From the NCBI GenBank assembly GCA_965205975.1, contig OZ242195.1, forward strand, positions 1,184,001 to 1,248,000: a stretch of 64,000 bases of DNA. Direction: 5' to 3'. Positions 1 to 64,000 of this stretch are shown one piece after another; the first letter of the stretch is position 1; every line of letters begins with the position of its first letter. The notes beneath the pieces are model-generated. The model worked only from the letters and a program-made list of their open reading frames with translations, was not told the DNA's origin and did no database searches. This stretch comes from Candidatus Latescibacterota bacterium. GTDB lineage: Bacteria > Latescibacterota > UBA2968. A program made the position numbers and the translations under genes.

Positions 1-1189
1 CACTCGCTATCTTGTGACCAGGCTCCAATGCCAATACCGCCTGATACTTCTCCCACGCGTTCGCACCAGCAGGACTCGTCAGACGATCTCGAGACATGTC
101 CTCAGTAGCAGCAGACAACAGATCGGATATCTTTTTTTCACGTTCCTGCGCGACCTCTGCCTTTGCTGCTTCCTGCGCTTGACGACGCTGAGTGGGGAGA
201 TACGCGTATTGATAATAAGACACGCCTCCGATCAACAAAGCCACTATGCAGAATATTGCTGCAAATAACTTGCCTCCGGACTTTTCTGATGATGGAGGTG
301 GTGGAGGTGGTTCTTCATCTTCCAGCATAACACGCCATTCAGCAATACTTTGGGGGCGATCCTCCTCGTTTACCTGTAACGCACTATCTATCGCAGATAA
401 AAATCCCGCACTCGCTTGACCCGCACAGCGCGCAGATACGGGAATCAAAGGATCATTTCGCATCCGATCTGTCGCATCATCTGGCACTTGACCAGTCAAT
501 GCCTGGTAGCACACAGCCCCCAATGCATAAATATCTGTCCAGGGTCCCTGATCATCTCGCGTTGAATACTGCTCTATTGGTGCGTATCCCGGCGTGATGA
601 TCGATGTAACCGAACGGCTCCTGGATCCTATTGCCTGACGTGCTGCACCAAAGTCCAGCAAGACGGGCGAATGGTCCTCGGCGCGGATGATGATATTGCC
701 AGGCTTGATGTCTCGATGCAAAAAATCTGCTCTATGCACGACTTCCAGACCATCCAAAATTGGATACACAATGTCTTCGAGTTCGGCTTCGCTCAGCGTC
801 CCTCTGCTTTGCAGAAATGATGATAAGGTCTCGCCCTCGGCGTATTCCATCACGATATACGCCGTGCCGTGTGCTTGGAAATAGCGATGTACTTTAATGA
901 TGTGCCGATGATCAAACCGGGCTAAGGTACGCGCTTCGTCTAAGAAACGATCCAGGCCCCACTCAAAATCATCTCGAAACTGGCTCGCTTGCGGAGCGAC
1001 GCTGTTATCGCCTGTGCGTGTGGCTATATCAGAGGGCAAGTATTCCTTAATGGCAACGGCTTTGTCCAGATTGTGGTCAAAGCCGAGATAGGTCATGCCG
1101 AAGCCGCCGAATCCGAGCACGCGCACGAGTTCGTATTCCTGAAGCCGATAGCCCTGGGGCAGGGCATTGAGGGGGTGTGGCGAAGAATC
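1..1189 (-). CDS. Membrane-anchored Hanks-type Ser/Thr protein kinase (kinase-Pro linker-TM-periplasmic domain); runs off the window edge, native start apparently lost
   Basis: Absent from the ORF track. Manual translation gives NALPQGYRLQEYELVRVLGFGGFGMTY, VAIKEYLP, HRDIKPGNII, LLDFGAAR, TPGYAPIEQY, WTDIYALG, then PPPPPPP, TM LFAAIFCIVALLIGGVSYY and LTSPAGANAWEKYQAVLALEP. The frame is open from 1201 to the edge, with no ATG before the Gly-rich loop. Confidence 0.93.
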
Positions 1190-1812
1190 GTATTGCCGAT
1201 GCTAATATGACTCAGCGCGGGGAGTTCAGCCGGAGTGAGTACGGGCTCGTCGTTGAGGTAGGTCAGGTTGGTACCGCCGCCATGCTGCACATAAAATTTC
1301 CTGCCGCGGGGATCGTAGGTGACAATCGCATGTCCGCCACGCGAGATTTGGTTATCGCCAAAATTGAGTTTTACACGGGCGGTTTCCCCGCGCCCAATGG
1401 GATTGGAACCATAGCCCAATTGCAGGGCACGTCCTTTGCCCGGTCCTTCGACAATGGCCAACCAGCCAACAACGGGGTCATCCATGCCATCGGTTTTTTC
1501 CTCGCGTTCTTCCGCAGATTGCGGGCGATTTGAGCTGGTACGACCACCTGTATTTAGACGCGTGCGTTCTTCTTCATAGGAACCTGAGGCTCGTCCAGCA
1601 CCTCCCGGTGCTTTAGGCTGTTGTTCTATTGGCTTTGTGGGTTCCTCTAAACGTCCCCCTCCTGAGCCTTGACCGCCGCCCGGTGGCACTGGCGGTCTGT
1701 TCGCACCATCGGGTTGTGGTAGGGTATTCTTATCACGCTTGACATTTGGTGATGGCGTCGGTTTGGTTTTTTCTTCTACGATATTGCCATCGGGATCGCG
1801 GTAAACTGGCAT
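1093..1812 (-). CDS. FHA-domain protein with disordered Pro/Gly-rich N-terminus; 3' end probably truncated and running out of frame into the kinase gene
   Basis: PVVGWLAIVEGPGKG...NPIGRG...DNQISRGGHA...GGTNLTYLN is an FHA pattern. After IGNTILR (1180) the sequence is kinase DNA read in another frame. Confidence 0.85.
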   Translation of the reverse strand: MPVYRDPDGNIVEEKTKPTPSPNVKRDKNTLPQPDGANRPPVPPGGGQGSGGGRLEEPTKPIEQQPKAPGGAGRASGSYEEERTRLNTGGRTSSNRPQSAEEREEKTDGMDDPVVGWLAIVEGPGKGRALQLGYGSNPIGRGETARVKLNFGDNQISRGGHAIVTYDPRGRKFYVQHGGGTNLTYLNDEPVLTPAELPALSHISIGNTILRHTPSMPCPRAIGFRNTNSCACSDSAASA

Positions 1813-1824
1813 AACACTATCCTC

Positions 1825-2610
1825 CTATTTTTCATAAAGACGGTTGATTAAATTATCCAAACAGTATTGCCCCGATTGGTTCAGGGCCATTTCCTCTTTT
1901 TGCTGCACGATATGCAGAGCAAAAACCAACAGTGCCGATTGGATCAGAGCGAGTAAGGTCGTGTAAAACGCAACGCCCAATTGTCCGGTGATTTCTGCCA
2001 GCAAATTCGGGTCCTGAGTACTTGCGCCTCCCGCATACTTCAAAGCCAAAGCGATTCCCACAACTGTGCCAATAAAGCCGAGTGTGGGTATCAACCATAC
2101 GAGATACCGCAGCATGGTGTATTTGAGTTCAAGTTCGTGCTGGAATAACTCCAGAGAAGAATTTAATAGGGAATTGGTCTGGCTGACCGATCTGCTGCCC
2201 TGAAATTGCAAAATGCAGCGCATGGTTAAGCGCTGTAAAAAGAATGTCCGTTCTCCATCCACCGGGCGCATTCTCTTATAGAGAAGACCCAGGTCTTGCG
2301 CCCGCAACATGGTCGTTTCGTCTTCTGGCAGGTATTGCTTTGATAGTTGTGCCACTTCCAGATTGGATTGATGAAATCGCCCCCACAACTCGCCACAGCC
2401 AATGAAAAACATAAGCCACATGATGTTCTGGATAGTAAACGGGTAAGGAAAACTTTTCGTGTGGCGGTCAAGCAAGAAATCACCCAATAGTGTTGAATCG
2501 GAGCTTGTAAAAGCAATAGTCATTAACGCAATAGCGATAACGCCGATAACAGTACTGACGCCAAATGCGATGAGGCGTTGATTTGTCTCTGTATTTTGTC
2601 CTTGTGTCAT
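1825..2610 (-). CDS. MotA/TolQ/ExbB proton-channel family protein
   Basis: LIPTLGFIGTVVGIALAL...LGVAFYTTLLALI signature plus additional N-terminal TMs. Start placed at ATG 2610, just after the upstream FHA gene's stop. Confidence 0.9.
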   Translation of the reverse strand: MTQGQNTETNQRLIAFGVSTVIGVIAIALMTIAFTSSDSTLLGDFLLDRHTKSFPYPFTIQNIMWLMFFIGCGELWGRFHQSNLEVAQLSKQYLPEDETTMLRAQDLGLLYKRMRPVDGERTFFLQRLTMRCILQFQGSRSVSQTNSLLNSSLELFQHELELKYTMLRYLVWLIPTLGFIGTVVGIALALKYAGGASTQDPNLLAEITGQLGVAFYTTLLALIQSALLVFALHIVQQKEEMALNQSGQYCLDNLINRLYEK

Positions 2611-2611
2611 A

Positions 2612-3010
2612 TTAGTCCTCGTTTTGAATGATTTCACCTGTTCCTTTTTTCCGACGCACCGGTCCTTCGGGTAAGTCGTCTTTTGGCAAAGGCGTTCTCT
2701 CTTCACCCGAATGGTCATCGCTTTTATTGTCATCATTTCCTCGAGCGACCATAGCGATGAGTTGGGGGGCTGTGGTCTGATAGCGACCGAGTAGAATCGC
2801 ATCCGTTGGGGCTATAAATTCCTGCCGGATGGGAATCCATTCGCCATTTCGCGCAACATAACTTCCGCCGCTGCTGTCGCTATCCGTCAGATAGTACTCT
2901 CCATTTGCAGTCACGACCAACTCGGCGTGGATGCGCGAGACTGTGGGATCGTCAAGGCGAATATCCATGTCCGAATTGCGACCGATTTTATACGTGGAAA
3001 AGTTAGACAT
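2612..3010 (-). CDS. Small FHA-domain protein
   Basis: KIGRNSDMDIRLDDPTVSRIHAEL...DSDSSGGSYV carries the FHA GR and SxxH motifs; acidic C-terminal tail. Confidence 0.88.
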   Translation of the reverse strand: MSNFSTYKIGRNSDMDIRLDDPTVSRIHAELVVTANGEYYLTDSDSSGGSYVARNGEWIPIRQEFIAPTDAILLGRYQTTAPQLIAMVARGNDDNKSDDHSGEERTPLPKDDLPEGPVRRKKGTGEIIQNED

Positions 3011-3021
3011 TTTGAAATCCT

Positions 3022-3813
3022 CTACGGGTGTGTGATACGCATATTACCTTCGGTATCCACATTGATTGTCGCTACCAACTTTTTCTCACCCTCTGTGCTA
3101 AGCCGCGTCTGCCGGAGGGAGGTTTGGCCTTCCGGGGTCAGCACACCTCCCCGAATATTCACACCGCGGTTGGTGTTACTCTTATTCTTATAGTATTTGT
3201 AATAGACTTTGTAGGTGCCAGCCTCAGCTATGGGGTGTAGCCATATTTCATTGCCTGGACCGCTGGTATTATCTTCTTCCAGCTTTGCCTGAGAACCGGA
3301 AAATGAGGGCTGTTGGTAATAGAATTCCCGGCCAGCGGGATCAACTACGTGTAGATCAATATCATCGCTTGTGCGCCAACTCATAATGATTAATAGAAAT
3401 TTCTTCTTCGCGCGCTCTTCGCACGACTCAATTTGTGCCTCGAGATCCTGGTTACGACTTTCGCACTCGCCCAGGGCATTTTGCGGTACAGATCTCCGCT
3501 GTTGATCTTCACACGACGCGAGTTGTGATTCGAGTTGCTGGTTACGGCTTTCGCACGCACCCAAAGCATCTCGCGATACGGACGCTCGTTGTTGATCTTC
3601 ACACGCGCTCAATTCTCCTCTTACGGCTTGTAATTCATTCTGGACTTGCTCGATCTGTGCCCTGACTTCTGCCACTCGCTCTGCTGAATCGCCGGTATTT
3701 GGAAAGTAAGGAAACAGGACAAAAGCAATCAATATGAACGCGCCCATTGCCGAGGCGAATAGATCGAGTGCAGACATGCTGAAGATGTTCAGTTCTCGGT
3801 TGCGGGATTTCAT
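3022..3813 (-). CDS. MotB/ExbD-like single-TM protein with Cys-containing coiled-coil repeats and a YfaP/DUF2135-like C-terminal domain
   Basis: N-terminus RNRELNIFSMSALDLFASAMGAFILI has an Asp at the TM start. C-terminus SWRTSDDIDLHVVDP...EDNTSGPGNEI. AGGAG lies 8 nt before ATG 3813. Confidence 0.75.
   Translation of the reverse strand: MKSRNRELNIFSMSALDLFASAMGAFILIAFVLFPYFPNTGDSAERVAEVRAQIEQVQNELQAVRGELSACEDQQRASVSRDALGACESRNQQLESQLASCEDQQRRSVPQNALGECESRNQDLEAQIESCEERAKKKFLLIIMSWRTSDDIDLHVVDPAGREFYYQQPSFSGSQAKLEEDNTSGPGNEIWLHPIAEAGTYKVYYKYYKNKSNTNRGVNIRGGVLTPEGQTSLRQTRLSTEGEKKLVATINVDTEGNMRITHP
3415..3610 (-). repeat. Two ~31-aa (~93-nt) coding repeats, CEDQQRxSVxxxALGxCESRNQxLExQ
   Basis: Visible in both the protein and the DNA; boundaries approximate. 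Confidence 0.75.
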
Positions 3814-3827
3814 TGTGGGCACTCCTG

Positions 3828-5183
3828 TTAAAATTTTGAGACCATGACCTCCAGACCACCCAGCGCAATGGTAGCACCATAGTCTAACGGTTCTGGGCGA
3901 AATGGAGATAAGCGATGGCGATTCAAAAACGTCCCATTGCTTGAATTCAGATCTTCGATATAAAATTGATCATCATGGACTGTGATTCTCAGATGTCGTC
4001 GGGATACCTGTTCATCTGGGATGACTTCATCTACCAGATCGGGATGCCTGCCCAGTGAAACTCCCGATCGTTGCCCTGCTAATTTTTCTGGCGATAGCAC
4101 GATGTGAACGCGATTGCCATTATCGTCAAACCCGGCCAGTACCAGGCCATGTGTTGGGCGTTGGTTTTCTGATGGTTGTCTTTTTAATGGTTGTTGAACT
4201 GCGCCATCGCGTTCTCGCCTTCTGATAGGTCGGCTCATCTGTTCTGCGACGCGGATGATCTGCTGCCGGGGTTTTCTTAAGCCGAGCAACAGGGCTGCCA
4301 ATGTCAAACTGCCCAATAATATGCCCCAGATAAGCAATTGCTGGCTCGCTTCTTCTGCACGGCGTTTGGCTTCTTCTGCCTGACGCTTCGCTTCTTCTGC
4401 CTCTTGAAGTGCCTCTTCCGTTTTCTCAGTATTAGCACCATCAGACGGTAAGCACGGATCTTTCTCTGGTGGTTGAAGAATATTGTGATTCGGAAAAAGC
4501 TTTACCAATTCCTCTATATGAGACGACCAGTAAATACCCGCTGCGTGAGGTACTCGCGTTACCCCATCGGATGGGCTGGTAATCACGACGAGGGACGCTT
4601 GCGTATTCACGCCAATCACCCTCCCACAGTCATCTACCAGAGGGCCACCGCTGTTACCCGGATTCGTAGGCGCATTGTGTTGAATAATCCTGAACATTTG
4701 TCTGTGCCACGCGCCTGAGAAAATTCTGCCAATAACACCATCCTGCACAGTTGGATTACGAGCGGGGCTGTCGTCTCTATCGGCCCCACCCGGATAACCG
4801 ATAGCCCAGACCTTCTGTCCTGCTTTCAATGGCGCAAGTGAAAGTCTGATCGGCGGAAGGTTGATGCTCGGTGCCTGTACGATTGCCAGGTCGAGCTCAT
4901 CTGATCGGGCAATCACGTTGACATCGTACGCGGTCTTGGAATTTGTCGGGATTGCTTTGATCTCGTTGCCACCAGCAATAACGTGTACGTTGGTGGCGAT
5001 ATAACCCTGATTGTTGATCACAAAGCCAGTACCCGTACCAACTCCTTGATTTGTCCGCGTTACAATACGCACAACACTCTTCTCAAGAGCATCAAAGTCT
5101 GGCGCAGCGACTGCATCATGCCCGTAAAACATAAATGCGAGAAAAAGACCGGCAAGACGCCAATATTTGCATACCAGTTGCAT
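3828..5183 (-). CDS. Signal peptide-trypsin-like (S1) serine protease-coiled coil-TM-FHA protein
   Basis: Catalytic triad motifs TNVHV, DLAIV and PGNSGGPL; TM LLIWGILLGSLTLAALLLGL; FHA SLGRH...VSRRH...DLNSSNGTFLN. Confidence 0.92.
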   Translation of the reverse strand: MQLVCKYWRLAGLFLAFMFYGHDAVAAPDFDALEKSVVRIVTRTNQGVGTGTGFVINNQGYIATNVHVIAGGNEIKAIPTNSKTAYDVNVIARSDELDLAIVQAPSINLPPIRLSLAPLKAGQKVWAIGYPGGADRDDSPARNPTVQDGVIGRIFSGAWHRQMFRIIQHNAPTNPGNSGGPLVDDCGRVIGVNTQASLVVITSPSDGVTRVPHAAGIYWSSHIEELVKLFPNHNILQPPEKDPCLPSDGANTEKTEEALQEAEEAKRQAEEAKRRAEEASQQLLIWGILLGSLTLAALLLGLRKPRQQIIRVAEQMSRPIRRRERDGAVQQPLKRQPSENQRPTHGLVLAGFDDNGNRVHIVLSPEKLAGQRSGVSLGRHPDLVDEVIPDEQVSRRHLRITVHDDQFYIEDLNSSNGTFLNRHRLSPFRPEPLDYGATIALGGLEVMVSKF

Positions 5184-5185
5184 TT

Positions 5186-6767
5186 TTACCCCGGAATCAG
5201 ACGCACTTGAAAGACAACAGGTCCCAATTCGAGTTGATCGTTGTTTTGCAACACCACCTGTTCGCGCGGGTTGAGTGGGGTTCCATTGATCCGGGTGCCA
5301 TTTGTGCTACCCAGATCCTCTGCACAGAGATTTCCGTCGGCATACAAAAGCCTGACGTGTTCACGGGATACGGATTCGTGGTCGATAATGAATTCCGAAT
5401 TGGCAGGGTTTCTTCCAAGTGTGGCACCAGAAGACAGGGCCAATGCCGGGATATTCAATACAAAGGGTTGGCCCGTGTTGTCTTGGCCTTCTAATAGACA
5501 TCGGAAAGGCGCGGGCTGCGGTGTCCGTGCTGCGGCTTGTCGCGCGGCTTCAGCTTCTTGTTCTACTTCACCTATTCGAGAGGATGCACCCTGCAATTGC
5601 GCCTTTTTGCTGCGTGCGAATACGAACCAGCCGAGGAGCAAAAGGATTATCAAGGACAGCCCCGGACAGGATTGCCCATTTCAAATGTTGCGATGTTTTT
5701 TCTTGCGCCTGTATGATACTATCCTGTATTGCCTTGCGTCTGGCGATACTATCCTCTATTGCTTTTTTAAGGGAATCCGTTTTTGCCTGTACCTGTCTTA
5801 AGCTATCTTCTCGTGCTTGTGATAAAGAATCTGTCTGTGCTTGTTGGGCTTTAAGTCGATCCTGTTCTGCTCTAAGACGGTTTTGTTCTGCTTTGAGACG
5901 GTCTTCTGTCTCCTGTGCTGCCTTTTTTATCGAATCTTCTCGTGCTTGTGTCAGGGAATCCGTTTTTGCCCGCGCCTGTCTTAAACTGTCTTCTCGTGCT
6001 CGTGTCAGGGAATCCGTTTTTGCCTGCGCCCGTCTTAAGCTGTCTTCCCGCGCTTGTGCGCGTTCAATCGCACTCAAGCAGGGTTGTTCTTCTACGGTAT
6101 GGGCAATTTCTCGATCTTTGAGCGCGGTGATGATATCGCCACTGCGCAAGGCAAAAACCGTTCCTCTGGGTTCCGGATTTCTCCGAAACGGCCAGCGAGT
6201 GCTTTCCGGGTTTGGGAGGTTGATGGCGATGACATCCCCACATTCATTGAACAGGGGCATACCGAATGCGTTGGATGTTACCAGGGCATTGTGTTGTAGC
6301 AGATGCACTACGAGATCGTCCGGGTTTTTGCCCGGTACGTCCTGGTATGCACCAATGGTGCCGCGGGCAATCTGGATACTATCCTGAGGTATCCATTTCA
6401 GAGTTTGCACGATCCGACCCACATCGGCCCCTTGTTCGGATAAGTTGAGGGGCGGTAGGCCCAGCCCCTGCGCTTGCAATAAGGCGAGGTTCATTTCCCG
6501 ACTGGCAAAGATCTGCTGTGCAGTTAGTTCGGCACCGGTCTTCAGGGCCAATACAGCAAATCTGTCTGCATCCGATAGAAGGTGCGCATTTGTCAACACA
6601 TATCCCTCTGCATTGACGACAAAGCCGCTCCCTTCGGCTATTATTTTGTTATTTTTGTACGCACGTACCCGCACAATACTTTCAGATACGACATCAATAT
6701 CTATTTCGGCAAATACAGGGCTGACGAATAAGAGTGATACGAAATACACAAGTATAGAAACGCGCAT
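5186..6767 (-). pseudogene. Paralogous trypsin-like (no catalytic Ser)-coiled-coil repeat-TM-FHA gene split by a +1 frameshift at ~5654
   Basis: ORF 5568..6773 reads ...WAILSGAV and ORF 5186..5653 continues LIILLLLGWFVF plus an FHA domain (LGRN..VSREH..DLGSTNGT). Removing one C at 5654/5655 joins them. TNAH is present but the GNSGGP position reads SNAFGMP. Confidence 0.82.
5740..6065 (-). repeat. Coding tandem repeats of ~18 aa (54 nt), AREDSLRQAxAKTDSLT
   Basis: GGGAATCCGTTTTTGCC and TCTTCTCGTGCT units recur in the DNA; boundaries approximate. Confidence 0.8.
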
Positions 6768-7027
6768 GATCATCTCCTCTACTATGGAGTTACCCGTTTT
6801 GTGGGAAAACGTGTGTGGCAGCCAATTGTATCCATGTTGAATTCAAAATATGCTCGCTTTAAAAAAAGGCCAAAAGGAATTTTATATGGCTACTTACTCG
6901 CCGTTTACCTTCTGTCGCATTATTTTGTTTTTTATGCTGTTGCGTATCTCAGGGTCTAACACTATCTTGTGGGGCGATTTGTTTGTCTCATTGAATTCTG
7001 CACGGAGTTCTGGTCGGAAGGGTTGCT

Positions 7028-8833
7028 ATGGATGTGTTGCTGGATGATGTCAAATTGCCGTCGCATTTAGATCGTCTGACAGATACGGCTCTGGATCTCA
7101 AGCGCGTTCAGGGTATGGTGCGCGTTGGTCCCGATGTGTTATTTGTGATATTGAGTGGCTCCTTGTTCAAGTTGACCGCAGAGAGGGCTGTGCTCGAACC
7201 CGTGTTTGATTCTGTGACGCGAATTTGGCCGGCTGATGATAATTGTGCGCTGGTCGAATCTGAAGGTGCGCTGTGGCGGGTTGATCTGGATGGTACAAAG
7301 GGGCGTTTGCTCACCATTCCCAAAGGGACGATTTCCTATGATGTCAAATGGGGCATACGGGGCCTGGTTGTAGGTGCGCTTGTGGATCGCCGCGCATCTG
7401 TGGATCCCAAAGCACCTTATTTTTATCCTGCGCCGAGAGAAAAGGTCACGCTGTGTCGATATGCTTCAATTGAAGGGTGGCACGATCTTGCCGATGTGCC
7501 AGAAGGATGTGGGAACCTGAGTATGTGTCGATATGGCCGTCGAATCGCGTGGCGGGAATCCCTCAATGTGATTCCCGAAGAAGCGCAGCGGGGAGAGTTT
7601 TACGGCTTTGATTTGAATACAAATGAGGTGCGAAAGTTGACCGAGGGCGCGGGCAAAGCCGGGCGCGCGGTGATGGCTTCGGATGGCTCTGCGCTGCTTT
7701 ACGAAGCCAATCACGAGGCGGTGTATCCCATTACAACGCATACGGATTTGTGGTGGTTGTCCTGGGATGGCAGCGAACGGGTGAATCTCACAGAGGGTGG
7801 GCGTTGTATTGCGCGCTTTGGCTGGGGACCCCGCGAAAAGACCGCCTGGGTATCGTTTGTAGAGGGTTTGGAAACGCAGACGGAAGTGCTGGCTCTGGAC
7901 GGGATACCAGAGGGGACATTTGGTGATCTGGATGCGGTATCAGATATTGTGTGGATGCCCGATGGCCTGGCTATTTTTGAAACCGAAGATGCAGAGCGAT
8001 TCCCCGCTATTTGGACAGGAACGCGCCGGGTGCCCTTGCCTCAGCCAGCGAATTACGAAGATTTGCGCGTTTTAGAAATGGAGTGGGAAGCTCCCGACGG
8101 CATGGAGATTGAGGGGGTACTCTACGAAGCAGATGGCCTCAGAGGCTCTGCCCCGTTGCTGGTTTCGGCACACGGGGGACCTGCCGCGCCGGTGGAGAAT
8201 GTGCGCAGTGAGGCGGTCCGATATCGCCACTTGTTGCGGGCGGGCTACCGGGTTTTTCGTCCGGCATTTCGGGGGTCTCTGGGTTTTGGAGATGATTTCG
8301 CGCGGAGCAATATCGGATGCCAGGGGCGGGCCGATCTCGAGGATATTATTTCGGGTGTTGATTTTTTGGTTGAAGAGGGTCTTGCAATAAAAAATCGGGT
8401 GGGTATTTTCGGGGCGTCTTACGGGGGATATATGACTTTGCGGGCACTATCTGTGACGGATCGATTTCAGGCGGGTGTCGCGCTTTTCGGTTTTATCGAC
8501 AACCGGCGGATGACCCTGGAGACGGGTGATTTTACCTATGAGACAGAGTATTTGGAACCGCTATCGTGGCCGATTACAGAGCGTACGCGCGGGGGCGATG
8601 TGTTTCCCAATTTGGGCGCAATTCGCACGCCGCTTCTGTTGTTGCACGGCGACCAGGATCCGATCTGTCCGCTGTCGGAGTCCAAAGTCACTTGTCGCGC
8701 ACTGGAAGCACTGGGGGTGCCGGTGGGCCTTGTGGTGTATCCGGGTGAGGGTCATGGGTTTCGGAAAGAGAAAAATCGCCGCGATAGTGCGAGGCGGACG
8801 TTGGCATGGTTTTTGAATTATTTGTCTCCGTGA
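7028..8833 (+). CDS. S9 family peptidase (acylaminoacyl/dipeptidyl aminopeptidase-like)
   Basis: HGGP, GASYGG nucleophile elbow, HGDQD, EGHGF; propeller-like N-terminal region. Confidence 0.9.
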   Translation: MDVLLDDVKLPSHLDRLTDTALDLKRVQGMVRVGPDVLFVILSGSLFKLTAERAVLEPVFDSVTRIWPADDNCALVESEGALWRVDLDGTKGRLLTIPKGTISYDVKWGIRGLVVGALVDRRASVDPKAPYFYPAPREKVTLCRYASIEGWHDLADVPEGCGNLSMCRYGRRIAWRESLNVIPEEAQRGEFYGFDLNTNEVRKLTEGAGKAGRAVMASDGSALLYEANHEAVYPITTHTDLWWLSWDGSERVNLTEGGRCIARFGWGPREKTAWVSFVEGLETQTEVLALDGIPEGTFGDLDAVSDIVWMPDGLAIFETEDAERFPAIWTGTRRVPLPQPANYEDLRVLEMEWEAPDGMEIEGVLYEADGLRGSAPLLVSAHGGPAAPVENVRSEAVRYRHLLRAGYRVFRPAFRGSLGFGDDFARSNIGCQGRADLEDIISGVDFLVEEGLAIKNRVGIFGASYGGYMTLRALSVTDRFQAGVALFGFIDNRRMTLETGDFTYETEYLEPLSWPITERTRGGDVFPNLGAIRTPLLLLHGDQDPICPLSESKVTCRALEALGVPVGLVVYPGEGHGFRKEKNRRDSARRTLAWFLNYLSP

Positions 8834-10026
8834 GGATAGTGATTGTAGTTCGCCATGTCATAAGGCTGCGTTGAGATTGCCCAACTGACGCCGAGTTCCG
8901 AGAAGAGTTTGCCGGTGTGAAAGCTGTGGTCTAACAGGTTGTCCAGGCCCTTGATGATGTGGAAGGTCGCGCCATCGCGTTTGACGCCTTTAATTTCACT
9001 GCGATCAACTGTGACGATATTGGGGCAGCTTTCGTGTGCGCCATTGACGCACAGGGTTTGTGCGCGTGCGACTTCTGGCGGGCACAGGGGGGTGGCGTTA
9101 TTTTGCATTACGTCGATGGCGTTGTGAAACGGGCCGTGGTGATCGCGCAAGTCGTGCTCTTCAAAGGATTCTGTGCTGCCGTCGTTATAGCGAATAATTG
9201 AACCTGGACGGCTCCATTCGACTGTTCCACGCTCGCATTGGAGTTGCATGAAGGGGTTGAAGTTTTCATGTGTGGAATGGGAGAGGCCGATGAGGACGTC
9301 AACGCCATTTGCCAAAATGCGGAGTACGGCTGTGTCGAGTGTCTGGATATCGCGTGCGCGATAGAGTTCGGCCTGTACGGTCTCGGGCATGGCCGATTCG
9401 TGATGGGTTGCGCCGCACAGGTACATGGCATTGTTGAGGTCGTGCGCCATGGCGTTGTTGATTGGGCTGTCGAGAACCCATGTGCCGTCGTCAAGTGTGA
9501 GTCGTCCTGCCCAGGTATTGCGGTTGTAATACAGGTTGTTGCGCGGCCATCCGCCTTTGATGCGAATGGCGTGCAACTTTCCCAGCCGCCCATCCAACAA
9601 GCGGGTTTTGATGGTCTGGATACTGGGTGCGTAGATCGATTGATATCCGATGAGCGCGATTTTGCCCGTTTTGTTTTTTATATTTATTAAGTGGTTGGCG
9701 TCCTGTACCGTGGCTGATAGTGGTTTTTCACAGATAACATTGAATCCCGCTTCGAGCGCTGCAACGGAATAGGGGACGTGATAGTGAATGCCAATAGGCA
9801 GGGTGACGTAGTCTATGCCTCCTGCGCTGAGGAGGTCGTCATAAGTGTCGTAAACGCGGACTTTGCGGGTTTTAAATTCGGCGAGTTTTTCGGGATGATT
9901 TTCCGGGTCAATAACAACGGCGGCATCAAGGCGTGCGCGTCCTTTTCGTTCGAGTGCTTCGACAGAGCGTACGTGTGTTTGGCCAAAACCGCCAATGCCA
10001 ACAATGCCAAATTTTACGGGGTTCAT
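8818..10026 (-). CDS. Gfo/Idh/MocA family oxidoreductase
   Basis: GIVGIGGFG Rossmann motif and CEKP; start at MNPVKFG after a GGAG RBS. Confidence 0.88.
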   Translation of the reverse strand: MNPVKFGIVGIGGFGQTHVRSVEALERKGRARLDAAVVIDPENHPEKLAEFKTRKVRVYDTYDDLLSAGGIDYVTLPIGIHYHVPYSVAALEAGFNVICEKPLSATVQDANHLINIKNKTGKIALIGYQSIYAPSIQTIKTRLLDGRLGKLHAIRIKGGWPRNNLYYNRNTWAGRLTLDDGTWVLDSPINNAMAHDLNNAMYLCGATHHESAMPETVQAELYRARDIQTLDTAVLRILANGVDVLIGLSHSTHENFNPFMQLQCERGTVEWSRPGSIIRYNDGSTESFEEHDLRDHHGPFHNAIDVMQNNATPLCPPEVARAQTLCVNGAHESCPNIVTVDRSEIKGVKRDGATFHIIKGLDNLLDHSFHTGKLFSELGVSWAISTQPYDMANYNHYPHGDK

Positions 10027-10112
10027 AAATTGCTCCTTTGTGAGAGAATAATAAAGAAAACAAAAGCCATTGCACGAGCAACTAAAATTAGTGGCACAAA
10101 TCTCAGGGGGAC

Positions 10113-11090
10113 ATGATGAAGGACATTTTATCTGTTGGGCTGATTGGTGCAGGTTCGAATGCGGGGGGACATGCACGCGGTATTGCGGCGAATGAGAATA
10201 TTCGTCTGGCGGCGGTTATGGATATTGACCCCAGTCGGGCAGAGGCTCTTGCGACTGAGCACAATGCCCGCGCTTATGGGGTGTTGGAGGATTTATTGAG
10301 TGATCCCGAAGTGGAGGCCGTACATGTGTGTTCGATCCACAAAGTACACGCCGAGCAGGTGATTGCCGCAGCGCGTGCTGGAAAACATGTGCTGGTTGAA
10401 AAGCCAATGGCACTGTCTGTAGCCGAATGCGATCGCATGATTGCGGCGTGTGAAGATGCCGGTGTGGTGCTGATGGTCGGGCAGGTGATGCGGCACTTTC
10501 CCGTGAATTTGAGGGTGAAGGCGCTGATTCAGGAGGGTGCAATTGGCGAGGTCGGGCACATGATCCGCAGGCGATACGGCAATTTTGATCCTCCGGACCG
10601 ATCCTGGTATCTCGATTTAGAATTGGGCGGTGTTTGTGTTTTGTATTGTTTTGGTCCGCACGAATACGATATTTTACCCTGGTATATCGATTCCCCCGTG
10701 GTTAAGGTATATTCGCAGGGCAGTGAAAGCGCAGAGCGGTACGCAGGGCAAAAGGATTCTTATTCGACGATTATGAATCACAAAGATGGTACAGTGAGTG
10801 TGCTGACGCAAACTGTGGTGACGCACACCAGCGCACATGATACGTATATTATGGGTAGTGAAGGGTCTATTTGGATGACCAATCAGAAATTGATGGTCAA
10901 TGGCAAAGAAGTGCCCATAGATGAGACCTCGCGGGTAGGGATGCCCAGTCAGATTGCCGAATTTGTAGATTGTTGTCTCAATGGAAAAGTACCCGATGCC
11001 AATGGCAGGTCTGTGCGGCATACGATGGCTGTGATTGAGGCGGTGAAGCTCAGTGCCGAGAGTGGTGAACCAGTGATGGTGGACGAATAG
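10113..11090 (+). CDS. Gfo/Idh/MocA family oxidoreductase
   Basis: GLIGAG and HVLVEKPMA motifs. Confidence 0.9.
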   Translation: MMKDILSVGLIGAGSNAGGHARGIAANENIRLAAVMDIDPSRAEALATEHNARAYGVLEDLLSDPEVEAVHVCSIHKVHAEQVIAAARAGKHVLVEKPMALSVAECDRMIAACEDAGVVLMVGQVMRHFPVNLRVKALIQEGAIGEVGHMIRRRYGNFDPPDRSWYLDLELGGVCVLYCFGPHEYDILPWYIDSPVVKVYSQGSESAERYAGQKDSYSTIMNHKDGTVSVLTQTVVTHTSAHDTYIMGSEGSIWMTNQKLMVNGKEVPIDETSRVGMPSQIAEFVDCCLNGKVPDANGRSVRHTMAVIEAVKLSAESGEPVMVDE

Positions 11091-11138
11091 ACGAATAGAC
11101 GAATAGACGAATAGACGAATAGATGAATAGACGAATGG
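11083..11138 (+). repeat. 8-mer tandem repeat (ACGAATAG)x~7 starting in the last codons and stop of the upstream gene
   Basis: Read directly. A related inverted unit (GATTCGTT)x~3 lies at 11170-11191. Confidence 0.9.
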
Positions 11139-11212
11139 CAATACATACTGATTTTGGGAGGATGGGTGGGATTCGTTGATTCGTTGATTCGCAAATTCGC
11201 AGGAGAGGATGT

Positions 11213-12673
11213 ATGAACCAACCCAATATAATCGTTATTATGAGCGATCAGATGAAGGCAACGGCGAGCCATTTATACGGCAGTGCGTTTTGTCAGACGC
11301 CGTCGTTAGAGCGGATGGCGAATGAGGGCGTGTTGTTCAAACACGCGGTTACGCCGCATCCGCTGTGTGTGCCGTGTCGCATTTCGTTTTGGACTTCGCA
11401 ATTTCCGCATTCGCACGGTGGGCGGCGAAATCAGACGCTGATGCCTGGGGATGCCACGCATGCGTTTAAGCTGTGGAAAGCGGCGGGGTATCGGTGTGGT
11501 CTGATTGGGAAAAATCACTGTTTTGAGGAAAAAAGCGATCTCGATTTGTTCGATGTGTGGTGTGAGATCGGACATGGCGGATTGCCCAGAGATGCCGCGA
11601 CAAAGGGGATGGATTGGTTTCGGTCTCGTGAGTCGATTGATGCAGCACATGCGGTGAGAAGGAATTTGCCGGATATTAGTCCGCAGTTTTCATACTCGGT
11701 TAGCGATTTTCCGCTGGAGGATTATTCGACCGGTTTGGTGGCGGGACAGACTGTGCGGTTTTTGGAGCAATTTGGCAATGATCCGTTCGCGCTGTGGGTT
11801 TCCATTCCCGATCCTCATACGCCGTATGAATGTCCCGAGCGGTATGCGATTGCACCCGATAATGTGGTGATGCCACCCTGGCGAGTGGATGAGTATAGCG
11901 ATGGTACAGCACCCGAACGCAACCGGGTATTGCATGCGATGATTGGGGTGGAAGAGGATCCGATTGAAGACGTAAAGGGTTGCGTGGGGGTGTATCACGG
12001 GATGGTGCGTTTTTTGGACGATGGCGTGGGGCGGATTTTGGATGCGCTGGATCGGCTCAATTTGCGCGAAAATACGATTGTGATTTTTTGTGCCGATCAC
12101 GGCGATTTTTCGGGCGAACACGCGCAGATCGCCAAGGGTGGCGCGTTTTACGATTGTCTGACGCGCGTGCCGCTTATCGTGTCGTGGCCGGGGCAGATTC
12201 CGCAGGGTGTGGTGGATGAGAGTTGTGTCAATTTGATCGATATTGTGCCGACGATTTTGCAATTGCAGGGGCACGATGTGCCGCGTTCTATGCACGGGGA
12301 GGGGTTGCCCACGGTTACGGATACCGCACCGAGAGATGCGGCGTTTTCAGAATACGGCGCAGGTGGACCGGCATTTACAATGGCGGATTTGGAACAGTTT
12401 GAGAAGCCCTGGGGGCGGCGGGCTATTGCACAGTCTTTGCAATGGCGCGAGGCTGAAGGGCGCCGCAAGATGGTGCGTACTGCCGAATGGAAGTACGTGC
12501 ATGATCAGATGGGGGATCTGGATGAGTTGTACGATCTGGTAAACGATCCGTGGGAATTGTACAATGTGATGGATAATGCCGGCCACCGCGATATCATCGC
12601 AGATTTACAATTAAAATTGGCGGATTGGAGTATTCGCACAGAAGATGCGAGACCCGTTCCAATGCCGGAGTGA
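11213..12673 (+). CDS. Sulfatase (S1, Cys-type)
   Basis: PNIIVIMSDQ, CVPCR (CxPxR), GKNH, ADHG. Confidence 0.92.
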   Translation: MNQPNIIVIMSDQMKATASHLYGSAFCQTPSLERMANEGVLFKHAVTPHPLCVPCRISFWTSQFPHSHGGRRNQTLMPGDATHAFKLWKAAGYRCGLIGKNHCFEEKSDLDLFDVWCEIGHGGLPRDAATKGMDWFRSRESIDAAHAVRRNLPDISPQFSYSVSDFPLEDYSTGLVAGQTVRFLEQFGNDPFALWVSIPDPHTPYECPERYAIAPDNVVMPPWRVDEYSDGTAPERNRVLHAMIGVEEDPIEDVKGCVGVYHGMVRFLDDGVGRILDALDRLNLRENTIVIFCADHGDFSGEHAQIAKGGAFYDCLTRVPLIVSWPGQIPQGVVDESCVNLIDIVPTILQLQGHDVPRSMHGEGLPTVTDTAPRDAAFSEYGAGGPAFTMADLEQFEKPWGRRAIAQSLQWREAEGRRKMVRTAEWKYVHDQMGDLDELYDLVNDPWELYNVMDNAGHRDIIADLQLKLADWSIRTEDARPVPMPE

Positions 12674-12684
12674 GGGATATAACT

Positions 12685-13635
12685 ATGAGCCAACCGCATC
12701 CGGAAATACAGAAATTCGTACAGACATTTGAAAACGCGATGCACGAGGATGGTCTGACTGATTTGCACAGCGGAGGGGTGGCAGCCGCAAGAACTTTTAA
12801 CGATTCGCGCAAAATGCCAGATGATATGTTGCCGCCTATTTATCATGTGGAAGATAGCGCTATTTCAGGTGAAACGGGGGAGATCCCCATTCGCATTTAT
12901 CGCCCCAATGAAGATCAAGAATTGCCGCTTCTCATGTGGTTTCACGGCGGGGGATGGGTGCTGGGCGATCTGGATACTGGGGAGTTTAAATGCAGAAAAC
13001 TCGCGCATGATGTGGGGTGTGTTGTCGTTTCGGTCGATTACCGCCGTGCGCCAGAAACGCCTTTCCCTGGTGCAATTGACGATTGTTTTGCCGCTACGTT
13101 ATGGGCGGCGTCTTCAGCGGATGAATTGGGGGTTGATCCGTCCCACATTGCCGTGGCTGGCGATAGTGCCGGGGGCAATCTGGCCGCCTGTGTCGCTCTT
13201 CGCGCCCGAGATGCGGGATTAAATCTCGTTTTTCAATTGCTCGTTTATCCCGTTATTGAGGCAAATTTTGATCGTACCTCTTATTCTGATAATGCCGAAG
13301 GGTATTTGCTCACGGCCAGTGCGATGAAGTGGTTCTGGGATTGTTATGTTCCCAATATCGCAGACCGCAACCATCCCGATGTCGCGCCCATTTGCGCTTC
13401 TGATCTGTCTGGCTTGCCGCCCGCGCTGGTTATGACCGCTGAATTTGACCCTCTCCGCGATGAGGCTGAAGATTATGGCCAGGCCTTAAAAGCCGCAGGT
13501 GTTGACACTGTCACACGGCGGTATATTGGTATGACGCATGCGTTTTATATGTTGCCAACTGAAACTCCGGTTGCTGAAATTGACGCGGCGACCGATGAAT
13601 CTACTGAGGCATTGCGCTGGGCTTTTAATAAGTAG
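12685..13635 (+). CDS. Alpha/beta hydrolase, HSL-family esterase
   Basis: HGGGW, GDSAGG, DPLRDE, THAF. Confidence 0.92.
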   Translation: MSQPHPEIQKFVQTFENAMHEDGLTDLHSGGVAAARTFNDSRKMPDDMLPPIYHVEDSAISGETGEIPIRIYRPNEDQELPLLMWFHGGGWVLGDLDTGEFKCRKLAHDVGCVVVSVDYRRAPETPFPGAIDDCFAATLWAASSADELGVDPSHIAVAGDSAGGNLAACVALRARDAGLNLVFQLLVYPVIEANFDRTSYSDNAEGYLLTASAMKWFWDCYVPNIADRNHPDVAPICASDLSGLPPALVMTAEFDPLRDEAEDYGQALKAAGVDTVTRRYIGMTHAFYMLPTETPVAEIDAATDESTEALRWAFNK

Positions 13636-13676
13636 TCAATTTCCTCACGCGACTGATCAACAACAGGAGACCATAT

Positions 13677-14741
13677 ATGTCGTCATTAAAAGAACAATAC
13701 GTAGAAGAGGGATACCTCGTTGTCAAAGATGTGCTCAATCCCGAGCAGGACATTTATCCGTTGCAAAAAGCCTATTCTGCGCTCCTTGATGCGCTAGCGC
13801 GGATTTATCTGGTTGAGACTGATTCTGAGGCACTGGATAGATTTGATGAGATGTCTTTGCCCGAGCGGTTTGCGATGTCGCTCGGAGCCAGTCGGGGAAC
13901 GGTTTTGCACCATCTCGATCCCGTGCTGAATATCTTTGTTTCGACTTTTCAGTGGCGCAGAGACCTGCCAGATGCGCGGATTCCCGAAATGTTTGCTCTT
14001 ATGCGCCATCCAAAAGTCTTAGATGTTTTGGAAGTTCTTATCGGGCCGGAGATAGCTGCGTCGCCGATTTACCATTTTAATCTCAAACTCGCGCCCGATC
14101 ATCTCAAGCTGGCAGATCAGGTGGCAGAGTCTGTGGGTGCAGATCTATCAAAGGAAGGGTTTTATACATTTCAGGTGGGCAAAACAGGATGGCACATGGA
14201 CGCCGGTTCGGGCCTGAGAGATTCTCATGAGAGCGAGATTATCAATGCGTGGATTCCGATTACCCATGCGACCAAAGAAAATGGCTGCTTGGTGGTCATT
14301 CCCGGCAGTCACAAAGAAGGCGTCAAATACCATCCTTTTCCAGAAGATCTCGATGCGCAGGGAATTACTCTGCCCGTTGAGCCTGGAGATATTGTTTTTT
14401 TAGATAATAAAGTGATGCACAGTTCTACGCCCAACACGAGTCGTGAAGATTATCGCTGGGCTTATAATTTCCGTTATTTGCCTATTGGGCAACCCTCTGG
14501 TCGTCCGTTTATACCGGGTTTTGTTGCACGCAGCCGCTCGGCTCCAGAAACAGAATTACACAATGCCTATGTATGGAGCGCAATGTGGGTTCGCTGTCTG
14601 GATTATCTCACTGAAAAGGGCGCGCCCGCATCTTATGAAGACAGGAGCAAAATGGGCCTTGAAGAAGCGCAGGCGATTACCAGCCACTGGCGCGAACTCG
14701 CCCCCGATGTGGATGGTTGGTTGAGCCTGGGGAAGGATTGA
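13677..14741 (+). CDS. Phytanoyl-CoA dioxygenase (PhyH) family Fe(II)/2OG oxygenase
   Basis: WHMD...NAWIP...ENGCLVVIPGSH...GDIVF...HSSTPN...R. Confidence 0.88.
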   Translation: MSSLKEQYVEEGYLVVKDVLNPEQDIYPLQKAYSALLDALARIYLVETDSEALDRFDEMSLPERFAMSLGASRGTVLHHLDPVLNIFVSTFQWRRDLPDARIPEMFALMRHPKVLDVLEVLIGPEIAASPIYHFNLKLAPDHLKLADQVAESVGADLSKEGFYTFQVGKTGWHMDAGSGLRDSHESEIINAWIPITHATKENGCLVVIPGSHKEGVKYHPFPEDLDAQGITLPVEPGDIVFLDNKVMHSSTPNTSREDYRWAYNFRYLPIGQPSGRPFIPGFVARSRSAPETELHNAYVWSAMWVRCLDYLTEKGAPASYEDRSKMGLEEAQAITSHWRELAPDVDGWLSLGKD

Positions 14742-14742
14742 T

Positions 14743-15702
14743 ATGGAGAAGGTAAAAATTGGTATTATTGGTCTCGGCTCTTTTTGTGCGGGCTATCATA
14801 TTCCGAATTTGCTCAAGAGGTCGGATGTGGAGGTTACCGCGGTTTGCGATATTTCTCAGGAGTGTTTGGACGGGCGCAATAGGGGGTTGCGGGATAGTCG
14901 GGTATTTACGGATTACCGCGATATGCTCGATCCGGATTTGATTGATGGGGTTTTTGTCAGTACGCCCAATCGGGCGCATTTCGCGTCCTGCAAGTTGGCA
15001 CTTGAGCACGGTATTCCGGCGATTGTCGATAAACCGATTACAGTGACTTTGGAGGATGCCGAGGAACTCGTGGCGTTGAGCAAGTCGCAAAATTGCATTT
15101 TGATGACGGCGTTTACACGCCATTTTATGTCCAGCACTGAGTACGTGCGCAGGCAAATTGCATCGGGGGCTGTCACCCCACAAATGCTCACGGCTGTCCA
15201 GCGGCAAAGTCCTGTCAAGCGCGGTATCGAAGACGGGGGCATGTTGCATCGGCGCACGATTCACATTACAGATGTTTTGCCGTGGATCACGGGCAAGCGC
15301 GTGGTCAGAGTAGAGGGAAAAATTCAATACGAGACCGGGCATATAGAGGAAACGCTGGTCGATATGCGTCTCGAATTTGAAGGGGGGTTGTGTGCCAGTC
15401 TGCTCTGTATCAAGACCTGCGACGAAAATCAGGATGAAGTCAACATATATACTGACAAGCAGAGTTATCGCCTGGAACGCGAACGCCTCTACACGATTAA
15501 GCGCAGGGATGGCTGGCAACGCGTGGAGAACCTGCCGGAGTACGGCAATTCGAGTGATCATTTTGTCGAGATGATTAAAGGCAATCGTCCCGAATCCGAT
15601 GCCCCTTACGCCGATCGGCACAGCGAAGATGGCCTCCAGGCACTGCGCGTTGTTTTTGCCATTCACAAAGCGGCTCAAACAGGGCGTGTGGTAGAGGTGT
15701 AG
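14743..15702 (+). CDS. Gfo/Idh/MocA family oxidoreductase
   Basis: GIIGLG, STPNRAH, DKP. Confidence 0.88.
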   Translation: MEKVKIGIIGLGSFCAGYHIPNLLKRSDVEVTAVCDISQECLDGRNRGLRDSRVFTDYRDMLDPDLIDGVFVSTPNRAHFASCKLALEHGIPAIVDKPITVTLEDAEELVALSKSQNCILMTAFTRHFMSSTEYVRRQIASGAVTPQMLTAVQRQSPVKRGIEDGGMLHRRTIHITDVLPWITGKRVVRVEGKIQYETGHIEETLVDMRLEFEGGLCASLLCIKTCDENQDEVNIYTDKQSYRLERERLYTIKRRDGWQRVENLPEYGNSSDHFVEMIKGNRPESDAPYADRHSEDGLQALRVVFAIHKAAQTGRVVEV

Positions 15703-15762
15703 TAGGGACAAAAAATTGAAAATCGTTTAGCGCAAGTACACACCTATAATAGGAAACTGCTA

Positions 15763-17253
15763 ATGCCTTCTCAACCGAATATCGTTTTTATTCACGCCGA
15801 GAGCATGGATGGGCGAAAGATGGGCTGTATGGGCCATCCCGCCATGCAAAATGCCACGCCCAATATGGATCGCCTCGCCAGTGATGGGGTTCTGTTCACC
15901 AATGCGTACACCAATTGTCCGGTGTGCAATCCGTCGCGGGCGAGCATGTGGAGTGGAAAATATCCCAATTATTACGATTGTTGGAATAATCACGAAGGGT
16001 TGCACGAGAATGTGCCCACGTACCAAAATACATTTGAGAGCGCGGGCTACCAGACCTCTGCCATCGGTCCTATAGACTACGCCTATGGCAAACACTCTAT
16101 TCGCGATCGCATTGGCTCGTGGACGCGTGCGGCCAATATTCGCCGGCCTTTGTGTCGCACGATCTTGCCGCAAGTTGTAGATGATGGCAAGGCCAATGGG
16201 CGCGATTGGGACCGGACGTATCAGGCTGTTGATCAACTGCATCAATACGCGAGGAGTGACCGGCCTTTTTGGCTTTATCTCACTACGGGATTGGTGCATC
16301 CCGCATTTACTGCTGAGAAACGCCACATGCCATTGATCGATGCGGATAATGTCGATATTCCGCCAACGTTGATGCCGCTCGAAGATACGCACAATGAAGC
16401 TATTGCTTACCAGCGCGTGACCAAAAATTGCGATAAACAGTTCTCTGAGAATATTGTTCGAGAGATTCGGCATACGTACTTTGCGATGATCGCCGCGCTC
16501 GATGAGATGGTCGGTCGGGTGCTTCAGACCGTCGATGATCTGGGGTTGCGCGATAATACGTATGTCATTTTTTCGAGCGATCACGGCGAAATGGCTGGCG
16601 ATCAAAATCAGATTCTCAAGCGTTCGATGTACGAGGCATCATCCCACGTTCCTCTCATTATTCGCGGTCCCGATGTGCAAAAAGGCGTTGTCGTCGATAC
16701 GCCCGTTTCTCTCGTTGATCTATATCCCACATTTATGGATATGGCGCGTATTCGCTATGACGATTATGCGGATAATGCAGCATATCCCGATACGCTAGAC
16801 GGCGAATCTCTATTTCCGCAACTCGTCGAGGGGACGGCACGCAAACGCGATTGGGCGATGTGCGAATACCACGGTGATCGCTGTGCCACAGGCACGTTTA
16901 TGTTGCGCCAGGGCGACTGGAAATACGTCAAGCACACGGGTTTTGAATCCGAACTCTTCAATCTCAAGGACGACCCCGACGAAACCACGGATCTCGTCCA
17001 CGAGAAACCTGAAAACGCCCGCGAATTGGATCAGGTGTTGACCAGCAATTTTGATTGCGAAGGCATTGATGCGCGGGCGAAAGAGTACGACCGCAGAAGT
17101 TTTGTCGCATGGCGCGAGCAGGCGCAAAAAGAAGGTATTTATGAGGATACAATGGCGCTCGTCTATAGCGGTCATGATCGCATTTGTATTGAGGATATTG
17201 CGCCGTGGACAGATGGGGATGAACAGCAGATTGAAGCGTGGCTGGACGAATAG
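15763..17253 (+). CDS. Sulfatase (S1, choline-sulfatase-like)
   Basis: PNIVFI, CNPSR, SDHGE, KRSMYE. Confidence 0.9.
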   Translation: MPSQPNIVFIHAESMDGRKMGCMGHPAMQNATPNMDRLASDGVLFTNAYTNCPVCNPSRASMWSGKYPNYYDCWNNHEGLHENVPTYQNTFESAGYQTSAIGPIDYAYGKHSIRDRIGSWTRAANIRRPLCRTILPQVVDDGKANGRDWDRTYQAVDQLHQYARSDRPFWLYLTTGLVHPAFTAEKRHMPLIDADNVDIPPTLMPLEDTHNEAIAYQRVTKNCDKQFSENIVREIRHTYFAMIAALDEMVGRVLQTVDDLGLRDNTYVIFSSDHGEMAGDQNQILKRSMYEASSHVPLIIRGPDVQKGVVVDTPVSLVDLYPTFMDMARIRYDDYADNAAYPDTLDGESLFPQLVEGTARKRDWAMCEYHGDRCATGTFMLRQGDWKYVKHTGFESELFNLKDDPDETTDLVHEKPENARELDQVLTSNFDCEGIDARAKEYDRRSFVAWREQAQKEGIYEDTMALVYSGHDRICIEDIAPWTDGDEQQIEAWLDE

Positions 17254-17292
17254 ACGGAGCGATGTACAACTGGCCGTTTCTCAGGCCAGTTC

Positions 17293-17319
17293 ATAGACGA
17301 ATAGACGAATAGACGAATA
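17293..17319 (+). repeat. (ATAGACGA)x~3, the same 8-mer as at 11083
   Basis: Read directly; the upstream gene again ends GAC GAA TAG. Confidence 0.85.
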
Positions 17320-17324
17320 CTAAC

Positions 17325-17684
17325 ATGCCTATTGCACTTCTTATTGTCGATCACGGTTCGAGGCGCGAAGAAGCCAATCAGATGCTTTACGGCGTTGCCG
17401 ATATTTTGCGTCAAGAACGCCCCGAGATCATTGTCCACATCGCGCACATGGAACTGGCTGAGCCTACTATCAGCCAGGGCATTGATGCGTGTGTGCGCGA
17501 GGGGGCGAGTGAGATCGTTGTTCATCCCTACATGCTATCTCCCGGACGCCATGCCACGGAGGATATTCCGCGTATGGCAACAGAAGCGGGGGCTGCATAT
17601 CCAGATGTACGTATCCGCGTTACCGAACCTCTTGGCTTGCACGAAAAACTCTGCGAGGTTATTCTCCAACGCGCCGGGTTGTGA
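17325..17684 (+). CDS. Small CbiX/SirB-type sirohydrochlorin chelatase
   Basis: VDHGSR, MELAEP, PYMLSPGRH..DIP, EPLG. Confidence 0.88.
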   Translation: MPIALLIVDHGSRREEANQMLYGVADILRQERPEIIVHIAHMELAEPTISQGIDACVREGASEIVVHPYMLSPGRHATEDIPRMATEAGAAYPDVRIRVTEPLGLHEKLCEVILQRAGL

Positions 17685-17699
17685 GGGGAAGACGATTCT

Positions 17700-18896
17700 A
17701 TGTCCACAGAAACCGCGCCATCTTTTCGTTCTGACTCAAGCGGGACTTTGCGCCCTGTTTTTTATATTACTGCTGCACACATGGCGTTGGATTTTTACAT
17801 GGTCCTCACGCCGCCATTGTGGGCTTTTTTTCAGAGTCATTTCAATCTCACGGTGGCGCAGTTTGCCTATTTGCCCACGGTGATTGTCTTTTGCGGTTCT
17901 ATCACGCAGCCCTTTATGGGCTATTTTAGCGATGGACGTGACCGCATGGCCCTCGTTGCACTGGGGCTTTTTATTACGGGTATTTTTGTCTCTTGCATCG
18001 GTTTTGCGCCCAGCGCTTATATACTCGCTGTTTTTTTAATTTTTGCGTCTTTTGGGTCCTCTCTTTTTCATCCCACCGCCGGGGGATTGGTTACGGCTTT
18101 AACGCCGCATCGAGCTAATCTGGCTATGGCCATCTTTCTCACAGGGGGGACGCTCGGCATGGCACTCGCTTCGATTACCGGAACGCAAATTGTCGAGCGA
18201 TACGGCATCCAATATCTGTGGCTTATTGTCATTCCCGTCTTATTTCTCGCACCATTTATCCTGTGGCAGTCTCGAAAAGTCCCCGTGCATGAACGCCGCG
18301 TAACCGCGGGTAAAATCGATTTCTCCATTTTGAAAAAAACCCGTTCTCTGTGGACGCTTTTTGCTATTAGTGTTTTGCGCTCTATCGTTCACACGGGGTT
18401 TGTCAGTTTTACAGCTATTTTGGGGGCGTCTCGCGGTTGGGCTACCAGTGATATCGGCTGGGTTTTTTCCTGTTATTTGCTTGCCAGCACGCTGGGGCGC
18501 ATAACGGGTGGCTATCTGGCAGATCGCATGTCTCAGCGCAAACTTCTGGCTTTTTCGTGCGCTTCATCCGCAATTTTTCACGCTGGTTTTTGCCTGACAG
18601 ACGGATACGTGTCGCTTATTTCATTTTTTGTGGCGGGATATTTATTCGATCTCGGTATTACGACGAATATCTCTTTGGCGCAACGCGCCTTGCCGCACAA
18701 TACCAGTACGGCGACTGGGTTGGTGATGGGTTTTTCATGGGGCATGGCGGGCCTTGCCATGATTGGCGTGGGGAGTCTTGCGGAGTGGACTTCTACTGCT
18801 ACTGCGCTTACGGTTGTCTCTATGGTACTCATCCCGGCAACACTTATGGTTGCACTGCTGCCTTCTGAGTATGGTGAGGTTAGAAGAAAAAAGTAA
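17700..18896 (+). CDS. MFS transporter (Fsr-like)
   Basis: About 12 hydrophobic segments, QPFMGYFSD, LFHP, GGYLADR. Confidence 0.85.
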   Translation: MSTETAPSFRSDSSGTLRPVFYITAAHMALDFYMVLTPPLWAFFQSHFNLTVAQFAYLPTVIVFCGSITQPFMGYFSDGRDRMALVALGLFITGIFVSCIGFAPSAYILAVFLIFASFGSSLFHPTAGGLVTALTPHRANLAMAIFLTGGTLGMALASITGTQIVERYGIQYLWLIVIPVLFLAPFILWQSRKVPVHERRVTAGKIDFSILKKTRSLWTLFAISVLRSIVHTGFVSFTAILGASRGWATSDIGWVFSCYLLASTLGRITGGYLADRMSQRKLLAFSCASSAIFHAGFCLTDGYVSLISFFVAGYLFDLGITTNISLAQRALPHNTSTATGLVMGFSWGMAGLAMIGVGSLAEWTSTATALTVVSMVLIPATLMVALLPSEYGEVRRKK

Positions 18897-18908
18897 AAGG
18901 CGAGGTGA

Positions 18909-18940
18909 ATCCGCAGATGGCGCAGATGAACGCAGATTAA
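18909..18940 (+). repeat. Intergenic CGCAGAT-core short repeat (3 units)
   Basis: ATCCGCAGATGGCGCAGATGAACGCAGATTAA; a second copy lies at 61302-61324. Confidence 0.75.
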
Positions 18941-18954
18941 AAACGAGAGGTGGG

Positions 18955-21900
18955 ATGGCTCACACAAAAACACAGAGATACAAGGATAGGTGGGGGCAGA
19001 AGTGGTGTTACGCGCTTGCTCTGGTTATAAGTAGTTGCTTTTCACAGATAGCGCACGCGCAACCCGCGTATTCTCCCGGACAAATTCTCGTCAAGTTTCG
19101 CAGCGCAAAGCCTGCACTTACACAATTCCACGATCTATCAGAGCGTCATGGCGTGACGGCGGTTGAACCGCTTTTTACGCCGCGAAGTGCCAAGGCTGTT
19201 TATCCCCATCCTTTAGCTCAGGTGTACCGTGTGCGCTTGTCGGGCGATCCAGTCGAAGCCGCAGCCGATTACGCATTGCGTCCCGATGTTGTGTACGCGC
19301 AGCCAAATTATTTGTTTACGCACCAACAAGTGCCCAATGACCCGCGCTACAGAGATCAATATAGCCTTCAGGTCCTAGATTGGGAGCTATTGCAACAAAA
19401 TCTCGGTCCCATTCAAAAACAGATCATTGTCGCGATCATTGATTCTGGTGTCGATTATAACCATGAAGACTTGCGTGACAATATCTGGCACAATACCGCA
19501 GAAGTAGGCGGTGCGTCTGGCGTTGATGACGATGGGAATGGGTATATTGACGATATAAGAGGCTGGGATTTCACCCATGCGCCCGATCTGCCGGGGATGG
19601 GGGATTATCTCATGCGGGATAATGATCCGCAGGATGAATCGGCGCACGGTACGAGGGTTGCTGGCATTGTTGCAGCCGTTGCGAATAACAATCGAGGTAT
19701 TGCTGGCATTGCGCCCAATGCACAGCTTATGGCACTGAGGGCGGGTTTGAGGCGGCTTGGTGGCATTGGCTTTTTGGAAGAAGATGATATCGCTGCGGCT
19801 ATTCTCTATGCCGTAGAAAATGGCGCGCATGTTATTAATATGAGTTTGGGGGGGCCTGAGCGCACTTTTATCCTGGGCGATGTAATCCAGTACGCGCATG
19901 CTCAGGGCGTTGTGCTCGTGGCCTCTGCGGGCAACTCGGGAGATGAGTTGGGATATCCCGCGGGCAATCACTATACGATTGCCGTAGGTGCGGTGAACTC
20001 CGCCGACCGCCTGGCGAGTTTTAGCAGCACGGGCGCGTCGCTCGATCTGGTTGCGCCGGGGGTCAGTATTCTCAGCACACGTCTCAATAATCGCTATGCC
20101 TCAGGCTCTGGCACTTCTTTTTCCGCGCCTCACATATCCGGTTTGGCCGCGCTGATTCTCTCGCGTAGGCCCGATCTTTCGCCTCACTCTGTGCGCAATT
20201 TGCTCCTGGCATCTGCAATTGACCTAGGGCCGTTGGGGCACGACAATGATTACGGCGCAGGGCGCGTGAGTGGCGCGCAACTCGCAGACCGCCTGAGTAT
20301 TTTCGATTCGCTGACGGTTGCGATTCAATCTCCCGCCAATGACGAGGGGGAAGATACCTCGTTTGACATTCGCGCTTCTGTTTCGGGCGCGCAGGTCACG
20401 GGTTATCGCCTGTCTTATGGCATGGGACACAATCCACAAACATGGACACTTCTTTCAGAAGGGGCGGCTTCTCAAGAGATTCACCATACGTGGGATGTTT
20501 CTGCTTTTGCAAATTCTGATGTGGTTCTGCGACTTGAGGCGGATTTGTCGGATGGCGTGGTCGTGGAAGACCGCGTTCGCGTTGGCATTGAAAAAGTAGC
20601 ACCCTCTATCACTGCACTTGCATGTGGCGATGTATTAGAGGACGACCGCCGTGTTTTTGAATGTCGCTGGCGAACTGATCAGCGCGCACACGGGGGTATT
20701 GCCTATCGCTATGGCGCGGATTTTGATACTCTGTACACTGGTCTGGTGCAAAACAAACACCGCGTTGTTTTACCCCATACATTGCCTGCAGGTGTTGTGA
20801 CATTCCGCGTTTTAGCCGATGGAGAAAACAATATCCGCGCGGTGCATCCGGCGCAGACAATTGATTATGTTCCTTTTCGCGTCCCGCAAAATGGCTTTGT
20901 GGAAAGGGGCACATTGCCCGATGGTTTTTTGCCTGATCGCGCGTCGGATTTTGACCGCGATGGCAGGCTGGAAATCGCGCTTATGCCATATCTTACGGGC
21001 GACTCTTATGGACCGGTGCATATTTACGAACGCCAAATGGATGGCACATTTACCGATGAATTTCAAAGCAATGAGCGTTTTTTGCCCTGGGCAATTGGTG
21101 ATATTACAAATGATGGGACTGATGATTTATTGGGTGTGACTTATGAGCGTCTTGTGCTTTTTACAGATAGCTTCTCCGATCCCTATCCCACTCAGGTAGA
21201 ATTTGAACAGAGCGGCACATGGGGGGGCGATTTTGCCGATGTGGATGGCGATAGCATTCCCGATATTATTGCTCGCGCAGGTGATCAGCGCGGTATCCGC
21301 GTGATTCGCAATCTCGGCAGTGTGATTCGCGAGGAGGTGTTTCTCGTTGATCCTTCGGAAGGTGGTGGAGACCCCGGTCCGCGCTTTGTGGTTGCGGATT
21401 TCGATCGGGACGAGCAACGGGAAATTCTCGCTGGCGATGCAGATGGCGATCTCTGGATGTACGAATATCGCGCGGGAAAATACGTGCAGACATGGTACTT
21501 GCCGGGCGATGGGGATGCGCGCTGGATCGGCGGAGGTGTGGATTTGGACGGCGATGGGGTGGTCGAATTTGCCGTTGCACGCGCCTATACAGATGCGTAT
21601 GATCCTTCCAATGGATTCTGGGAACTGGAGATTTACAGTATGCGTGCGCCCGATACTTATGCGCGCGAATGGACGACGCGGATCAACGGCGTGGCGACTA
21701 CGGGCAATGGGATTTCAGCAGGGGATGTCGATGGGGATGGTCTGGCTGATTTGATAGTATGCCTGCGCCCCGATCTCTACGCTTTTCGCGCCGAGAAACC
21801 CGATCACTATCGTCCGATCTGGCATACGCCAGTGGGTTTGATGCGCCGCGCACTTATTGCCGATCTGGACAAAGATTTTCGCAATGAAGTGCTTTTTAAT

Positions 21901-22656
21901 TTTGATGGCGCAGTGCATATTGTTGAACGCGATGAACCGCCAGTTACAGTCGGGTCGCCGCAGATTATACGCGCGCGGGCTCTGGGACCAACCCGCGTTG
22001 AAATCGACTGGATGCAGGTGCCCGATGCTTCTTCTTACCAGATTTATCGCGCTGTTGGCAATGGCACGCTCGATTATTTTGATGAGATCAGCGACCGCAC
22101 GGTGTACATCGATTCCTTGCTGACGGAAGGCCAGACTTACCGCTACCAGATTATCGCTGTGGCCGATTGGGACCTGCGTTCGGGTATTGTATCTCTCACG
22201 CCAAATCGTGCGCCAGAAGTCGTGCGTGTTGAAACTCTGTCGGACAGTCAGATTCAAATTTTCTTTTCGGAAGAAATGGGAGCAGATGTAGCCAGACCGT
22301 CGAGTTATCTGCTCAGCGGTATTGGACAGCCCACATCTGTTATACTTGACCAGCAAAATACCCGCGCGGTTCTGTCCTTTGCCGTGCCGTTTCCCGCTCG
22401 ATATACACTGACTATTCTCAATACATCCGATGCGAGCGGTACACCTCTTGGGTTGGTAAGGATTGCAGATACTGTTGATCCAGACCTTCTCGCGCGAGCC
22501 GATGCCGATGGTAGTGGCGTTATTGATTTTGCAGACTTTCTATTTTTTGTCCGCGCATTTCAAACTTCCGATTCCACTTATGATTTTGATGGCGATGGTA
22601 TCGTCAATTTTTCCGACTTTCTCATCTTTGTCAATCTTTTTGGTCGAGTAGTATGA
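18955..22656 (+). CDS. Secreted S8 subtilisin-like protease with FG-GAP repeats, FN3, Ig-like and C-terminal dockerin/EF-hand-like domains
   Basis: IIDSG, HGTRVAG, SGTSFSAPH; multiple DxDGDG repeats; terminal paired DxDGxGxxxFxDFLxF motifs. Exact start uncertain. Confidence 0.9.
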   Translation: MAHTKTQRYKDRWGQKWCYALALVISSCFSQIAHAQPAYSPGQILVKFRSAKPALTQFHDLSERHGVTAVEPLFTPRSAKAVYPHPLAQVYRVRLSGDPVEAAADYALRPDVVYAQPNYLFTHQQVPNDPRYRDQYSLQVLDWELLQQNLGPIQKQIIVAIIDSGVDYNHEDLRDNIWHNTAEVGGASGVDDDGNGYIDDIRGWDFTHAPDLPGMGDYLMRDNDPQDESAHGTRVAGIVAAVANNNRGIAGIAPNAQLMALRAGLRRLGGIGFLEEDDIAAAILYAVENGAHVINMSLGGPERTFILGDVIQYAHAQGVVLVASAGNSGDELGYPAGNHYTIAVGAVNSADRLASFSSTGASLDLVAPGVSILSTRLNNRYASGSGTSFSAPHISGLAALILSRRPDLSPHSVRNLLLASAIDLGPLGHDNDYGAGRVSGAQLADRLSIFDSLTVAIQSPANDEGEDTSFDIRASVSGAQVTGYRLSYGMGHNPQTWTLLSEGAASQEIHHTWDVSAFANSDVVLRLEADLSDGVVVEDRVRVGIEKVAPSITALACGDVLEDDRRVFECRWRTDQRAHGGIAYRYGADFDTLYTGLVQNKHRVVLPHTLPAGVVTFRVLADGENNIRAVHPAQTIDYVPFRVPQNGFVERGTLPDGFLPDRASDFDRDGRLEIALMPYLTGDSYGPVHIYERQMDGTFTDEFQSNERFLPWAIGDITNDGTDDLLGVTYERLVLFTDSFSDPYPTQVEFEQSGTWGGDFADVDGDSIPDIIARAGDQRGIRVIRNLGSVIREEVFLVDPSEGGGDPGPRFVVADFDRDEQREILAGDADGDLWMYEYRAGKYVQTWYLPGDGDARWIGGGVDLDGDGVVEFAVARAYTDAYDPSNGFWELEIYSMRAPDTYAREWTTRINGVATTGNGISAGDVDGDGLADLIVCLRPDLYAFRAEKPDHYRPIWHTPVGLMRRALIADLDKDFRNEVLFNFDGAVHIVERDEPPVTVGSPQIIRARALGPTRVEIDWMQVPDASSYQIYRAVGNGTLDYFDEISDRTVYIDSLLTEGQTYRYQIIAVADWDLRSGIVSLTPNRAPEVVRVETLSDSQIQIFFSEEMGADVARPSSYLLSGIGQPTSVILDQQNTRAVLSFAVPFPARYTLTILNTSDASGTPLGLVRIADTVDPDLLARADADGSGVIDFADFLFFVRAFQTSDSTYDFDGDGIVNFSDFLIFVNLFGRVV

Positions 22657-22681
22657 GAGTTGGAGACTGATAGGTAAGGGT

Positions 22682-23332
22682 GTGGTCGTGAATATTGGTA
22701 TTCCCAAGCGCGCGTTTTTTCAGGTGGCTTTTCCCTGTATATTTCGCTCAGACACTCCGGCTATTGATGGCCTGCTCAATGACTGGGAGGCAACTTATTT
22801 GGTACCGGATTTGACCGGGGTTGAGGGAAAATATCCCTTTGCTGATGTGTATATGGCCTGGCACGATACCGGATTGTTTTTTGCAGTTGATGTAAAGGGT
22901 GCCGGGGGACGTGCGCCCGATGTTAGCCGTCCATTGCGCGGTGATAGCTTTCAGGTATGGATTGATACGCGCGATGTGCGTAATGCGCCTCGGGGAAGCC
23001 GGTATTGTCATCATTTTTGTTTTTGGCCGGGAAAGGGGAGGGGGCGAGCTGGGGGAAGGCAATTCCGTCTGCGACGGGCGAGAGCACATCCGAGATTGTG
23101 CGATCCCGAGCGTTTAGAGGTGGCTTCAAAGGTGCACAAAGAGGGGTATCGCCTGGAAGCCTATATTCCCGCTGCTGCAATGACCGGATTTGATCCCGAT
23201 GAGAATAATCGGATCGGTTTTACTTATTTGTTGCGCGATAAGAATTTAGGGCGGCAAGTTTGGACAGCAGAGGAGATTTTGCCCGTGTCTTATGATCCGA
23301 GTTTGTGGGGTACAGCGGAATTGGTGGGGTAA
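22682..23332 (+). CDS. DOMON-like/CBM9-like sugar-binding domain protein
   Basis: IDGLLNDW, YMAWHDTGLFFAVDV, GDSFQVWIDT, GYRLEAYIP. Confidence 0.65.
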   Translation: MVVNIGIPKRAFFQVAFPCIFRSDTPAIDGLLNDWEATYLVPDLTGVEGKYPFADVYMAWHDTGLFFAVDVKGAGGRAPDVSRPLRGDSFQVWIDTRDVRNAPRGSRYCHHFCFWPGKGRGRAGGRQFRLRRARAHPRLCDPERLEVASKVHKEGYRLEAYIPAAAMTGFDPDENNRIGFTYLLRDKNLGRQVWTAEEILPVSYDPSLWGTAELVG

Positions 23333-23438
23333 GTGTCAAAAGCCGAGAAGCGGGTTTGTATTTCGTCAAATAGTTTTGTATATTGGACACATTGAACGTT
23401 AGTCTCAATCGGATATAGTTTATATTCGAGGTTCGTAT

Positions 23439-24446
23439 ATGGCACAGGATAGCGAACTTTCTCAAGACCTCACCGCTCGCGTGGAGCGTTTGGAGTCGCT
23501 GTTGGCAATTAGTCGGTTGATGAATGCGACGGCAAACCAGGGGCGGTTGATCAGTGGTATTGCGCATGAAATCTCTACGTATTTGGAGGCGGATCAGTGT
23601 TCGATTTTTTTTCACAACCGCCTGACGGATGAGCTTTATACGCATGTTGGGGCAGGGGTCGAAAAAGACACGCAGGTACGAATTCCGAGCAATAGGGGTA
23701 TCGCAGGGCATGTGTTTAAGAGCGGCGATGTACGAAATGTTTTAGATACCTCCAAAGACCCTTTATTTCACAATGTGCTTGGGTATGAAACGCATACTAT
23801 GCTGGCCTTTCCGCTGCACAACAGACGCGGAGAGGTGATAGGTGTGCTGGAACTCCTGAATAAGAAAGGCGATCCGGGGTATTTTACAAAAGATGATGAG
23901 GATTTTTTGCACGAGGTGGCCGCGCAAATCGGTGGGTTGGTCGATATGATGCTGCGGCGAGAGGAGATGGCCCACCGCAACGAGTTGCTCGAAGCGCAGA
24001 TGGAGCGCTTGTCGGGATTTGAGCATCTGGTGGAGGACCGCACGGTTATCAATACTGTGTTTAGATACAACCGCAAGATACACTATTGGGCCGGGTTGGT
24101 CGGCATGATTTTGTTGGCAGTAATGTCTATTACCTCTCTGGTGATGGTGCGATCTGCTGATTTCCGAAAAATCATGCTGGAGTTGCATTCGGGGGTTATT
24201 TTTGCTGGTGCTAGCAATGCGTATATTTATACCGATATCGTTGCCTATGTTACTTTGACGATTTGTCTTTCTGGTTTTCTGATGTATGCCTATCCACCAT
24301 TGAATCGCTGGATGAGGGCTAAAAAGGATCGGCTTTCGCGGTTTATGATTCAGGCGGGGGTGCGTCAGCACAATCAAAATCGCCGGGTTCAGGAGGGATT
24401 GAGAAAAGTGTTGAGGGGCGGAGATAAGCCCTCTGGAAAAACTTGA
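23439..24446 (+). CDS. GAF domain fused to a minimal PepSY-associated TM module
   Basis: GAF: GIAGHVF, THTMLAFPL, VIGVLELLNK, FTKDDE. TM part: RKIHYWAGL...LELHSG...LSGFLMY. Confidence 0.8.
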   Translation: MAQDSELSQDLTARVERLESLLAISRLMNATANQGRLISGIAHEISTYLEADQCSIFFHNRLTDELYTHVGAGVEKDTQVRIPSNRGIAGHVFKSGDVRNVLDTSKDPLFHNVLGYETHTMLAFPLHNRRGEVIGVLELLNKKGDPGYFTKDDEDFLHEVAAQIGGLVDMMLRREEMAHRNELLEAQMERLSGFEHLVEDRTVINTVFRYNRKIHYWAGLVGMILLAVMSITSLVMVRSADFRKIMLELHSGVIFAGASNAYIYTDIVAYVTLTICLSGFLMYAYPPLNRWMRAKKDRLSRFMIQAGVRQHNQNRRVQEGLRKVLRGGDKPSGKT

Positions 24447-24514
24447 TTTTGTGTTGAGAAAAGTTTATTATCATGGTCCGCGATATGAAACGAAAAAGGA
24501 AACAGGAGGAATCA

Positions 24515-24958
24515 ATGCGCTATTTGAGGTTTATGGCTTTGGGTTCGGTAATTTTAGGGGTTGTGATGGCTGGTATCGCTGGCTGTGGTGGGGGGCAAGA
24601 ACAGTCGGACAATAATCTGCCAGTAAGACGTGCAAAGATGCGTGAAATTAAGTTGAGTACAGACCGGATTATGGTCGCGCTGAAAAACGAGACAGTTGAT
24701 GGGGTTGCCGACGATGCCGAAAAGATTCAGGATGCATTGCAAGCGGTGATCGATCTCTATCCGCCAGAACACGAAGAAAAGTACACGATTTACAATAAGG
24801 ATTCTCAAACACATGCTTTGGGGATTGCGTCGGCTGCCAAGGCGGGAAATGTCAAAGAGGCGAATAAGCAGTTCCGCGCTATGGTACCTTATTGCGGCAA
24901 ATGTCACGAAGATTGCGCGTTTATGCTGGCTCCCGCATTTCCCGAGTATGAAGAATAA
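24515..24958 (+). CDS. Class II (cytochrome c'-like) c-type cytochrome lipoprotein
   Basis: Lipobox IAGC, helical body, C-terminal CGKCH; RBS AGGAGG. Confidence 0.8.
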   Translation: MRYLRFMALGSVILGVVMAGIAGCGGGQEQSDNNLPVRRAKMREIKLSTDRIMVALKNETVDGVADDAEKIQDALQAVIDLYPPEHEEKYTIYNKDSQTHALGIASAAKAGNVKEANKQFRAMVPYCGKCHEDCAFMLAPAFPEYEE

Positions 24959-24984
24959 CGCCACTGCCAAATTTAGCACATTAG

Positions 24985-25035
24985 AAGCACCGCTATTGAA
25001 CAGGCAATTACGCGGTTCAATGCGGTGCTTTTTTT
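24985..25035 (+). terminator. Intrinsic terminator
   Basis: AAGCACCGCTATTGAAC...GTTCAATGCGGTGCTT stem followed by a T-run. Confidence 0.75.
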
Positions 25036-25045
25036 GAGGTTTCAA

Positions 25046-25750
25046 ATGTCGAAGTCAATCTACTTTATCAAAGATCCAAATATGCCTCATGATTTCATGT
25101 TTGGAGTCGAGCCATCGTCCTTGCGTGAAAACTGGGCAGATTATGCATGTCTGAAACGCCGCATAGGACTCAAAGCTGATCTTGATTGGGGTGAAAATCA
25201 ACTTAAGCAAGTTCTTCGTCAAGGTAACATCTGGCAAGATTTTCCCGCAAAGGGCTATACGCTGGTAGGAGCTGAATTCAAACCGGGTGACGAAGATCAA
25301 CGAGTTGACATCCTCTATATTCGCAATGATGGTGGGTTATTACCATGTGAACTTAAAATCGGTGGTAAATCGCTCGACACACATGGTCAGTTAATCCGAT
25401 ATATAGCTGATTTGTATTTTCAAGATGTCAATCTTGCTTGGGTTAAAGATTACCACAAAAATTTTTTGGGCACGATCTCAAATTCGGCTACCAAGCATAT
25501 TCAAGACGACACATTTGAGAAGTTTATCACTGACAATCGCATCAAAGATCGATGGGTTCGCATTTTGCCGAGATCCGGGGTCATCATGGATGAGTATTTC
25601 AAACCTCAACTTTTGAAGGCGGTTCGATACCTGAACGAATATTGTGGCTTCTCAATTCGGTTAATCCAAATTGAGACGTTTATTGCGGATGATTGGTACA
25701 AGGAAATGCAAGAATGCAGATTTCGCATAGATTTCACGGATGTCCAGTAA
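25046..25750 (+). CDS. PD-(D/E)XK nuclease-fold protein (NucS-C/DUF91-like)
   Basis: E...RVDILYI...PCELK...GQLIRY motif; AT-rich sequence. Confidence 0.7.
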   Translation: MSKSIYFIKDPNMPHDFMFGVEPSSLRENWADYACLKRRIGLKADLDWGENQLKQVLRQGNIWQDFPAKGYTLVGAEFKPGDEDQRVDILYIRNDGGLLPCELKIGGKSLDTHGQLIRYIADLYFQDVNLAWVKDYHKNFLGTISNSATKHIQDDTFEKFITDNRIKDRWVRILPRSGVIMDEYFKPQLLKAVRYLNEYCGFSIRLIQIETFIADDWYKEMQECRFRIDFTDVQ

Positions 25751-25797
25751 ATCTGTTAATTCCAAAGCCCAGTATAACAAACGGTAGGAAAAATAAA

Positions 25798-26353
25798 ATG
25801 AACAGAGATCGAAAAACCAGTAATGCTTCTGTTGGGAAAATTGATAAAGTTGAGCCAGCACGGGAATTTCATAACTCAACAGGAGGCAAGTGGATACCTA
25901 TTCTAAAAGCATTTAATCCTCTTGGTGCCATAGCCGAGTCATACGCCAAAACTCTGGCGTATAAAATTGAAACAAAGCGCCTTGAGGTTGAGCTGACCAG
26001 AATAGAGGAACAAGCGGATATTGCACACCATGTGATTGATAACTCGTTTAAGCTGAAAATGGAGGAACTTACTCATAGAAGAATCGCGCTTGTTGGATTC
26101 TATGAAACAGTAAATGCAGAATTGCAAAGGCTTCACATAGAAAGGGTGAAGGTTTTGGAGATGGCACAATTGGCTCAACAGCAATCCTTTGAAAAAGGTT
26201 TATCAATTGAAGAGCGTCAAATGTTCAAAGAAATGGCAATTGAAATGACAAGAGAGTTGCCGCGTTTTGGGGATCAAGCCAACGCATCACTCCAAATAAC
26301 TTATTGACGCCCTTCCCCCTGTTGAAATTTCTCCCAAGCTGTTGGAGGGTTAG
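25798..26353 (+). pseudogene. Coiled-coil hypothetical protein; probable +1 frameshift near the 3' end (~26297)
   Basis: The ORF stops at 26307 (…LQITY*). Deleting one T gives LQKLIDALPPVEISPKLLEG* ending 26353, 4 nt before the next ATG. Confidence 0.55.
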
Positions 26354-26357
26354 GATT

Positions 26358-27003
26358 ATGGGGTTGTTGATTCCTGTTGCAGTAGTAGGTGGAATTGTAG
26401 CACTTATCTATAAGGCTGTCTCGGAGAAAGAACGCGAGGCCAGTCAACGTTGGGAGGAAATGCGATGGGATGTTGAACGTAGCGTTGAGGAGCATCGAAG
26501 AAATATCGAAGCCCATCTTGCTCAAGCACAATATAGTTATAATTTCCAGATTTTAGTCGATGAACATTATGCCTCTATGAAAACAGCGGATGCTGCATAC
26601 AAACTCTTGGATGATGCCCGTAGCACTGAAAATGGTCTGAACAAAATGTTAAAAGAAGCAAAAGACCAGAGAACATTGCTTCGAGAAAGACTAAGAGAAT
26701 CAAAAAAAATAAAGGACAAAGGGTTTATATTTTTAAAAAAAACGAGAAAAAAAGAGCAATGCACTAATACGTGACATAGAATTACAGCTAAAAGAGATTC
26801 GTGAATTACGGGAAAGCATTTTTGAAGATAGGGATAAAGTGAAGGAGCAAAAGGCGTCATTCTTACTGGAGGTCCAAAGCTTAAACAATCGAACAAGAGA
26901 ATTGAAGGAGTTGATTCGGGATGAGTGTGGAACCAGAGGTTTAGACTGGTTCAATAGATTGGAAGAAAGAACGAGAAGACGGCGTTTATCGGAGGGAAGA
27001 TAG
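26358..27003 (+). pseudogene. N-terminal TM/coiled-coil protein interrupted by a frameshift in an A-rich tract (26721-26760)
   Basis: The ORF ends at 26774. The +1 frame continues ALIRDIELQLKEIRELRE...ECGTRGLDWFNRLEERT to TAG at 27003. Confidence 0.7.
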
Positions 27004-27052
27004 TAAAATAAAGTTATCTGAGAATTTTGTAAAATAAGAGAAAGGAAATAGT

Positions 27053-27277
27053 ATGGCGGAGCACATAGTGGAAATCTATGAAAAATATGTCAAACCTTTG
27101 CCCACAGCAGAACGGCTACGCCTGTTAGAAATGACGGTTCATGGTTTGACACTCACCGCTCCACAGGAGCCTCAAAAACGGAGCATTTTGGAGTTGCGCG
27201 GATTAGGCAAAGAAATTTGGCAAGGCGTAGATGCTCAAAAGTATGTGGATGACCTTCGCGGAGAATGGGATCATTGA
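27053..27277 (+). CDS. Putative antitoxin (VapB-like)
   Basis: 74 aa, RSILELRGLGKEIW...LRGEW; overlaps the downstream PIN gene. Confidence 0.75.
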   Translation: MAEHIVEIYEKYVKPLPTAERLRLLEMTVHGLTLTAPQEPQKRSILELRGLGKEIWQGVDAQKYVDDLRGEWDH

Positions 27278-27756
27278 CCAGGATCACACTGGATGACGCA
27301 TTGGCAGGTGTAACAACGTTGGGATGCGATACGTCGCCCGTCATCTATTTAATCGAAACACATCCCGATTACGATGTATTAGTTACCGAGATTTTTCGAA
27401 GGATTGACCGTGGGATCATAACGGGATTTACTTCAGCCATTACCCTGACGGAAGTCTTAACTCAACCTTTGAAACAAGGACAGATTCACTTTCAAAAAGA
27501 ATATTGCGATTTGTTGCTTCACAGTGCCAACTTTTATACGCTGCCTATCAACGCAGAGATAGCCGAACAAGCTGCTGGTCTTCGGGCGCAATATGGATTA
27601 CGCACGCCTGATGCACTGCAAGTTGCTGCTGCTAAAACGGCGAACTGTCAGGCCTTTTTAACCAATGATAAAGCTCTCAAACGCATAAAGGATGTGAGGG
27701 TGATTATTCTCGATGAATTAGAGTTTAAACCAGAAGATGAAACACATACAGAGTAG
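27265..27756 (+). CDS. vapC: PIN-domain VapC-family toxin
   Basis: DTSPVIY, TLTEVL, LRTPDALQVAAA, LTND. Confidence 0.88.
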   Translation: MGSLTRITLDDALAGVTTLGCDTSPVIYLIETHPDYDVLVTEIFRRIDRGIITGFTSAITLTEVLTQPLKQGQIHFQKEYCDLLLHSANFYTLPINAEIAEQAAGLRAQYGLRTPDALQVAAAKTANCQAFLTNDKALKRIKDVRVIILDELEFKPEDETHTE

Positions 27757-27781
27757 GCCAAAACAATCCGCTTCGGGTTCT

Positions 27782-27818
27782 AAAAAAAGCGTCGGCTAAT
27801 TAAGCTGACGCTTTTTTT
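27782..27818. terminator. Bidirectional intrinsic terminator
   Basis: A7-GCGTCGGCT-loop-AGCTGACGC-T7 between convergent genes. Confidence 0.85.
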
Positions 27819-27829
27819 ATAGGGCTATC

Positions 27830-28588
27830 TTAGAATCGCCAGATTTTCAGGGCGGTTTTTCCGAATATCCATTCTCTGTCTTCTTCACTGAGGGCAGATA
27901 GATAATCCATTGGGACTTTGAGGCTGTTGTCATAGCCTTCGCGTCTGCTTACTGGAGGATAGTCGCTTCCCCACATGACCCTTTGGGGACCGAAGGCTTC
28001 GATGGCCATGTCGGCGAGTGGGGGAATGGGATCAAAGGGCAGGGGGACGGGACAGATTTCGCCGAATCCGGGGAGTTTAATGGACAGATTGGGGTGTTCG
28101 GCGAGTTCGAGGATTTTTTTGAAGGTATCATAAGGAGGTTGCTGGCCCTCGCCGATGCCCGCGAGGTGTTCGATCACAATGGACAGAGTTGGAAATTCTC
28201 TGATTACTTCTGCAAATTCATCGCTCAGAAGGCTCTGTGGATTGCTCGGCGCACTGACGACGAGGTCGAGTTCGGCTGCTGTGCGCCACTGCGCGAGGGG
28301 ATCGGCGCAATCGGCGCGGCTATTTGCAGGGAGACGGATGCCCACGATGCCCTGTTCTGCCCATTGTCGCATGGCTGTGCCATCGTCTGTTGGTTCAACG
28401 ATCATGGCCGCTTGAAATTTTTCCGGATGTGCCGCCATGCTGTCGAGCATATACTGGTTATCCGAGTTCCCCGCGTACTGGATGAAGACGGCACGATCAA
28501 CGCCAGATGTGTTCATGTGGTAGAGTAGGGATTCTACGGGTTCGTATTTGTGAAGTCCAATGTGGCAGTGTGTATCGACAATGGTCAT
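27830..28588 (-). CDS. Amidohydrolase_2 family protein
   Basis: DTHCH, IEHLA, MWGSDYP. Confidence 0.85.
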   Translation of the reverse strand: MTIVDTHCHIGLHKYEPVESLLYHMNTSGVDRAVFIQYAGNSDNQYMLDSMAAHPEKFQAAMIVEPTDDGTAMRQWAEQGIVGIRLPANSRADCADPLAQWRTAAELDLVVSAPSNPQSLLSDEFAEVIREFPTLSIVIEHLAGIGEGQQPPYDTFKKILELAEHPNLSIKLPGFGEICPVPLPFDPIPPLADMAIEAFGPQRVMWGSDYPPVSRREGYDNSLKVPMDYLSALSEEDREWIFGKTALKIWRF

Positions 28589-28614
28589 TGCGTTTTTACT
28601 CCGAAAGGGTGGGA

Positions 28615-29304
28615 TCAAAACAATGCGCCCTGTTCGGGCGGTTGCGCGGGTTTGAGACAGTCGGAGGTGTCATTTCTCGGGTTATTGACAAGGGTGGAAA
28701 CGGGGTGTGCGATCATCTCTTGGGAGGAATAGGAGACGAGGAGGTCCTGGAGGTCTGTTCGTTCTGCCGGGTCGAGCCAGCGGTCATACACATCAGCCGG
28801 GAGGATAACGGGCATGCGGTTGTGAATTGGCGCCATCAGGTCGTTGGGTTCGGTTGTGATAATCGTACAGGATTGAATGCTATGTCCCTCGGGTGATTGC
28901 CACGATTCCCAGAGGCCAGCAAAAGCAAAAGGGGCACCGGATTTGAGCGATATGTACATGGGGGTTTTGGTTCTGCCGTCGGGATTGCGTTGCCATTCGT
29001 AAAATCCCGTTGTGGGAATTAGACATCTCCGTCTTTTAAAGGCCGTGCGAAATGAGGGTTTTTCCGCAAGGGTTTCTCCCCGCGCATTGATGAGTCGGTT
29101 GCCAATTTTGTGATCTTTTGCCCACGACGGAATAAGTCCCCATTTGAAGGTGTCCGCACGCAGTTCGGCAGTGTTGGCAATCGCCGTGATATCCTGGCCC
29201 GGTGCGATATTGTATCGCAATGGCATCTCGTTGGGGAAAATAACCTGTGGGAATGCGAGTTGGTTTTCATCGCATTGAGCAGCATAAACAAATCGACCGC
29301 ACAT
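28615..29304 (-). CDS. SOS response-associated peptidase (SRAP/YedK/HMCES)
   Basis: MCGRF N-terminus, RYNIAP, NARGET, FYEW, IHNRMP. Confidence 0.95.
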   Translation of the reverse strand: MCGRFVYAAQCDENQLAFPQVIFPNEMPLRYNIAPGQDITAIANTAELRADTFKWGLIPSWAKDHKIGNRLINARGETLAEKPSFRTAFKRRRCLIPTTGFYEWQRNPDGRTKTPMYISLKSGAPFAFAGLWESWQSPEGHSIQSCTIITTEPNDLMAPIHNRMPVILPADVYDRWLDPAERTDLQDLLVSYSSQEMIAHPVSTLVNNPRNDTSDCLKPAQPPEQGALF

Positions 29305-29469
29305 GATATGATTCCTCGTTCATAGATTATCTTTTCAAATATGTATAGTCTCTTCTCGCCAAATGTCAAGGTCTTTCCCTTAATAATTTTTGCTTGCTCG
29401 TGGACGGGTGTCTCATTACATTGAGCCGCGTTTTATAGATTGATCTTACATTTTTGATTGGAGGATGTT

Positions 29470-30528
29470 ATGGCAACAGAGCTGGGTTTTGGCGTTGTTG
29501 GATTGGGTATGGGTACGAACCACTGTCGGTCTGTCACACGGGCTAATGGCGCGAAGTTGGTGGCCGTGTGTGATGTGGATGAGGAGCGTTTGGGACCGAC
29601 GGCTGAGGAATACGGATGCAAAGCTTATACGAGTTATGCAGAGATGCTTCAGGACGATGAGGTCCAGGTCGTCAACGTTTGCGTGGAGTCTGGTAAGCAC
29701 GCTGAGCTGGGTATTCAGGCTGCAGATGCGGGTAAGCATATGATCGTTGAGAAGCCCGCGGATATTACGCCTGAGCGCGTCGATCAATTAATTGGTGCGG
29801 TGAAAGATGCCGGTGTAAAAGTTGGGTGTATTTTTCAAGCGCGTCTGGAACCTCTAAATAGGCGGATTAAAGATGCGGTTGACAGCGGCAAGCTGGGCAA
29901 GTTGATCGGCGTTCACGGCCATTTGCCCTGGTATCGTGCGGATAGTTATTATCAGGGCGCGCACGGATCCTGGAAGGGAACATGGGATCTCGATGGGGGA
30001 GGCTCGCTGATGAATCAGGGCGTGCATACCGTCGATTTGATTCAGTGGCTCGCTGGCGGCGTCGAGTCTGTGATGGGCATGTTCGGCGTTTTTGGACACG
30101 ATATCGAGGCAGAAGATCAGACTGTGGCGTTGTTCAAGTTTAAGAATGGCGCGATTGGCACGGTTTATACGACGACCTGTTGCTATCCAGGGCTTCCGCA
30201 ATTGGTGACTATTTACGGAGAGAATGGGTCGATTATGAAAGATGCTTCAAAGTTGATTTCTTGGAAGATCCAGGGTGAGAATGAGGCATCGGAAGAAGCC
30301 GAGATGCTGGGGTTTTACGGCGACAGGGAAGACAAGCAGAAGAATATTTCAGCAGATCCGCTGGCCGTCAGTTCCGATGGGCACACATTGATCATCGAAG
30401 ACCTCGTCGGGGCGATCAATGAAGAGCGCGAACCTATGATTGGCCTAGAAAGCGCGCGCCATGCCGTGGAAATTATCACTGCGGTGTTTGAATCCGGGCG
30501 CACGGGACGGGAGGTTAAGGTGGGGTAG
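29470..30528 (+). CDS. Gfo/Idh/MocA family oxidoreductase
   Basis: GVVGLG, EKP, GGGSLMNQGVHTVD. Confidence 0.92.
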   Translation: MATELGFGVVGLGMGTNHCRSVTRANGAKLVAVCDVDEERLGPTAEEYGCKAYTSYAEMLQDDEVQVVNVCVESGKHAELGIQAADAGKHMIVEKPADITPERVDQLIGAVKDAGVKVGCIFQARLEPLNRRIKDAVDSGKLGKLIGVHGHLPWYRADSYYQGAHGSWKGTWDLDGGGSLMNQGVHTVDLIQWLAGGVESVMGMFGVFGHDIEAEDQTVALFKFKNGAIGTVYTTTCCYPGLPQLVTIYGENGSIMKDASKLISWKIQGENEASEEAEMLGFYGDREDKQKNISADPLAVSSDGHTLIIEDLVGAINEEREPMIGLESARHAVEIITAVFESGRTGREVKVG

Positions 30529-30543
30529 AGGGAAGTATGAAAT

Positions 30544-30575
30544 AAAAAAAGCCAGATATTTTGTCTGGCTTTTTT
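30544..30575. terminator. Bidirectional intrinsic terminator
   Basis: A7-GCCAGATA-TTT-TGTCTGGC-T6 between convergent genes. Confidence 0.85.
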
Positions 30576-30579
30576 ATTT

Positions 30580-30939
30580 TCACGGATTGTAGCCGGGGAA
30601 TGCCTCTGCCATCGCTCCTTTGTCCGTGCCTGCGAATAGCCGATCGCCGGTGTGTATTAGTGGTCGGCGTATTAGTCGAGGTTGTTCAATCATGAGGCGA
30701 ACCAGTTCGTCTGGTGACACATCCTCTCGGTCGAGATTTAATGGTCTCGCCGAAGGACTCCGCCAAGAAAATATGTCGGTTGGGGGCGTGTCGCCGAGCA
30801 ATTCCCGGAGTTCTTCTTCGGTGAATTCATCTTTGAAGAAATCCCTTTCCTCCACATTCACGCCTTCTCGTGAAAGCCACGCTTTCACCTTGCGACATGT
30901 ACTTCATCTGTTCCAGGTGTAAAAGTTGATTTTAGACAT
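30580..30939 (-). CDS. ArsC/Spx-family selenoprotein (UxxC; UGA codon 12 read as Sec)
   Basis: AGGAG RBS, then ATG 30939: MSKINFYTWNR-TGA-STCRKVKAWL...LIRRP. The TGA (30904-30906) sits at the first Cys position of the family CxxC motif. Confidence 0.88.
30870..30888 (-). promoter_or_regulatory. Bacterial SECIS-like hairpin
   Basis: GUGAAAGC-GUG-GCUUUCAC, a perfect 8-bp stem with a G-containing loop, starting 15 nt after the UGA. Confidence 0.8.
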
Positions 30940-30964
30940 GGATATCTCCTGTATGTTCCATTAT

Positions 30965-33652
30965 TTACATAGAAACGCCCAGTAGCCCTCGGGTAAATTG
31001 AAAGTCTGTGTTACCTGTTAGAGGTGTTTTGGGTGTGTATTGACGAGATGCGACGGCGATGATCTGGCGCAAGAGGGCGTCGGCGTTGTGTTTGGGTTCG
31101 GTGTTGAAGATGAGATCAAAGTCATCGCCGTAGGAATTGGCGACGCGTTCTTCGGCAGTTGTTTGAAGCATGGGGGTCAGGGGATGCCCCTGTAAGGGAT
31201 GATCGCCCGAGTAGGCGATGATGAGGTGGACGCCTGTTCCGCCCAATCCCGTGAGGGTTTCGACCCAGTGGTCGGTCTGGCTATCCATGATGTGATAGCC
31301 AGATTGAGCGGGATTTTGCCCATGTGCAAGGGTGGGTGCAGGTGGCGTGCTACCCAGAACTTCGGATAGATAGATGGGATGAGACAGAAAACTCGCATTG
31401 TCGGGTACGATGAGTGTGGCACCCGTGCTGATCAAGGTTTGGGTTAGGATAGCGAGTGATTGCGCGGCTATATCGGAAATGGAGCCAGAAGCGTGAAGAC
31501 CGATGCGGAGTGCGGACAGGCTGGCGGGAGTGATTTCAGCAGGAGGCGTCTGCGTGAACTGGTCGAGAAAATAGGCTTCGACCTTGTCGAGAACGGCCTC
31601 GATACCGCCGTCGAGTTGCACACTTGCCCATCCAAATGCATCGGGGCTGATCCCTCTGTCGTCTAGTTCATGCCGAATATAGTCGTTGTGGGTCTTTTCA
31701 CAGCCGTGTTCCAATAACAGGCAGGTGTGTACGAGAGGGTGAGTGAGGTAGCCGAGCATAGTGCGCGTGTAGAGGCGTTCGGTGGCTTCTCCCGATACGC
31801 CGCATCCTTCGGTGTGCGCGAGGGCGACAAAGCGCGAGATGCCCTTATCGAGTCCCAGACCCTTTTCTGTGAGGCGTTTAGCCGCCATTAGCGCGATTTG
31901 CCCCGAACACAGGCTGGTGGGTAGAATCAGGCCCAGGCGGTCGGTTGTGAATCCGTCCTGGGTGCGAATGGCTTCGAAACTGTGTTCATCAGCGTCCGAT
32001 GTCCGAATCGCGAGCGGCACGCCCTGGGGTTCTGGCCGGTTCTTGAGATCGGACAGGTGATCTGTTGAGGTCTGTCGCCAGGTGCGCCATATCGAGACTT
32101 GCGCGTGTGCGGCCTTTTCGCCTTTGCTGCGTTCTCCCGAGGCGATTTTGCAGGTCAGGTCAAACATATCGCTGCCGAGGTCGTCCATGGAGGTGCCATC
32201 CAGATATGCGCCCGCATTGACATCCATATCTTTGCTGAGCAACTGATAGCGTTCGGATGTGGTCACAATTTTGATGGTGGGTACAAAGGGGAAGTTTGTG
32301 ATTGAGCCATTGCCCGTGATAAAGAAGATCATATTGCATCCGGAAGCCACCTGTCCGGCAATGCTTTCGAGATCATTGCCGGGGCTGTCCATAAAATAGT
32401 ACCCCGGATCGGTCATTGGTGCCGCGTAATCAATGACCGAATCGAGACGGACATCCGGGTGGCGTTTCATGGCCGCGCCAATTGATTTGAGTACGATATT
32501 GTAGAGGCCGCGAAATTTGTTGCCACCAGAAGGATTGCCTTCTGCTGTTGTGCCGTGCCATGCCGCGAGGGTTTTATAGGCTTCTACTTTGTCGAGAAAG
32601 CACTGGGCAACATCGTAAGACGATACATTTTGGAGGACATAGGACTCTGCGCCGATGAGTTCGTCGGTTTCTGCGAGGTTGGCCGAGCCGCCGTGGCGAA
32701 TGATTTCTCTCGCTACCCACGAGGCCAAGGGATTGCCAGAGATGCCCGAGAAAGCATCTGACCCGCCGCATTGCAGTGCGATTTTGATGTGCGATAGGGG
32801 TTCGGGTGTGCGGACCATTGCCTGGACTTGTGGCAGCCATTTGGCAATGATGTTTTCGCCCTGTTGCAACGCGTTTTCAAAGCTGCCCACAAGCGTGAGA
32901 AAGTGGTGCAGAACATGGTCGATGGGATAGTTGTTTTTCGCGAGATATTCCCGGAGGTGCTGGTTGGTGATGGCTTCGTGACCGTAGTCAATCGCGAGTA
33001 CTGCACCGACGTTTGGATGTACTGCAAATCCTGCGAGTGTACGCAATAAGAGGTCTTTGTTATTGGGGATTTCAGTGCCGCCGCCTTCGGTGTGGGCAAC
33101 TGCAACAATGCCATCAATATTGTGATAATCTCGTACGCGATCTTTTAATCTCGCTTCGAGCTGTTTGGCATAACTTGCTGTGCGAGAGGATGTTCCCAAT
33201 ATGACAATATTATTTCTCGTGCCTACGCCTCGACTTCCCGATCTTCTGTATCCATGAAAATTACCGTAATGATCATAGCGTTTGACTTGCTTGCCTGCCT
33301 CAAAAGTGGTGATCTGGTATGGAACAATGCGATCTTCAAAGTTGGGCACGTCTGGAAGCTCAAAGTCGAGATCGCGGAGTTTGAGAGCACCGAGGATCTC
33401 CGGATTACAGGCGTAATCTCCGGGAGAAATATGGCGCGTTGCAATGCCAAAGGGCAAGCCCCATGAGAGGAGAGGGGCATTAGGGGCGATGTGTTGGATG
33501 GCAAAGCGATGGCCTTCGAGGATGGTGTGCTGAAGTTCGAAGGTGCGATCTGAATGGATAATCTGCGTGCCTCTGTCCAGTTTTCGTGTCGCAATGCCGA
33601 CATTGTCTCCTGGAAGAGGGAGACGACCGATTTCAGAAAAATTATATTTCAT
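30965..33652 (-). CDS. UxaA/GarD-family sugar-acid dehydratase with SAF domain and a duplicated, degenerate second catalytic module
   Basis: GHRFA, VGTRN, HTEGGG, QCGGSD, NPSGGN, TGNG in the first half; HTEGCG...HPLV...HGCEK in the second half. Confidence 0.85.
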   Translation of the reverse strand: MKYNFSEIGRLPLPGDNVGIATRKLDRGTQIIHSDRTFELQHTILEGHRFAIQHIAPNAPLLSWGLPFGIATRHISPGDYACNPEILGALKLRDLDFELPDVPNFEDRIVPYQITTFEAGKQVKRYDHYGNFHGYRRSGSRGVGTRNNIVILGTSSRTASYAKQLEARLKDRVRDYHNIDGIVAVAHTEGGGTEIPNNKDLLLRTLAGFAVHPNVGAVLAIDYGHEAITNQHLREYLAKNNYPIDHVLHHFLTLVGSFENALQQGENIIAKWLPQVQAMVRTPEPLSHIKIALQCGGSDAFSGISGNPLASWVAREIIRHGGSANLAETDELIGAESYVLQNVSSYDVAQCFLDKVEAYKTLAAWHGTTAEGNPSGGNKFRGLYNIVLKSIGAAMKRHPDVRLDSVIDYAAPMTDPGYYFMDSPGNDLESIAGQVASGCNMIFFITGNGSITNFPFVPTIKIVTTSERYQLLSKDMDVNAGAYLDGTSMDDLGSDMFDLTCKIASGERSKGEKAAHAQVSIWRTWRQTSTDHLSDLKNRPEPQGVPLAIRTSDADEHSFEAIRTQDGFTTDRLGLILPTSLCSGQIALMAAKRLTEKGLGLDKGISRFVALAHTEGCGVSGEATERLYTRTMLGYLTHPLVHTCLLLEHGCEKTHNDYIRHELDDRGISPDAFGWASVQLDGGIEAVLDKVEAYFLDQFTQTPPAEITPASLSALRIGLHASGSISDIAAQSLAILTQTLISTGATLIVPDNASFLSHPIYLSEVLGSTPPAPTLAHGQNPAQSGYHIMDSQTDHWVETLTGLGGTGVHLIIAYSGDHPLQGHPLTPMLQTTAEERVANSYGDDFDLIFNTEPKHNADALLRQIIAVASRQYTPKTPLTGNTDFQFTRGLLGVSM

Positions 33653-33731
33653 AGATTGCGTTCCTTTGAAAAGTTTATTCACAGTTATACGGAAAATAAA
33701 AAATGATGTCAAGTTTCATATAAAAAAGCCC

Positions 33732-33788
33732 TTGACAGATTATATACATTTGGTTTATGTTTTTATCAGTTGTTTTATTAGCAAAACA
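33732..33788 (+). promoter_or_regulatory. Sigma70-type promoter (TTGACA, TATGTT-like -10) with downstream palindrome TGTTTT-N6-AAAACA (33771-33788), candidate metal-repressor operator
   Basis: Read directly upstream of the dtxR-feoAB operon. Confidence 0.55.
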
Positions 33789-33831
33789 TCGGTTAAGCGG
33801 ATAAACGCACTGTTCAAGGGGGGGTGGTCAT

Positions 33832-34356
33832 ATGATGGTATCGGATGTATGGAAAGAATACGAGAGCAACGAGATCTCTCACAGTGTTGCCCATCATCTA
33901 ACTGCCATTCACGAGTTGATGGGCGATCTGGGCTATGCGCGGGTTTCGGATGTGGCACGTGCGTTGGAGATCACCCGGGGCAGTGCATCGCTGACGCTCA
34001 AAGCTCTCAAAGCGCGCGGGCTGGTCGTGGAAGATCACAATAAGTTTTTGAAATTATCCGAAGATGGCCGCCGCATTGTCGATTCTATTTTAGCCAAACG
34101 CGCCGTTGTTCGCAAATTTCTCAACGAGGTGCTCAAGCTCGACGAGCATCAAGCCGAAGTGGATGCGTGCAAGGTTGAGCATCTTTTGAGCGCGCAAACT
34201 GGTGGGCAATTGCTGCATTTTGTGCGTTTCTTGCTCTCCGATGATCCCACTGCGCGACAATTTCTCTCTGAGTTCTGGTCCAGGCTGGATCAAAATGAGG
34301 ATTGGCAGTGGCCCGTTCAGGATGTTGATCAATTATTCAATTTGGAGTCTCGATAA
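33832..34356 (+). CDS. DtxR/MntR-family metal-dependent repressor (no FeoA domain)
   Basis: ARVSDVARALEITRGSAS HTH; DACKVEHLLS. Confidence 0.88.
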   Translation: MMVSDVWKEYESNEISHSVAHHLTAIHELMGDLGYARVSDVARALEITRGSASLTLKALKARGLVVEDHNKFLKLSEDGRRIVDSILAKRAVVRKFLNEVLKLDEHQAEVDACKVEHLLSAQTGGQLLHFVRFLLSDDPTARQFLSEFWSRLDQNEDWQWPVQDVDQLFNLESR

Positions 34357-34598
34357 TGGCTTATGCAACGGATGCTGCAACCCCACTTTCAATATGGAGC
34401 CGGGGTGATGAAGGTACTATTGAAGGCATTTCAGGAGCCAATCAACTGGTGAATCGGCTGCGTGAGGTGGGTGCTATGCCAGGTGTCCCGGTGCGCGTGT
34501 TGCGAGTTGGGCGCACTGTGGTTATTCAGGTGGGTAGCAGCAGATTTTGCTTGCGAAAAACCGATGCTGCATGCATCAAAGGAATGAAAGCGGCCTGA
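34356..34598 (+). CDS. feoA: Ferrous iron transport protein A
   Basis: RLREVGAMPG..VRVLR..FCLRKTDA; adjacent to feoB. Confidence 0.85.
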   Translation: MAYATDAATPLSIWSRGDEGTIEGISGANQLVNRLREVGAMPGVPVRVLRVGRTVVIQVGSSRFCLRKTDAACIKGMKAA

Positions 34599-34604
34599 TT
34601 TATT

Positions 34605-36785
34605 ATGGCAATGAATATAGCGAATCGAGAGCGACCTTATGTGGGTCGTGCCACGGTCGCTGTGGTTGGCAATCCCAATACGGGTAAGACAACGCTTTTT
34701 AATGCTCTGACAGGGCTTTCGCAGCGCGTGGGAAATTTTCCTGGCGTTACGGTTGAGCGCAAGGTCGGACAATTGACATTGCCCAACACGGGTGCGGTTG
34801 ACCTGCTGGATTTGCCCGGTACATACAGCCTTTCAGCCAAGTCTCCGGATGAACTTATTGCCGTTGAAGCACTGATGGGGTTGTTGGAGAGCGAGAGCGC
34901 CATTCAAGCTGTGCTCGTGGTTCTCGACGCCAGCAATTTGAGGCGCAGTTTATACGTCGTATCTCAACTTCTCGAAATTGATTTGCCCCTGGTTGTGGCC
35001 CTCAATATGTTAGATGTGGCCAAGGCCAGGGGCATTGTTATTGATGCACCAGCTCTGAGCGAGCATTTGGGCGTCCCCGTTATTCCCATACAGGCCAATA
35101 AACGCGTGGGGCTTGATGAGTTGAAAGAAGCCCTTTCCCAGATTGTTGAAAAGGGCGAAGTCCCATCGCGCAGTCCGATATTGCCGCAATCCTGGTGGGT
35201 AGAAGCCGAGCAGTTGGCGCGAAAATACGAAGGCGTATCTACGGGTCTGGCGTTGCGTGTGTTGATTGACAATCAGAACGCCTTTGCATCCCATGTCGTG
35301 GAACGCTTTGGCGATGACTTTGCCACCGATCTTCACGCGTTGCGAACACAGGTCAAGGCGGATGATGCGCTGGCGAATCGAGAGATCGAATTGCGATATA
35401 GATGGATCGATGAGGTTCTCGATGATGTGTTGCGCGATCCCGAACCGCTTCGCGTGACTCGTTCTGATCGACTGGATCGAATTTTGACCCATCCGCTGTG
35501 GGGGAGCCTGAGTTTTGCTGTAATTATGGCCTTTATTTTTCAATCGATTTTTTCGTGGGCAGTGCCATTAATGGATGGTATTGACGCGTTGTTTGGGACG
35601 ATAGGAGGAAGGGCTACTGGCTCTCTTCCCGAGGGTGCGCTGCAAAGTATGGTGGTGGATGGGGTGATTGCCGGGGTGGGGGGCGTGGTCATCTTTTTGC
35701 CCCAAATCTGCATCCTGTTCCTCTTTATTGCCATACTGGAAGATTGTGGTTACATGGCCCGCGCGGCGTTGTTGATGGATCGCCTGTTAACGCCTTGTGG
35801 TTTGTCGGGAAAGTCCTTTATTCCTCTTTTGTCGAGTTTTGCCTGTGCGATTCCGGGAGTGATGGCTACACGGACGATCAATGACCCCAAAGACCGCATT
35901 GCCACGATGCTGGTTGCGCCGTTGATGAGTTGCTCAGCGCGTTTGCCGGTGTACGCGATTTTTATTGGGGCTTTTATTCCCGATCGAGATGTTTGGGGAG
36001 GCATTGGACTGCAGGGGCTTACGCTTTTCGCGCTGTATTGCACGGGGATTTTTGTGGCTATTCCCATTGCGTGGATTTTAAAAAAGACGCTGTTGAGAGG
36101 GCAGCCCACGCCTTTTTTGCTCGAGTTGCCGTCTTACAAAATACCAGATGTGGGTACTGTTGGGATGCGTATTTATCAAAGTGGTCGGCATTTTCTCGAA
36201 AGAGCCGGCACATTGATTCTCGCCGCGACGATTGTGATGTGGGCATTGGCGTATTTTCCGCGGTCCGAAACGATTGCCGCGCATTACGAGGCTGAGCGCG
36301 AGCGATTGATTGGGGCACCAGAAGATGTTTTGAATGATTTGAGCGCGAAAGAAGCTGGCGAGATGCTCCAGCAGAGTTTTCTCGGGCGGATGGGGCATGC
36401 TATTGAACCCGTCGTAGAGCCATTGGGATGGGATTGGCGGATTGGGATGGCGGCACTGGCATCTTTCCCCGCGCGGGAAGTAATTGTTGCCGTTCTGGGC
36501 ACGATTTACAGTCTGGGAGAGGTGGATGAAGAATCGACGTCGCTTAGAGACGCGCTTCGGTCTGCGACCTGGTCCGATGGGCAGAAGGTATTTAATATCC
36601 CGGTTGCACTGTCTATTATGGTGTTTTTTGCACTGTGCGCGCAGTGCGTTTCCACGCTTGCGGTTATTCAACGCGAAACAGGCGCCTGGCGGTGGCCCGT
36701 GCTGACTTTTGTTTATATGACGGTGCTCGCCTATATCGGCGCATTTGTGACTTATCGTCTCGGTATGGCGCTTGGATGGGGGTAA
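34605..36785 (+). CDS. feoB: Ferrous iron transporter B
   Basis: GNPNTGKT, NFPGVTV, DLPG, LNMLD, gate motifs EDCGYMAR, FACAIP, CSARLP. Confidence 0.97.
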   Translation: MAMNIANRERPYVGRATVAVVGNPNTGKTTLFNALTGLSQRVGNFPGVTVERKVGQLTLPNTGAVDLLDLPGTYSLSAKSPDELIAVEALMGLLESESAIQAVLVVLDASNLRRSLYVVSQLLEIDLPLVVALNMLDVAKARGIVIDAPALSEHLGVPVIPIQANKRVGLDELKEALSQIVEKGEVPSRSPILPQSWWVEAEQLARKYEGVSTGLALRVLIDNQNAFASHVVERFGDDFATDLHALRTQVKADDALANREIELRYRWIDEVLDDVLRDPEPLRVTRSDRLDRILTHPLWGSLSFAVIMAFIFQSIFSWAVPLMDGIDALFGTIGGRATGSLPEGALQSMVVDGVIAGVGGVVIFLPQICILFLFIAILEDCGYMARAALLMDRLLTPCGLSGKSFIPLLSSFACAIPGVMATRTINDPKDRIATMLVAPLMSCSARLPVYAIFIGAFIPDRDVWGGIGLQGLTLFALYCTGIFVAIPIAWILKKTLLRGQPTPFLLELPSYKIPDVGTVGMRIYQSGRHFLERAGTLILAATIVMWALAYFPRSETIAAHYEAERERLIGAPEDVLNDLSAKEAGEMLQQSFLGRMGHAIEPVVEPLGWDWRIGMAALASFPAREVIVAVLGTIYSLGEVDEESTSLRDALRSATWSDGQKVFNIPVALSIMVFFALCAQCVSTLAVIQRETGAWRWPVLTFVYMTVLAYIGAFVTYRLGMALGWG

Positions 36786-36789
36786 TGAT

Positions 36790-36951
36790 ATGACCGACTG
36801 GCAAAATTGGATCGCGGTTGCAGTGGCACTCTGGTGTGCCTATCGCGTCATTGGCGAGATTGTAAGGCCGTTTTTGGCTTCGTCGTGTACGGGTTGCGGT
36901 GGTGCGTGTGAGGGAGAAGAGACGCGCGAGGATTTGATAGAGATTGAGTGA
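36790..36951 (+). CDS. FeoB-associated Cys-rich small membrane protein (53 aa)
   Basis: Below the ORF-track cutoff: MTDWQNWIAVAVALWCAYRVIGEIVRPFLASSCTGCGGACEGEETREDLIEIE. Confidence 0.75.
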   Translation: MTDWQNWIAVAVALWCAYRVIGEIVRPFLASSCTGCGGACEGEETREDLIEIE

Positions 36952-36991
36952 GTCCCGTTGGGATATTAAATGGGAATATTTTAGGTGTATC

Positions 36992-37020
36992 AAAAAACAC
37001 GTCCTTTGGGCGTGTTTTTT
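36992..37020. terminator. Bidirectional intrinsic terminator
   Basis: A6-CACGTCC-TTT-GGGCGTG-T6. Confidence 0.8.
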
Positions 37021-37315
37021 ATGTTTCGGACAGTTCTGAAACGGTTTGTAGCTGTTTCGCCATTGCTGCCTCAGTCGTTTGCAGGTCGTAGGTCATTTGC
37101 AAATTAAGCCAGTATTGGGGCGATTGACTGAGTACTCGACCAAATAAAAGGGCCAATTCAGTAGTCACGGGACGAGAGCCGTTTACGACATGCGATACGC
37201 GCATCGGCGAAATGCCAATGGTGCGTGCCAATTGTGCCTGAGAGATGCTTAACTCGTCCAGTATTTCACACAAAAACTGTCCGGGATGAATAGGAGGTAA
37301 ACCATTCTCAATCAT
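37019..37315 (-). CDS. higA: HigA-family antitoxin (orphan)
   Basis: MIENGLPPIHPGQFL...QAQLA...ALLFGR...PQYWLNLQ. Confidence 0.9.
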   Translation of the reverse strand: MIENGLPPIHPGQFLCEILDELSISQAQLARTIGISPMRVSHVVNGSRPVTTELALLFGRVLSQSPQYWLNLQMTYDLQTTEAAMAKQLQTVSELSET

Positions 37316-37331
37316 AGATATCTTTCCAGAG

Positions 37332-37349
37332 TTAATGATAATCAACGGT
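37332..37349 (-). pseudogene. higB: Remnant 3' tip of a higB toxin gene (TVDYH*)
   Basis: ACC GTT GAT TAT CAT TAA directly upstream of higA; HigB toxins typically end in (I)VDYH. Confidence 0.55.
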
Positions 37350-37876
37350 ATGGTTCCATCCAGATCCATATCAGCATTAAAACCATCGTCGCCTTCCGCT
37401 AGACCAAACACGGCTAAAAAAAGTGTATAATCTGACGTATCGACTACACCATCATCATTAAAGTCGCCTATCAGACTGACAGCCATTGAGAAACTTTCAG
37501 TTGCAGTTGCACTTGCATTATCCGTTACAGTCACCGTCAGTGTGAAAGTCCCTCTCTGTGTGGGTGTGCCAGTGATCTGTCCACTGCTCGAGTTGATAAA
37601 AAGACCAGAACCGGCAGGGTTGCTGGACAGGGAATAGGCATAAGATGTTTGTCCGCCTGATGCTGAGACCTGAATAGGAGTAATAGCAGTGTTTTGTGTG
37701 ACGGTTATATTGCCGATTGCCGAGACGGTTACGGACGGTCTCACGCGCATGGTGAAAGAACGACTGACCTGTGTGGGCACATCACAGCTACCAGCACCAT
37801 CTCGCACAGCCACTGTGATCGTGAAATCTCTACTCACTGTGGGTGTGCCATTGATGCGGCCATTCGAATCGATAGA
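37350..37876 (-). pseudogene. Truncated paralog fragment (putative Ig repeats plus half a dockerin/EF-hand) of the 39073..43509 gene
   Basis: Nucleotide-level match to ~39125-39955 with one Ig repeat fewer; no start or signal peptide. Confidence 0.85.
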
Positions 37877-38995
37877 TTAGAAATTGAATGTGAGTGTGGC
37901 GCGAAGGCCTTTGCTGTATGTGGGTGCAAGGCTCAGGTTGAGGCGTTGGGGTGACACCTCGACCCATTTGTCTGATTTTTTTGCAGCACCAATGAGAGTG
38001 GAGAGAAGGCACACTAATGCACCGGTGGAATATCCCACTAATGTTGCCATACCGAGGGTGTAATATGAGAGACTGGTATCGCCACTTCTCTGGTCAATAC
38101 GCTTTTCTTCTCTATCTGTAGATATAATTGTGAATCCAATGATGACGGCTCCGGCACCAAGCCCAATTATCAAGCCTTTGCCTGTGTTTCTATACTGTTT
38201 GAGGCTGACGTCGAATGTAGAGATTGAAGAAATAGGCACCTGATAAAAACTACGCCCTTTTTGGATAACGAGTGTGTCATCCATCATTTTAATAAGCCTG
38301 CCAACCATCTGTCCCCTCTGAATCGACGGGGCATACACACGCACTCGGGCATTGTATTTGGCTCCGGTCTCTCGATATCGCTCAATCTCTTGCATGCGTT
38401 TGGCGACAATGAGAGTATCAATGTCGTTGTATGCTATGTTATGGGTATCAGCCCCATATTTGAGTGCGATACGGCTTGAGTCCTTGTCTGCAATTCGGCC
38501 TATTCTTGTGGCTCCTTGAGATGTATAGACGATGTATGCATACCACCCCTTTGTGATCTCTGATGGGTCAATCTGTCCGCGTGGCATGACTGTGACGGTC
38601 TTTTGGTTGAGCCGTTGGATAGCGGCTTGCTCTATCTCTGGTCCTCTTTCTGCCATATTTCCAATAAACCACTGATTTACCTCATTCATTTGCTTTAGCG
38701 TGGTTGCTTCCTCACTCATGATCACGGACAGGACTTTGGCGTAAGCAATCGTCTTCTTTCCCCAAAGACCATTCCGAATGGTAAACGAAGTCTTTCCAAC
38801 AGCATCAATCCAGCCCTTGTCTAATATCTGTTTATTCTTGCTATCGTAATAGGTGAATGCAACATAAGCATCTCGGACCAACGTATTGGCATTTACCTCT
38901 GCCCCTTTCAGGTATGTGGCTGCATACGCGAGTGTGGGAGCCATCGCGTTGAGCAAGAGGGTCGCGGTTACAAAGACAGCAGCTAATTTTTTCAT
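37877..38995 (-). CDS. Exported hypothetical protein (three small beta-rich repeats, two Gly-rich hydrophobic helices, terminal Phe)
   Basis: Signal peptide MKKLAAVF..AYA; AGGAG RBS; ends LRATLTFNF. Confidence 0.75.
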   Translation of the reverse strand: MKKLAAVFVTATLLLNAMAPTLAYAATYLKGAEVNANTLVRDAYVAFTYYDSKNKQILDKGWIDAVGKTSFTIRNGLWGKKTIAYAKVLSVIMSEEATTLKQMNEVNQWFIGNMAERGPEIEQAAIQRLNQKTVTVMPRGQIDPSEITKGWYAYIVYTSQGATRIGRIADKDSSRIALKYGADTHNIAYNDIDTLIVAKRMQEIERYRETGAKYNARVRVYAPSIQRGQMVGRLIKMMDDTLVIQKGRSFYQVPISSISTFDVSLKQYRNTGKGLIIGLGAGAVIIGFTIISTDREEKRIDQRSGDTSLSYYTLGMATLVGYSTGALVCLLSTLIGAAKKSDKWVEVSPQRLNLSLAPTYSKGLRATLTFNF

Positions 38996-39072
38996 GAGAT
39001 TCTCCTTTTAAAACAAATGTACCTCATTGATTCCGCTCAAAAGTCAATGAGCTATCTCCTGCATCCAAAAAA

Positions 39073-42000
39073 CTATGCAGAGGAGCCAAAGTGGTTTACA
39101 AAGATCAGAAAATCAGGCGTGCCAATGGTTCCATCACCATCCAGATCCATATCCGCATTAAAACCATCATCACCTTCAGATAGACCAAACGCGGCTACAA
39201 AAAGTAAATGATCTGCTGTATCGACCATACCATCATCATTAAAGTCGCCTATCAGACTGACAGCCATTGAGAAACTTTCAGTTGCAGTCGCACTTGCATT
39301 ATCCGTCACAGTCACGGTCAGTGTGAAAGTGCCTCTCGCTGTGGGTGTGCCTGTGATCTGTCCACTGCTGGCATTGATAGACAGACCAGAACCTGTGGCG
39401 GGATTGCTGGACAGGGAATAGGTGTATGGCGTTTGCCCCCCTGAGGCTGAGACCTGAATAGGCGTAATCGGGCTGTTGGTCTGCACACCACTGATCTTGA
39501 CGGTTATATCACTTATCTCTGCGACTGTCAGTGTTGAAATGGGTGTGGGCGCATTTACTGTCAGGGAGAAACTACGCGTGCCTGTCCTGCCGTGATCATC
39601 GGTCACAGTCACGGTCAGTGTGAAAGTCCCTGTCTGTGTTGGCGTGCCAGTGATACGACCACTGCTCGAATTGATAGAAAGACCAGAACCAGCAGGGTCG
39701 CTGGACAGGGAATACTCATAAGACGTTTGCCCTCCCGATGCTGAGACCTGAATAGGCGTAATAGCGGTGTTTTGTGTGACGGTGATATTGCCAATTGCCG
39801 AGACGGTCACGCGCGGTCTCACGCGCATGGTGAAGGGACGACTGACCTGTGTGGGTAAATCACGGCTACCAACCCCATCTCGCACAGCCACTGTGATCGT
39901 GAAATCTCTACTTGCTGTAGGTGTGCCAGTGATGCGGCCATTCGAATCAATAGAAAGGCCAGAACCTGTAGGAGGGTTGTGCGCTGGGAGAGGGCTACTC
40001 GCTGGGGGCCGGTTGCTCCCTATCCAATACGTGTAGGACCCACTACCGCCTGAAGCTCTTACCTGTATAGGGTTAATTCTCACATCCTGAGTCGCTACCA
40101 CATCCGCTATTACCGAAATACTCAAGGCCGTGGGAGCCGCAGAAACAGACAGGTTAAACGTTGTCGATGCCTCGCCACCTACAGCATCTCGCACGGTCAC
40201 TGTAATGTCAGATTCGCCAGTTGCTTTGGGCCTACCGGTGAGGAGAACCCCGTTTTGATCAAATACGATACCTGAAGGCAAGTCAGATGTGGAATACGTA
40301 TAAGTTCCCCACCCTCCTGATGCATTTACTGATATATCTGTAATTGCCACATTCTGGGTTGCTGTCACATCCGCTATTGATGCGATTGTCAGGGGAGTGG
40401 TATTATTTCTGGTGTTGTTCGACAATGTCATATCCGTCAGTGTCTGCGTCCCTTGCAAATCCAGGCCCACCACGGAATGTTGAATCGTAAAATGGCTCAT
40501 AGTCAAGTTACCGTGATTCCTGATGCCATACCAGTGTCCAGACGCGGGACTTGAACTGTCGGAACGAAATACAATAGGCTGCGAGCTTGTTCCATTGGCG
40601 TTTATCGTTCCATAGTTGATAATATCAACGCGATTTGAATCCTTCATGCTATGAATATCTCTGTTGGGGTAAGCCTTAATCGTCGTGCCAGCGTCAATTG
40701 TCAGGGTTGCGCCAGGATAGACCACAATATCACCAATCAGCTTGATTGTATCACGCCAGGTGACGTTTTGCACGATTGGGAATTGTTGAAACCACCTTTT
40801 ACTGTTGTAAGAAATTCGTCTTTGTTCTGGAGGATCGCCGATAAATTCTCCATAAGGAACTTTAAAAAATGAATAACCACTTGCTCCTGAAGTGCCCCAG
40901 CTACCATTATGAAATGGCCCTACAGGAGAATCATTTGTTTTTTGTAACCTCTCATTTGGAAGTCCACTCCCCGGTGAGTCAACTTCCAATGTCCCCCATC
41001 TTGCTCCGGTGCCCAACCAACTCATTTCTGGTGATAACCCCTTATTGGGTTGACCTGGATCGAGATTGGGCAGAAATATTAAATCATAAGATTGTGCAAC
41101 ATCAGGATTTGTGTCCTCAACATTGGTGCTCAGGACAACGCCACTCTTTGTCATACCTTCATCCCAACCTCCCGCTTCTATTGGGCCCAAATCAATATAA
41201 CCACCGGGATCCGGATATGTGTCTCCCGTAGGATAGCCGCCATGGGAACCTGCTCCTACATAGACAACAGGATGAGTTCCGCCTTCAGCCGGTGCAAAAT
41301 GTGTTTGGGGGTCAAAAACCCTTCCACCAATGCTGGTATAGGTTAGGCCATTCCCATGAAATTTGTAGTCAATTCCAACGAGTTGTGCCATACCTGGGTT
41401 AAAGGAGTTCACAATAACATTAATGTGCTGCCAATCTCCCTCATGGTTATTTTGAAAATCATTGAAGGGATAAAAGTAATAATACTGTATGACGACATTA
41501 CCATCACCTTTGTCAAAAATATGTACGTATGCTGTGTTGGGAAATCCGAGGGCTGCGCCACGTTTAGGATGGGTAGTTGAAAAATAATAGTGATACCAGT
41601 TTTTAGAGGTGCCTCCGTCGTTGTCTTCACGTACGCCAGGATATTCAAAATGTGCCGTCACCTGATAGGTATTACTTAATGCACTACTTGGAGGACTTCC
41701 AACATATGTGAACGTTTCAGGCAAGAAGGCAAATTTATTCTGTGAAAAATTAACAAAAGACATCTGGCTATCCAGACCGGGACTCCATCCTGATGCTGGA
41801 TATTGGACATAGATAGGCTCGTGTCCTTCTCTATCAAGATAAAACCAAAGACCATCAACAGATGTAGCCTCCATTATTTCCACAGGTTCAGGGAAGATCA
41901 CTCTGCGGTTCTCTCTACTTGGATGTTCTGTCAAAATTAAAATCGGAGAAAATTTCTCGGCAAGTTCTATCGAATAAACACTCATATTGAAACTGCGCTC

Positions 42001-43509
42001 CGCAGTATTGCCGTGATCATCGGTCACGGTTACGGTAATTGTGGAAGTCCCATCCTGTGAGGGTCTGCCGGTGATGCGATTGCCACTTGATAAAGAGATA
42101 CCTGAAGGTGCGCCAGATATGGAATACGTATAGGGTTCCCAACCGCCGGATGCGGATAAATGAATCGGGGTAATCAGGTTGTCTTTTTCGACTGTTTTAT
42201 ACGCTATAGGTGAGACGCTCAGTGCTGGAGAAATGGTTATGTTCAGGGCATCATTACTCACACTCTGACCTGCTTCATCCCGCACTACGACTCTTACTGT
42301 GAAATCCCCATTCTCTGTTGGGGTACCTGTGAGGGTTCCCGATAGGTCATCAATATCCAGGCCATCGGGTGCGCCGTTTGTGTCTATGTGATATGTATAG
42401 GATGGTCGGCCTCCGGATACAATTATCCGAGGGGTCTGAGGAGGCGTAGATGTTAATGAGGTCCAGATGGAACTGTCTTCTGTGCCCTTTATATCTTCAG
42501 GCCATGTCACTGTCAATGGCGGCAAGACCGGCGTGGCACTCACACTGACGGACGCGCCATCACCAGTCGCATTCACCGCACGTATCTCGAAGGTGTACTC
42601 GGTGTCATTTGTCAGGTTATCTATTCTGTGACTGGTTGTGTTTGCATCACTGTCGGTAATATCTGTCCAGTCCGGAGAATAGGTGCTGCCGCTATCTTCG
42701 CTTTGTCGATACTGATAGGTCGTGATGCTCGCATTGTTCGGGTTGTCCCAACTCAGTGTGACGTGTTGATCCCCTGCCTCAGCAGCGAGGTTTGTCACCG
42801 CAACAGGTGCAGATACCGCTAATACTGGCGTGGCGTAAAAACGCTGTGTCGTGGGACCATTGCCCACACTGTTCACCGCATACAGGGTAAAGGCATATTC
42901 GAGGTTGTTGGTCAGATTAGTCACTGGATAGCTCATTGTAGTGCCATTGGTCGTGATCGCACTATTCGAGATTTCTGTCGTGCCCAACCATCCTCGTTCT
43001 GGATGCCTTGTGTTGTAGCGATAACGCGTGATAGTCGCGTCATTGGGATCATCCCAGCTTAGTGTCACCTGACCATTACCGGCTTGCAATGCAAAGTTGC
43101 CCGGTATGTGGGGCACGGCTGCAGGTGTGGCACTTACGGTGGCTGATGCTGCACCATCGCCTGCACTGCTGACTGCGCGTATCTGAAAATCGTATCTCCT
43201 GCCATTGGTCAGACCTGTCCTGATATAACGGATGGGAACACCGGGTCTATTGGCGTGCCTTTCATCGCTACCTACAATGTCTGTCCAATTTGACCAGGTG
43301 CTACCGCTATCTTCGCTCTGCTGATATTGATACTTTTCGATAGCAGACCCATTGTCAGAACCAGGTTTCCACTTAAACACGACCAGACCATTGCCTCTTT
43401 CCACAACAAATGATGCTGGCGCAGAAGGTGGCGAGGTTTGGGCAGCAACACGTCCAGAGATCAGGATAGCACTTATGACTATGGCAGGCAATACAGATTG
43501 TATCTTCAT
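39073..43509 (-). CDS. Large secreted surface protein: 3x FN3, putative Ig (He_PIG) repeats, Vps62/NPP1-like domain, beta-helix segment, C-terminal dockerin/EF-hand
   Basis: LTNG..Y.F.IRAV FN3 motifs; ASGG..Y.YS...G.ITGTPT repeats; IQYYYFYPFND...HEGDWQH; terminal GDFNDDG...DLDGDGTIGTPDFLIF. Confidence 0.88.
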   Translation of the reverse strand: MKIQSVLPAIVISAILISGRVAAQTSPPSAPASFVVERGNGLVVFKWKPGSDNGSAIEKYQYQQSEDSGSTWSNWTDIVGSDERHANRPGVPIRYIRTGLTNGRRYDFQIRAVSSAGDGAASATVSATPAAVPHIPGNFALQAGNGQVTLSWDDPNDATITRYRYNTRHPERGWLGTTEISNSAITTNGTTMSYPVTNLTNNLEYAFTLYAVNSVGNGPTTQRFYATPVLAVSAPVAVTNLAAEAGDQHVTLSWDNPNNASITTYQYRQSEDSGSTYSPDWTDITDSDANTTSHRIDNLTNDTEYTFEIRAVNATGDGASVSVSATPVLPPLTVTWPEDIKGTEDSSIWTSLTSTPPQTPRIIVSGGRPSYTYHIDTNGAPDGLDIDDLSGTLTGTPTENGDFTVRVVVRDEAGQSVSNDALNITISPALSVSPIAYKTVEKDNLITPIHLSASGGWEPYTYSISGAPSGISLSSGNRITGRPSQDGTSTITVTVTDDHGNTAERSFNMSVYSIELAEKFSPILILTEHPSRENRRVIFPEPVEIMEATSVDGLWFYLDREGHEPIYVQYPASGWSPGLDSQMSFVNFSQNKFAFLPETFTYVGSPPSSALSNTYQVTAHFEYPGVREDNDGGTSKNWYHYYFSTTHPKRGAALGFPNTAYVHIFDKGDGNVVIQYYYFYPFNDFQNNHEGDWQHINVIVNSFNPGMAQLVGIDYKFHGNGLTYTSIGGRVFDPQTHFAPAEGGTHPVVYVGAGSHGGYPTGDTYPDPGGYIDLGPIEAGGWDEGMTKSGVVLSTNVEDTNPDVAQSYDLIFLPNLDPGQPNKGLSPEMSWLGTGARWGTLEVDSPGSGLPNERLQKTNDSPVGPFHNGSWGTSGASGYSFFKVPYGEFIGDPPEQRRISYNSKRWFQQFPIVQNVTWRDTIKLIGDIVVYPGATLTIDAGTTIKAYPNRDIHSMKDSNRVDIINYGTINANGTSSQPIVFRSDSSSPASGHWYGIRNHGNLTMSHFTIQHSVVGLDLQGTQTLTDMTLSNNTRNNTTPLTIASIADVTATQNVAITDISVNASGGWGTYTYSTSDLPSGIVFDQNGVLLTGRPKATGESDITVTVRDAVGGEASTTFNLSVSAAPTALSISVIADVVATQDVRINPIQVRASGGSGSYTYWIGSNRPPASSPLPAHNPPTGSGLSIDSNGRITGTPTASRDFTITVAVRDGVGSRDLPTQVSRPFTMRVRPRVTVSAIGNITVTQNTAITPIQVSASGGQTSYEYSLSSDPAGSGLSINSSSGRITGTPTQTGTFTLTVTVTDDHGRTGTRSFSLTVNAPTPISTLTVAEISDITVKISGVQTNSPITPIQVSASGGQTPYTYSLSSNPATGSGLSINASSGQITGTPTARGTFTLTVTVTDNASATATESFSMAVSLIGDFNDDGMVDTADHLLFVAAFGLSEGDDGFNADMDLDGDGTIGTPDFLIFVNHFGSSA

Positions 43510-43815
43510 CTTAAATTTACCTCTTTTTTTGAGAAGTTGAGTGGTGAATGCGGTGCGGAGTTCATTTGTATTTCAGACATTTCTTTGTATTTTTATTTTC
43601 CATTTTTATCCGTACATGATTATCACCTGTCCTTATAGATTAAATAAATTTTAGAAGTCTAATTCATTGTTTGGAAATAGGCTACATTATTTAATGCTTT
43701 TTGTCGAGAATATTTTTTCACACGATTCACACAGTTTCTACATACGTTTGCAAATGAGGATATGGCTATCGGGCTATCCACACCTTTGAAACAGCTATAT
43801 ATGGACGCTATCTTC

Positions 43816-43859
43816 TTGACTGGATCTCCAGGTTTTTATATATTTAGTCCTGGCTAAAT
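43816..43859 (+). promoter_or_regulatory. Sigma70 promoter (TTGACT-17-TATATT) overlapped by an MntR/DtxR-type palindrome ATTTAG-N6-CTAAAT (43842-43859)
   Basis: Read directly upstream of the metal ABC operon, which ends in an MntR/TroR gene. Confidence 0.7.
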
Positions 43860-43912
43860 TTTATTTTAGCAGCACTATAAGAAGTATTGTAGGCATGTAT
43901 AACGGAGGGTGT

Positions 43913-44827
43913 ATGTACAGATTTTTTATTATGGCTGGTGTATTATTGCTGTGCGCGTGTGGTGGTGGCGAAACGCCGCCGGTTGAACAAGACAAAAAGC
44001 TGGTGGTGTGTACGACCGGGATGGTCGGCGATCTGGTGCGCCATGTTGCGGGGGATCGCGCAGAGGTGATTTCTCTGATGGGACCTGGGATTGATCCGCA
44101 TTATTACAAGGCGACGCAGGGCGATTTGCAGAAACTGTCTCGAGCAGATGTGATATTTTACAATGGTCTTTTTTTGGAAGGCAAGCTGGAAGGTATTTTT
44201 GAAAAGATGGCGCGCAGCAAGACGGTAATTCCCATATCGCGGGATATTCCCAAAGACAGACTGCGAAAACCGGTTGCTGGACAGGGAGAGCACGATCCGC
44301 ATATCTGGTTTGATGTCAGCATGTGGGCAGAAACGCTGCCCGTGGTTGTTCAGACACTGAGTGAGATTGACGCCAAAGGTGCCGACGTATTTCGCGCCAA
44401 TGCCGAGGCTTATCGCAAGCAATTGCTCGATCTCGATGCCTGGGCAAAGGAGCAGATTGCGCGCATTCCCAGCGATCAGCGCGTGCTGATTACGGCACAC
44501 GATGCCTTTGGATATTTTGGCCTTGCTTACGGTATTGAAGTGCGCGGGCTTCAGGGGATTTCAACTGTGGCCGAATACGGCGTCAACGATGTGTCCCTGC
44601 TGGTAAATTTTATAGTCAAACGACAGGTGAAAGCCATTTTTGTGGAAAGCAGTGTGCCCGAGCGTTCGATCAATGCTGTGCGCGAAGGGTGCAAAGCGCG
44701 AGGGTGGGATGTAGCAATTGGAGGTACGCTGTATTCCGACGCAATGGGACCTGCGGGCAGTGGAGCCGATACGTACATCGGTATGGTGCAGTCAAATGTG
44801 AACACAATTGTCGAGGCGTTAAAATAA
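43913..44827 (+). CDS. Mn/Zn/Fe ABC transporter substrate-binding lipoprotein (TroA/MntA-like)
   Basis: Lipobox, DPHYY, DPHIW, AHDAFGYF, LYSD. Confidence 0.93.
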   Translation: MYRFFIMAGVLLLCACGGGETPPVEQDKKLVVCTTGMVGDLVRHVAGDRAEVISLMGPGIDPHYYKATQGDLQKLSRADVIFYNGLFLEGKLEGIFEKMARSKTVIPISRDIPKDRLRKPVAGQGEHDPHIWFDVSMWAETLPVVVQTLSEIDAKGADVFRANAEAYRKQLLDLDAWAKEQIARIPSDQRVLITAHDAFGYFGLAYGIEVRGLQGISTVAEYGVNDVSLLVNFIVKRQVKAIFVESSVPERSINAVREGCKARGWDVAIGGTLYSDAMGPAGSGADTYIGMVQSNVNTIVEALK

Positions 44828-45612
44828 TGTTACACGCAGTTGATGAATCGGTGACGCCCATTCATATTCACGATATGACGGTGGCGTATCACAAGAAACC
44901 CGTTCTTTGGGATGTCGATCTCGCCGTGCCAGAAGGCAAACTCGTGGGGGTTGTGGGTCCCAATGGCGCGGGCAAGAGTACGATGATCAAAGCCATTATG
45001 GATCTCGTGCCCAAGGCTTCGGGGTGGGTCCACATCTACGGCAAGCCCTATTCGCGCATGCGCCAGGCCATTGGCTATGTGCCGCAACGCGAGTCAGTGG
45101 ATTGGGATTTTCCCATCAATGCCTTAGATGTGGTGCTTATGGGACGTTATGGGCACGTTGGGTGGGTGAGACGTCCGGATAAAATTGATAGAGAACTGGC
45201 CGAGGAAGCACTTGAAAAGGTCGGTATGACCGATTTTGGGCATCGGCAGATCAATCAGCTTTCGGGAGGCCAGCAACAGCGGGTTTTCTTGGCTCGAGCC
45301 CTGGCGCAAGATGCACAAATTTATTTAATGGACGAACCCTTTGCCGGCGTGGATGCGGCGACCGAACGCGCCATTATTGATATTTTGATGGATCTAAGGG
45401 CGCGAAAAAAGACCATGCTGGTTGTACATCACGATTTGCACACAGTGAACCAGTATTTTGACTGGCTGGTTTTGATCAATATGCGGATTGTTGCCGCGGG
45501 CGAGACGAGAGGTGTGTTCACTGAAGATAATTTGAATAAAACCTACGGCGGGCGGTTAACGGTTCTTTCCGAAGCCGCACAGGCTGTTGCCCATCATCAA
45601 CGGGGTTTATGA
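44827..45612 (+). CDS. Metal ABC transporter ATPase (TroB/MntB-like)
   Basis: GPNGAGKS, LSGGQQQR, MDEPFAGVD, VHHDL. Confidence 0.95.
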   Translation: MLHAVDESVTPIHIHDMTVAYHKKPVLWDVDLAVPEGKLVGVVGPNGAGKSTMIKAIMDLVPKASGWVHIYGKPYSRMRQAIGYVPQRESVDWDFPINALDVVLMGRYGHVGWVRRPDKIDRELAEEALEKVGMTDFGHRQINQLSGGQQQRVFLARALAQDAQIYLMDEPFAGVDAATERAIIDILMDLRARKKTMLVVHHDLHTVNQYFDWLVLINMRIVAAGETRGVFTEDNLNKTYGGRLTVLSEAAQAVAHHQRGL

Positions 45613-45613
45613 G

Positions 45614-46900
45614 GTGATTTGGGACGCGACATTTCAACTGGTTTTGCTCGGCTCGCTGTTGATTGGGGCGACATCGGGTACGTTGGGAGCATTTGCCGTG
45701 TTGCGGCGGCGTAGCCTTTTGGGCGATGCGCTGGCGCATGCAGCACTTCCGGGTGTTGCGCTGGCATTTCTGTGGTCACAGAGCAAGGCATTGCCCATAC
45801 TACTTTTGGGCGCGACAGTTTCCGGTGTGGTGGGCGTGCTTATTATTGAGGCTATTGTCAATTATACGCGCATCAAATCAGACGCTGCGCTGGGCATTGT
45901 TCTTTCGGTATTTTTTGGTGGGGGAATTGTGTTGCTCACGCATATTCAACAAAGCGAGGTGGGCAATCAAAGTGGTCTGGATAAATTTCTTTTTGGGCAG
46001 GCGGCTTCTATTGTGCGCACAGATCTGTATGTGATGTGCATCGTGTCTGCGCTGGTTATGATTGCAGTTTTTCTTTTTTTTAAGGAGTTTAAGGGGCTCA
46101 TTTTTGATGCGGAGTTTCTATCTTCACTGGGATTTTCCCAGCGTGTGGTCGATCTTTTGTTGATGGGCTTGATCGTGCTTACCGTTATGGTGGGGCTTCA
46201 GGCTGTGGGGGTTATTCTCATTGCTGCGATGTTGATTACCCCGGCTGCTGCTGCGCGGTTTTGGACAGACCGGCTGCATGTGATGGTGCTGGTATCGGGC
46301 ATTTTAGGCGCGTTATGCGGTGCGCTGGGCGTTGGCCTGAGCGCGCTGGCACCCCGAGTCCCAACGGGGCCAGTGATGGTGCTGGTTGCTACGGCTGCAT
46401 TTCTCATTTCTGTGCTGATTGCTCCCAGACGCGGGGTGCTGGCCAGATGGGCGAGGCTCAGGGCAAATGCGTTGCGGGAGAATGGTCAGCATTTTTTGCG
46501 GGCATATCTCGCGTTGCAGACGCAGGACAAGGAGGAGGTCGTATTGGCGGACCTCGCCAGCGAGCTTCAGTTACCACTTTATCGCATACGTCGGCTTGCA
46601 AAGCGTCTCGCGCGCGATAGGTGGGTGAACCTGCACAATGGTGCGTGTTCTTTGACGGAATTGGGACACAAAGAGGCGAATTTTGTGGTAAAGTCCCATC
46701 AGCTATGGGAATATTATCTGGTTTATCGGTCTATCCTGGAGGAGGATCACGTGGATAGGCCCGCCGATGAGGTCGAGCATATTTTAACGCCTGAGATTAT
46801 TGAACAGCTTGAACTAATTCTGGCACAAGAAGATATAGATGTTTCGGGAGATATCCACAAAACGCATAGCGGTTATCGGAGGACTGGCAAAGATGGGTGA
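45614..46900 (+). CDS. Metal ABC permease (TroC-like) fused to a DtxR-like wHTH/dimerisation domain
   Basis: GDALAHAALPG permease motif; C-terminal LTELG..A..VKSHQLWEYYL...HVDRPADEVEHIL. Confidence 0.9.
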   Translation: MIWDATFQLVLLGSLLIGATSGTLGAFAVLRRRSLLGDALAHAALPGVALAFLWSQSKALPILLLGATVSGVVGVLIIEAIVNYTRIKSDAALGIVLSVFFGGGIVLLTHIQQSEVGNQSGLDKFLFGQAASIVRTDLYVMCIVSALVMIAVFLFFKEFKGLIFDAEFLSSLGFSQRVVDLLLMGLIVLTVMVGLQAVGVILIAAMLITPAAAARFWTDRLHVMVLVSGILGALCGALGVGLSALAPRVPTGPVMVLVATAAFLISVLIAPRRGVLARWARLRANALRENGQHFLRAYLALQTQDKEEVVLADLASELQLPLYRIRRLAKRLARDRWVNLHNGACSLTELGHKEANFVVKSHQLWEYYLVYRSILEEDHVDRPADEVEHILTPEIIEQLELILAQEDIDVSGDIHKTHSGYRRTGKDG

Positions 46901-48167
46901 GTTTTGGGGACCATTTTGGATTGTACTTGCAGGTGCGCTGGCCGGGGCTTCGTGTGGTCTGTTGGGCGCGTATCTCGTGTTGCGCAAGATGTCGCTTTTG
47001 GGCGATGCACTAAGCCATGCTGTTTTGCCGGGCATTGTTATTGCGTTTCTACTTTCGGGCAGCCGCGATGTGATTCCGATGTTTATTGGTGCTGCTATAT
47101 GTGGGGTGATTGCCACGGTGTTGATCGAGACATTTCACCGCAGGTGGCGCGTGCAAGAAGACTCGTCAATAGGCATTACTTTCACAGCGCTTTTCGCGCT
47201 GGGAGTCGTTTTGATCACGGCATTTGCCGGGCAGGTCGATCTCGATCAGGAATGCGTGCTTTACGGAGAGATCGCGTACACGCCCTGGGATCGCCTATTC
47301 TGGGGAGAATGGGATCTGGGACCGCGTCCGATATGGATTCTCGGAACAGTATTTGCGCTTAATATCGCGCTTGTTCTGGTGTTCTACAAAGAACTTTTGA
47401 TCTCGTCTTTCGATGCCGAGATGGCACTTTCTGTGGGCGTGAGTGCCGCGCTGGTTCATTATATGCTGATGGGAGCCGTTTCTGTAACAACAGTAGCCGC
47501 ATTTGAGTCCGTAGGGGCTATTCTCGTTGTGGCAATGCTGATTGTTCCCGGCGCCTCGGCTTATTTGTGGAGTGATCGGTTAAAAGTTATTTTGAGCCTG
47601 TCTGCGTTGATGGGCGTTATTTCCGCAATTGCCGGGTATTTTCTCGCAGGGGTTTGGAATAGTTCTATTGCCGGGGCTATGGTTGTCGTTATGGGTGCGC
47701 TGTTCGCGCTTTCCCTGATTTTTGCACCCCACTATGGGCTGCTGGGGCGATTTGTGCGGCGGGTGCGACTCTCTTTGAAGGTTGCGCGAGACCACGTTTT
47801 GTTGAAGTTGCTTCGAGATAGGGAATCGCAGCGCGTCTCTGCCCTCAGTTGGGGCGATCTCGTCGATACGGCGGCGCGTTGGGTATCCGGTATTGCGATT
47901 CGGTCGTTGATCTGGCAAGGGTTGATCACGCGGAAAAATGGACATTTTTCACTGGGAGAACAGGGCGTTATACACGCGACCAGATTGCTCCGCAATCACA
48001 GGCTTTGGGAGTCCTACCTGAACCAATTGGGGCTTCCGCCAGATCATGTACACGCTCCTGCCGACGCGCTGGAACACTTTACGGATGACCACTTGCGGGA
48101 AGAAATTCGAGCGGCATTGCCCAATATCGCAACCGATCCACAGGGCAAGCGCATTCCCGATGGATAG
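46893..48167 (+). CDS. Metal ABC permease (TroD-like) fused to a DtxR-like C-terminal domain
   Basis: GDALSHAVLPG; C-terminal RNHRLWESYL...HVHAPADALEHF...DPQGKRIP. Confidence 0.9.
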   Translation: MGEFWGPFWIVLAGALAGASCGLLGAYLVLRKMSLLGDALSHAVLPGIVIAFLLSGSRDVIPMFIGAAICGVIATVLIETFHRRWRVQEDSSIGITFTALFALGVVLITAFAGQVDLDQECVLYGEIAYTPWDRLFWGEWDLGPRPIWILGTVFALNIALVLVFYKELLISSFDAEMALSVGVSAALVHYMLMGAVSVTTVAAFESVGAILVVAMLIVPGASAYLWSDRLKVILSLSALMGVISAIAGYFLAGVWNSSIAGAMVVVMGALFALSLIFAPHYGLLGRFVRRVRLSLKVARDHVLLKLLRDRESQRVSALSWGDLVDTAARWVSGIAIRSLIWQGLITRKNGHFSLGEQGVIHATRLLRNHRLWESYLNQLGLPPDHVHAPADALEHFTDDHLREEIRAALPNIATDPQGKRIPDG

Positions 48168-48231
48168 GATATCCTTGCTTGTATGTGAGGTTTATCTTAC
48201 TTTTGTTTCATAGCTATTTAGGGGAAGGACA

Positions 48232-48909
48232 ATGATTAGTCAATCGTCACAGGACTATTTGAAAACGATCTACAAGCTGACACACGGGCAAAATCCCGTT
48301 GCATCTGTGACGACTTCTCTCATTGCAGAGCACAGGGCGGTTGCTCCCGCTTCGGTCACCAATATGCTCAAGAAACTCGCCGCGATGAAATTGGTGGAAC
48401 ACACGCCCTATCAGGGCGTTGTACTCACATCGACTGGAAAACGCATTGCCCTTGAGGTTCTTCGCCACCACCGTTTGCTCGAGCTTTACCTATCCGAAGT
48501 GCTGGGATTTGATCTGGATAAGGTCGATGAAGAGGCGGATCGGCTGGAGCATGTGATTTCTGAGGAGTTTGAAGATAAAATTGATCGAATGCTGGGGTAT
48601 CCAACAGTCGATCCGCACGGCGCGCCGATTCCGCGTAAAGATGGTTCGATAGAGTACGACCATTATCTGTGTTTGTCAGATATTCCAGCGGGGGAAAATG
48701 TACGCGTGCGGCAGGTGAGTGATCAAAGTGCGGAGATGTTGCGCTATATGGCGACGATGGATATTAAACCGAATGTCGAGATCAAGGTGGTGGGGCGCGC
48801 GCCTTTTAATGGGCCGCTGGAAATTGTGGTCAATGGCGAGGCCACGTATTCTCTCGGCCTTGAAGTGGCTGCACATATTTATGTTTCATCATTGGGGGAA
48901 GATGGTTGA
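48232..48909 (+). CDS. MntR/TroR/DtxR-family repressor with FeoA domain
   Basis: DYLKTIY, SVTNMLKKL, HHRLLELYL, EADRLEH, DPHGAPIP, C-terminal FeoA domain. Confidence 0.93.
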   Translation: MISQSSQDYLKTIYKLTHGQNPVASVTTSLIAEHRAVAPASVTNMLKKLAAMKLVEHTPYQGVVLTSTGKRIALEVLRHHRLLELYLSEVLGFDLDKVDEEADRLEHVISEEFEDKIDRMLGYPTVDPHGAPIPRKDGSIEYDHYLCLSDIPAGENVRVRQVSDQSAEMLRYMATMDIKPNVEIKVVGRAPFNGPLEIVVNGEATYSLGLEVAAHIYVSSLGEDG

Positions 48910-48910
48910 T

Positions 48911-50527
48911 ATGGGTAGGGTTGTCCTTTTGTTGGCGATTGTTTTGTTGTCGGGCGGATCTGTGCATGCACAAGTACCGCCCATTTTTGCGCCCGGTACC
49001 GAACAGCACGATATTTATTGCCGCGCATGTGCCCATTTTTTTCCCGAGGTTTTGCCTGCAGACAGCGAGTTTCGACTGGATAGAGCTATTTGTGGGACAT
49101 CGGCAATAAGGGGGTTGACCGCAAATTGGGATCGTTTGCCTCCCGCTGCAAAGGAGGCATTTGCGTTTCTCCAGCAGCGTCCCATTTTGAGTCATTCAAT
49201 TCTGTCTTCGGAGGGGCGTTTCAAAATTCACTACAATACGACGGGGACACACGCTGTTGCTCCAATCGATGCAGATGCCAATGGCGTTCCGGATTATGTC
49301 GATGAGGCCGCGCGCGTTTTTGAGTCGGTTTGGGACCTGGAGATCAATCAGTTGGGCTACAATCCCCCTCCATCCGATGGCGATGGTGTTTACGACATTT
49401 ATATCAAAAATCTCGCCATTCAGCAGGCTTATGGTTTTACATATCCAATTGCATATACGGAATTGACAACGCCGAGTTATATGGAGATTGACAATAATTT
49501 TACGGATAACATTTACCCTGTGAATTCACGCGGATTCAACGGGTTGCGCGTGACGGCTGCACACGAGTTTTTTCACGCGATTCAATTTGGGTATTATGCC
49601 GATTTTGCCGCTGCGTGGTGGCAGGAACTCACGGCGGTATGGATGGAGGATGTGGCCTATCCCGACGTGAATGATTTTTATCAGTACCTGAGTTGCCCGA
49701 GCAACTTTTCGTGTTTTTACGACGATCCCGAAGCGTCATTGGTAAAATTTTCTAACAGTCTTCATCCTTTCGGCGCGTCGATTTTTGCCCACCATGTGGA
49801 GCAGGTGTACGGTGCCGATGTGATTAAAAGCGTTTGGGAGTTGCTCAGAAGACGCGATCCGAGTACATATAGTTTGTCGCTTATTGATGACGGGATGCCT
49901 CTGGACGGATTTGCGCAGGTGATGCCGCGGTTTGCCGCGTGGAATTATTTGACTGATGTGCGCACGCGCCCCGGGTATTATGTTGAAGCGCGCGATTTGC
50001 CTTCAATAAAGCATGCCAATATTGTCCTCGGCACAGGTGGCTCTTTTGAAGGGTCTGAGACGATAGATCATTTGGGGACGACATATTTGCGCGTAGATAC
50101 TTCAAATATCTTTGGTGGGCTTCGGGGAACATTTACACTGGACGACCGCGGGCAGTGGAAGTTACTGGTTATGCTGATTTCTCCATCTGGGGTTGAGCTA
50201 TTGTACCCGCGCGGGACAACGGTGGTGATTCCCAGAGCCAATCGTTTTGCCGAGGTGGTATTTATTGTGATGGAGACATCGCTTTCGGGAGAAAGGCGGC
50301 GTGTGAATTACACGCTGTCAACAGGCGGGAGTACGGCGACGGATCTCGTATGCGATGTCGATGGCGACGGGCGCGTTGCATTTTCCGATTTCCTGCGCTT
50401 TGCGGATGGTTTTAAGCGCTTGCACACAGATAATAATTACGATCCAAAATTGGATTTCAACGGGGATGGGCCTGTTGATTTTCGCGATTTTCTCATTTTT
50501 GTTTCCCATTTTGGTGAATCGCGTTAA
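48911..50527 (+). CDS. Secreted zinc metalloprotease (MXAN_6640-like) with C-terminal dockerin/EF-hand
   Basis: FKIHY, NGVPDYVD, TAAHEFFHAIQFGY, E.TAVWMED; terminal DVDGDG..FSDFL / DFNGDG..FRDFL. Confidence 0.85.
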   Translation: MGRVVLLLAIVLLSGGSVHAQVPPIFAPGTEQHDIYCRACAHFFPEVLPADSEFRLDRAICGTSAIRGLTANWDRLPPAAKEAFAFLQQRPILSHSILSSEGRFKIHYNTTGTHAVAPIDADANGVPDYVDEAARVFESVWDLEINQLGYNPPPSDGDGVYDIYIKNLAIQQAYGFTYPIAYTELTTPSYMEIDNNFTDNIYPVNSRGFNGLRVTAAHEFFHAIQFGYYADFAAAWWQELTAVWMEDVAYPDVNDFYQYLSCPSNFSCFYDDPEASLVKFSNSLHPFGASIFAHHVEQVYGADVIKSVWELLRRRDPSTYSLSLIDDGMPLDGFAQVMPRFAAWNYLTDVRTRPGYYVEARDLPSIKHANIVLGTGGSFEGSETIDHLGTTYLRVDTSNIFGGLRGTFTLDDRGQWKLLVMLISPSGVELLYPRGTTVVIPRANRFAEVVFIVMETSLSGERRRVNYTLSTGGSTATDLVCDVDGDGRVAFSDFLRFADGFKRLHTDNNYDPKLDFNGDGPVDFRDFLIFVSHFGESR

Positions 50528-50539
50528 GGGAGTAACGCT

Positions 50540-51304
50540 GTGATTGTATTGCGAACAGATCGAGAGCTGGATTTGATGGTTGAGGCAAACCGCATTGTGG
50601 GGCTGGTGCATCGCACACTCAAGCCGCTTGTCAAGGTGGGAACGACGACCAGAGAACTGGATAGCGTGGCCGAAGATGTGATCCGGTCACACGGCGCAGA
50701 ACCCGCATTTAAGGGCTATAAGGGGTATCCCGCAGCGAGTTGTATTTCTATTAATGAACAGGTTGTACACGGGATCCCCGGATCGCGAAAGCTGGTGGAT
50801 GGCGATATTGTCAGTATTGATATCGGCGTGAAATTGCGAGGCTACTACGGCGACCAGGCGATTACGCGAGTTGTTGGCAATATTTCGGAGCGGGAGAAAG
50901 AGTTACTCAAGGTAACGCGAGAAGCCCTGTTTAAGGGGATCGAGCAAGCTATTGCCGGGAGACGCCTGAGCGATATTTGCGGCGCAGTACAAAATTGGGT
51001 CGAGCAATTTGGTTTTTCTGTTGTACGGCAGTTTGTAGGACATGGCATTGGGCGCAGATTGCACGAAGAACCCGCCGTGCCCAATTATGTTCCCCCAGAG
51101 CGCAACCCGCGTTTGCGAAAGGGGATGGTGCTCGCTATTGAGCCGATGGTCAATTTGGGAACGCATGAAGTTGTGGTGGCAGATGACGGGTGGACGGCAT
51201 CGGCGGCTGATGGGTTGCCTTCGGCGCATTTTGAACATGTGGTGGCAATTACGCGTGGTGAACCCAGGATTTTGACGATGTTTGAGGAAGATATCGATGC
51301 GTAA
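50540..51304 (+). CDS. map: Methionine aminopeptidase type I
   Basis: VVHGIP, GDIVSIDIG, GHGIG..HEEP, AIEPM, SAHFEH. Confidence 0.97.
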   Translation: MIVLRTDRELDLMVEANRIVGLVHRTLKPLVKVGTTTRELDSVAEDVIRSHGAEPAFKGYKGYPAASCISINEQVVHGIPGSRKLVDGDIVSIDIGVKLRGYYGDQAITRVVGNISEREKELLKVTREALFKGIEQAIAGRRLSDICGAVQNWVEQFGFSVVRQFVGHGIGRRLHEEPAVPNYVPPERNPRLRKGMVLAIEPMVNLGTHEVVVADDGWTASAADGLPSAHFEHVVAITRGEPRILTMFEEDIDA

Positions 51305-51782
51305 ACCTATTCTCCTATGCGTTCTTATGTGGTTGATGTCTTGTAGTCAACACTATGAGGAAGGGGCGCATCCACCGCCAAAGCCTCCATCTGCTCAGAC
51401 GCCGGCGGCAGATAAAGAGGGACCACAGACATCCGATGCCGTGGTTTCGGGGACGATTCGGTTGGCCGATGGGCTGGACGAGCGCGTTGGGGGCAATGCC
51501 GTGCTATTTGTTATTGCGCGACCTGCCCCTGTTGGCGGACCACCGCTGGCCGTGAAGCGGCTCGACATTTCTGATTTCCCCCTTTCTTACACGCTGACGC
51601 AAGGGGATGCAATGATCGAAATTGATTGGTCTGAGATCGATGCGTTGTACGTTTCTGCAAAAATTGATGCAGACGGACGTGTGGGTGGTTCGACGGCAGG
51701 GGATATGGAGGGGATTTATCCGCAAAATCCCGTTGCACCTGGAGCCGTAGATGTGGATATTTTGATCGATACGGTACATTGA
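51297..51782 (+). CDS. Lipoprotein resembling the CcmI/CycH C-terminal Ig-like domain
   Basis: Lipobox LMSC; LFVIAR..GGPPLAVKR..FP.SYTL...DAM...VSAKI..G...GD.EG. Confidence 0.65.
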   Translation: MRKPILLCVLMWLMSCSQHYEEGAHPPPKPPSAQTPAADKEGPQTSDAVVSGTIRLADGLDERVGGNAVLFVIARPAPVGGPPLAVKRLDISDFPLSYTLTQGDAMIEIDWSEIDALYVSAKIDADGRVGGSTAGDMEGIYPQNPVAPGAVDVDILIDTVH

Positions 51783-51785
51783 GTT

Positions 51786-53525
51786 ATGAGCTATACGGTG
51801 ATTCACGCGACACACGAAGCGGTTCGCAAGGCCGGTGGTATTGGGACGGTTCTCGATGGCTTGATGACCTCTTCTGTGTACCAGAAAGCTGTGCGGCGAT
51901 CTTTTCTTGTCGGCCCGCTTTCGCGCTCAGAGGATGAAGATCTTCTTGCGGAAAGTGGAGAGATAATTTTTTCGACTATTTCCGGGGTGCAAAATGTGGA
52001 TTGTGCCGACGCTCTCAATCGCATAGCAGAGCGGTACAATGTCAATATCGTTTATGGGATACGCCAATTTACAGGCGGATATGAAGCCGATGTGTTGCTC
52101 GTTGATGCCGAAGATATCAACCCGCGAAAGTCCCGCAATTTTAAATACAATCTCTACCGGCATTTTGGCCTTACATCTGACCGATACGATGCGATTGCGG
52201 ATTACGCGCTGTATATCGACAGTGCAGAGGCTATTTACGACGCTGTTATCGCGCTGATAGGAGAGGCAGCCGGGCCGCATATTGTGCTGTCCCATGAGTA
52301 TATGGGCATGCCTATCGCACTTAAAACTATTATGGAAAATGATCCGCGCTTTTGGGCGATTTTTTACGCACATGAAGTTTCTGCAATGCGCGGGATCACA
52401 GAGGGGAACTCGGGGCATGACGTGATGTTTTACAACGCGATGGCGCAGGCACTTGCGCGGGACGAAGTGGTTGAGGATGTATTTGGAGATCAGTCCGGTT
52501 ATTATCGGCACGCGTTGGTTCAATTGGCGTCGCACTGCGATGGTATTTTTGCTGTGGGTGATCCAACGTTTGATGAACTTCAGTTTATAGGGTTTGAGGC
52601 ACAGGCGATAGATCTGGTTTACAATGGGATTCCATCTGTGCAGATTTCTTATGCAGAGAAATTACAGTCTCGCACGCGCTTACGGGATTACGCGCAGAAT
52701 TTGCTCGGATATAAGCCAGATGTGGTGGTGACTCATGTCACGCGCCCGGTGATTAGCAAAGGATTGTGGCGGGATTTACTCGTGTTGGCACATCTCGATA
52801 AGTTATTGGGGGATAAGGGACAGACAGGCGTGTTTTTTGTGCTTACAACGGCTGCAGAACAGCGGAGTTCGCAAGATGTCGAGATTATGGAATCCGAATA
52901 TGGCTGGCCGGTTTACCATGAGATAGGGGCTCCCGATCTGGTTTCAAATGAGGTGGATATCTGGCGGGATATGGAAATGTTTAACCGCGAGTCTGTTGCC
53001 ATTCAAGCGATTTTGGTCAATCAGTTTGGATGGGATCGGGCAAGTTGCGGGCAACGCATGCCGCAGGATATGGCGTTTGTGGATTTGCGCCGGGGCACGG
53101 ATATCGAATTTGGACAATCGATTTACGAGCCGTTTGGCATTGCCGTGCTCGAGCCTCTGACTTTTGGCGGGTTGTGCGTACCGAGTAGTGTGTGCGGGTG
53201 TTGCGGATTTTTGGATCGCGTAACACAAGAAAAACCGAATTCTCTCGTCGTCGTGGCCGATTATACGGCGGATGTAGCATTGGAGAGTGCCGCGTCTGCC
53301 CGTGTGATAGGCGAGTATGAACGCCGCATTCAGGAAGGCAAAGTAGCAGAAAAAGTCGCGTGGGATATCGCAGATGCGTTGCCATCATCGGATAGAGAAC
53401 GCGAAGCGCGATTGCATTCGGGTTACAAGTTAGCTGCACAAATGAGCTGGGATCGCGTGTGCGAAGCATTTTTTTTCCCCGGTATAGAACGCGCGATTTC
53501 CCGTCGATCACAACGAAACGTTTGA
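51786..53525 (+). CDS. GT-B glycosyltransferase, glycogen/alpha-glucan synthase-like (GT3-like)
   Basis: EAVRKAGGIGTV (KxGG motif), YNG, SIYEPFG. Confidence 0.7.
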   Translation: MSYTVIHATHEAVRKAGGIGTVLDGLMTSSVYQKAVRRSFLVGPLSRSEDEDLLAESGEIIFSTISGVQNVDCADALNRIAERYNVNIVYGIRQFTGGYEADVLLVDAEDINPRKSRNFKYNLYRHFGLTSDRYDAIADYALYIDSAEAIYDAVIALIGEAAGPHIVLSHEYMGMPIALKTIMENDPRFWAIFYAHEVSAMRGITEGNSGHDVMFYNAMAQALARDEVVEDVFGDQSGYYRHALVQLASHCDGIFAVGDPTFDELQFIGFEAQAIDLVYNGIPSVQISYAEKLQSRTRLRDYAQNLLGYKPDVVVTHVTRPVISKGLWRDLLVLAHLDKLLGDKGQTGVFFVLTTAAEQRSSQDVEIMESEYGWPVYHEIGAPDLVSNEVDIWRDMEMFNRESVAIQAILVNQFGWDRASCGQRMPQDMAFVDLRRGTDIEFGQSIYEPFGIAVLEPLTFGGLCVPSSVCGCCGFLDRVTQEKPNSLVVVADYTADVALESAASARVIGEYERRIQEGKVAEKVAWDIADALPSSDREREARLHSGYKLAAQMSWDRVCEAFFFPGIERAISRRSQRNV

Positions 53526-53566
53526 TGCTTTGAAGCGTGTAAAGAGCTGACTACTATTTTATCCAT

Positions 53567-54754
53567 ATGAGAAATAATATGATGAGAAAACGATTTTTAC
53601 TGATTTTGGGGGTCGTAACATGTCTCATCGGTTGCAACACCGAAAAGCGCAACCCATTGGGCGAGGGCTTTGTTGGACGCGATCCCGGCGATACGGTCGT
53701 ATTGCCCGCTGTTCCGCTAACGTCGGCACGGTCCTTTCATTCTCTAATTTTTCCCACTGTGATGGGGGAACAAGAGGAATTGCTGGTCGGGCAGATGAAT
53801 GGGTTTTTGCTGCGGAGCCTGTTGCGTTTTAATGTGCCAGATGAGTTTTCCGGCGGTGTGCCATCGGGGTTGACGATTGATTCCCTGCGCATCAATCTGG
53901 GTATTCGGTCGGCGCGATTGGTCGAAAATACGTCGCTGATTGTATTGCGGCCCGATTCGCCGTGGGAAGAACTTCAAACCTATGTCGATACGCTCTCGCT
54001 GGTCGAGACCGAGGTGCTTGCAACGCCAATCCCCGATGCTGTGGCGCAGGTGTTTGCCGATCGCGTTCGGATCGATTTGCCAGTGTCACTCTTAAAGGAT
54101 GCGATAGAATCAAGTTCTCTATCTATGGAAATTTTGTTGCAACCCGATGGGGAGATGCCTTTTTTATTAGATATTTTTGCACGCGAAGCTAATATTCTTC
54201 GTGCAGATGCGCCGATTCCCGAATTGGAGGCGGTGTATCGGGTGGGAGATGTGACAGAGCGTGTAGCTGTTCAGACCGATGCAGACACCTATTGGAGTGC
54301 GCGGACCAATGGCGGTCCGCCAGAAAATCTGGTGATTCTTTCCGAGGGTTTGTTTTACGGCAGTGTCCTGAATTTCGATCTGCCCAATATCCCGCCAGGT
54401 GCGACGATCAATTCGGCTAAATTGCAATTGGATATCGATCTGGATCGTTCCTATTTTTCATCTTTTCCCTTTGAAGTATATGGCCTGACAATTGCAGAAG
54501 GAGATACCTCATTTACGCGGTATAATGAGCGGTTGCTTATCGAACCTACGACAACGACTTACACAATTAATCACACTTTGATTCAGGCCTGGATATCTGG
54601 TGCGCGATTAAATCATGGGTTGGCACTTTCGCCTCTCAATTTTACTTCTTCAACAGGTTTACCCGCGCTCTTAAATTCGCCCCCGCTCATCCGATGGCTT
54701 GTGTTGAAAGATGTGCGTTTGAACCTTATTTACTCTCTTCCTCCGGAATTGTAA
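53567..54754 (+). CDS. Hypothetical lipoprotein
   Basis: Lipobox LIGC; beta-rich; lies within the operon. Confidence 0.7.
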   Translation: MRNNMMRKRFLLILGVVTCLIGCNTEKRNPLGEGFVGRDPGDTVVLPAVPLTSARSFHSLIFPTVMGEQEELLVGQMNGFLLRSLLRFNVPDEFSGGVPSGLTIDSLRINLGIRSARLVENTSLIVLRPDSPWEELQTYVDTLSLVETEVLATPIPDAVAQVFADRVRIDLPVSLLKDAIESSSLSMEILLQPDGEMPFLLDIFAREANILRADAPIPELEAVYRVGDVTERVAVQTDADTYWSARTNGGPPENLVILSEGLFYGSVLNFDLPNIPPGATINSAKLQLDIDLDRSYFSSFPFEVYGLTIAEGDTSFTRYNERLLIEPTTTTYTINHTLIQAWISGARLNHGLALSPLNFTSSTGLPALLNSPPLIRWLVLKDVRLNLIYSLPPEL

Positions 54755-54755
54755 T

Positions 54756-55919
54756 ATGATGCGAATAATTCTCGCTTTGGGTTTTATTTTTGCGCTGGTG
54801 CTGCCGGCTTGCGCCAATACAATTTTTTCTTTTTACGGTGTTGGCGATCCAGTCAGACGCGTCGATGCGCGGTCTCGAAGTATGGGGGGCGGTGGTCGGG
54901 CGCTGGCCGATGGGCTAAATTTTTCATCCCACAATCCCGCATTATTGGGGGCTTTCCGCAGGGCGTCCGTGAGTCTGCAATTTATGGCTCAGCACCGATT
55001 TTTGAATGGCGAAAGCATCGTAAATGACGGGGATATTGGGGCTTTTCAGATCGCGCTACCTATGAGCCGTGGTCCTGTTTTGGGTGTGGGACTTGAACCG
55101 CTTACCGATATGGATTTCGGAGCAATAGAAGATCGCGGCACGGGTGATTTGAAGTATCAGCTGGAGGTGGAAGCGACTGGGGGGATCCAGGCAATTTCTC
55201 TGGGGCTGGGGCATCGGATCGGGCGCAGAATTTTTGTAGGAGGGCGTATAAATTGGGTAGCTATGGGAACATTTAACGAGTCCTGGATCAAGAATTTCGA
55301 CAATGAGACGGTCTTCTTTTCTCACGACAAAATTACGCGTACCCACCGTGGATGGCTGCCTTCATTTGGTATTATCTATACTCCCACTTCGCAGTGGAGC
55401 CTGGGCGCGAATGTCGATATTGGAGGCAGTATCAAGCAGCGTCAGTTTCAAAGAAATCGTTTTGTAGAACAGCGCGAAGCTGTTGAGGTCGAGACGGAAA
55501 GCGATGTGGAATTTCCCCGAGAACTTGGGGTAGGGATAACGTATCTGGCTGGCTATCGCTGGCTGGCGTCGGTCGATGTTTCTCGAGGGCTGTGGCGCGC
55601 GACAGGGGATGGACGTTTTGATACGTGGGATGTGAGTGCCGGGATGTTGTGGCGCACGGGAAGTCCCGATGTGCTGGTGCGGAGCCGGCGCTTTGAACTC
55701 GGCGCGGGTTTTCATTATCGGTCACTTTATTTTCCAACGGCCTCTAATAGCCAGATTGACGAATTGGGCGCCAGCTTTGGTGTGGCGTTACCATTTGTAA
55801 ATAATAGCGGTCATTTTCGCTATGTACTCGAGGCGGGAAGGCGCGGTGATCGGTCAAAACACGGTGCGTCAGAACGGTTTATTCAGCACTCTTTTTCCGT
55901 GGTCGGTTTTGTAAGATAG
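54756..55919 (+). CDS. Outer-membrane beta-barrel protein (FadL/OmpP1-like)
   Basis: Signal peptide, FSFYGVG..ARSRSMGG..NPA motif, amphipathic strands. Confidence 0.7.
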   Translation: MMRIILALGFIFALVLPACANTIFSFYGVGDPVRRVDARSRSMGGGGRALADGLNFSSHNPALLGAFRRASVSLQFMAQHRFLNGESIVNDGDIGAFQIALPMSRGPVLGVGLEPLTDMDFGAIEDRGTGDLKYQLEVEATGGIQAISLGLGHRIGRRIFVGGRINWVAMGTFNESWIKNFDNETVFFSHDKITRTHRGWLPSFGIIYTPTSQWSLGANVDIGGSIKQRQFQRNRFVEQREAVEVETESDVEFPRELGVGITYLAGYRWLASVDVSRGLWRATGDGRFDTWDVSAGMLWRTGSPDVLVRSRRFELGAGFHYRSLYFPTASNSQIDELGASFGVALPFVNNSGHFRYVLEAGRRGDRSKHGASERFIQHSFSVVGFVR

Positions 55920-55935
55920 TTTGCGGCTGGACAGT

Positions 55936-57126
55936 TCAAACGGCCTGTGTTCGGCGCGCAAGCGCTCGGATGCGGCCGTTTTTGATTTTTTGAGCGATTT
56001 GATTGACTAAAAGGTACAGAAGGTGCAGACCAATCCCCGTGAAAATAAAGTACAGGGGTGCGGTTTCGTGGGCAATGGATTCAAAGCAGACGATTGCAAG
56101 GAGGCCCTGTGATAATAGTGGAAGCCAGGCTTGAACGGGTTGTGACGTGAGGCGACTACATAGCAGACCTCCGGCAATCTTGCCCAGAATCAAGGCTGTA
56201 ATCAGGGGAAAAAAATGAGAAGGCGCAGAAGGCATTTGCCAGTCTAAAATAAGGCCACTAACATAGTGTGCGAGGGCAAAAGCTATTAGTGCTTCCGCTT
56301 TGGGTGGGCGGATATTAGGTCTCAGTCCGAGTTTGGTGCGCAAGGATAATGCAAGCCCTACAGCCCAAGATAAAATAAGAGGCTGAACCCAAACGTGCCA
56401 CGAAGCAAGTGCGATCAGGAATGACAGGGCAAACCAACTCGTAAACTGGCCTGTAGGGGTGTGGATATGTCGCAGCCAGCGATGCACGAGTTCAATGCCA
56501 ATAACTCCGATCAAAACGGCCAGTGCTATATCCGCGGCCAGATTCAGAAAGGAATCGAACCCGTCGTTCAGGATGAATTCTACGCCAAAAATAAGTCCTG
56601 TTAAAAAAAGCGAACAGAGACCGATTGCAGTAACGCATAAAGAAAAAGGCCAGGTGTCTCGCAGGTTGTGTTCTGCGCGGTCTAAAAATATGGGGGCCGG
56701 GATACCCGATAGGATGGCGAGTTGCAAGGTAGTGACCAGGTGAAGGTCGAAGAAGATGAGCACGAAGAAGGTCGTAAGAACGGGTGCAGCATATAGATAA
56801 AGACTGCCCGTAAGCAAACGCCGATTTGTAAAAATAGAGCGGGAGAGCGATGTGCCTAAATAAAGACCAATCCAGGCCATCGCGATATCTGCGAAGGGTT
56901 TTATGCTTTGATGGCTGTCAGCGGTTGTAATAGGTGCGAAGCCAATGGCGAGACCCGCTGCAATTATGCCCAGGACATCTGGCAATTTGGCACGCTGAGC
57001 CAGTCGCGCACCCACGATAGAGGCCGTCAGGAGGAATCCGACCCAGACCATTTCGGGAGGTGATTGAAGTAGCCAGATCAGGATACCGATACCAAGTGTA
57101 ATACACAGAAGGCGCATGGGAATCAT
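55936..57126 (-). CDS. Multi-pass membrane protein, divergent cation:proton antiporter-like
   Basis: LPDVLGIIAAGLAIG, IGLYLG, GKIAG, LLSQG. Confidence 0.6.
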   Translation of the reverse strand: MIPMRLLCITLGIGILIWLLQSPPEMVWVGFLLTASIVGARLAQRAKLPDVLGIIAAGLAIGFAPITTADSHQSIKPFADIAMAWIGLYLGTSLSRSIFTNRRLLTGSLYLYAAPVLTTFFVLIFFDLHLVTTLQLAILSGIPAPIFLDRAEHNLRDTWPFSLCVTAIGLCSLFLTGLIFGVEFILNDGFDSFLNLAADIALAVLIGVIGIELVHRWLRHIHTPTGQFTSWFALSFLIALASWHVWVQPLILSWAVGLALSLRTKLGLRPNIRPPKAEALIAFALAHYVSGLILDWQMPSAPSHFFPLITALILGKIAGGLLCSRLTSQPVQAWLPLLSQGLLAIVCFESIAHETAPLYFIFTGIGLHLLYLLVNQIAQKIKNGRIRALARRTQAV

Positions 57127-57127
57127 C

Positions 57128-58345
57128 TCAAGTATGAGATTGCGGCGAATTTGCGGGTGGAATAAGTATTATTTGACTTAAAAAAACGGCAATCACGAGG
57201 CCCGTAATGAGTGTATAGTGCTGAAAGTCGAGGAGGTAAATGGCCTGTACGCCAACAGCGATACTCAGCGTGCCTTGAGGATGCCAACTCAGGGCAAGCA
57301 ATTCGCGCCAGGTCTGCGGTATTTGCCAGAGAGTTTGGGAGACTGTAAAACCGATTGTACGGCCCATTCCACGCACGAGTATCATTGTGAGGCCAAGTGG
57401 AAAAAGAGGTGACCAGAGAAAAAATATATCACCACCAAATTCCCCTATTATTGAGCCGATCAGAGCAAAAAAGATTGGCTCAATCACGTCATTGGCGCGT
57501 GTTGTAAATTCGACGACCTCGCGTTTTGCCACGGTTGTGTTAATCAGCCAGATACCCGACAGAAATCCCACAGCAAGGGATGGCAGGCCCGGTGCCTGGC
57601 ACAAACCAGAAAGGGCGATCACAATGCCCAGAACGAGACTCAGTGCACGAGCACCCGTGCGGTGGCTGCGAAATGAAAAATCAAGCGCGATGCCTCCGAC
57701 CGCGCCTGCGCCGAGCATGAGCAGTGCAATACCAACTGTGCCTATAAATGGCAAGTTTCCCAAATAAAAAATGGAATTTTCTGCAAGCGGAGGGAAAGCG
57801 AGACACAACACAGCCATGGCCGCGATATTGCCAAGTGGCAGATTTTGCACCGGCACCGGATTTGGTATAGGGCGGTTGGGCCATTGAAAAAACGGGGTGG
57901 GAAAACGTGCAGTAAGAGCGAAACTGGTGAGCAGGACGATGGCGAGGGGTAAATTTTGGAGCAAGCCGAGGTAGCGATAAAGTATCAGACCACTGGCGAA
58001 GGCCGCAAGGACAGTGAATCCGCCTGTGGCGAGTACTACGGCTGTTTGTGAGTAAATCACTGAGGTGCCGTGGTCTCGCAGATTCTGAAGATCTGTTGAC
58101 AGGCCTGTTTGCAGGCCAATCCACAGTAAAATAGCACCGATGCAATTGTACCGCACCATTTCAAACAGGTGAAAGACCTCATTGGTTTTGGGAAAAAACA
58201 TCCCGATGAGAACACCGAGGAGCAAATAATGTACTTTGCCTATTCGCAGACTATCTATCAGCGGATGTGGCGGCATCCACCGAAAAATTTTTTGGCCGAA
58301 AAAAAAAGCACCAAAACCGACAATTAGGCTGAAAATAAAGGCCAT
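57128..58345 (-). CDS. Multi-pass membrane protein, divergent cation:proton antiporter-like
   Basis: YLLLGVLIG, WIGLQTGL, EPIFFALIG, VRGMGR, PQG. Confidence 0.6.
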   Translation of the reverse strand: MAFIFSLIVGFGAFFFGQKIFRWMPPHPLIDSLRIGKVHYLLLGVLIGMFFPKTNEVFHLFEMVRYNCIGAILLWIGLQTGLSTDLQNLRDHGTSVIYSQTAVVLATGGFTVLAAFASGLILYRYLGLLQNLPLAIVLLTSFALTARFPTPFFQWPNRPIPNPVPVQNLPLGNIAAMAVLCLAFPPLAENSIFYLGNLPFIGTVGIALLMLGAGAVGGIALDFSFRSHRTGARALSLVLGIVIALSGLCQAPGLPSLAVGFLSGIWLINTTVAKREVVEFTTRANDVIEPIFFALIGSIIGEFGGDIFFLWSPLFPLGLTMILVRGMGRTIGFTVSQTLWQIPQTWRELLALSWHPQGTLSIAVGVQAIYLLDFQHYTLITGLVIAVFLSQIILIPPANSPQSHT

Positions 58346-58444
58346 AAAATGCCTGCACTTTAGGGATAACAGATGTCGTCTTTACCGCGGTGGATTATAC
58401 TTTTTTCCAAAGTTTGGGTCAAGGACGAAGTTGACGCCCCACGC

Positions 58445-58473
58445 TTGACAGTCGTTAAAATATAGTGTATAGT
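58445..58473 (+). promoter_or_regulatory. Near-consensus sigma70 promoter TTGACA-17-TATAGT
   Basis: Read directly; faces the rsbW-like-hpf-hprK operon. Confidence 0.8.
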
Positions 58474-58592
58474 CAAGATTGAGTTGTATATAGATGGGAT
58501 TTGAGAGAGCCCCTTCCCCATAGTTCTGCTAATGTTGTGCTGTGTGTAGGGGCGGATGGCCGGGTACTCATAGCACAAATTCTGGAGATCCT

Positions 58593-59039
58593 ATGTCCAA
58601 TTCATTACCTCAGGTGCTAATGCACAGTGCCCCAAGTTTGTACGAGCATCTCGACGCATTTGCCCAAGTTGTTGAGTCGGCTATTCGCATATCCAGTGCT
58701 TCAGAAGATGAGCAAGTCGATCTAATGGTTGCAGTCATGGAAGCTCTCAATAATGCGATTGACCATGGCAATGGTGTAGATGCTTCTAAGAAAGTACATC
58801 TCAAGATCGATATCCAACCCGCGTTCATCACGGTCTGGGTACAAGATGAGGGGCGAGGTTTTGATCCCAATGCAGCACTTGACCCGCTTGCGCCAGAGAA
58901 TCTAATGAATGATTCTGGGCGCGGGCTTTTGATGATGCGTGCATTTATGGATGAGGTGGATTTTATGCCCTCTCAGAAGGGCACATTGGTTAAAATGATC
59001 AAGTATTTTTCCTCTAAATCGTCACCATCTCACTGTTGA
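58593..59039 (+). CDS. RsbW-like anti-sigma factor/Ser kinase (HATPase_c_2)
   Basis: EALNNAIDHGN, DEGRGFD, SGRGLLMM. Confidence 0.88.
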   Translation: MSNSLPQVLMHSAPSLYEHLDAFAQVVESAIRISSASEDEQVDLMVAVMEALNNAIDHGNGVDASKKVHLKIDIQPAFITVWVQDEGRGFDPNAALDPLAPENLMNDSGRGLLMMRAFMDEVDFMPSQKGTLVKMIKYFSSKSSPSHC

Positions 59040-59050
59040 GGAGGATGCCC

Positions 59051-59368
59051 ATGCAAATTCTCATTTCTGGACGTCATTACCATGTCTCGGACAGCACGCG
59101 TACCCATATTGAAGCTGCTGTCTCTCGGTTTGAGCGATTTTACACGCCAGTACTGGGTTGTCATATCACCATTACAAAAGAGGAGCCTGCATTTCGCGTT
59201 GATATTATTGTCAATGTGCATGGTCAAACCCTCAAAGCTTCCAATACTGGTAATAAACTCTTTCCCGTTATTGATGGTTCGGCAAAGAAGATGATTCGAC
59301 AATTAAAGAAACTTCGCGACCGACGTAGAAAACCTCGCGTTATTTCTGAACCTGAGATTGAGGCATAA
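59051..59368 (+). CDS. hpf: Ribosome hibernation promoting factor (short HPF/RaiA)
   Basis: MQILISGRH...ID...KMIRQLKK. Confidence 0.85.
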   Translation: MQILISGRHYHVSDSTRTHIEAAVSRFERFYTPVLGCHITITKEEPAFRVDIIVNVHGQTLKASNTGNKLFPVIDGSAKKMIRQLKKLRDRRRKPRVISEPEIEA

Positions 59369-59371
59369 GCC

Positions 59372-60340
59372 GTGCCACAGATTTCTATTGGTAAGATGTT
59401 AGAGGATTATGGCGACCAACTCTCGCTATCGTCCATTGCTGGGGAGCGGGGAATTAGCAATACACTATCTACCAGCGATGTCCATCGGCCAGGTCTCGCA
59501 CTTGCGGGTTTCCTCGGTCTTTTTACTTTTGACCGCGTTCAGGTTATGGGCAATACGGAGATGCTATATCTGTCGAGCCTTGATCCCGATATATGTCGCC
59601 ACACTCTTGAAACCATTTTTCAGTTTGATATTCCCTGTATGGTTATTACAGACGGCAATGAAGTGCTGCCCGTGATGGTCGAATTGTCCAATGCGCGGCA
59701 AATTCCCCTGCTGACTACACCGTTTGCAACGACCAAGTTTGCCCACCTTTTTTCTCATTATCTCGACGATGTGTTTGCACCGCGAACGGCCATCCACGGT
59801 TCTCTGGTTGATGTGTATGGCATTGGGCTGTTATTTGTCGGTGCAAGTGGGATTGGAAAAAGTGAAATTGCCGTTGATCTCGTTGAACGCGGGCATCGAT
59901 TGGTCGCGGATGATGTCGTACTCGTGTCGCGCAAGTTACAAGGCATAATTGTAGGCAGCAGTGGGGAAACACTGCGCGATCATATAGAAATACGCGGTCT
60001 TGGCATTTTGAATGTCCGCAATATGTTTGGTGTGCGTGCCGTTCGTCTGCAGAAGCGCATTGAGGTTGTTGTCAAGCTCATTAAATGGGATGAGACCGCG
60101 GCGTATGATCGCATTGGACTCGATGAGGATTGGATCTCGATTCTGGACCTCGAAGTGCCACAGGTTACAGTGCCGATCTATCCTGGGAAAAATATTACGG
60201 TGATTGCAGAGACGATTGCCCTGAATTATCAACTCAAAATACAAGGCTATCACACGGCGCAAGAATTCAATCGCCGCCTGGTTGAGCGCATGAAAAACAA
60301 AATCCAGGATGATATGTCTATCCGCGCGGATATCGAGTAA
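59372..60340 (+). CDS. hprK: HPr kinase/phosphorylase
   Basis: RPGLALAG, HGSLVDVYG.G, GASGIGKSE, GHRLVADD, EIRGLGI. Confidence 0.97.
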   Translation: MPQISIGKMLEDYGDQLSLSSIAGERGISNTLSTSDVHRPGLALAGFLGLFTFDRVQVMGNTEMLYLSSLDPDICRHTLETIFQFDIPCMVITDGNEVLPVMVELSNARQIPLLTTPFATTKFAHLFSHYLDDVFAPRTAIHGSLVDVYGIGLLFVGASGIGKSEIAVDLVERGHRLVADDVVLVSRKLQGIIVGSSGETLRDHIEIRGLGILNVRNMFGVRAVRLQKRIEVVVKLIKWDETAAYDRIGLDEDWISILDLEVPQVTVPIYPGKNITVIAETIALNYQLKIQGYHTAQEFNRRLVERMKNKIQDDMSIRADIE

Positions 60341-60355
60341 TTTATGGAGGTTTAA

Positions 60356-61282
60356 ATGAAATTTAAATGTGTTATTTTATTGTTGTTTGGACTTATTGGG
60401 TGTGGGGGACAGAGTGCTTTAGAAAGCGATGCCCAGCGCATGCTGGCTTCTATACGAGATTTGGAAGAGGAATTGGACGATTTGCCACAGGCGGTTGCGC
60501 GGTATGGAGAAGTTTCAGCGCAATTCCCACATACTGAAGCGGAAAAAACCGCGCGCGCACGCCGGGCGATGCTCGAGCAGGTACAGACGCGCCTGGCAGA
60601 ACGAGAAGCTGTTCCGAAAGATAGTATAGAGTCATTTTATGAGGCCGTTGTCGAGATCGCGCCCGATTATTTTGCCACGTTGAAGAAGCTCGGCACCAAT
60701 TACAGTAATCAGATACACTTTACCACGCGTTTTGCTGCCAATACAGGGGCAGTACAGATAAAAGAACAGGCTATAGGAATATGGGAGAAGCAGGATCGCT
60801 TGTGGTCACGCTATACCTTTCGCCCAATCCCATCAAATCGTTTCTGGCAGGATCAGTTGTGCAAGGACGCGCTGAATATTACGGAAATGTTAATTGCCAG
60901 GCCCTTTCGCGATTACAACCGCGCACTGGATATCATCAATAAGGGATTGGATTATGCTTCGGGCGAGGATGTGATATCACGAGCCAAAGTCTATGCTGCC
61001 TATTGCACGTTTTGGCAGGGCAAAGCAGAAGACTTTGAGCAGGGTGTCGCACTGGCAAAAGAGGCTTTGAACTATGAATTTTTGTCGGATAATAACCGCG
61101 CGCGAGCCTATCATGTTATTGGCCTGTGTTATGCGTATATCTATCAGGACTCAGAGGATAGGGCGCATCTCGATGAGGCGATAAAAGCGCTCAATGAAGC
61201 CGTGAATATCGATGGGAATATGGGCGACGCCAAGGAATTGCTCAAAGCGTTGCGATTACAGAGAGAAAGGGTAGCGTCTTAA
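60356..61282 (+). CDS. TPR-like helical lipoprotein
   Basis: Lipobox LIGC; ARAYHVIGLCY...LDEAIKAL.EAV TPR pattern. Confidence 0.7.
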   Translation: MKFKCVILLLFGLIGCGGQSALESDAQRMLASIRDLEEELDDLPQAVARYGEVSAQFPHTEAEKTARARRAMLEQVQTRLAEREAVPKDSIESFYEAVVEIAPDYFATLKKLGTNYSNQIHFTTRFAANTGAVQIKEQAIGIWEKQDRLWSRYTFRPIPSNRFWQDQLCKDALNITEMLIARPFRDYNRALDIINKGLDYASGEDVISRAKVYAAYCTFWQGKAEDFEQGVALAKEALNYEFLSDNNRARAYHVIGLCYAYIYQDSEDRAHLDEAIKALNEAVNIDGNMGDAKELLKALRLQRERVAS

Positions 61283-61301
61283 GAAGTGTGAAGGGGGGGC
61301 G

Positions 61302-61383
61302 ATCCGCAGATAAACGCAGATGAAAGAAGATGGTCTGAGGGATGGTTGGGTGGGGTAACTGACAACTGACAACTGACAACTGA
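61302..61383 (+). repeat. Intergenic CGCAGAT-core repeat plus a (AACTGAC)x~4 heptamer tandem
   Basis: Read directly at 61302-61324 and 61357-61383. Confidence 0.8.
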
Positions 61384-61386
61384 TTT

Positions 61387-62694
61387 ATGAAAAAAATTGT
61401 TTGTAAATTTGGTGGTTCATCGGTTGCCGATGCCGCACAGATCGGGAAGGTAGTGTCTATTGTGCGGAGCGATGAACGCCGCTGTTTTGTCGTGCCTTCC
61501 GCGCCGGGTAAGCGGTCTGACGATGATACAAAAATTACTGATTTGCTCTATTTGTGTCACGAACTCGTGCGGCAAAATATTGATTTCTCGGAGCCTTTTA
61601 AAAAAATTAGTACGCGATTTTTGGATCTTTCAAAGGCTCTTGCAGTGTCTATTGATATAGGTGAATTGCTTGCTGAAGTCGAGAGCAAAATTGCGGGTGG
61701 TGCGGGACGAGATTACGTGGCGTCTCGCGGCGAGTATTTGTGTGGGCGCATTCTATCCGATGTTTTGGGTGCAGTGTTTGTCGATCCAGCCGAGGCGATA
61801 CTCTTTCGGTCTGATGGGCGGCTCGACAGCGATTCATATCGGCGATTGCGGACGCATCTTTCAGATGATCGGCTCTATGTTATTCCGGGATTTTACGGTG
61901 CGAATGCAGAGGGCGAGATCGTGACGTTTTCGCGCGGGGGGTCGGATATTACCGGCGCAATTGTCGCCCGCGCAGTTGGAGCAGAAGTGTACGAAAACTG
62001 GACGGATGTATCCGGATTGCTCATGGCCGATCCTCGTATGGTGCCCGATCCTTTGCCCGTAGAGGAAATTACGTATCGCGAGATGCGCGAGTTGGCCTAT
62101 ATGGGAGCCGATGTTTTTCACGACGAGGCGATGTTTCCGGTTCGAACGGCTGAAATTCCCATTCACATACGCAATACCAATCGGCCAAAGGATGCGGGTA
62201 CGCGGATTTTATCGAGTCGAGAGCTAACAGAGCGCATGGTTGTCGGGGTTGCGGGGCGGCCCAATTTTAGTATGCTATTTATTGAAAAAGCCCTGATGAA
62301 TCAGACGACGGGGTTTGGACAACGGGTCTTAGAGGTGGTCGCGCGCCATGGGATCAGTTATGATCACACGCCGTCTGGCATCGATACAATGTCGGTGATC
62401 ATACAGGATGAACAATTGGATGGCAAGGGCGAGCTTCTCGTCGAAGATATTCAACGCATTCTTGAGCCTGATCGCATTGAGTTGATCCACGGACTTGCGC
62501 TGGTTGCGACGGTTGGCGAGGGGATGTCGCACAGGGTTGGCATTGCTGCGCGTCTGTTTACTGCGCTGGCAGATGCAGGTGTGAATGTACGAGTGATCGA
62601 TCAGGGGGCTTCAGAGATCAATATTATTGTGGGGGTCGAAGAAGCCGATCTCGAGACAGCACTGGTCGCTATTTATCGCGCTTTTGTTCATTGA
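61387..62694 (+). CDS. lysC: Aspartate kinase
   Basis: KFGGSSV, SAPGK, SRGE, FSRGGSD, WTDV, two ACT domains. Confidence 0.93.
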   Translation: MKKIVCKFGGSSVADAAQIGKVVSIVRSDERRCFVVPSAPGKRSDDDTKITDLLYLCHELVRQNIDFSEPFKKISTRFLDLSKALAVSIDIGELLAEVESKIAGGAGRDYVASRGEYLCGRILSDVLGAVFVDPAEAILFRSDGRLDSDSYRRLRTHLSDDRLYVIPGFYGANAEGEIVTFSRGGSDITGAIVARAVGAEVYENWTDVSGLLMADPRMVPDPLPVEEITYREMRELAYMGADVFHDEAMFPVRTAEIPIHIRNTNRPKDAGTRILSSRELTERMVVGVAGRPNFSMLFIEKALMNQTTGFGQRVLEVVARHGISYDHTPSGIDTMSVIIQDEQLDGKGELLVEDIQRILEPDRIELIHGLALVATVGEGMSHRVGIAARLFTALADAGVNVRVIDQGASEINIIVGVEEADLETALVAIYRAFVH

Positions 62695-62716
62695 AGAGAG
62701 AACTGGGGAGGGATTT

Positions 62717-63766
62717 ATGAAAATTCTCGTGACGGGATCGCACGGAAGAGTAGGGGGCAATCTGGTCAGACGCTTGCTCGCTAAAGGACACGACATACGC
62801 GGCTTTGTCTATCCCGGCGATGCCAGCCGCGCGGGCAAATGGGAAGGCATTGATGCAGTCGAGGTCGTAGAAGGCGACTTGCGCGATTACGATGCCGTAT
62901 CTCGTGCGGTTGAGGGTGTGGATGCTGTATATCATCTGGCTGCGGCTTTTGCAAGTCCGCACAGCCATATCGAATATTTGCAAATCAATGGACTGGGCAC
63001 ACTACATTTGCTCGAAGCGGTGCGCGAGAAAATTCCCAATTTGCAGCGTTTTGTCTATGCCTGTACAGAAGCAATATACTGGAAGGTTGAAGAATCTGGC
63101 CGTTTATTTGAGAAGCCAATTTCCGAAGATATGGTCAGCGCGACGCATGCGATGCCGTATTTTTTGACCAAGTGGATCGGTGAAGAACTGGTGATGAATT
63201 ACCATGTTCAATACGGCGTGCCGAGCGTCGTGTGTCGGTTTGCGACTATTTTTGAACCGAGTGAATTTTTGACCGAAGATGGCGTTCCCAGGTTTTGTAC
63301 GCTTAGACCTGTGCTCGAACGATTGCGACGCCAGAAAAACCCCACAGATGAACAGATGAAGCAACTCGCATCGGTGGAAAAAGCGTGGGCAGATGGCGCA
63401 CGGGTTCTGGTTAGCAGGTGCCCCGATGGCAGGAGTTTTAAGCAGGAGTGGGCAGATGTGCGGGATATCGCCCTGGGCCTTTCTCTGAGTTTGGAGCGCG
63501 ATGAAGCCGTGGGCGAGGCATTTACCCTGGGCGGAATGCTCATCGTGTGGGAAGACGATGTTCCAAAAGTTGCCGATTATCTCGGCGTAGGCTATACAGA
63601 AGCGACTATGCCTGCGCCGAATTTTTTTGAATTTGATCGGACAAAAACGCAAAATCTGCTCGGATATCACGCCGAGCACGATCTGTGGAGTACGCTGAAT
63701 ACGGCTCTGGCGATGCAAGAGGGCAAGGAGACAGATGTTGTCCCCACAGGTGTGCGATACGGATGA
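62717..63766 (+). CDS. NAD-dependent epimerase/dehydratase
   Basis: LVTGSHGRVG, HLAA, YFLTK (YxxxK). Confidence 0.88.
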   Translation: MKILVTGSHGRVGGNLVRRLLAKGHDIRGFVYPGDASRAGKWEGIDAVEVVEGDLRDYDAVSRAVEGVDAVYHLAAAFASPHSHIEYLQINGLGTLHLLEAVREKIPNLQRFVYACTEAIYWKVEESGRLFEKPISEDMVSATHAMPYFLTKWIGEELVMNYHVQYGVPSVVCRFATIFEPSEFLTEDGVPRFCTLRPVLERLRRQKNPTDEQMKQLASVEKAWADGARVLVSRCPDGRSFKQEWADVRDIALGLSLSLERDEAVGEAFTLGGMLIVWEDDVPKVADYLGVGYTEATMPAPNFFEFDRTKTQNLLGYHAEHDLWSTLNTALAMQEGKETDVVPTGVRYG

Positions 63767-63790
63767 AACTCCACATAATGGGGAGGTTCT

Positions 63791-64000
63791 ATGGCTTTTT
63801 GGCGCAGATCTATTCCTATTCTGGTATGCGCGGGATTGTTTTTTGGCGTGAGCGAGGCTCAATCTGTTGGCAATATTACTGGCACAGTGACCGATGCTGC
63901 AAGTGGGGAGAAGTTGGATGGGGTGCAGATCTATATTCCGGCCCCGAAACTTGGCGCAGTGTCGGATGCGCAAGGCCGCTTTATCATCGAAAATGTGCCA
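63791..64000 (+). CDS. N-terminus of a probable TonB-dependent receptor (CarboxypepD_reg-like domain); partial
   Basis: Manual translation: signal peptide then GNITGTVTDAASGEKL.GVQIYI...GAVSDAQGRFIIENVP; GGAGG RBS. Confidence 0.75.
   Translation, partial: MAFWRRSIPILVCAGLFFGVSEAQSVGNITGTVTDAASGEKLDGVQIYIPAPKLGAVSDAQGRFIIENVP

Follow-up and report, generated by a model that had tools for sequence, protein, structure and literature searches.

Seven tightly packed genes, all on the minus strand, occupied positions 1..6773 of the window, by which the whole 64,000-nucleotide stretch analysed here is meant. The co-orientation, packing and order given in the earlier note were reproduced by the gene calls and Pfam, which placed Trypsin_2 together with FHA in two proteins, FHA alone in another two, MotA_ExbB in one and Pkinase in one, and thus also bore out the claim of four FHA domains and a kinase in one cluster. 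Gene 1 (5186..6773) encoded a pseudo-trypsin with H/N/F at the triad positions, a coiled coil, a transmembrane (TM) segment and a cytoplasmic FHA domain, as judged from Trypsin_2 and FHA matches on its two pieces, the triad and the alignment of relatives, and its product carried a signal-like hydrophobic segment at the N-terminus. Gene 2 (3828..5183) encoded an active trypsin-like protease of the same layout, with the triad H/D/S, a TM segment at residues 283-301 by hydropathy, and Trypsin_2 and FHA matches of E 4.8e-30 and 1.1e-18, respectively. This agreed with the proposed order of a dead first and an active second trypsin. The remaining genes were the transpore-helix partner (3022..3813), with a basic N-terminus, a TM helix bearing Asp17, a coiled-coil stalk and a TerD-like/DUF2135-like beta-sandwich head; FHA1 (2612..3010; Pfam FHA E 9e-14), a small protein with an FHA domain and, in its C-terminal tail, a conserved motif; a MotA/TolQ/ExbB-like channel subunit of 261 aa (1825..2610; PF01618 E 3.7e-11) without a ZorA-type tail; FHA2 (1180..1812), with a disordered N-terminal tail and a C-terminal Pfam FHA domain; and a Hanks kinase (1..1177; Pkinase) with a TM segment and a helical region, which extended beyond the window and ended at genome position 1,182,797. 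No promoter or terminator consensus was found at 6700-7100, and Rfam gave one tRNA and nothing else left of the window.

The copy of the locus in this assembly is damaged. A single additional base near 5648-5652, within the TM segment, broke gene 1 in two, according to the alignment with relatives; contigs from the public runs X1, X2 and X3 were each one base shorter there and kept the gene 1 frame. Furthermore, about 0.11 kb was absent at 1179/1180 relative to G006, as seen in the alignment with G006, G010 and G012 and as a blastn gap against G006. This junction (1179..1180) spanned the end of FHA2, an intergenic stretch and the kinase start. Because the deletion removed the FHA2 C-terminus (the last ~20 codons) and the start of the kinase, the two genes ran together out of frame. 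The contigs from X1 and X3 held 96 further letters beyond 1180.

Of 112 trypsin domains, 110 kept one and 95 the other of two conserved Cys. All 28 loci with two trypsins, a duplicate locus included, had the dead one before the live one. In some loci, vWA or PG-binding domains filled the trypsin slot, and L088, L094 and L199 had no trypsin. Regulated proteolysis, an output suggested in the earlier note, is supported only in part as the core output, and an active protease is not universal, since 20/28 single-trypsin MotA-seeded loci had the dead trypsin only (dead and active counts taken from the alignment). The pThr-binding motifs of the FHA domains were kept, with GR and SxxH in 33/33 for FHA1, and the FHA1 gene lay directly before MotA in most loci. 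Moreover, the disordered tail of FHA2 carried repeated acidic-x-Thr-basic-hydrophobic motifs, with 25 matches in 24/50 tails against a shuffle mean of 2.7 and a maximum of 9, for a motif picked after inspection in sequences that are related. By this motif, the FHA2 tail is a candidate kinase substrate.

The MotA-like subunit scored 43.3 bits against PF01618 (cut-off 22.9), and P175, G178, G181, T182 and T218 were invariant in 58/58 sequences. P175, T182 and T218, in the last two TM helices, aligned to TolQ motifs. The structure model had a pLDDT of 92, and its top Foldseek rows were TolQ/ExbB, with weak E values of 7e-3 to 2e-2, probability 1.0 and TMq of at most 0.54. In addition, all 8 rows of the MotA profile against the PDB were TolQ/MotA/PomA, individually weak (E 0.18-0.48). 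Judged by the Pfam cut-off, the fold and the Pro/Thr residues, the subunit belongs to the MotA/TolQ/ExbB superfamily. D17 of the partner TM helix was invariant in 69/69 sequences, in line with the proposed pairing of a MotA/ExbB-type channel protein and a TM partner that carries Asp. A search with the N-terminal profile of the partner brought up only unrelated solved chains (E 0.5 or worse), and NCBIfam held no name for either protein. A complex prediction with four copies of MotA 50-261 and two of partner 1-55, which is not the 5:2 composition, gave 0.19 against a mark of 0.32 and carries no weight either way. On sequence grounds, the subunit and its partner very probably form a 5:2 ion channel; we infer that the partner docks in the MotA pentamer, and the motor is probably proton-driven.

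The partner had been described as a TM(Asp)-coiled coil-YfaP-like protein. The Asp stands, as Asp17; the YfaP-like part had a weak Pfam DUF2135/YfaP-like score for the head (E 0.03-0.06), and DUF2135 matches on partner heads were weak and found in 7/34. When the head model was compared with 48,161 chains, the best two were TerD (Z 9.7 and 8.4; 10-11% identity), the first with an rmsd of 3.4 over 122 aligned residues; Foldseek matched TerD at E 4e-4. The acidic motifs of the TerD-like head were conserved. An Atlas search with the head gave sub-0.9 leads only, and two of the three were DUF2135 clusters. The partner here was a single gene with a TerD-like head; a vWA head was present in 26/34 MotA-seeded partners, often as paired genes. 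TerD-like and vWA heads were swapped between close relatives in a quick tree, which left out nine duplicate loci and MotA pieces <190 aa and in which the heads were labelled from a profile plus a motif.

The kinase (Pkinase E 6e-38 to 5.7e-37) had intact catalytic motifs and continued for 1.2 kb left of the window, where a C-terminal FGE-sulfatase (CLec-fold) domain was found (E 4.7e-58). The reading as a kinase-TM-periplasmic domain protein therefore held for the Pkinase and TM parts and was extended by this domain. Between loci, the kinase ectodomains varied (CLec/FGE, Sel1, ankyrin, PEGA, Lcl_C, PDZ and PAN), and loci held one to several receptor kinases, in arrays with interchangeable ectodomains. 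The CLec tip of the kinase here was identical to the template repeat of L033 at 85/118 positions, with 17/33 mismatches at A, and at this level it resembles a DGR variable region. In five relative loci a DGR template was aimed at the CLec tip: L033, L026/L034, L041 and L047 had Avd, RT and a template repeat that differed adenine-specifically from kinase CLec tips, and L022/L035 had the template repeat alone. Such loci were a minority; the 80 metagenome loci, which were often short, showed no RT, and no DGR (RT, Avd, template repeat) was found in this genome. L033 combined decayed motor genes with an expanded DGR-kinase array, which indicates that the motor and kinase halves can separate.

The cluster is a real conserved system across several phyla. 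Among 79 partner-seeded loci, MotA was present in 61, stand-alone FHA in 61, kinase in 59, PP2C in 54 and trypsin-FHA in 51; all five companions occurred in 34/79, MotA, kinase and stand-alone FHA within 10 kb in 50/79, and no companion at all in 8/79. No PP2C was found in a search of the whole genome here. The MotA-seeded set, which comprised the 36/80 metagenome loci of 9 kb or more, held the partner in 34, FHA in 35, kinase in 26, trypsin-FHA in 23 and PP2C in 16. Co-occurrence in other genomes was therefore supported by both seeds (MotA 61/79, partner 34/36), and it is far beyond chance. The MotA gene lay directly before the partner gene in 14/79 loci, and the genes were interleaved and reshuffled yet together in at least five phyla, with split and inverted layouts in L074, L075 and L084. 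L067 and L131 had the motor pair without kinase or FHA genes nearby. The locus was patchy, being present in 10/20 same-genus genomes, and decay and head swapping were frequent among relatives. MotA relatives were not found in viral contigs and occurred on 3/72,556 plasmids. The accessory genes included PG-binding, TonB_C and PEGA domains, and lethal effectors such as toxins or nucleases did not recur among the neighbours.

A TolQ-like/TPH-vWA motor core was predicted in 2025, with force transduction proposed (PMC12204202). As far as its available text goes, that core and the present cluster share a TolQ-like gene without tolR/exbD, an Asp helix partner and a pentamer Thr ring, and most MotA-seeded relatives also have the vWA head; however, the head here is TerD-like and the partner is single, not a heterologous pair. 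The main text of PMC12204202 does not contain 'kinase', 'trypsin', 'protease' or 'TerD', and the likeness is one of gene type. No ExbD/TolR family was found among the scanned neighbours. The word 'undescribed' in the earlier note thus suits the phospho-wiring, which was not found in print, but not the motor core, whose type was already predicted in the available text of PMC12204202. The phospho-wired motor was absent from the literature searched, with most subscription papers lying outside the search, and the figures and data of PMC12204202 may show the same family. A Deinococcus operon with vWA, kinase, FHA and PP2C is listed in the literature.

The cluster shares with TolQ-TolR, ExbB-ExbD and MotA-MotB the fold, the Pro/Gly/Thr signature of the pentamer subunit and the partner-helix Asp, but has no TolR/ExbD or OmpA-like periplasmic domain and is surrounded by phospho-signalling genes; unlike Tol/Ton, it has no recurring TolA/TonB/TolB/Pal neighbour. 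A flagellar MotAB stator was rejected, as Flagellin_N was not found in the genome (control found in 4/14) and the head is TerD-like, not MotB-type. ZorA has a long cytoplasmic tail, and ZorB a peptidoglycan-binding domain. Zorya ZorAB shares the MotA-like subunit, the Asp-helix partner and a possible defence role. PADLOC gave generic kinase, trypsin or coiled-coil matches only, with a best ZorA score of E 2e-5 for the tailless 261-aa protein and no ZorB model on the partner; the type II Zorya of the same genome, elsewhere, gave a true ZorA at E 4e-107 as positive control. A scan of 10 proteins from the operon and downstream of it showed no ZorC, ZorD or ZorE, and none of these was among the recurring neighbours. 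By these profiles the cluster is not Zorya, and the suggested Zorya identity was not borne out. In the Myxococcus Agl-Glt gliding system, a TolQ/TolR-like motor is combined with a vWA adhesin and with a TM partner that carries FHA; its components were not recognised here, with GltG at 18-31 bits (FHA only) against a cut-off of 650 and no other Agl/Glt model matched.

DGR-varied CLec proteins have been proposed as antigen sensors in the available text of PMC10907252. Kinase-CLec proteins of such conflict systems, as given in the available parts of PMC7517822, PMC11661182 and PMC10907252, share with the present loci a kinase with a C-terminal CLec/FGE domain, adenine-specific variable tips, and trypsin and vWA neighbours; they differ in that the kinases here are membrane receptors encoded beside an ion motor, MoxR and STAND NTPases do not recur, and this genome has no DGR. 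The proposed envelope-damage or phage sensor role fits the kinase ectodomains, which vary and in relatives are diversified by DGR, better than it fits the motor. The T6SS threonine-phosphorylation pathway is PpkA/PppA/Fha1/TagR. Actinobacterial Esr combines kinase, PP2C, FHA and vWA in threat sensing, with a disordered FHA protein that is phosphorylated on Thr (PMC13622651, available text). Both resemble the present system in having a membrane kinase, PP2C and an FHA protein with a disordered stretch that bears Thr, and in envelope threat sensing, which for the present system is putative; they act on a secretion system or on transcription. The genes linked in this genome are instead those of a motor and of tethered proteases, with neither T6SS nor Esx beside them; the TagH model reached 45-49 bits against a cut-off of 120. 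KKP was set aside because its 'MotA' is a T4 protein in the available text of PMC11341870, and the ternary systems of PMC7159879 because MotA and ExbB do not occur in its available text.

Tentatively, the cluster may be read from its gene content as a phosphorylation-switched envelope-surveillance machine, a reading given somewhat less than an even chance. It is fairly likely that phosphorylation controls the motor pair, and the role could be threat response, which is nearly an even call. The trigger would be a ligand in the periplasm, probably of foreign origin or a product of damage, that binds the kinase ectodomain; the kinase would then phosphorylate the Thr motifs in the tail of FHA2 and perhaps also its own chain. 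Through the four FHA domains, the protease/pseudoprotease pair and FHA1 would be gathered at the cytoplasmic face of the 5:2 motor. Protons passing Asp17 and the Thr ring would turn the coiled-coil stalk, and the TerD-like or vWA head would grip or pull a periplasmic target, which the tethered trypsin would hold or cut. PP2C would reset the switch. A bolder version, which we consider doubtful, is a new class of envelope immunity in diderms. In it, arrays of receptor kinases whose periplasmic ligand-binding tips are swappable, and DGR-hypermutated in places, would turn on a dedicated proton-driven rotary motor by way of an FHA code, and the exchangeable head would mechanically bring a periplasmic target, for instance a phage tail, an epibiont or a rival's effector, to the tethered protease/pseudoprotease pair.

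The motor here might instead be the input and not the output, as in ZorAB: distortion of the envelope would be sensed through the anchored head, and turning would activate the kinases or FHA assembly, which would signal to targets encoded elsewhere. The position of FHA1 before MotA, the binding fold on a long stalk and the lack of a clear recurring effector gene would suit such an input, but the kinases own variable, sometimes DGR-rewritten, receptor domains and the MotA-like subunit has no ZorA-like cytoplasmic tail, and it is regarded as unlikely. A housekeeping role, in the envelope, in adhesion or in contact, is quite unlikely; the cluster would then be a regulated force generator like Agl-Glt, used to attach, to move on surfaces or for quality control in the periplasm, and not for defence. 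Patchy presence, frequent decay, head swapping and DGR-varied receptors fit conflict better, GltG was matched only via FHA, and no outer-membrane partner recurs; on its side are the prevalence of vWA heads (26/34), the PG-binding, TonB_C and PEGA accessory domains, and the force transduction proposed for the core type in the available text of PMC12204202.

The motor-only loci L067 and L131, the L033 kinase array beside a decayed motor, and the 8/79 partner genes without a companion nearby point to two loosely linked modules on islands, namely a receptor-kinase/FHA/PP2C cassette and an independent small motor. This is very unlikely, as the interleaved, reshuffled genes stay together over at least five phyla, L074, L075 and L084 included. 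Highly improbable is a T6SS accessory sensing module like PpkA/PppA/Fha1/TagR with the kinase and FGE domain fused, although the domain set (kinase, PP2C, FHA, FGE) is the same, the loci adjoin VgrG in Hansschlegelia and Methylobacterium, and TssK or TssM homologues are present in L109 and L096. T6SS genes flank 3/201 loci, all of one alphaproteobacterial clade, and TssC/VipB was found in only 8/50 host genomes searched, whose completeness was not stated. For this genome such a module was refuted, as TssC/VipB was not found in the 98%-complete one-contig assembly, in agreement with the absence of T6SS at the locus reported before; VgrG, TssK and TssM were not found in it by tblastn.

Ton, Tol, stator, Zorya and gliding motors are switched by partner binding or mechanics. 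To our knowledge, no 5:2 ion motor is controlled by its own Hanks kinase/PP2C/FHA set, and the cluster would offer such wiring, with a modular head in which two unrelated folds are swapped on the same transpore helix. For the predicted TPH motors this would supply a setting of regulation and a role that can be tested, and for DGR-varied kinases a candidate for their output. The cluster is also carried by cultured bacteria, namely Nitrincola alkalisediminis, Alteromonas lipotrueae, Roseovarius sp. and Rhizobium leguminosarum BT01, and therefore the system is directly testable.

The seven genes described in the earlier note were found in the same succession on the minus strand: a pseudo-trypsin-FHA protein (gene 1), an active trypsin-FHA protein, the transpore-helix partner, FHA1, a MotA/TolQ/ExbB-like channel subunit (MotA), FHA2, and a kinase. 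The co-occurrence of these genes in other genomes was confirmed by neighbourhood searches from both the partner and MotA. The partner-seeded scan confirmed 286 stretches, and 79 loci were kept, some of which overlap or are cut by contig ends; MotA was present in 61, stand-alone FHA in 61, kinase in 59, the phosphatase PP2C in 54, and trypsin-TM-FHA in 51, with all five companions in 34 and none in 8. The hosts were Latescibacterota, Binatota, alpha- and gamma-Proteobacteria, Acidobacteriota, Campylobacterota, and one Phycisphaerales contig. Carriers available in culture include Nitrincola alkalisediminis JCM 19317, Alteromonas lipotrueae MD_652, Roseovarius sp. MMSF_3281, and Rhizobium leguminosarum BT01. 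In the control from the MotA seed, 80 metagenome loci were obtained, and the 36 of at least 9 kb were counted after 44 short ones were dropped; these contained the partner (34), FHA (35), kinase (26), trypsin-FHA (23), and PP2C (16). Furthermore, the MotA search gave 148 clusters at 50% identity with E-values up to 1e-30, and MotA matches occurred in 15 of 61 related genomes (the source genome included, two matches being weak) and in 10 of 20 genomes of the same genus.

The MotA structure model had a pLDDT of 92. In Foldseek, TolQ and ExbB chains ranked on top and MotA, PomA, and ZorA below, none at E 0.001, and in the profile search 8 of 8 PDB rows were TolQ, MotA, or PomA, with weak E-values. 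MotA residues P175, G178, G181, T182, and T218 were invariant (58/58). The partner consists of a basic N-terminus, one TM helix, a coiled coil, and a head; Asp17 in the TM helix was invariant (69/69), and the gene directly followed MotA in 14 of 79 loci. By analogy with established motor biology and with PMC12204202, which predicts pentamers of a TolQ-like protein together with vWA partners whose transpore helix bears an Asp, MotA and the partner would form a 5:2 channel. This type of motor core is already in print as a prediction, and what is new from this window is the TerD-like head variant and the evidence of repeated head swapping. The literature searched yielded no description of the wiring with kinase, FHA, PP2C, and protease, of the TerD-like head, or of the DGR link.

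The head of the window's partner is a beta-sandwich, and its closest structures were TerD (Foldseek E 4e-4 and 1e-3; Z 9.7, rmsd 3.4, and 122 aligned for one, Z 8.4 for the second), while its DUF2135 scores were weak. Among the 34 MotA-seeded partners, which share the same N-terminal helix, 26 carried vWA and 8 a TerD-like head. When mapped on a quick tree of 66 MotA rows, the head labels needed 5 changes, and the well-supported branches forced at least 3 for vWA. The nearest row to the window was the related genome G006 (90% identical), whose head is a broken vWA. The changes on the tree and the vWA of G006 thus mark the head as an exchangeable module.

In loci with two trypsins, the first was dead and the second kept H/D/S in 28 of 28, the dead/active order noted before. 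Single trypsins were active in 19 of 24 loci, and in the MotA-seeded set only a dead copy was present in 20 of 28 single-trypsin loci, many of which belong to one clade. Elsewhere, the ectodomain-TM-FHA slot was filled by vWA or PG-binding domains. As judged from sequence, the constant element is a periplasmic binding domain predicted to be tethered to a cytoplasmic FHA, with catalysis optional, and the earlier emphasis on proteolysis is weakened accordingly.

The catalytic motifs of the window kinase are intact. In FHA1, the arginine and SxxH were retained in 33/33 and the usual Asn in 3/33; in FHA2, the arginine was found in 49/50 and SxxH in 43/50, and in the trypsin-FHA domains in 79/79 and 74/79, respectively. 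The FHA2 tails contained 25 matches to an acidic-x-Thr-basic-hydrophobic motif, picked post hoc, against a shuffle mean of 2.7. PMC13622651 reports that a Thr of EsrG1, in a disordered region beside the FHA, is phosphorylated during epibiont sensing, which parallels the Thr motif here; we infer that FHA2 is a kinase substrate. In addition, the FHA1 C-terminal tail (2612-2670) and the FHA2 N-terminus (1770-1812) share similar short motifs (Arg, a turn, Gly, and two Ile), conserved in most homologues, which might be a shared docking hairpin.

The kinase was described as a membrane kinase with a periplasmic domain; it is present, and it runs 1.2 kb past the left window edge and ends in an FGE-sulfatase (CLec) fold. 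Kinases occurred as single genes or as tandem arrays, and their ectodomains were FGE/CLec, Sel1, ankyrin, PEGA, PG-binding, Lcl_C, SH3, PDZ, or PAN. In the DGR scan of 118 loci, RT was found at 5 distinct places, and template/variable repeat pairs with adenine-specific differences at 5 places (L033, L026/L034, L041, L047, and L022/L035), the last pair lacking RT. Most variable repeats (VRs) were the C-terminal tips of kinase-CLec genes. The locus L033 (genome G017) has 7 VRs with 17-20 mismatches each, at most one outside A; its motor is decayed (partner not found, MotA a fragment), and the DGR serves an expanded kinase-CLec array. The window kinase tip matched the L033 template at 85 of 118 positions, and A was the site of 17 of the 33 mismatches (p 0.007, a value that selection confounds). 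Neither RT nor Avd nor a template was found in the source genome, and the 80 metagenome loci gave no RT. DGR-varied kinase-CLec proteins are known (PMC7517822, PMC11661182), and DGR-varied CLec proteins have been proposed as antigen sensors (PMC10907252); the available parts of the three papers do not tie them to an ion motor.

The source genome is one contig, 98% complete, and the GC of the operon equals that of the genome (0.508). Gene 1 has a single surplus base near 5648-5652, and at 1179/1180 about 0.11 kb is absent compared with G006, whereby the FHA2 end and kinase start are lost. Contigs from 4 of 7 listed sequencing runs were compared at both sites. Near 5648-5652, contigs of runs X1, X2, and X3 were each one base shorter; beyond 1180, those of X1 and X3 extended 96 letters, and one loose X3 contig end matched the kinase start of relatives. 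These three runs come from one study, the source sample may be among them, and rare variants are lost from contigs. The lesions thus stem from assembly error or belong to one strain. Decay of this strain seems somewhat less likely than not.

Downstream of the kinase, the stretch from -8234 to -1241 (L001; GC 0.47 vs 0.51) encodes an uncharacterized 380-aa protein, a secreted FGE protein, and then AAA/nuclease genes: an AbiEii-like AAA_21 with a DUF3226-like partner and an AAA-ATPase-PD-(D/E)XK. It takes the place of the PP2C/DGR segment of G006, whose locus, at the same chromosomal site, has a PP2C as well as a second kinase and DGR remnants. PP2C was not found across the source genome.

Zorya was rejected, as PADLOC gave ZorA an E of 2e-5, against 4e-107 for the true type II Zorya of the same genome (L201, contig C1:4,387,123-4,390,031), which is complete (ZorB 4e-99, ZorE 3e-83). 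A flagellar stator was also rejected, and flagellin was not found in the genome. In the stretch described above, left of the window, there are no T6SS, flagellar, or Tol genes, and the locus does not continue into a T6SS cluster. TssC was not found in the source genome and was found in only 8 of 50 host genomes chosen from the 79 loci, and T6SS genes flanked 3 of 201 loci, all Hyphomicrobiales; a T6SS-bound system was thus rejected, and a T6SS accessory is very improbable. The linkage looks like co-option in that clade. In L109, L111, and L096, the FHA1-MotA-partner module lies within T6SS clusters, adjoining DUF4399 and a lysozyme-like gene.

From these sequence patterns, we consider a threat response slightly short of an even chance: a ligand would bind the variable receptor kinase, the ligand-bound kinase would trigger Thr phosphorylation, FHA domains would mediate assembly on a 5:2 motor driven by protons, and the complex would act mechanically or by proteolysis on a periplasmic target. 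Loci with the motor only or with the motor decayed count against it. Across lineages, gene order was shuffled and membership retained, and loosely linked modules seem improbable. No lethal effector recurred, and the source copy is damaged, which also count against a threat response. It is unlikely that the motor itself is the sensor, and a little less probable still that the locus is a housekeeping adhesion or envelope machine.

Several variants were also observed. Partner genes with TerD-like heads lacked companions within the fetched flank in L051, L053, L054, L055, L059, L068, L093, and L106, where the remaining system may sit elsewhere in the genome. An apparently intact variant with a TerD-like head was found on Rhizobium leguminosarum BT01 plasmid pRlBT01d (L199, 5669-23468), with two PP2C and two PDZ kinases (one also with PAN), no trypsin, and 180-aa and 1610-aa proteins without Pfam match; similar large proteins occur in L086 and L090. 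In-cluster accessory proteins with a C-terminal TonB_C, fused to FGE or T2SSG/PEGA, were present in L052 (14706-16487) and L058 (16092-17810). Moreover, the source contig C1 has two more MotA/ExbB-like loci that are non-canonical and have short ExbD-like partners, at 1,321,981-1,328,287 (neighbours TPR- and PEGA-like by eye) and at 482,573-485,123 (near FGE genes). On Anabaena cylindrica plasmid pANACY.03 (L200, 963-16867), a type III-B CRISPR-Cmr operon is followed by a distantly related MotA-like gene (28% identity), which lies near a viperin gene.
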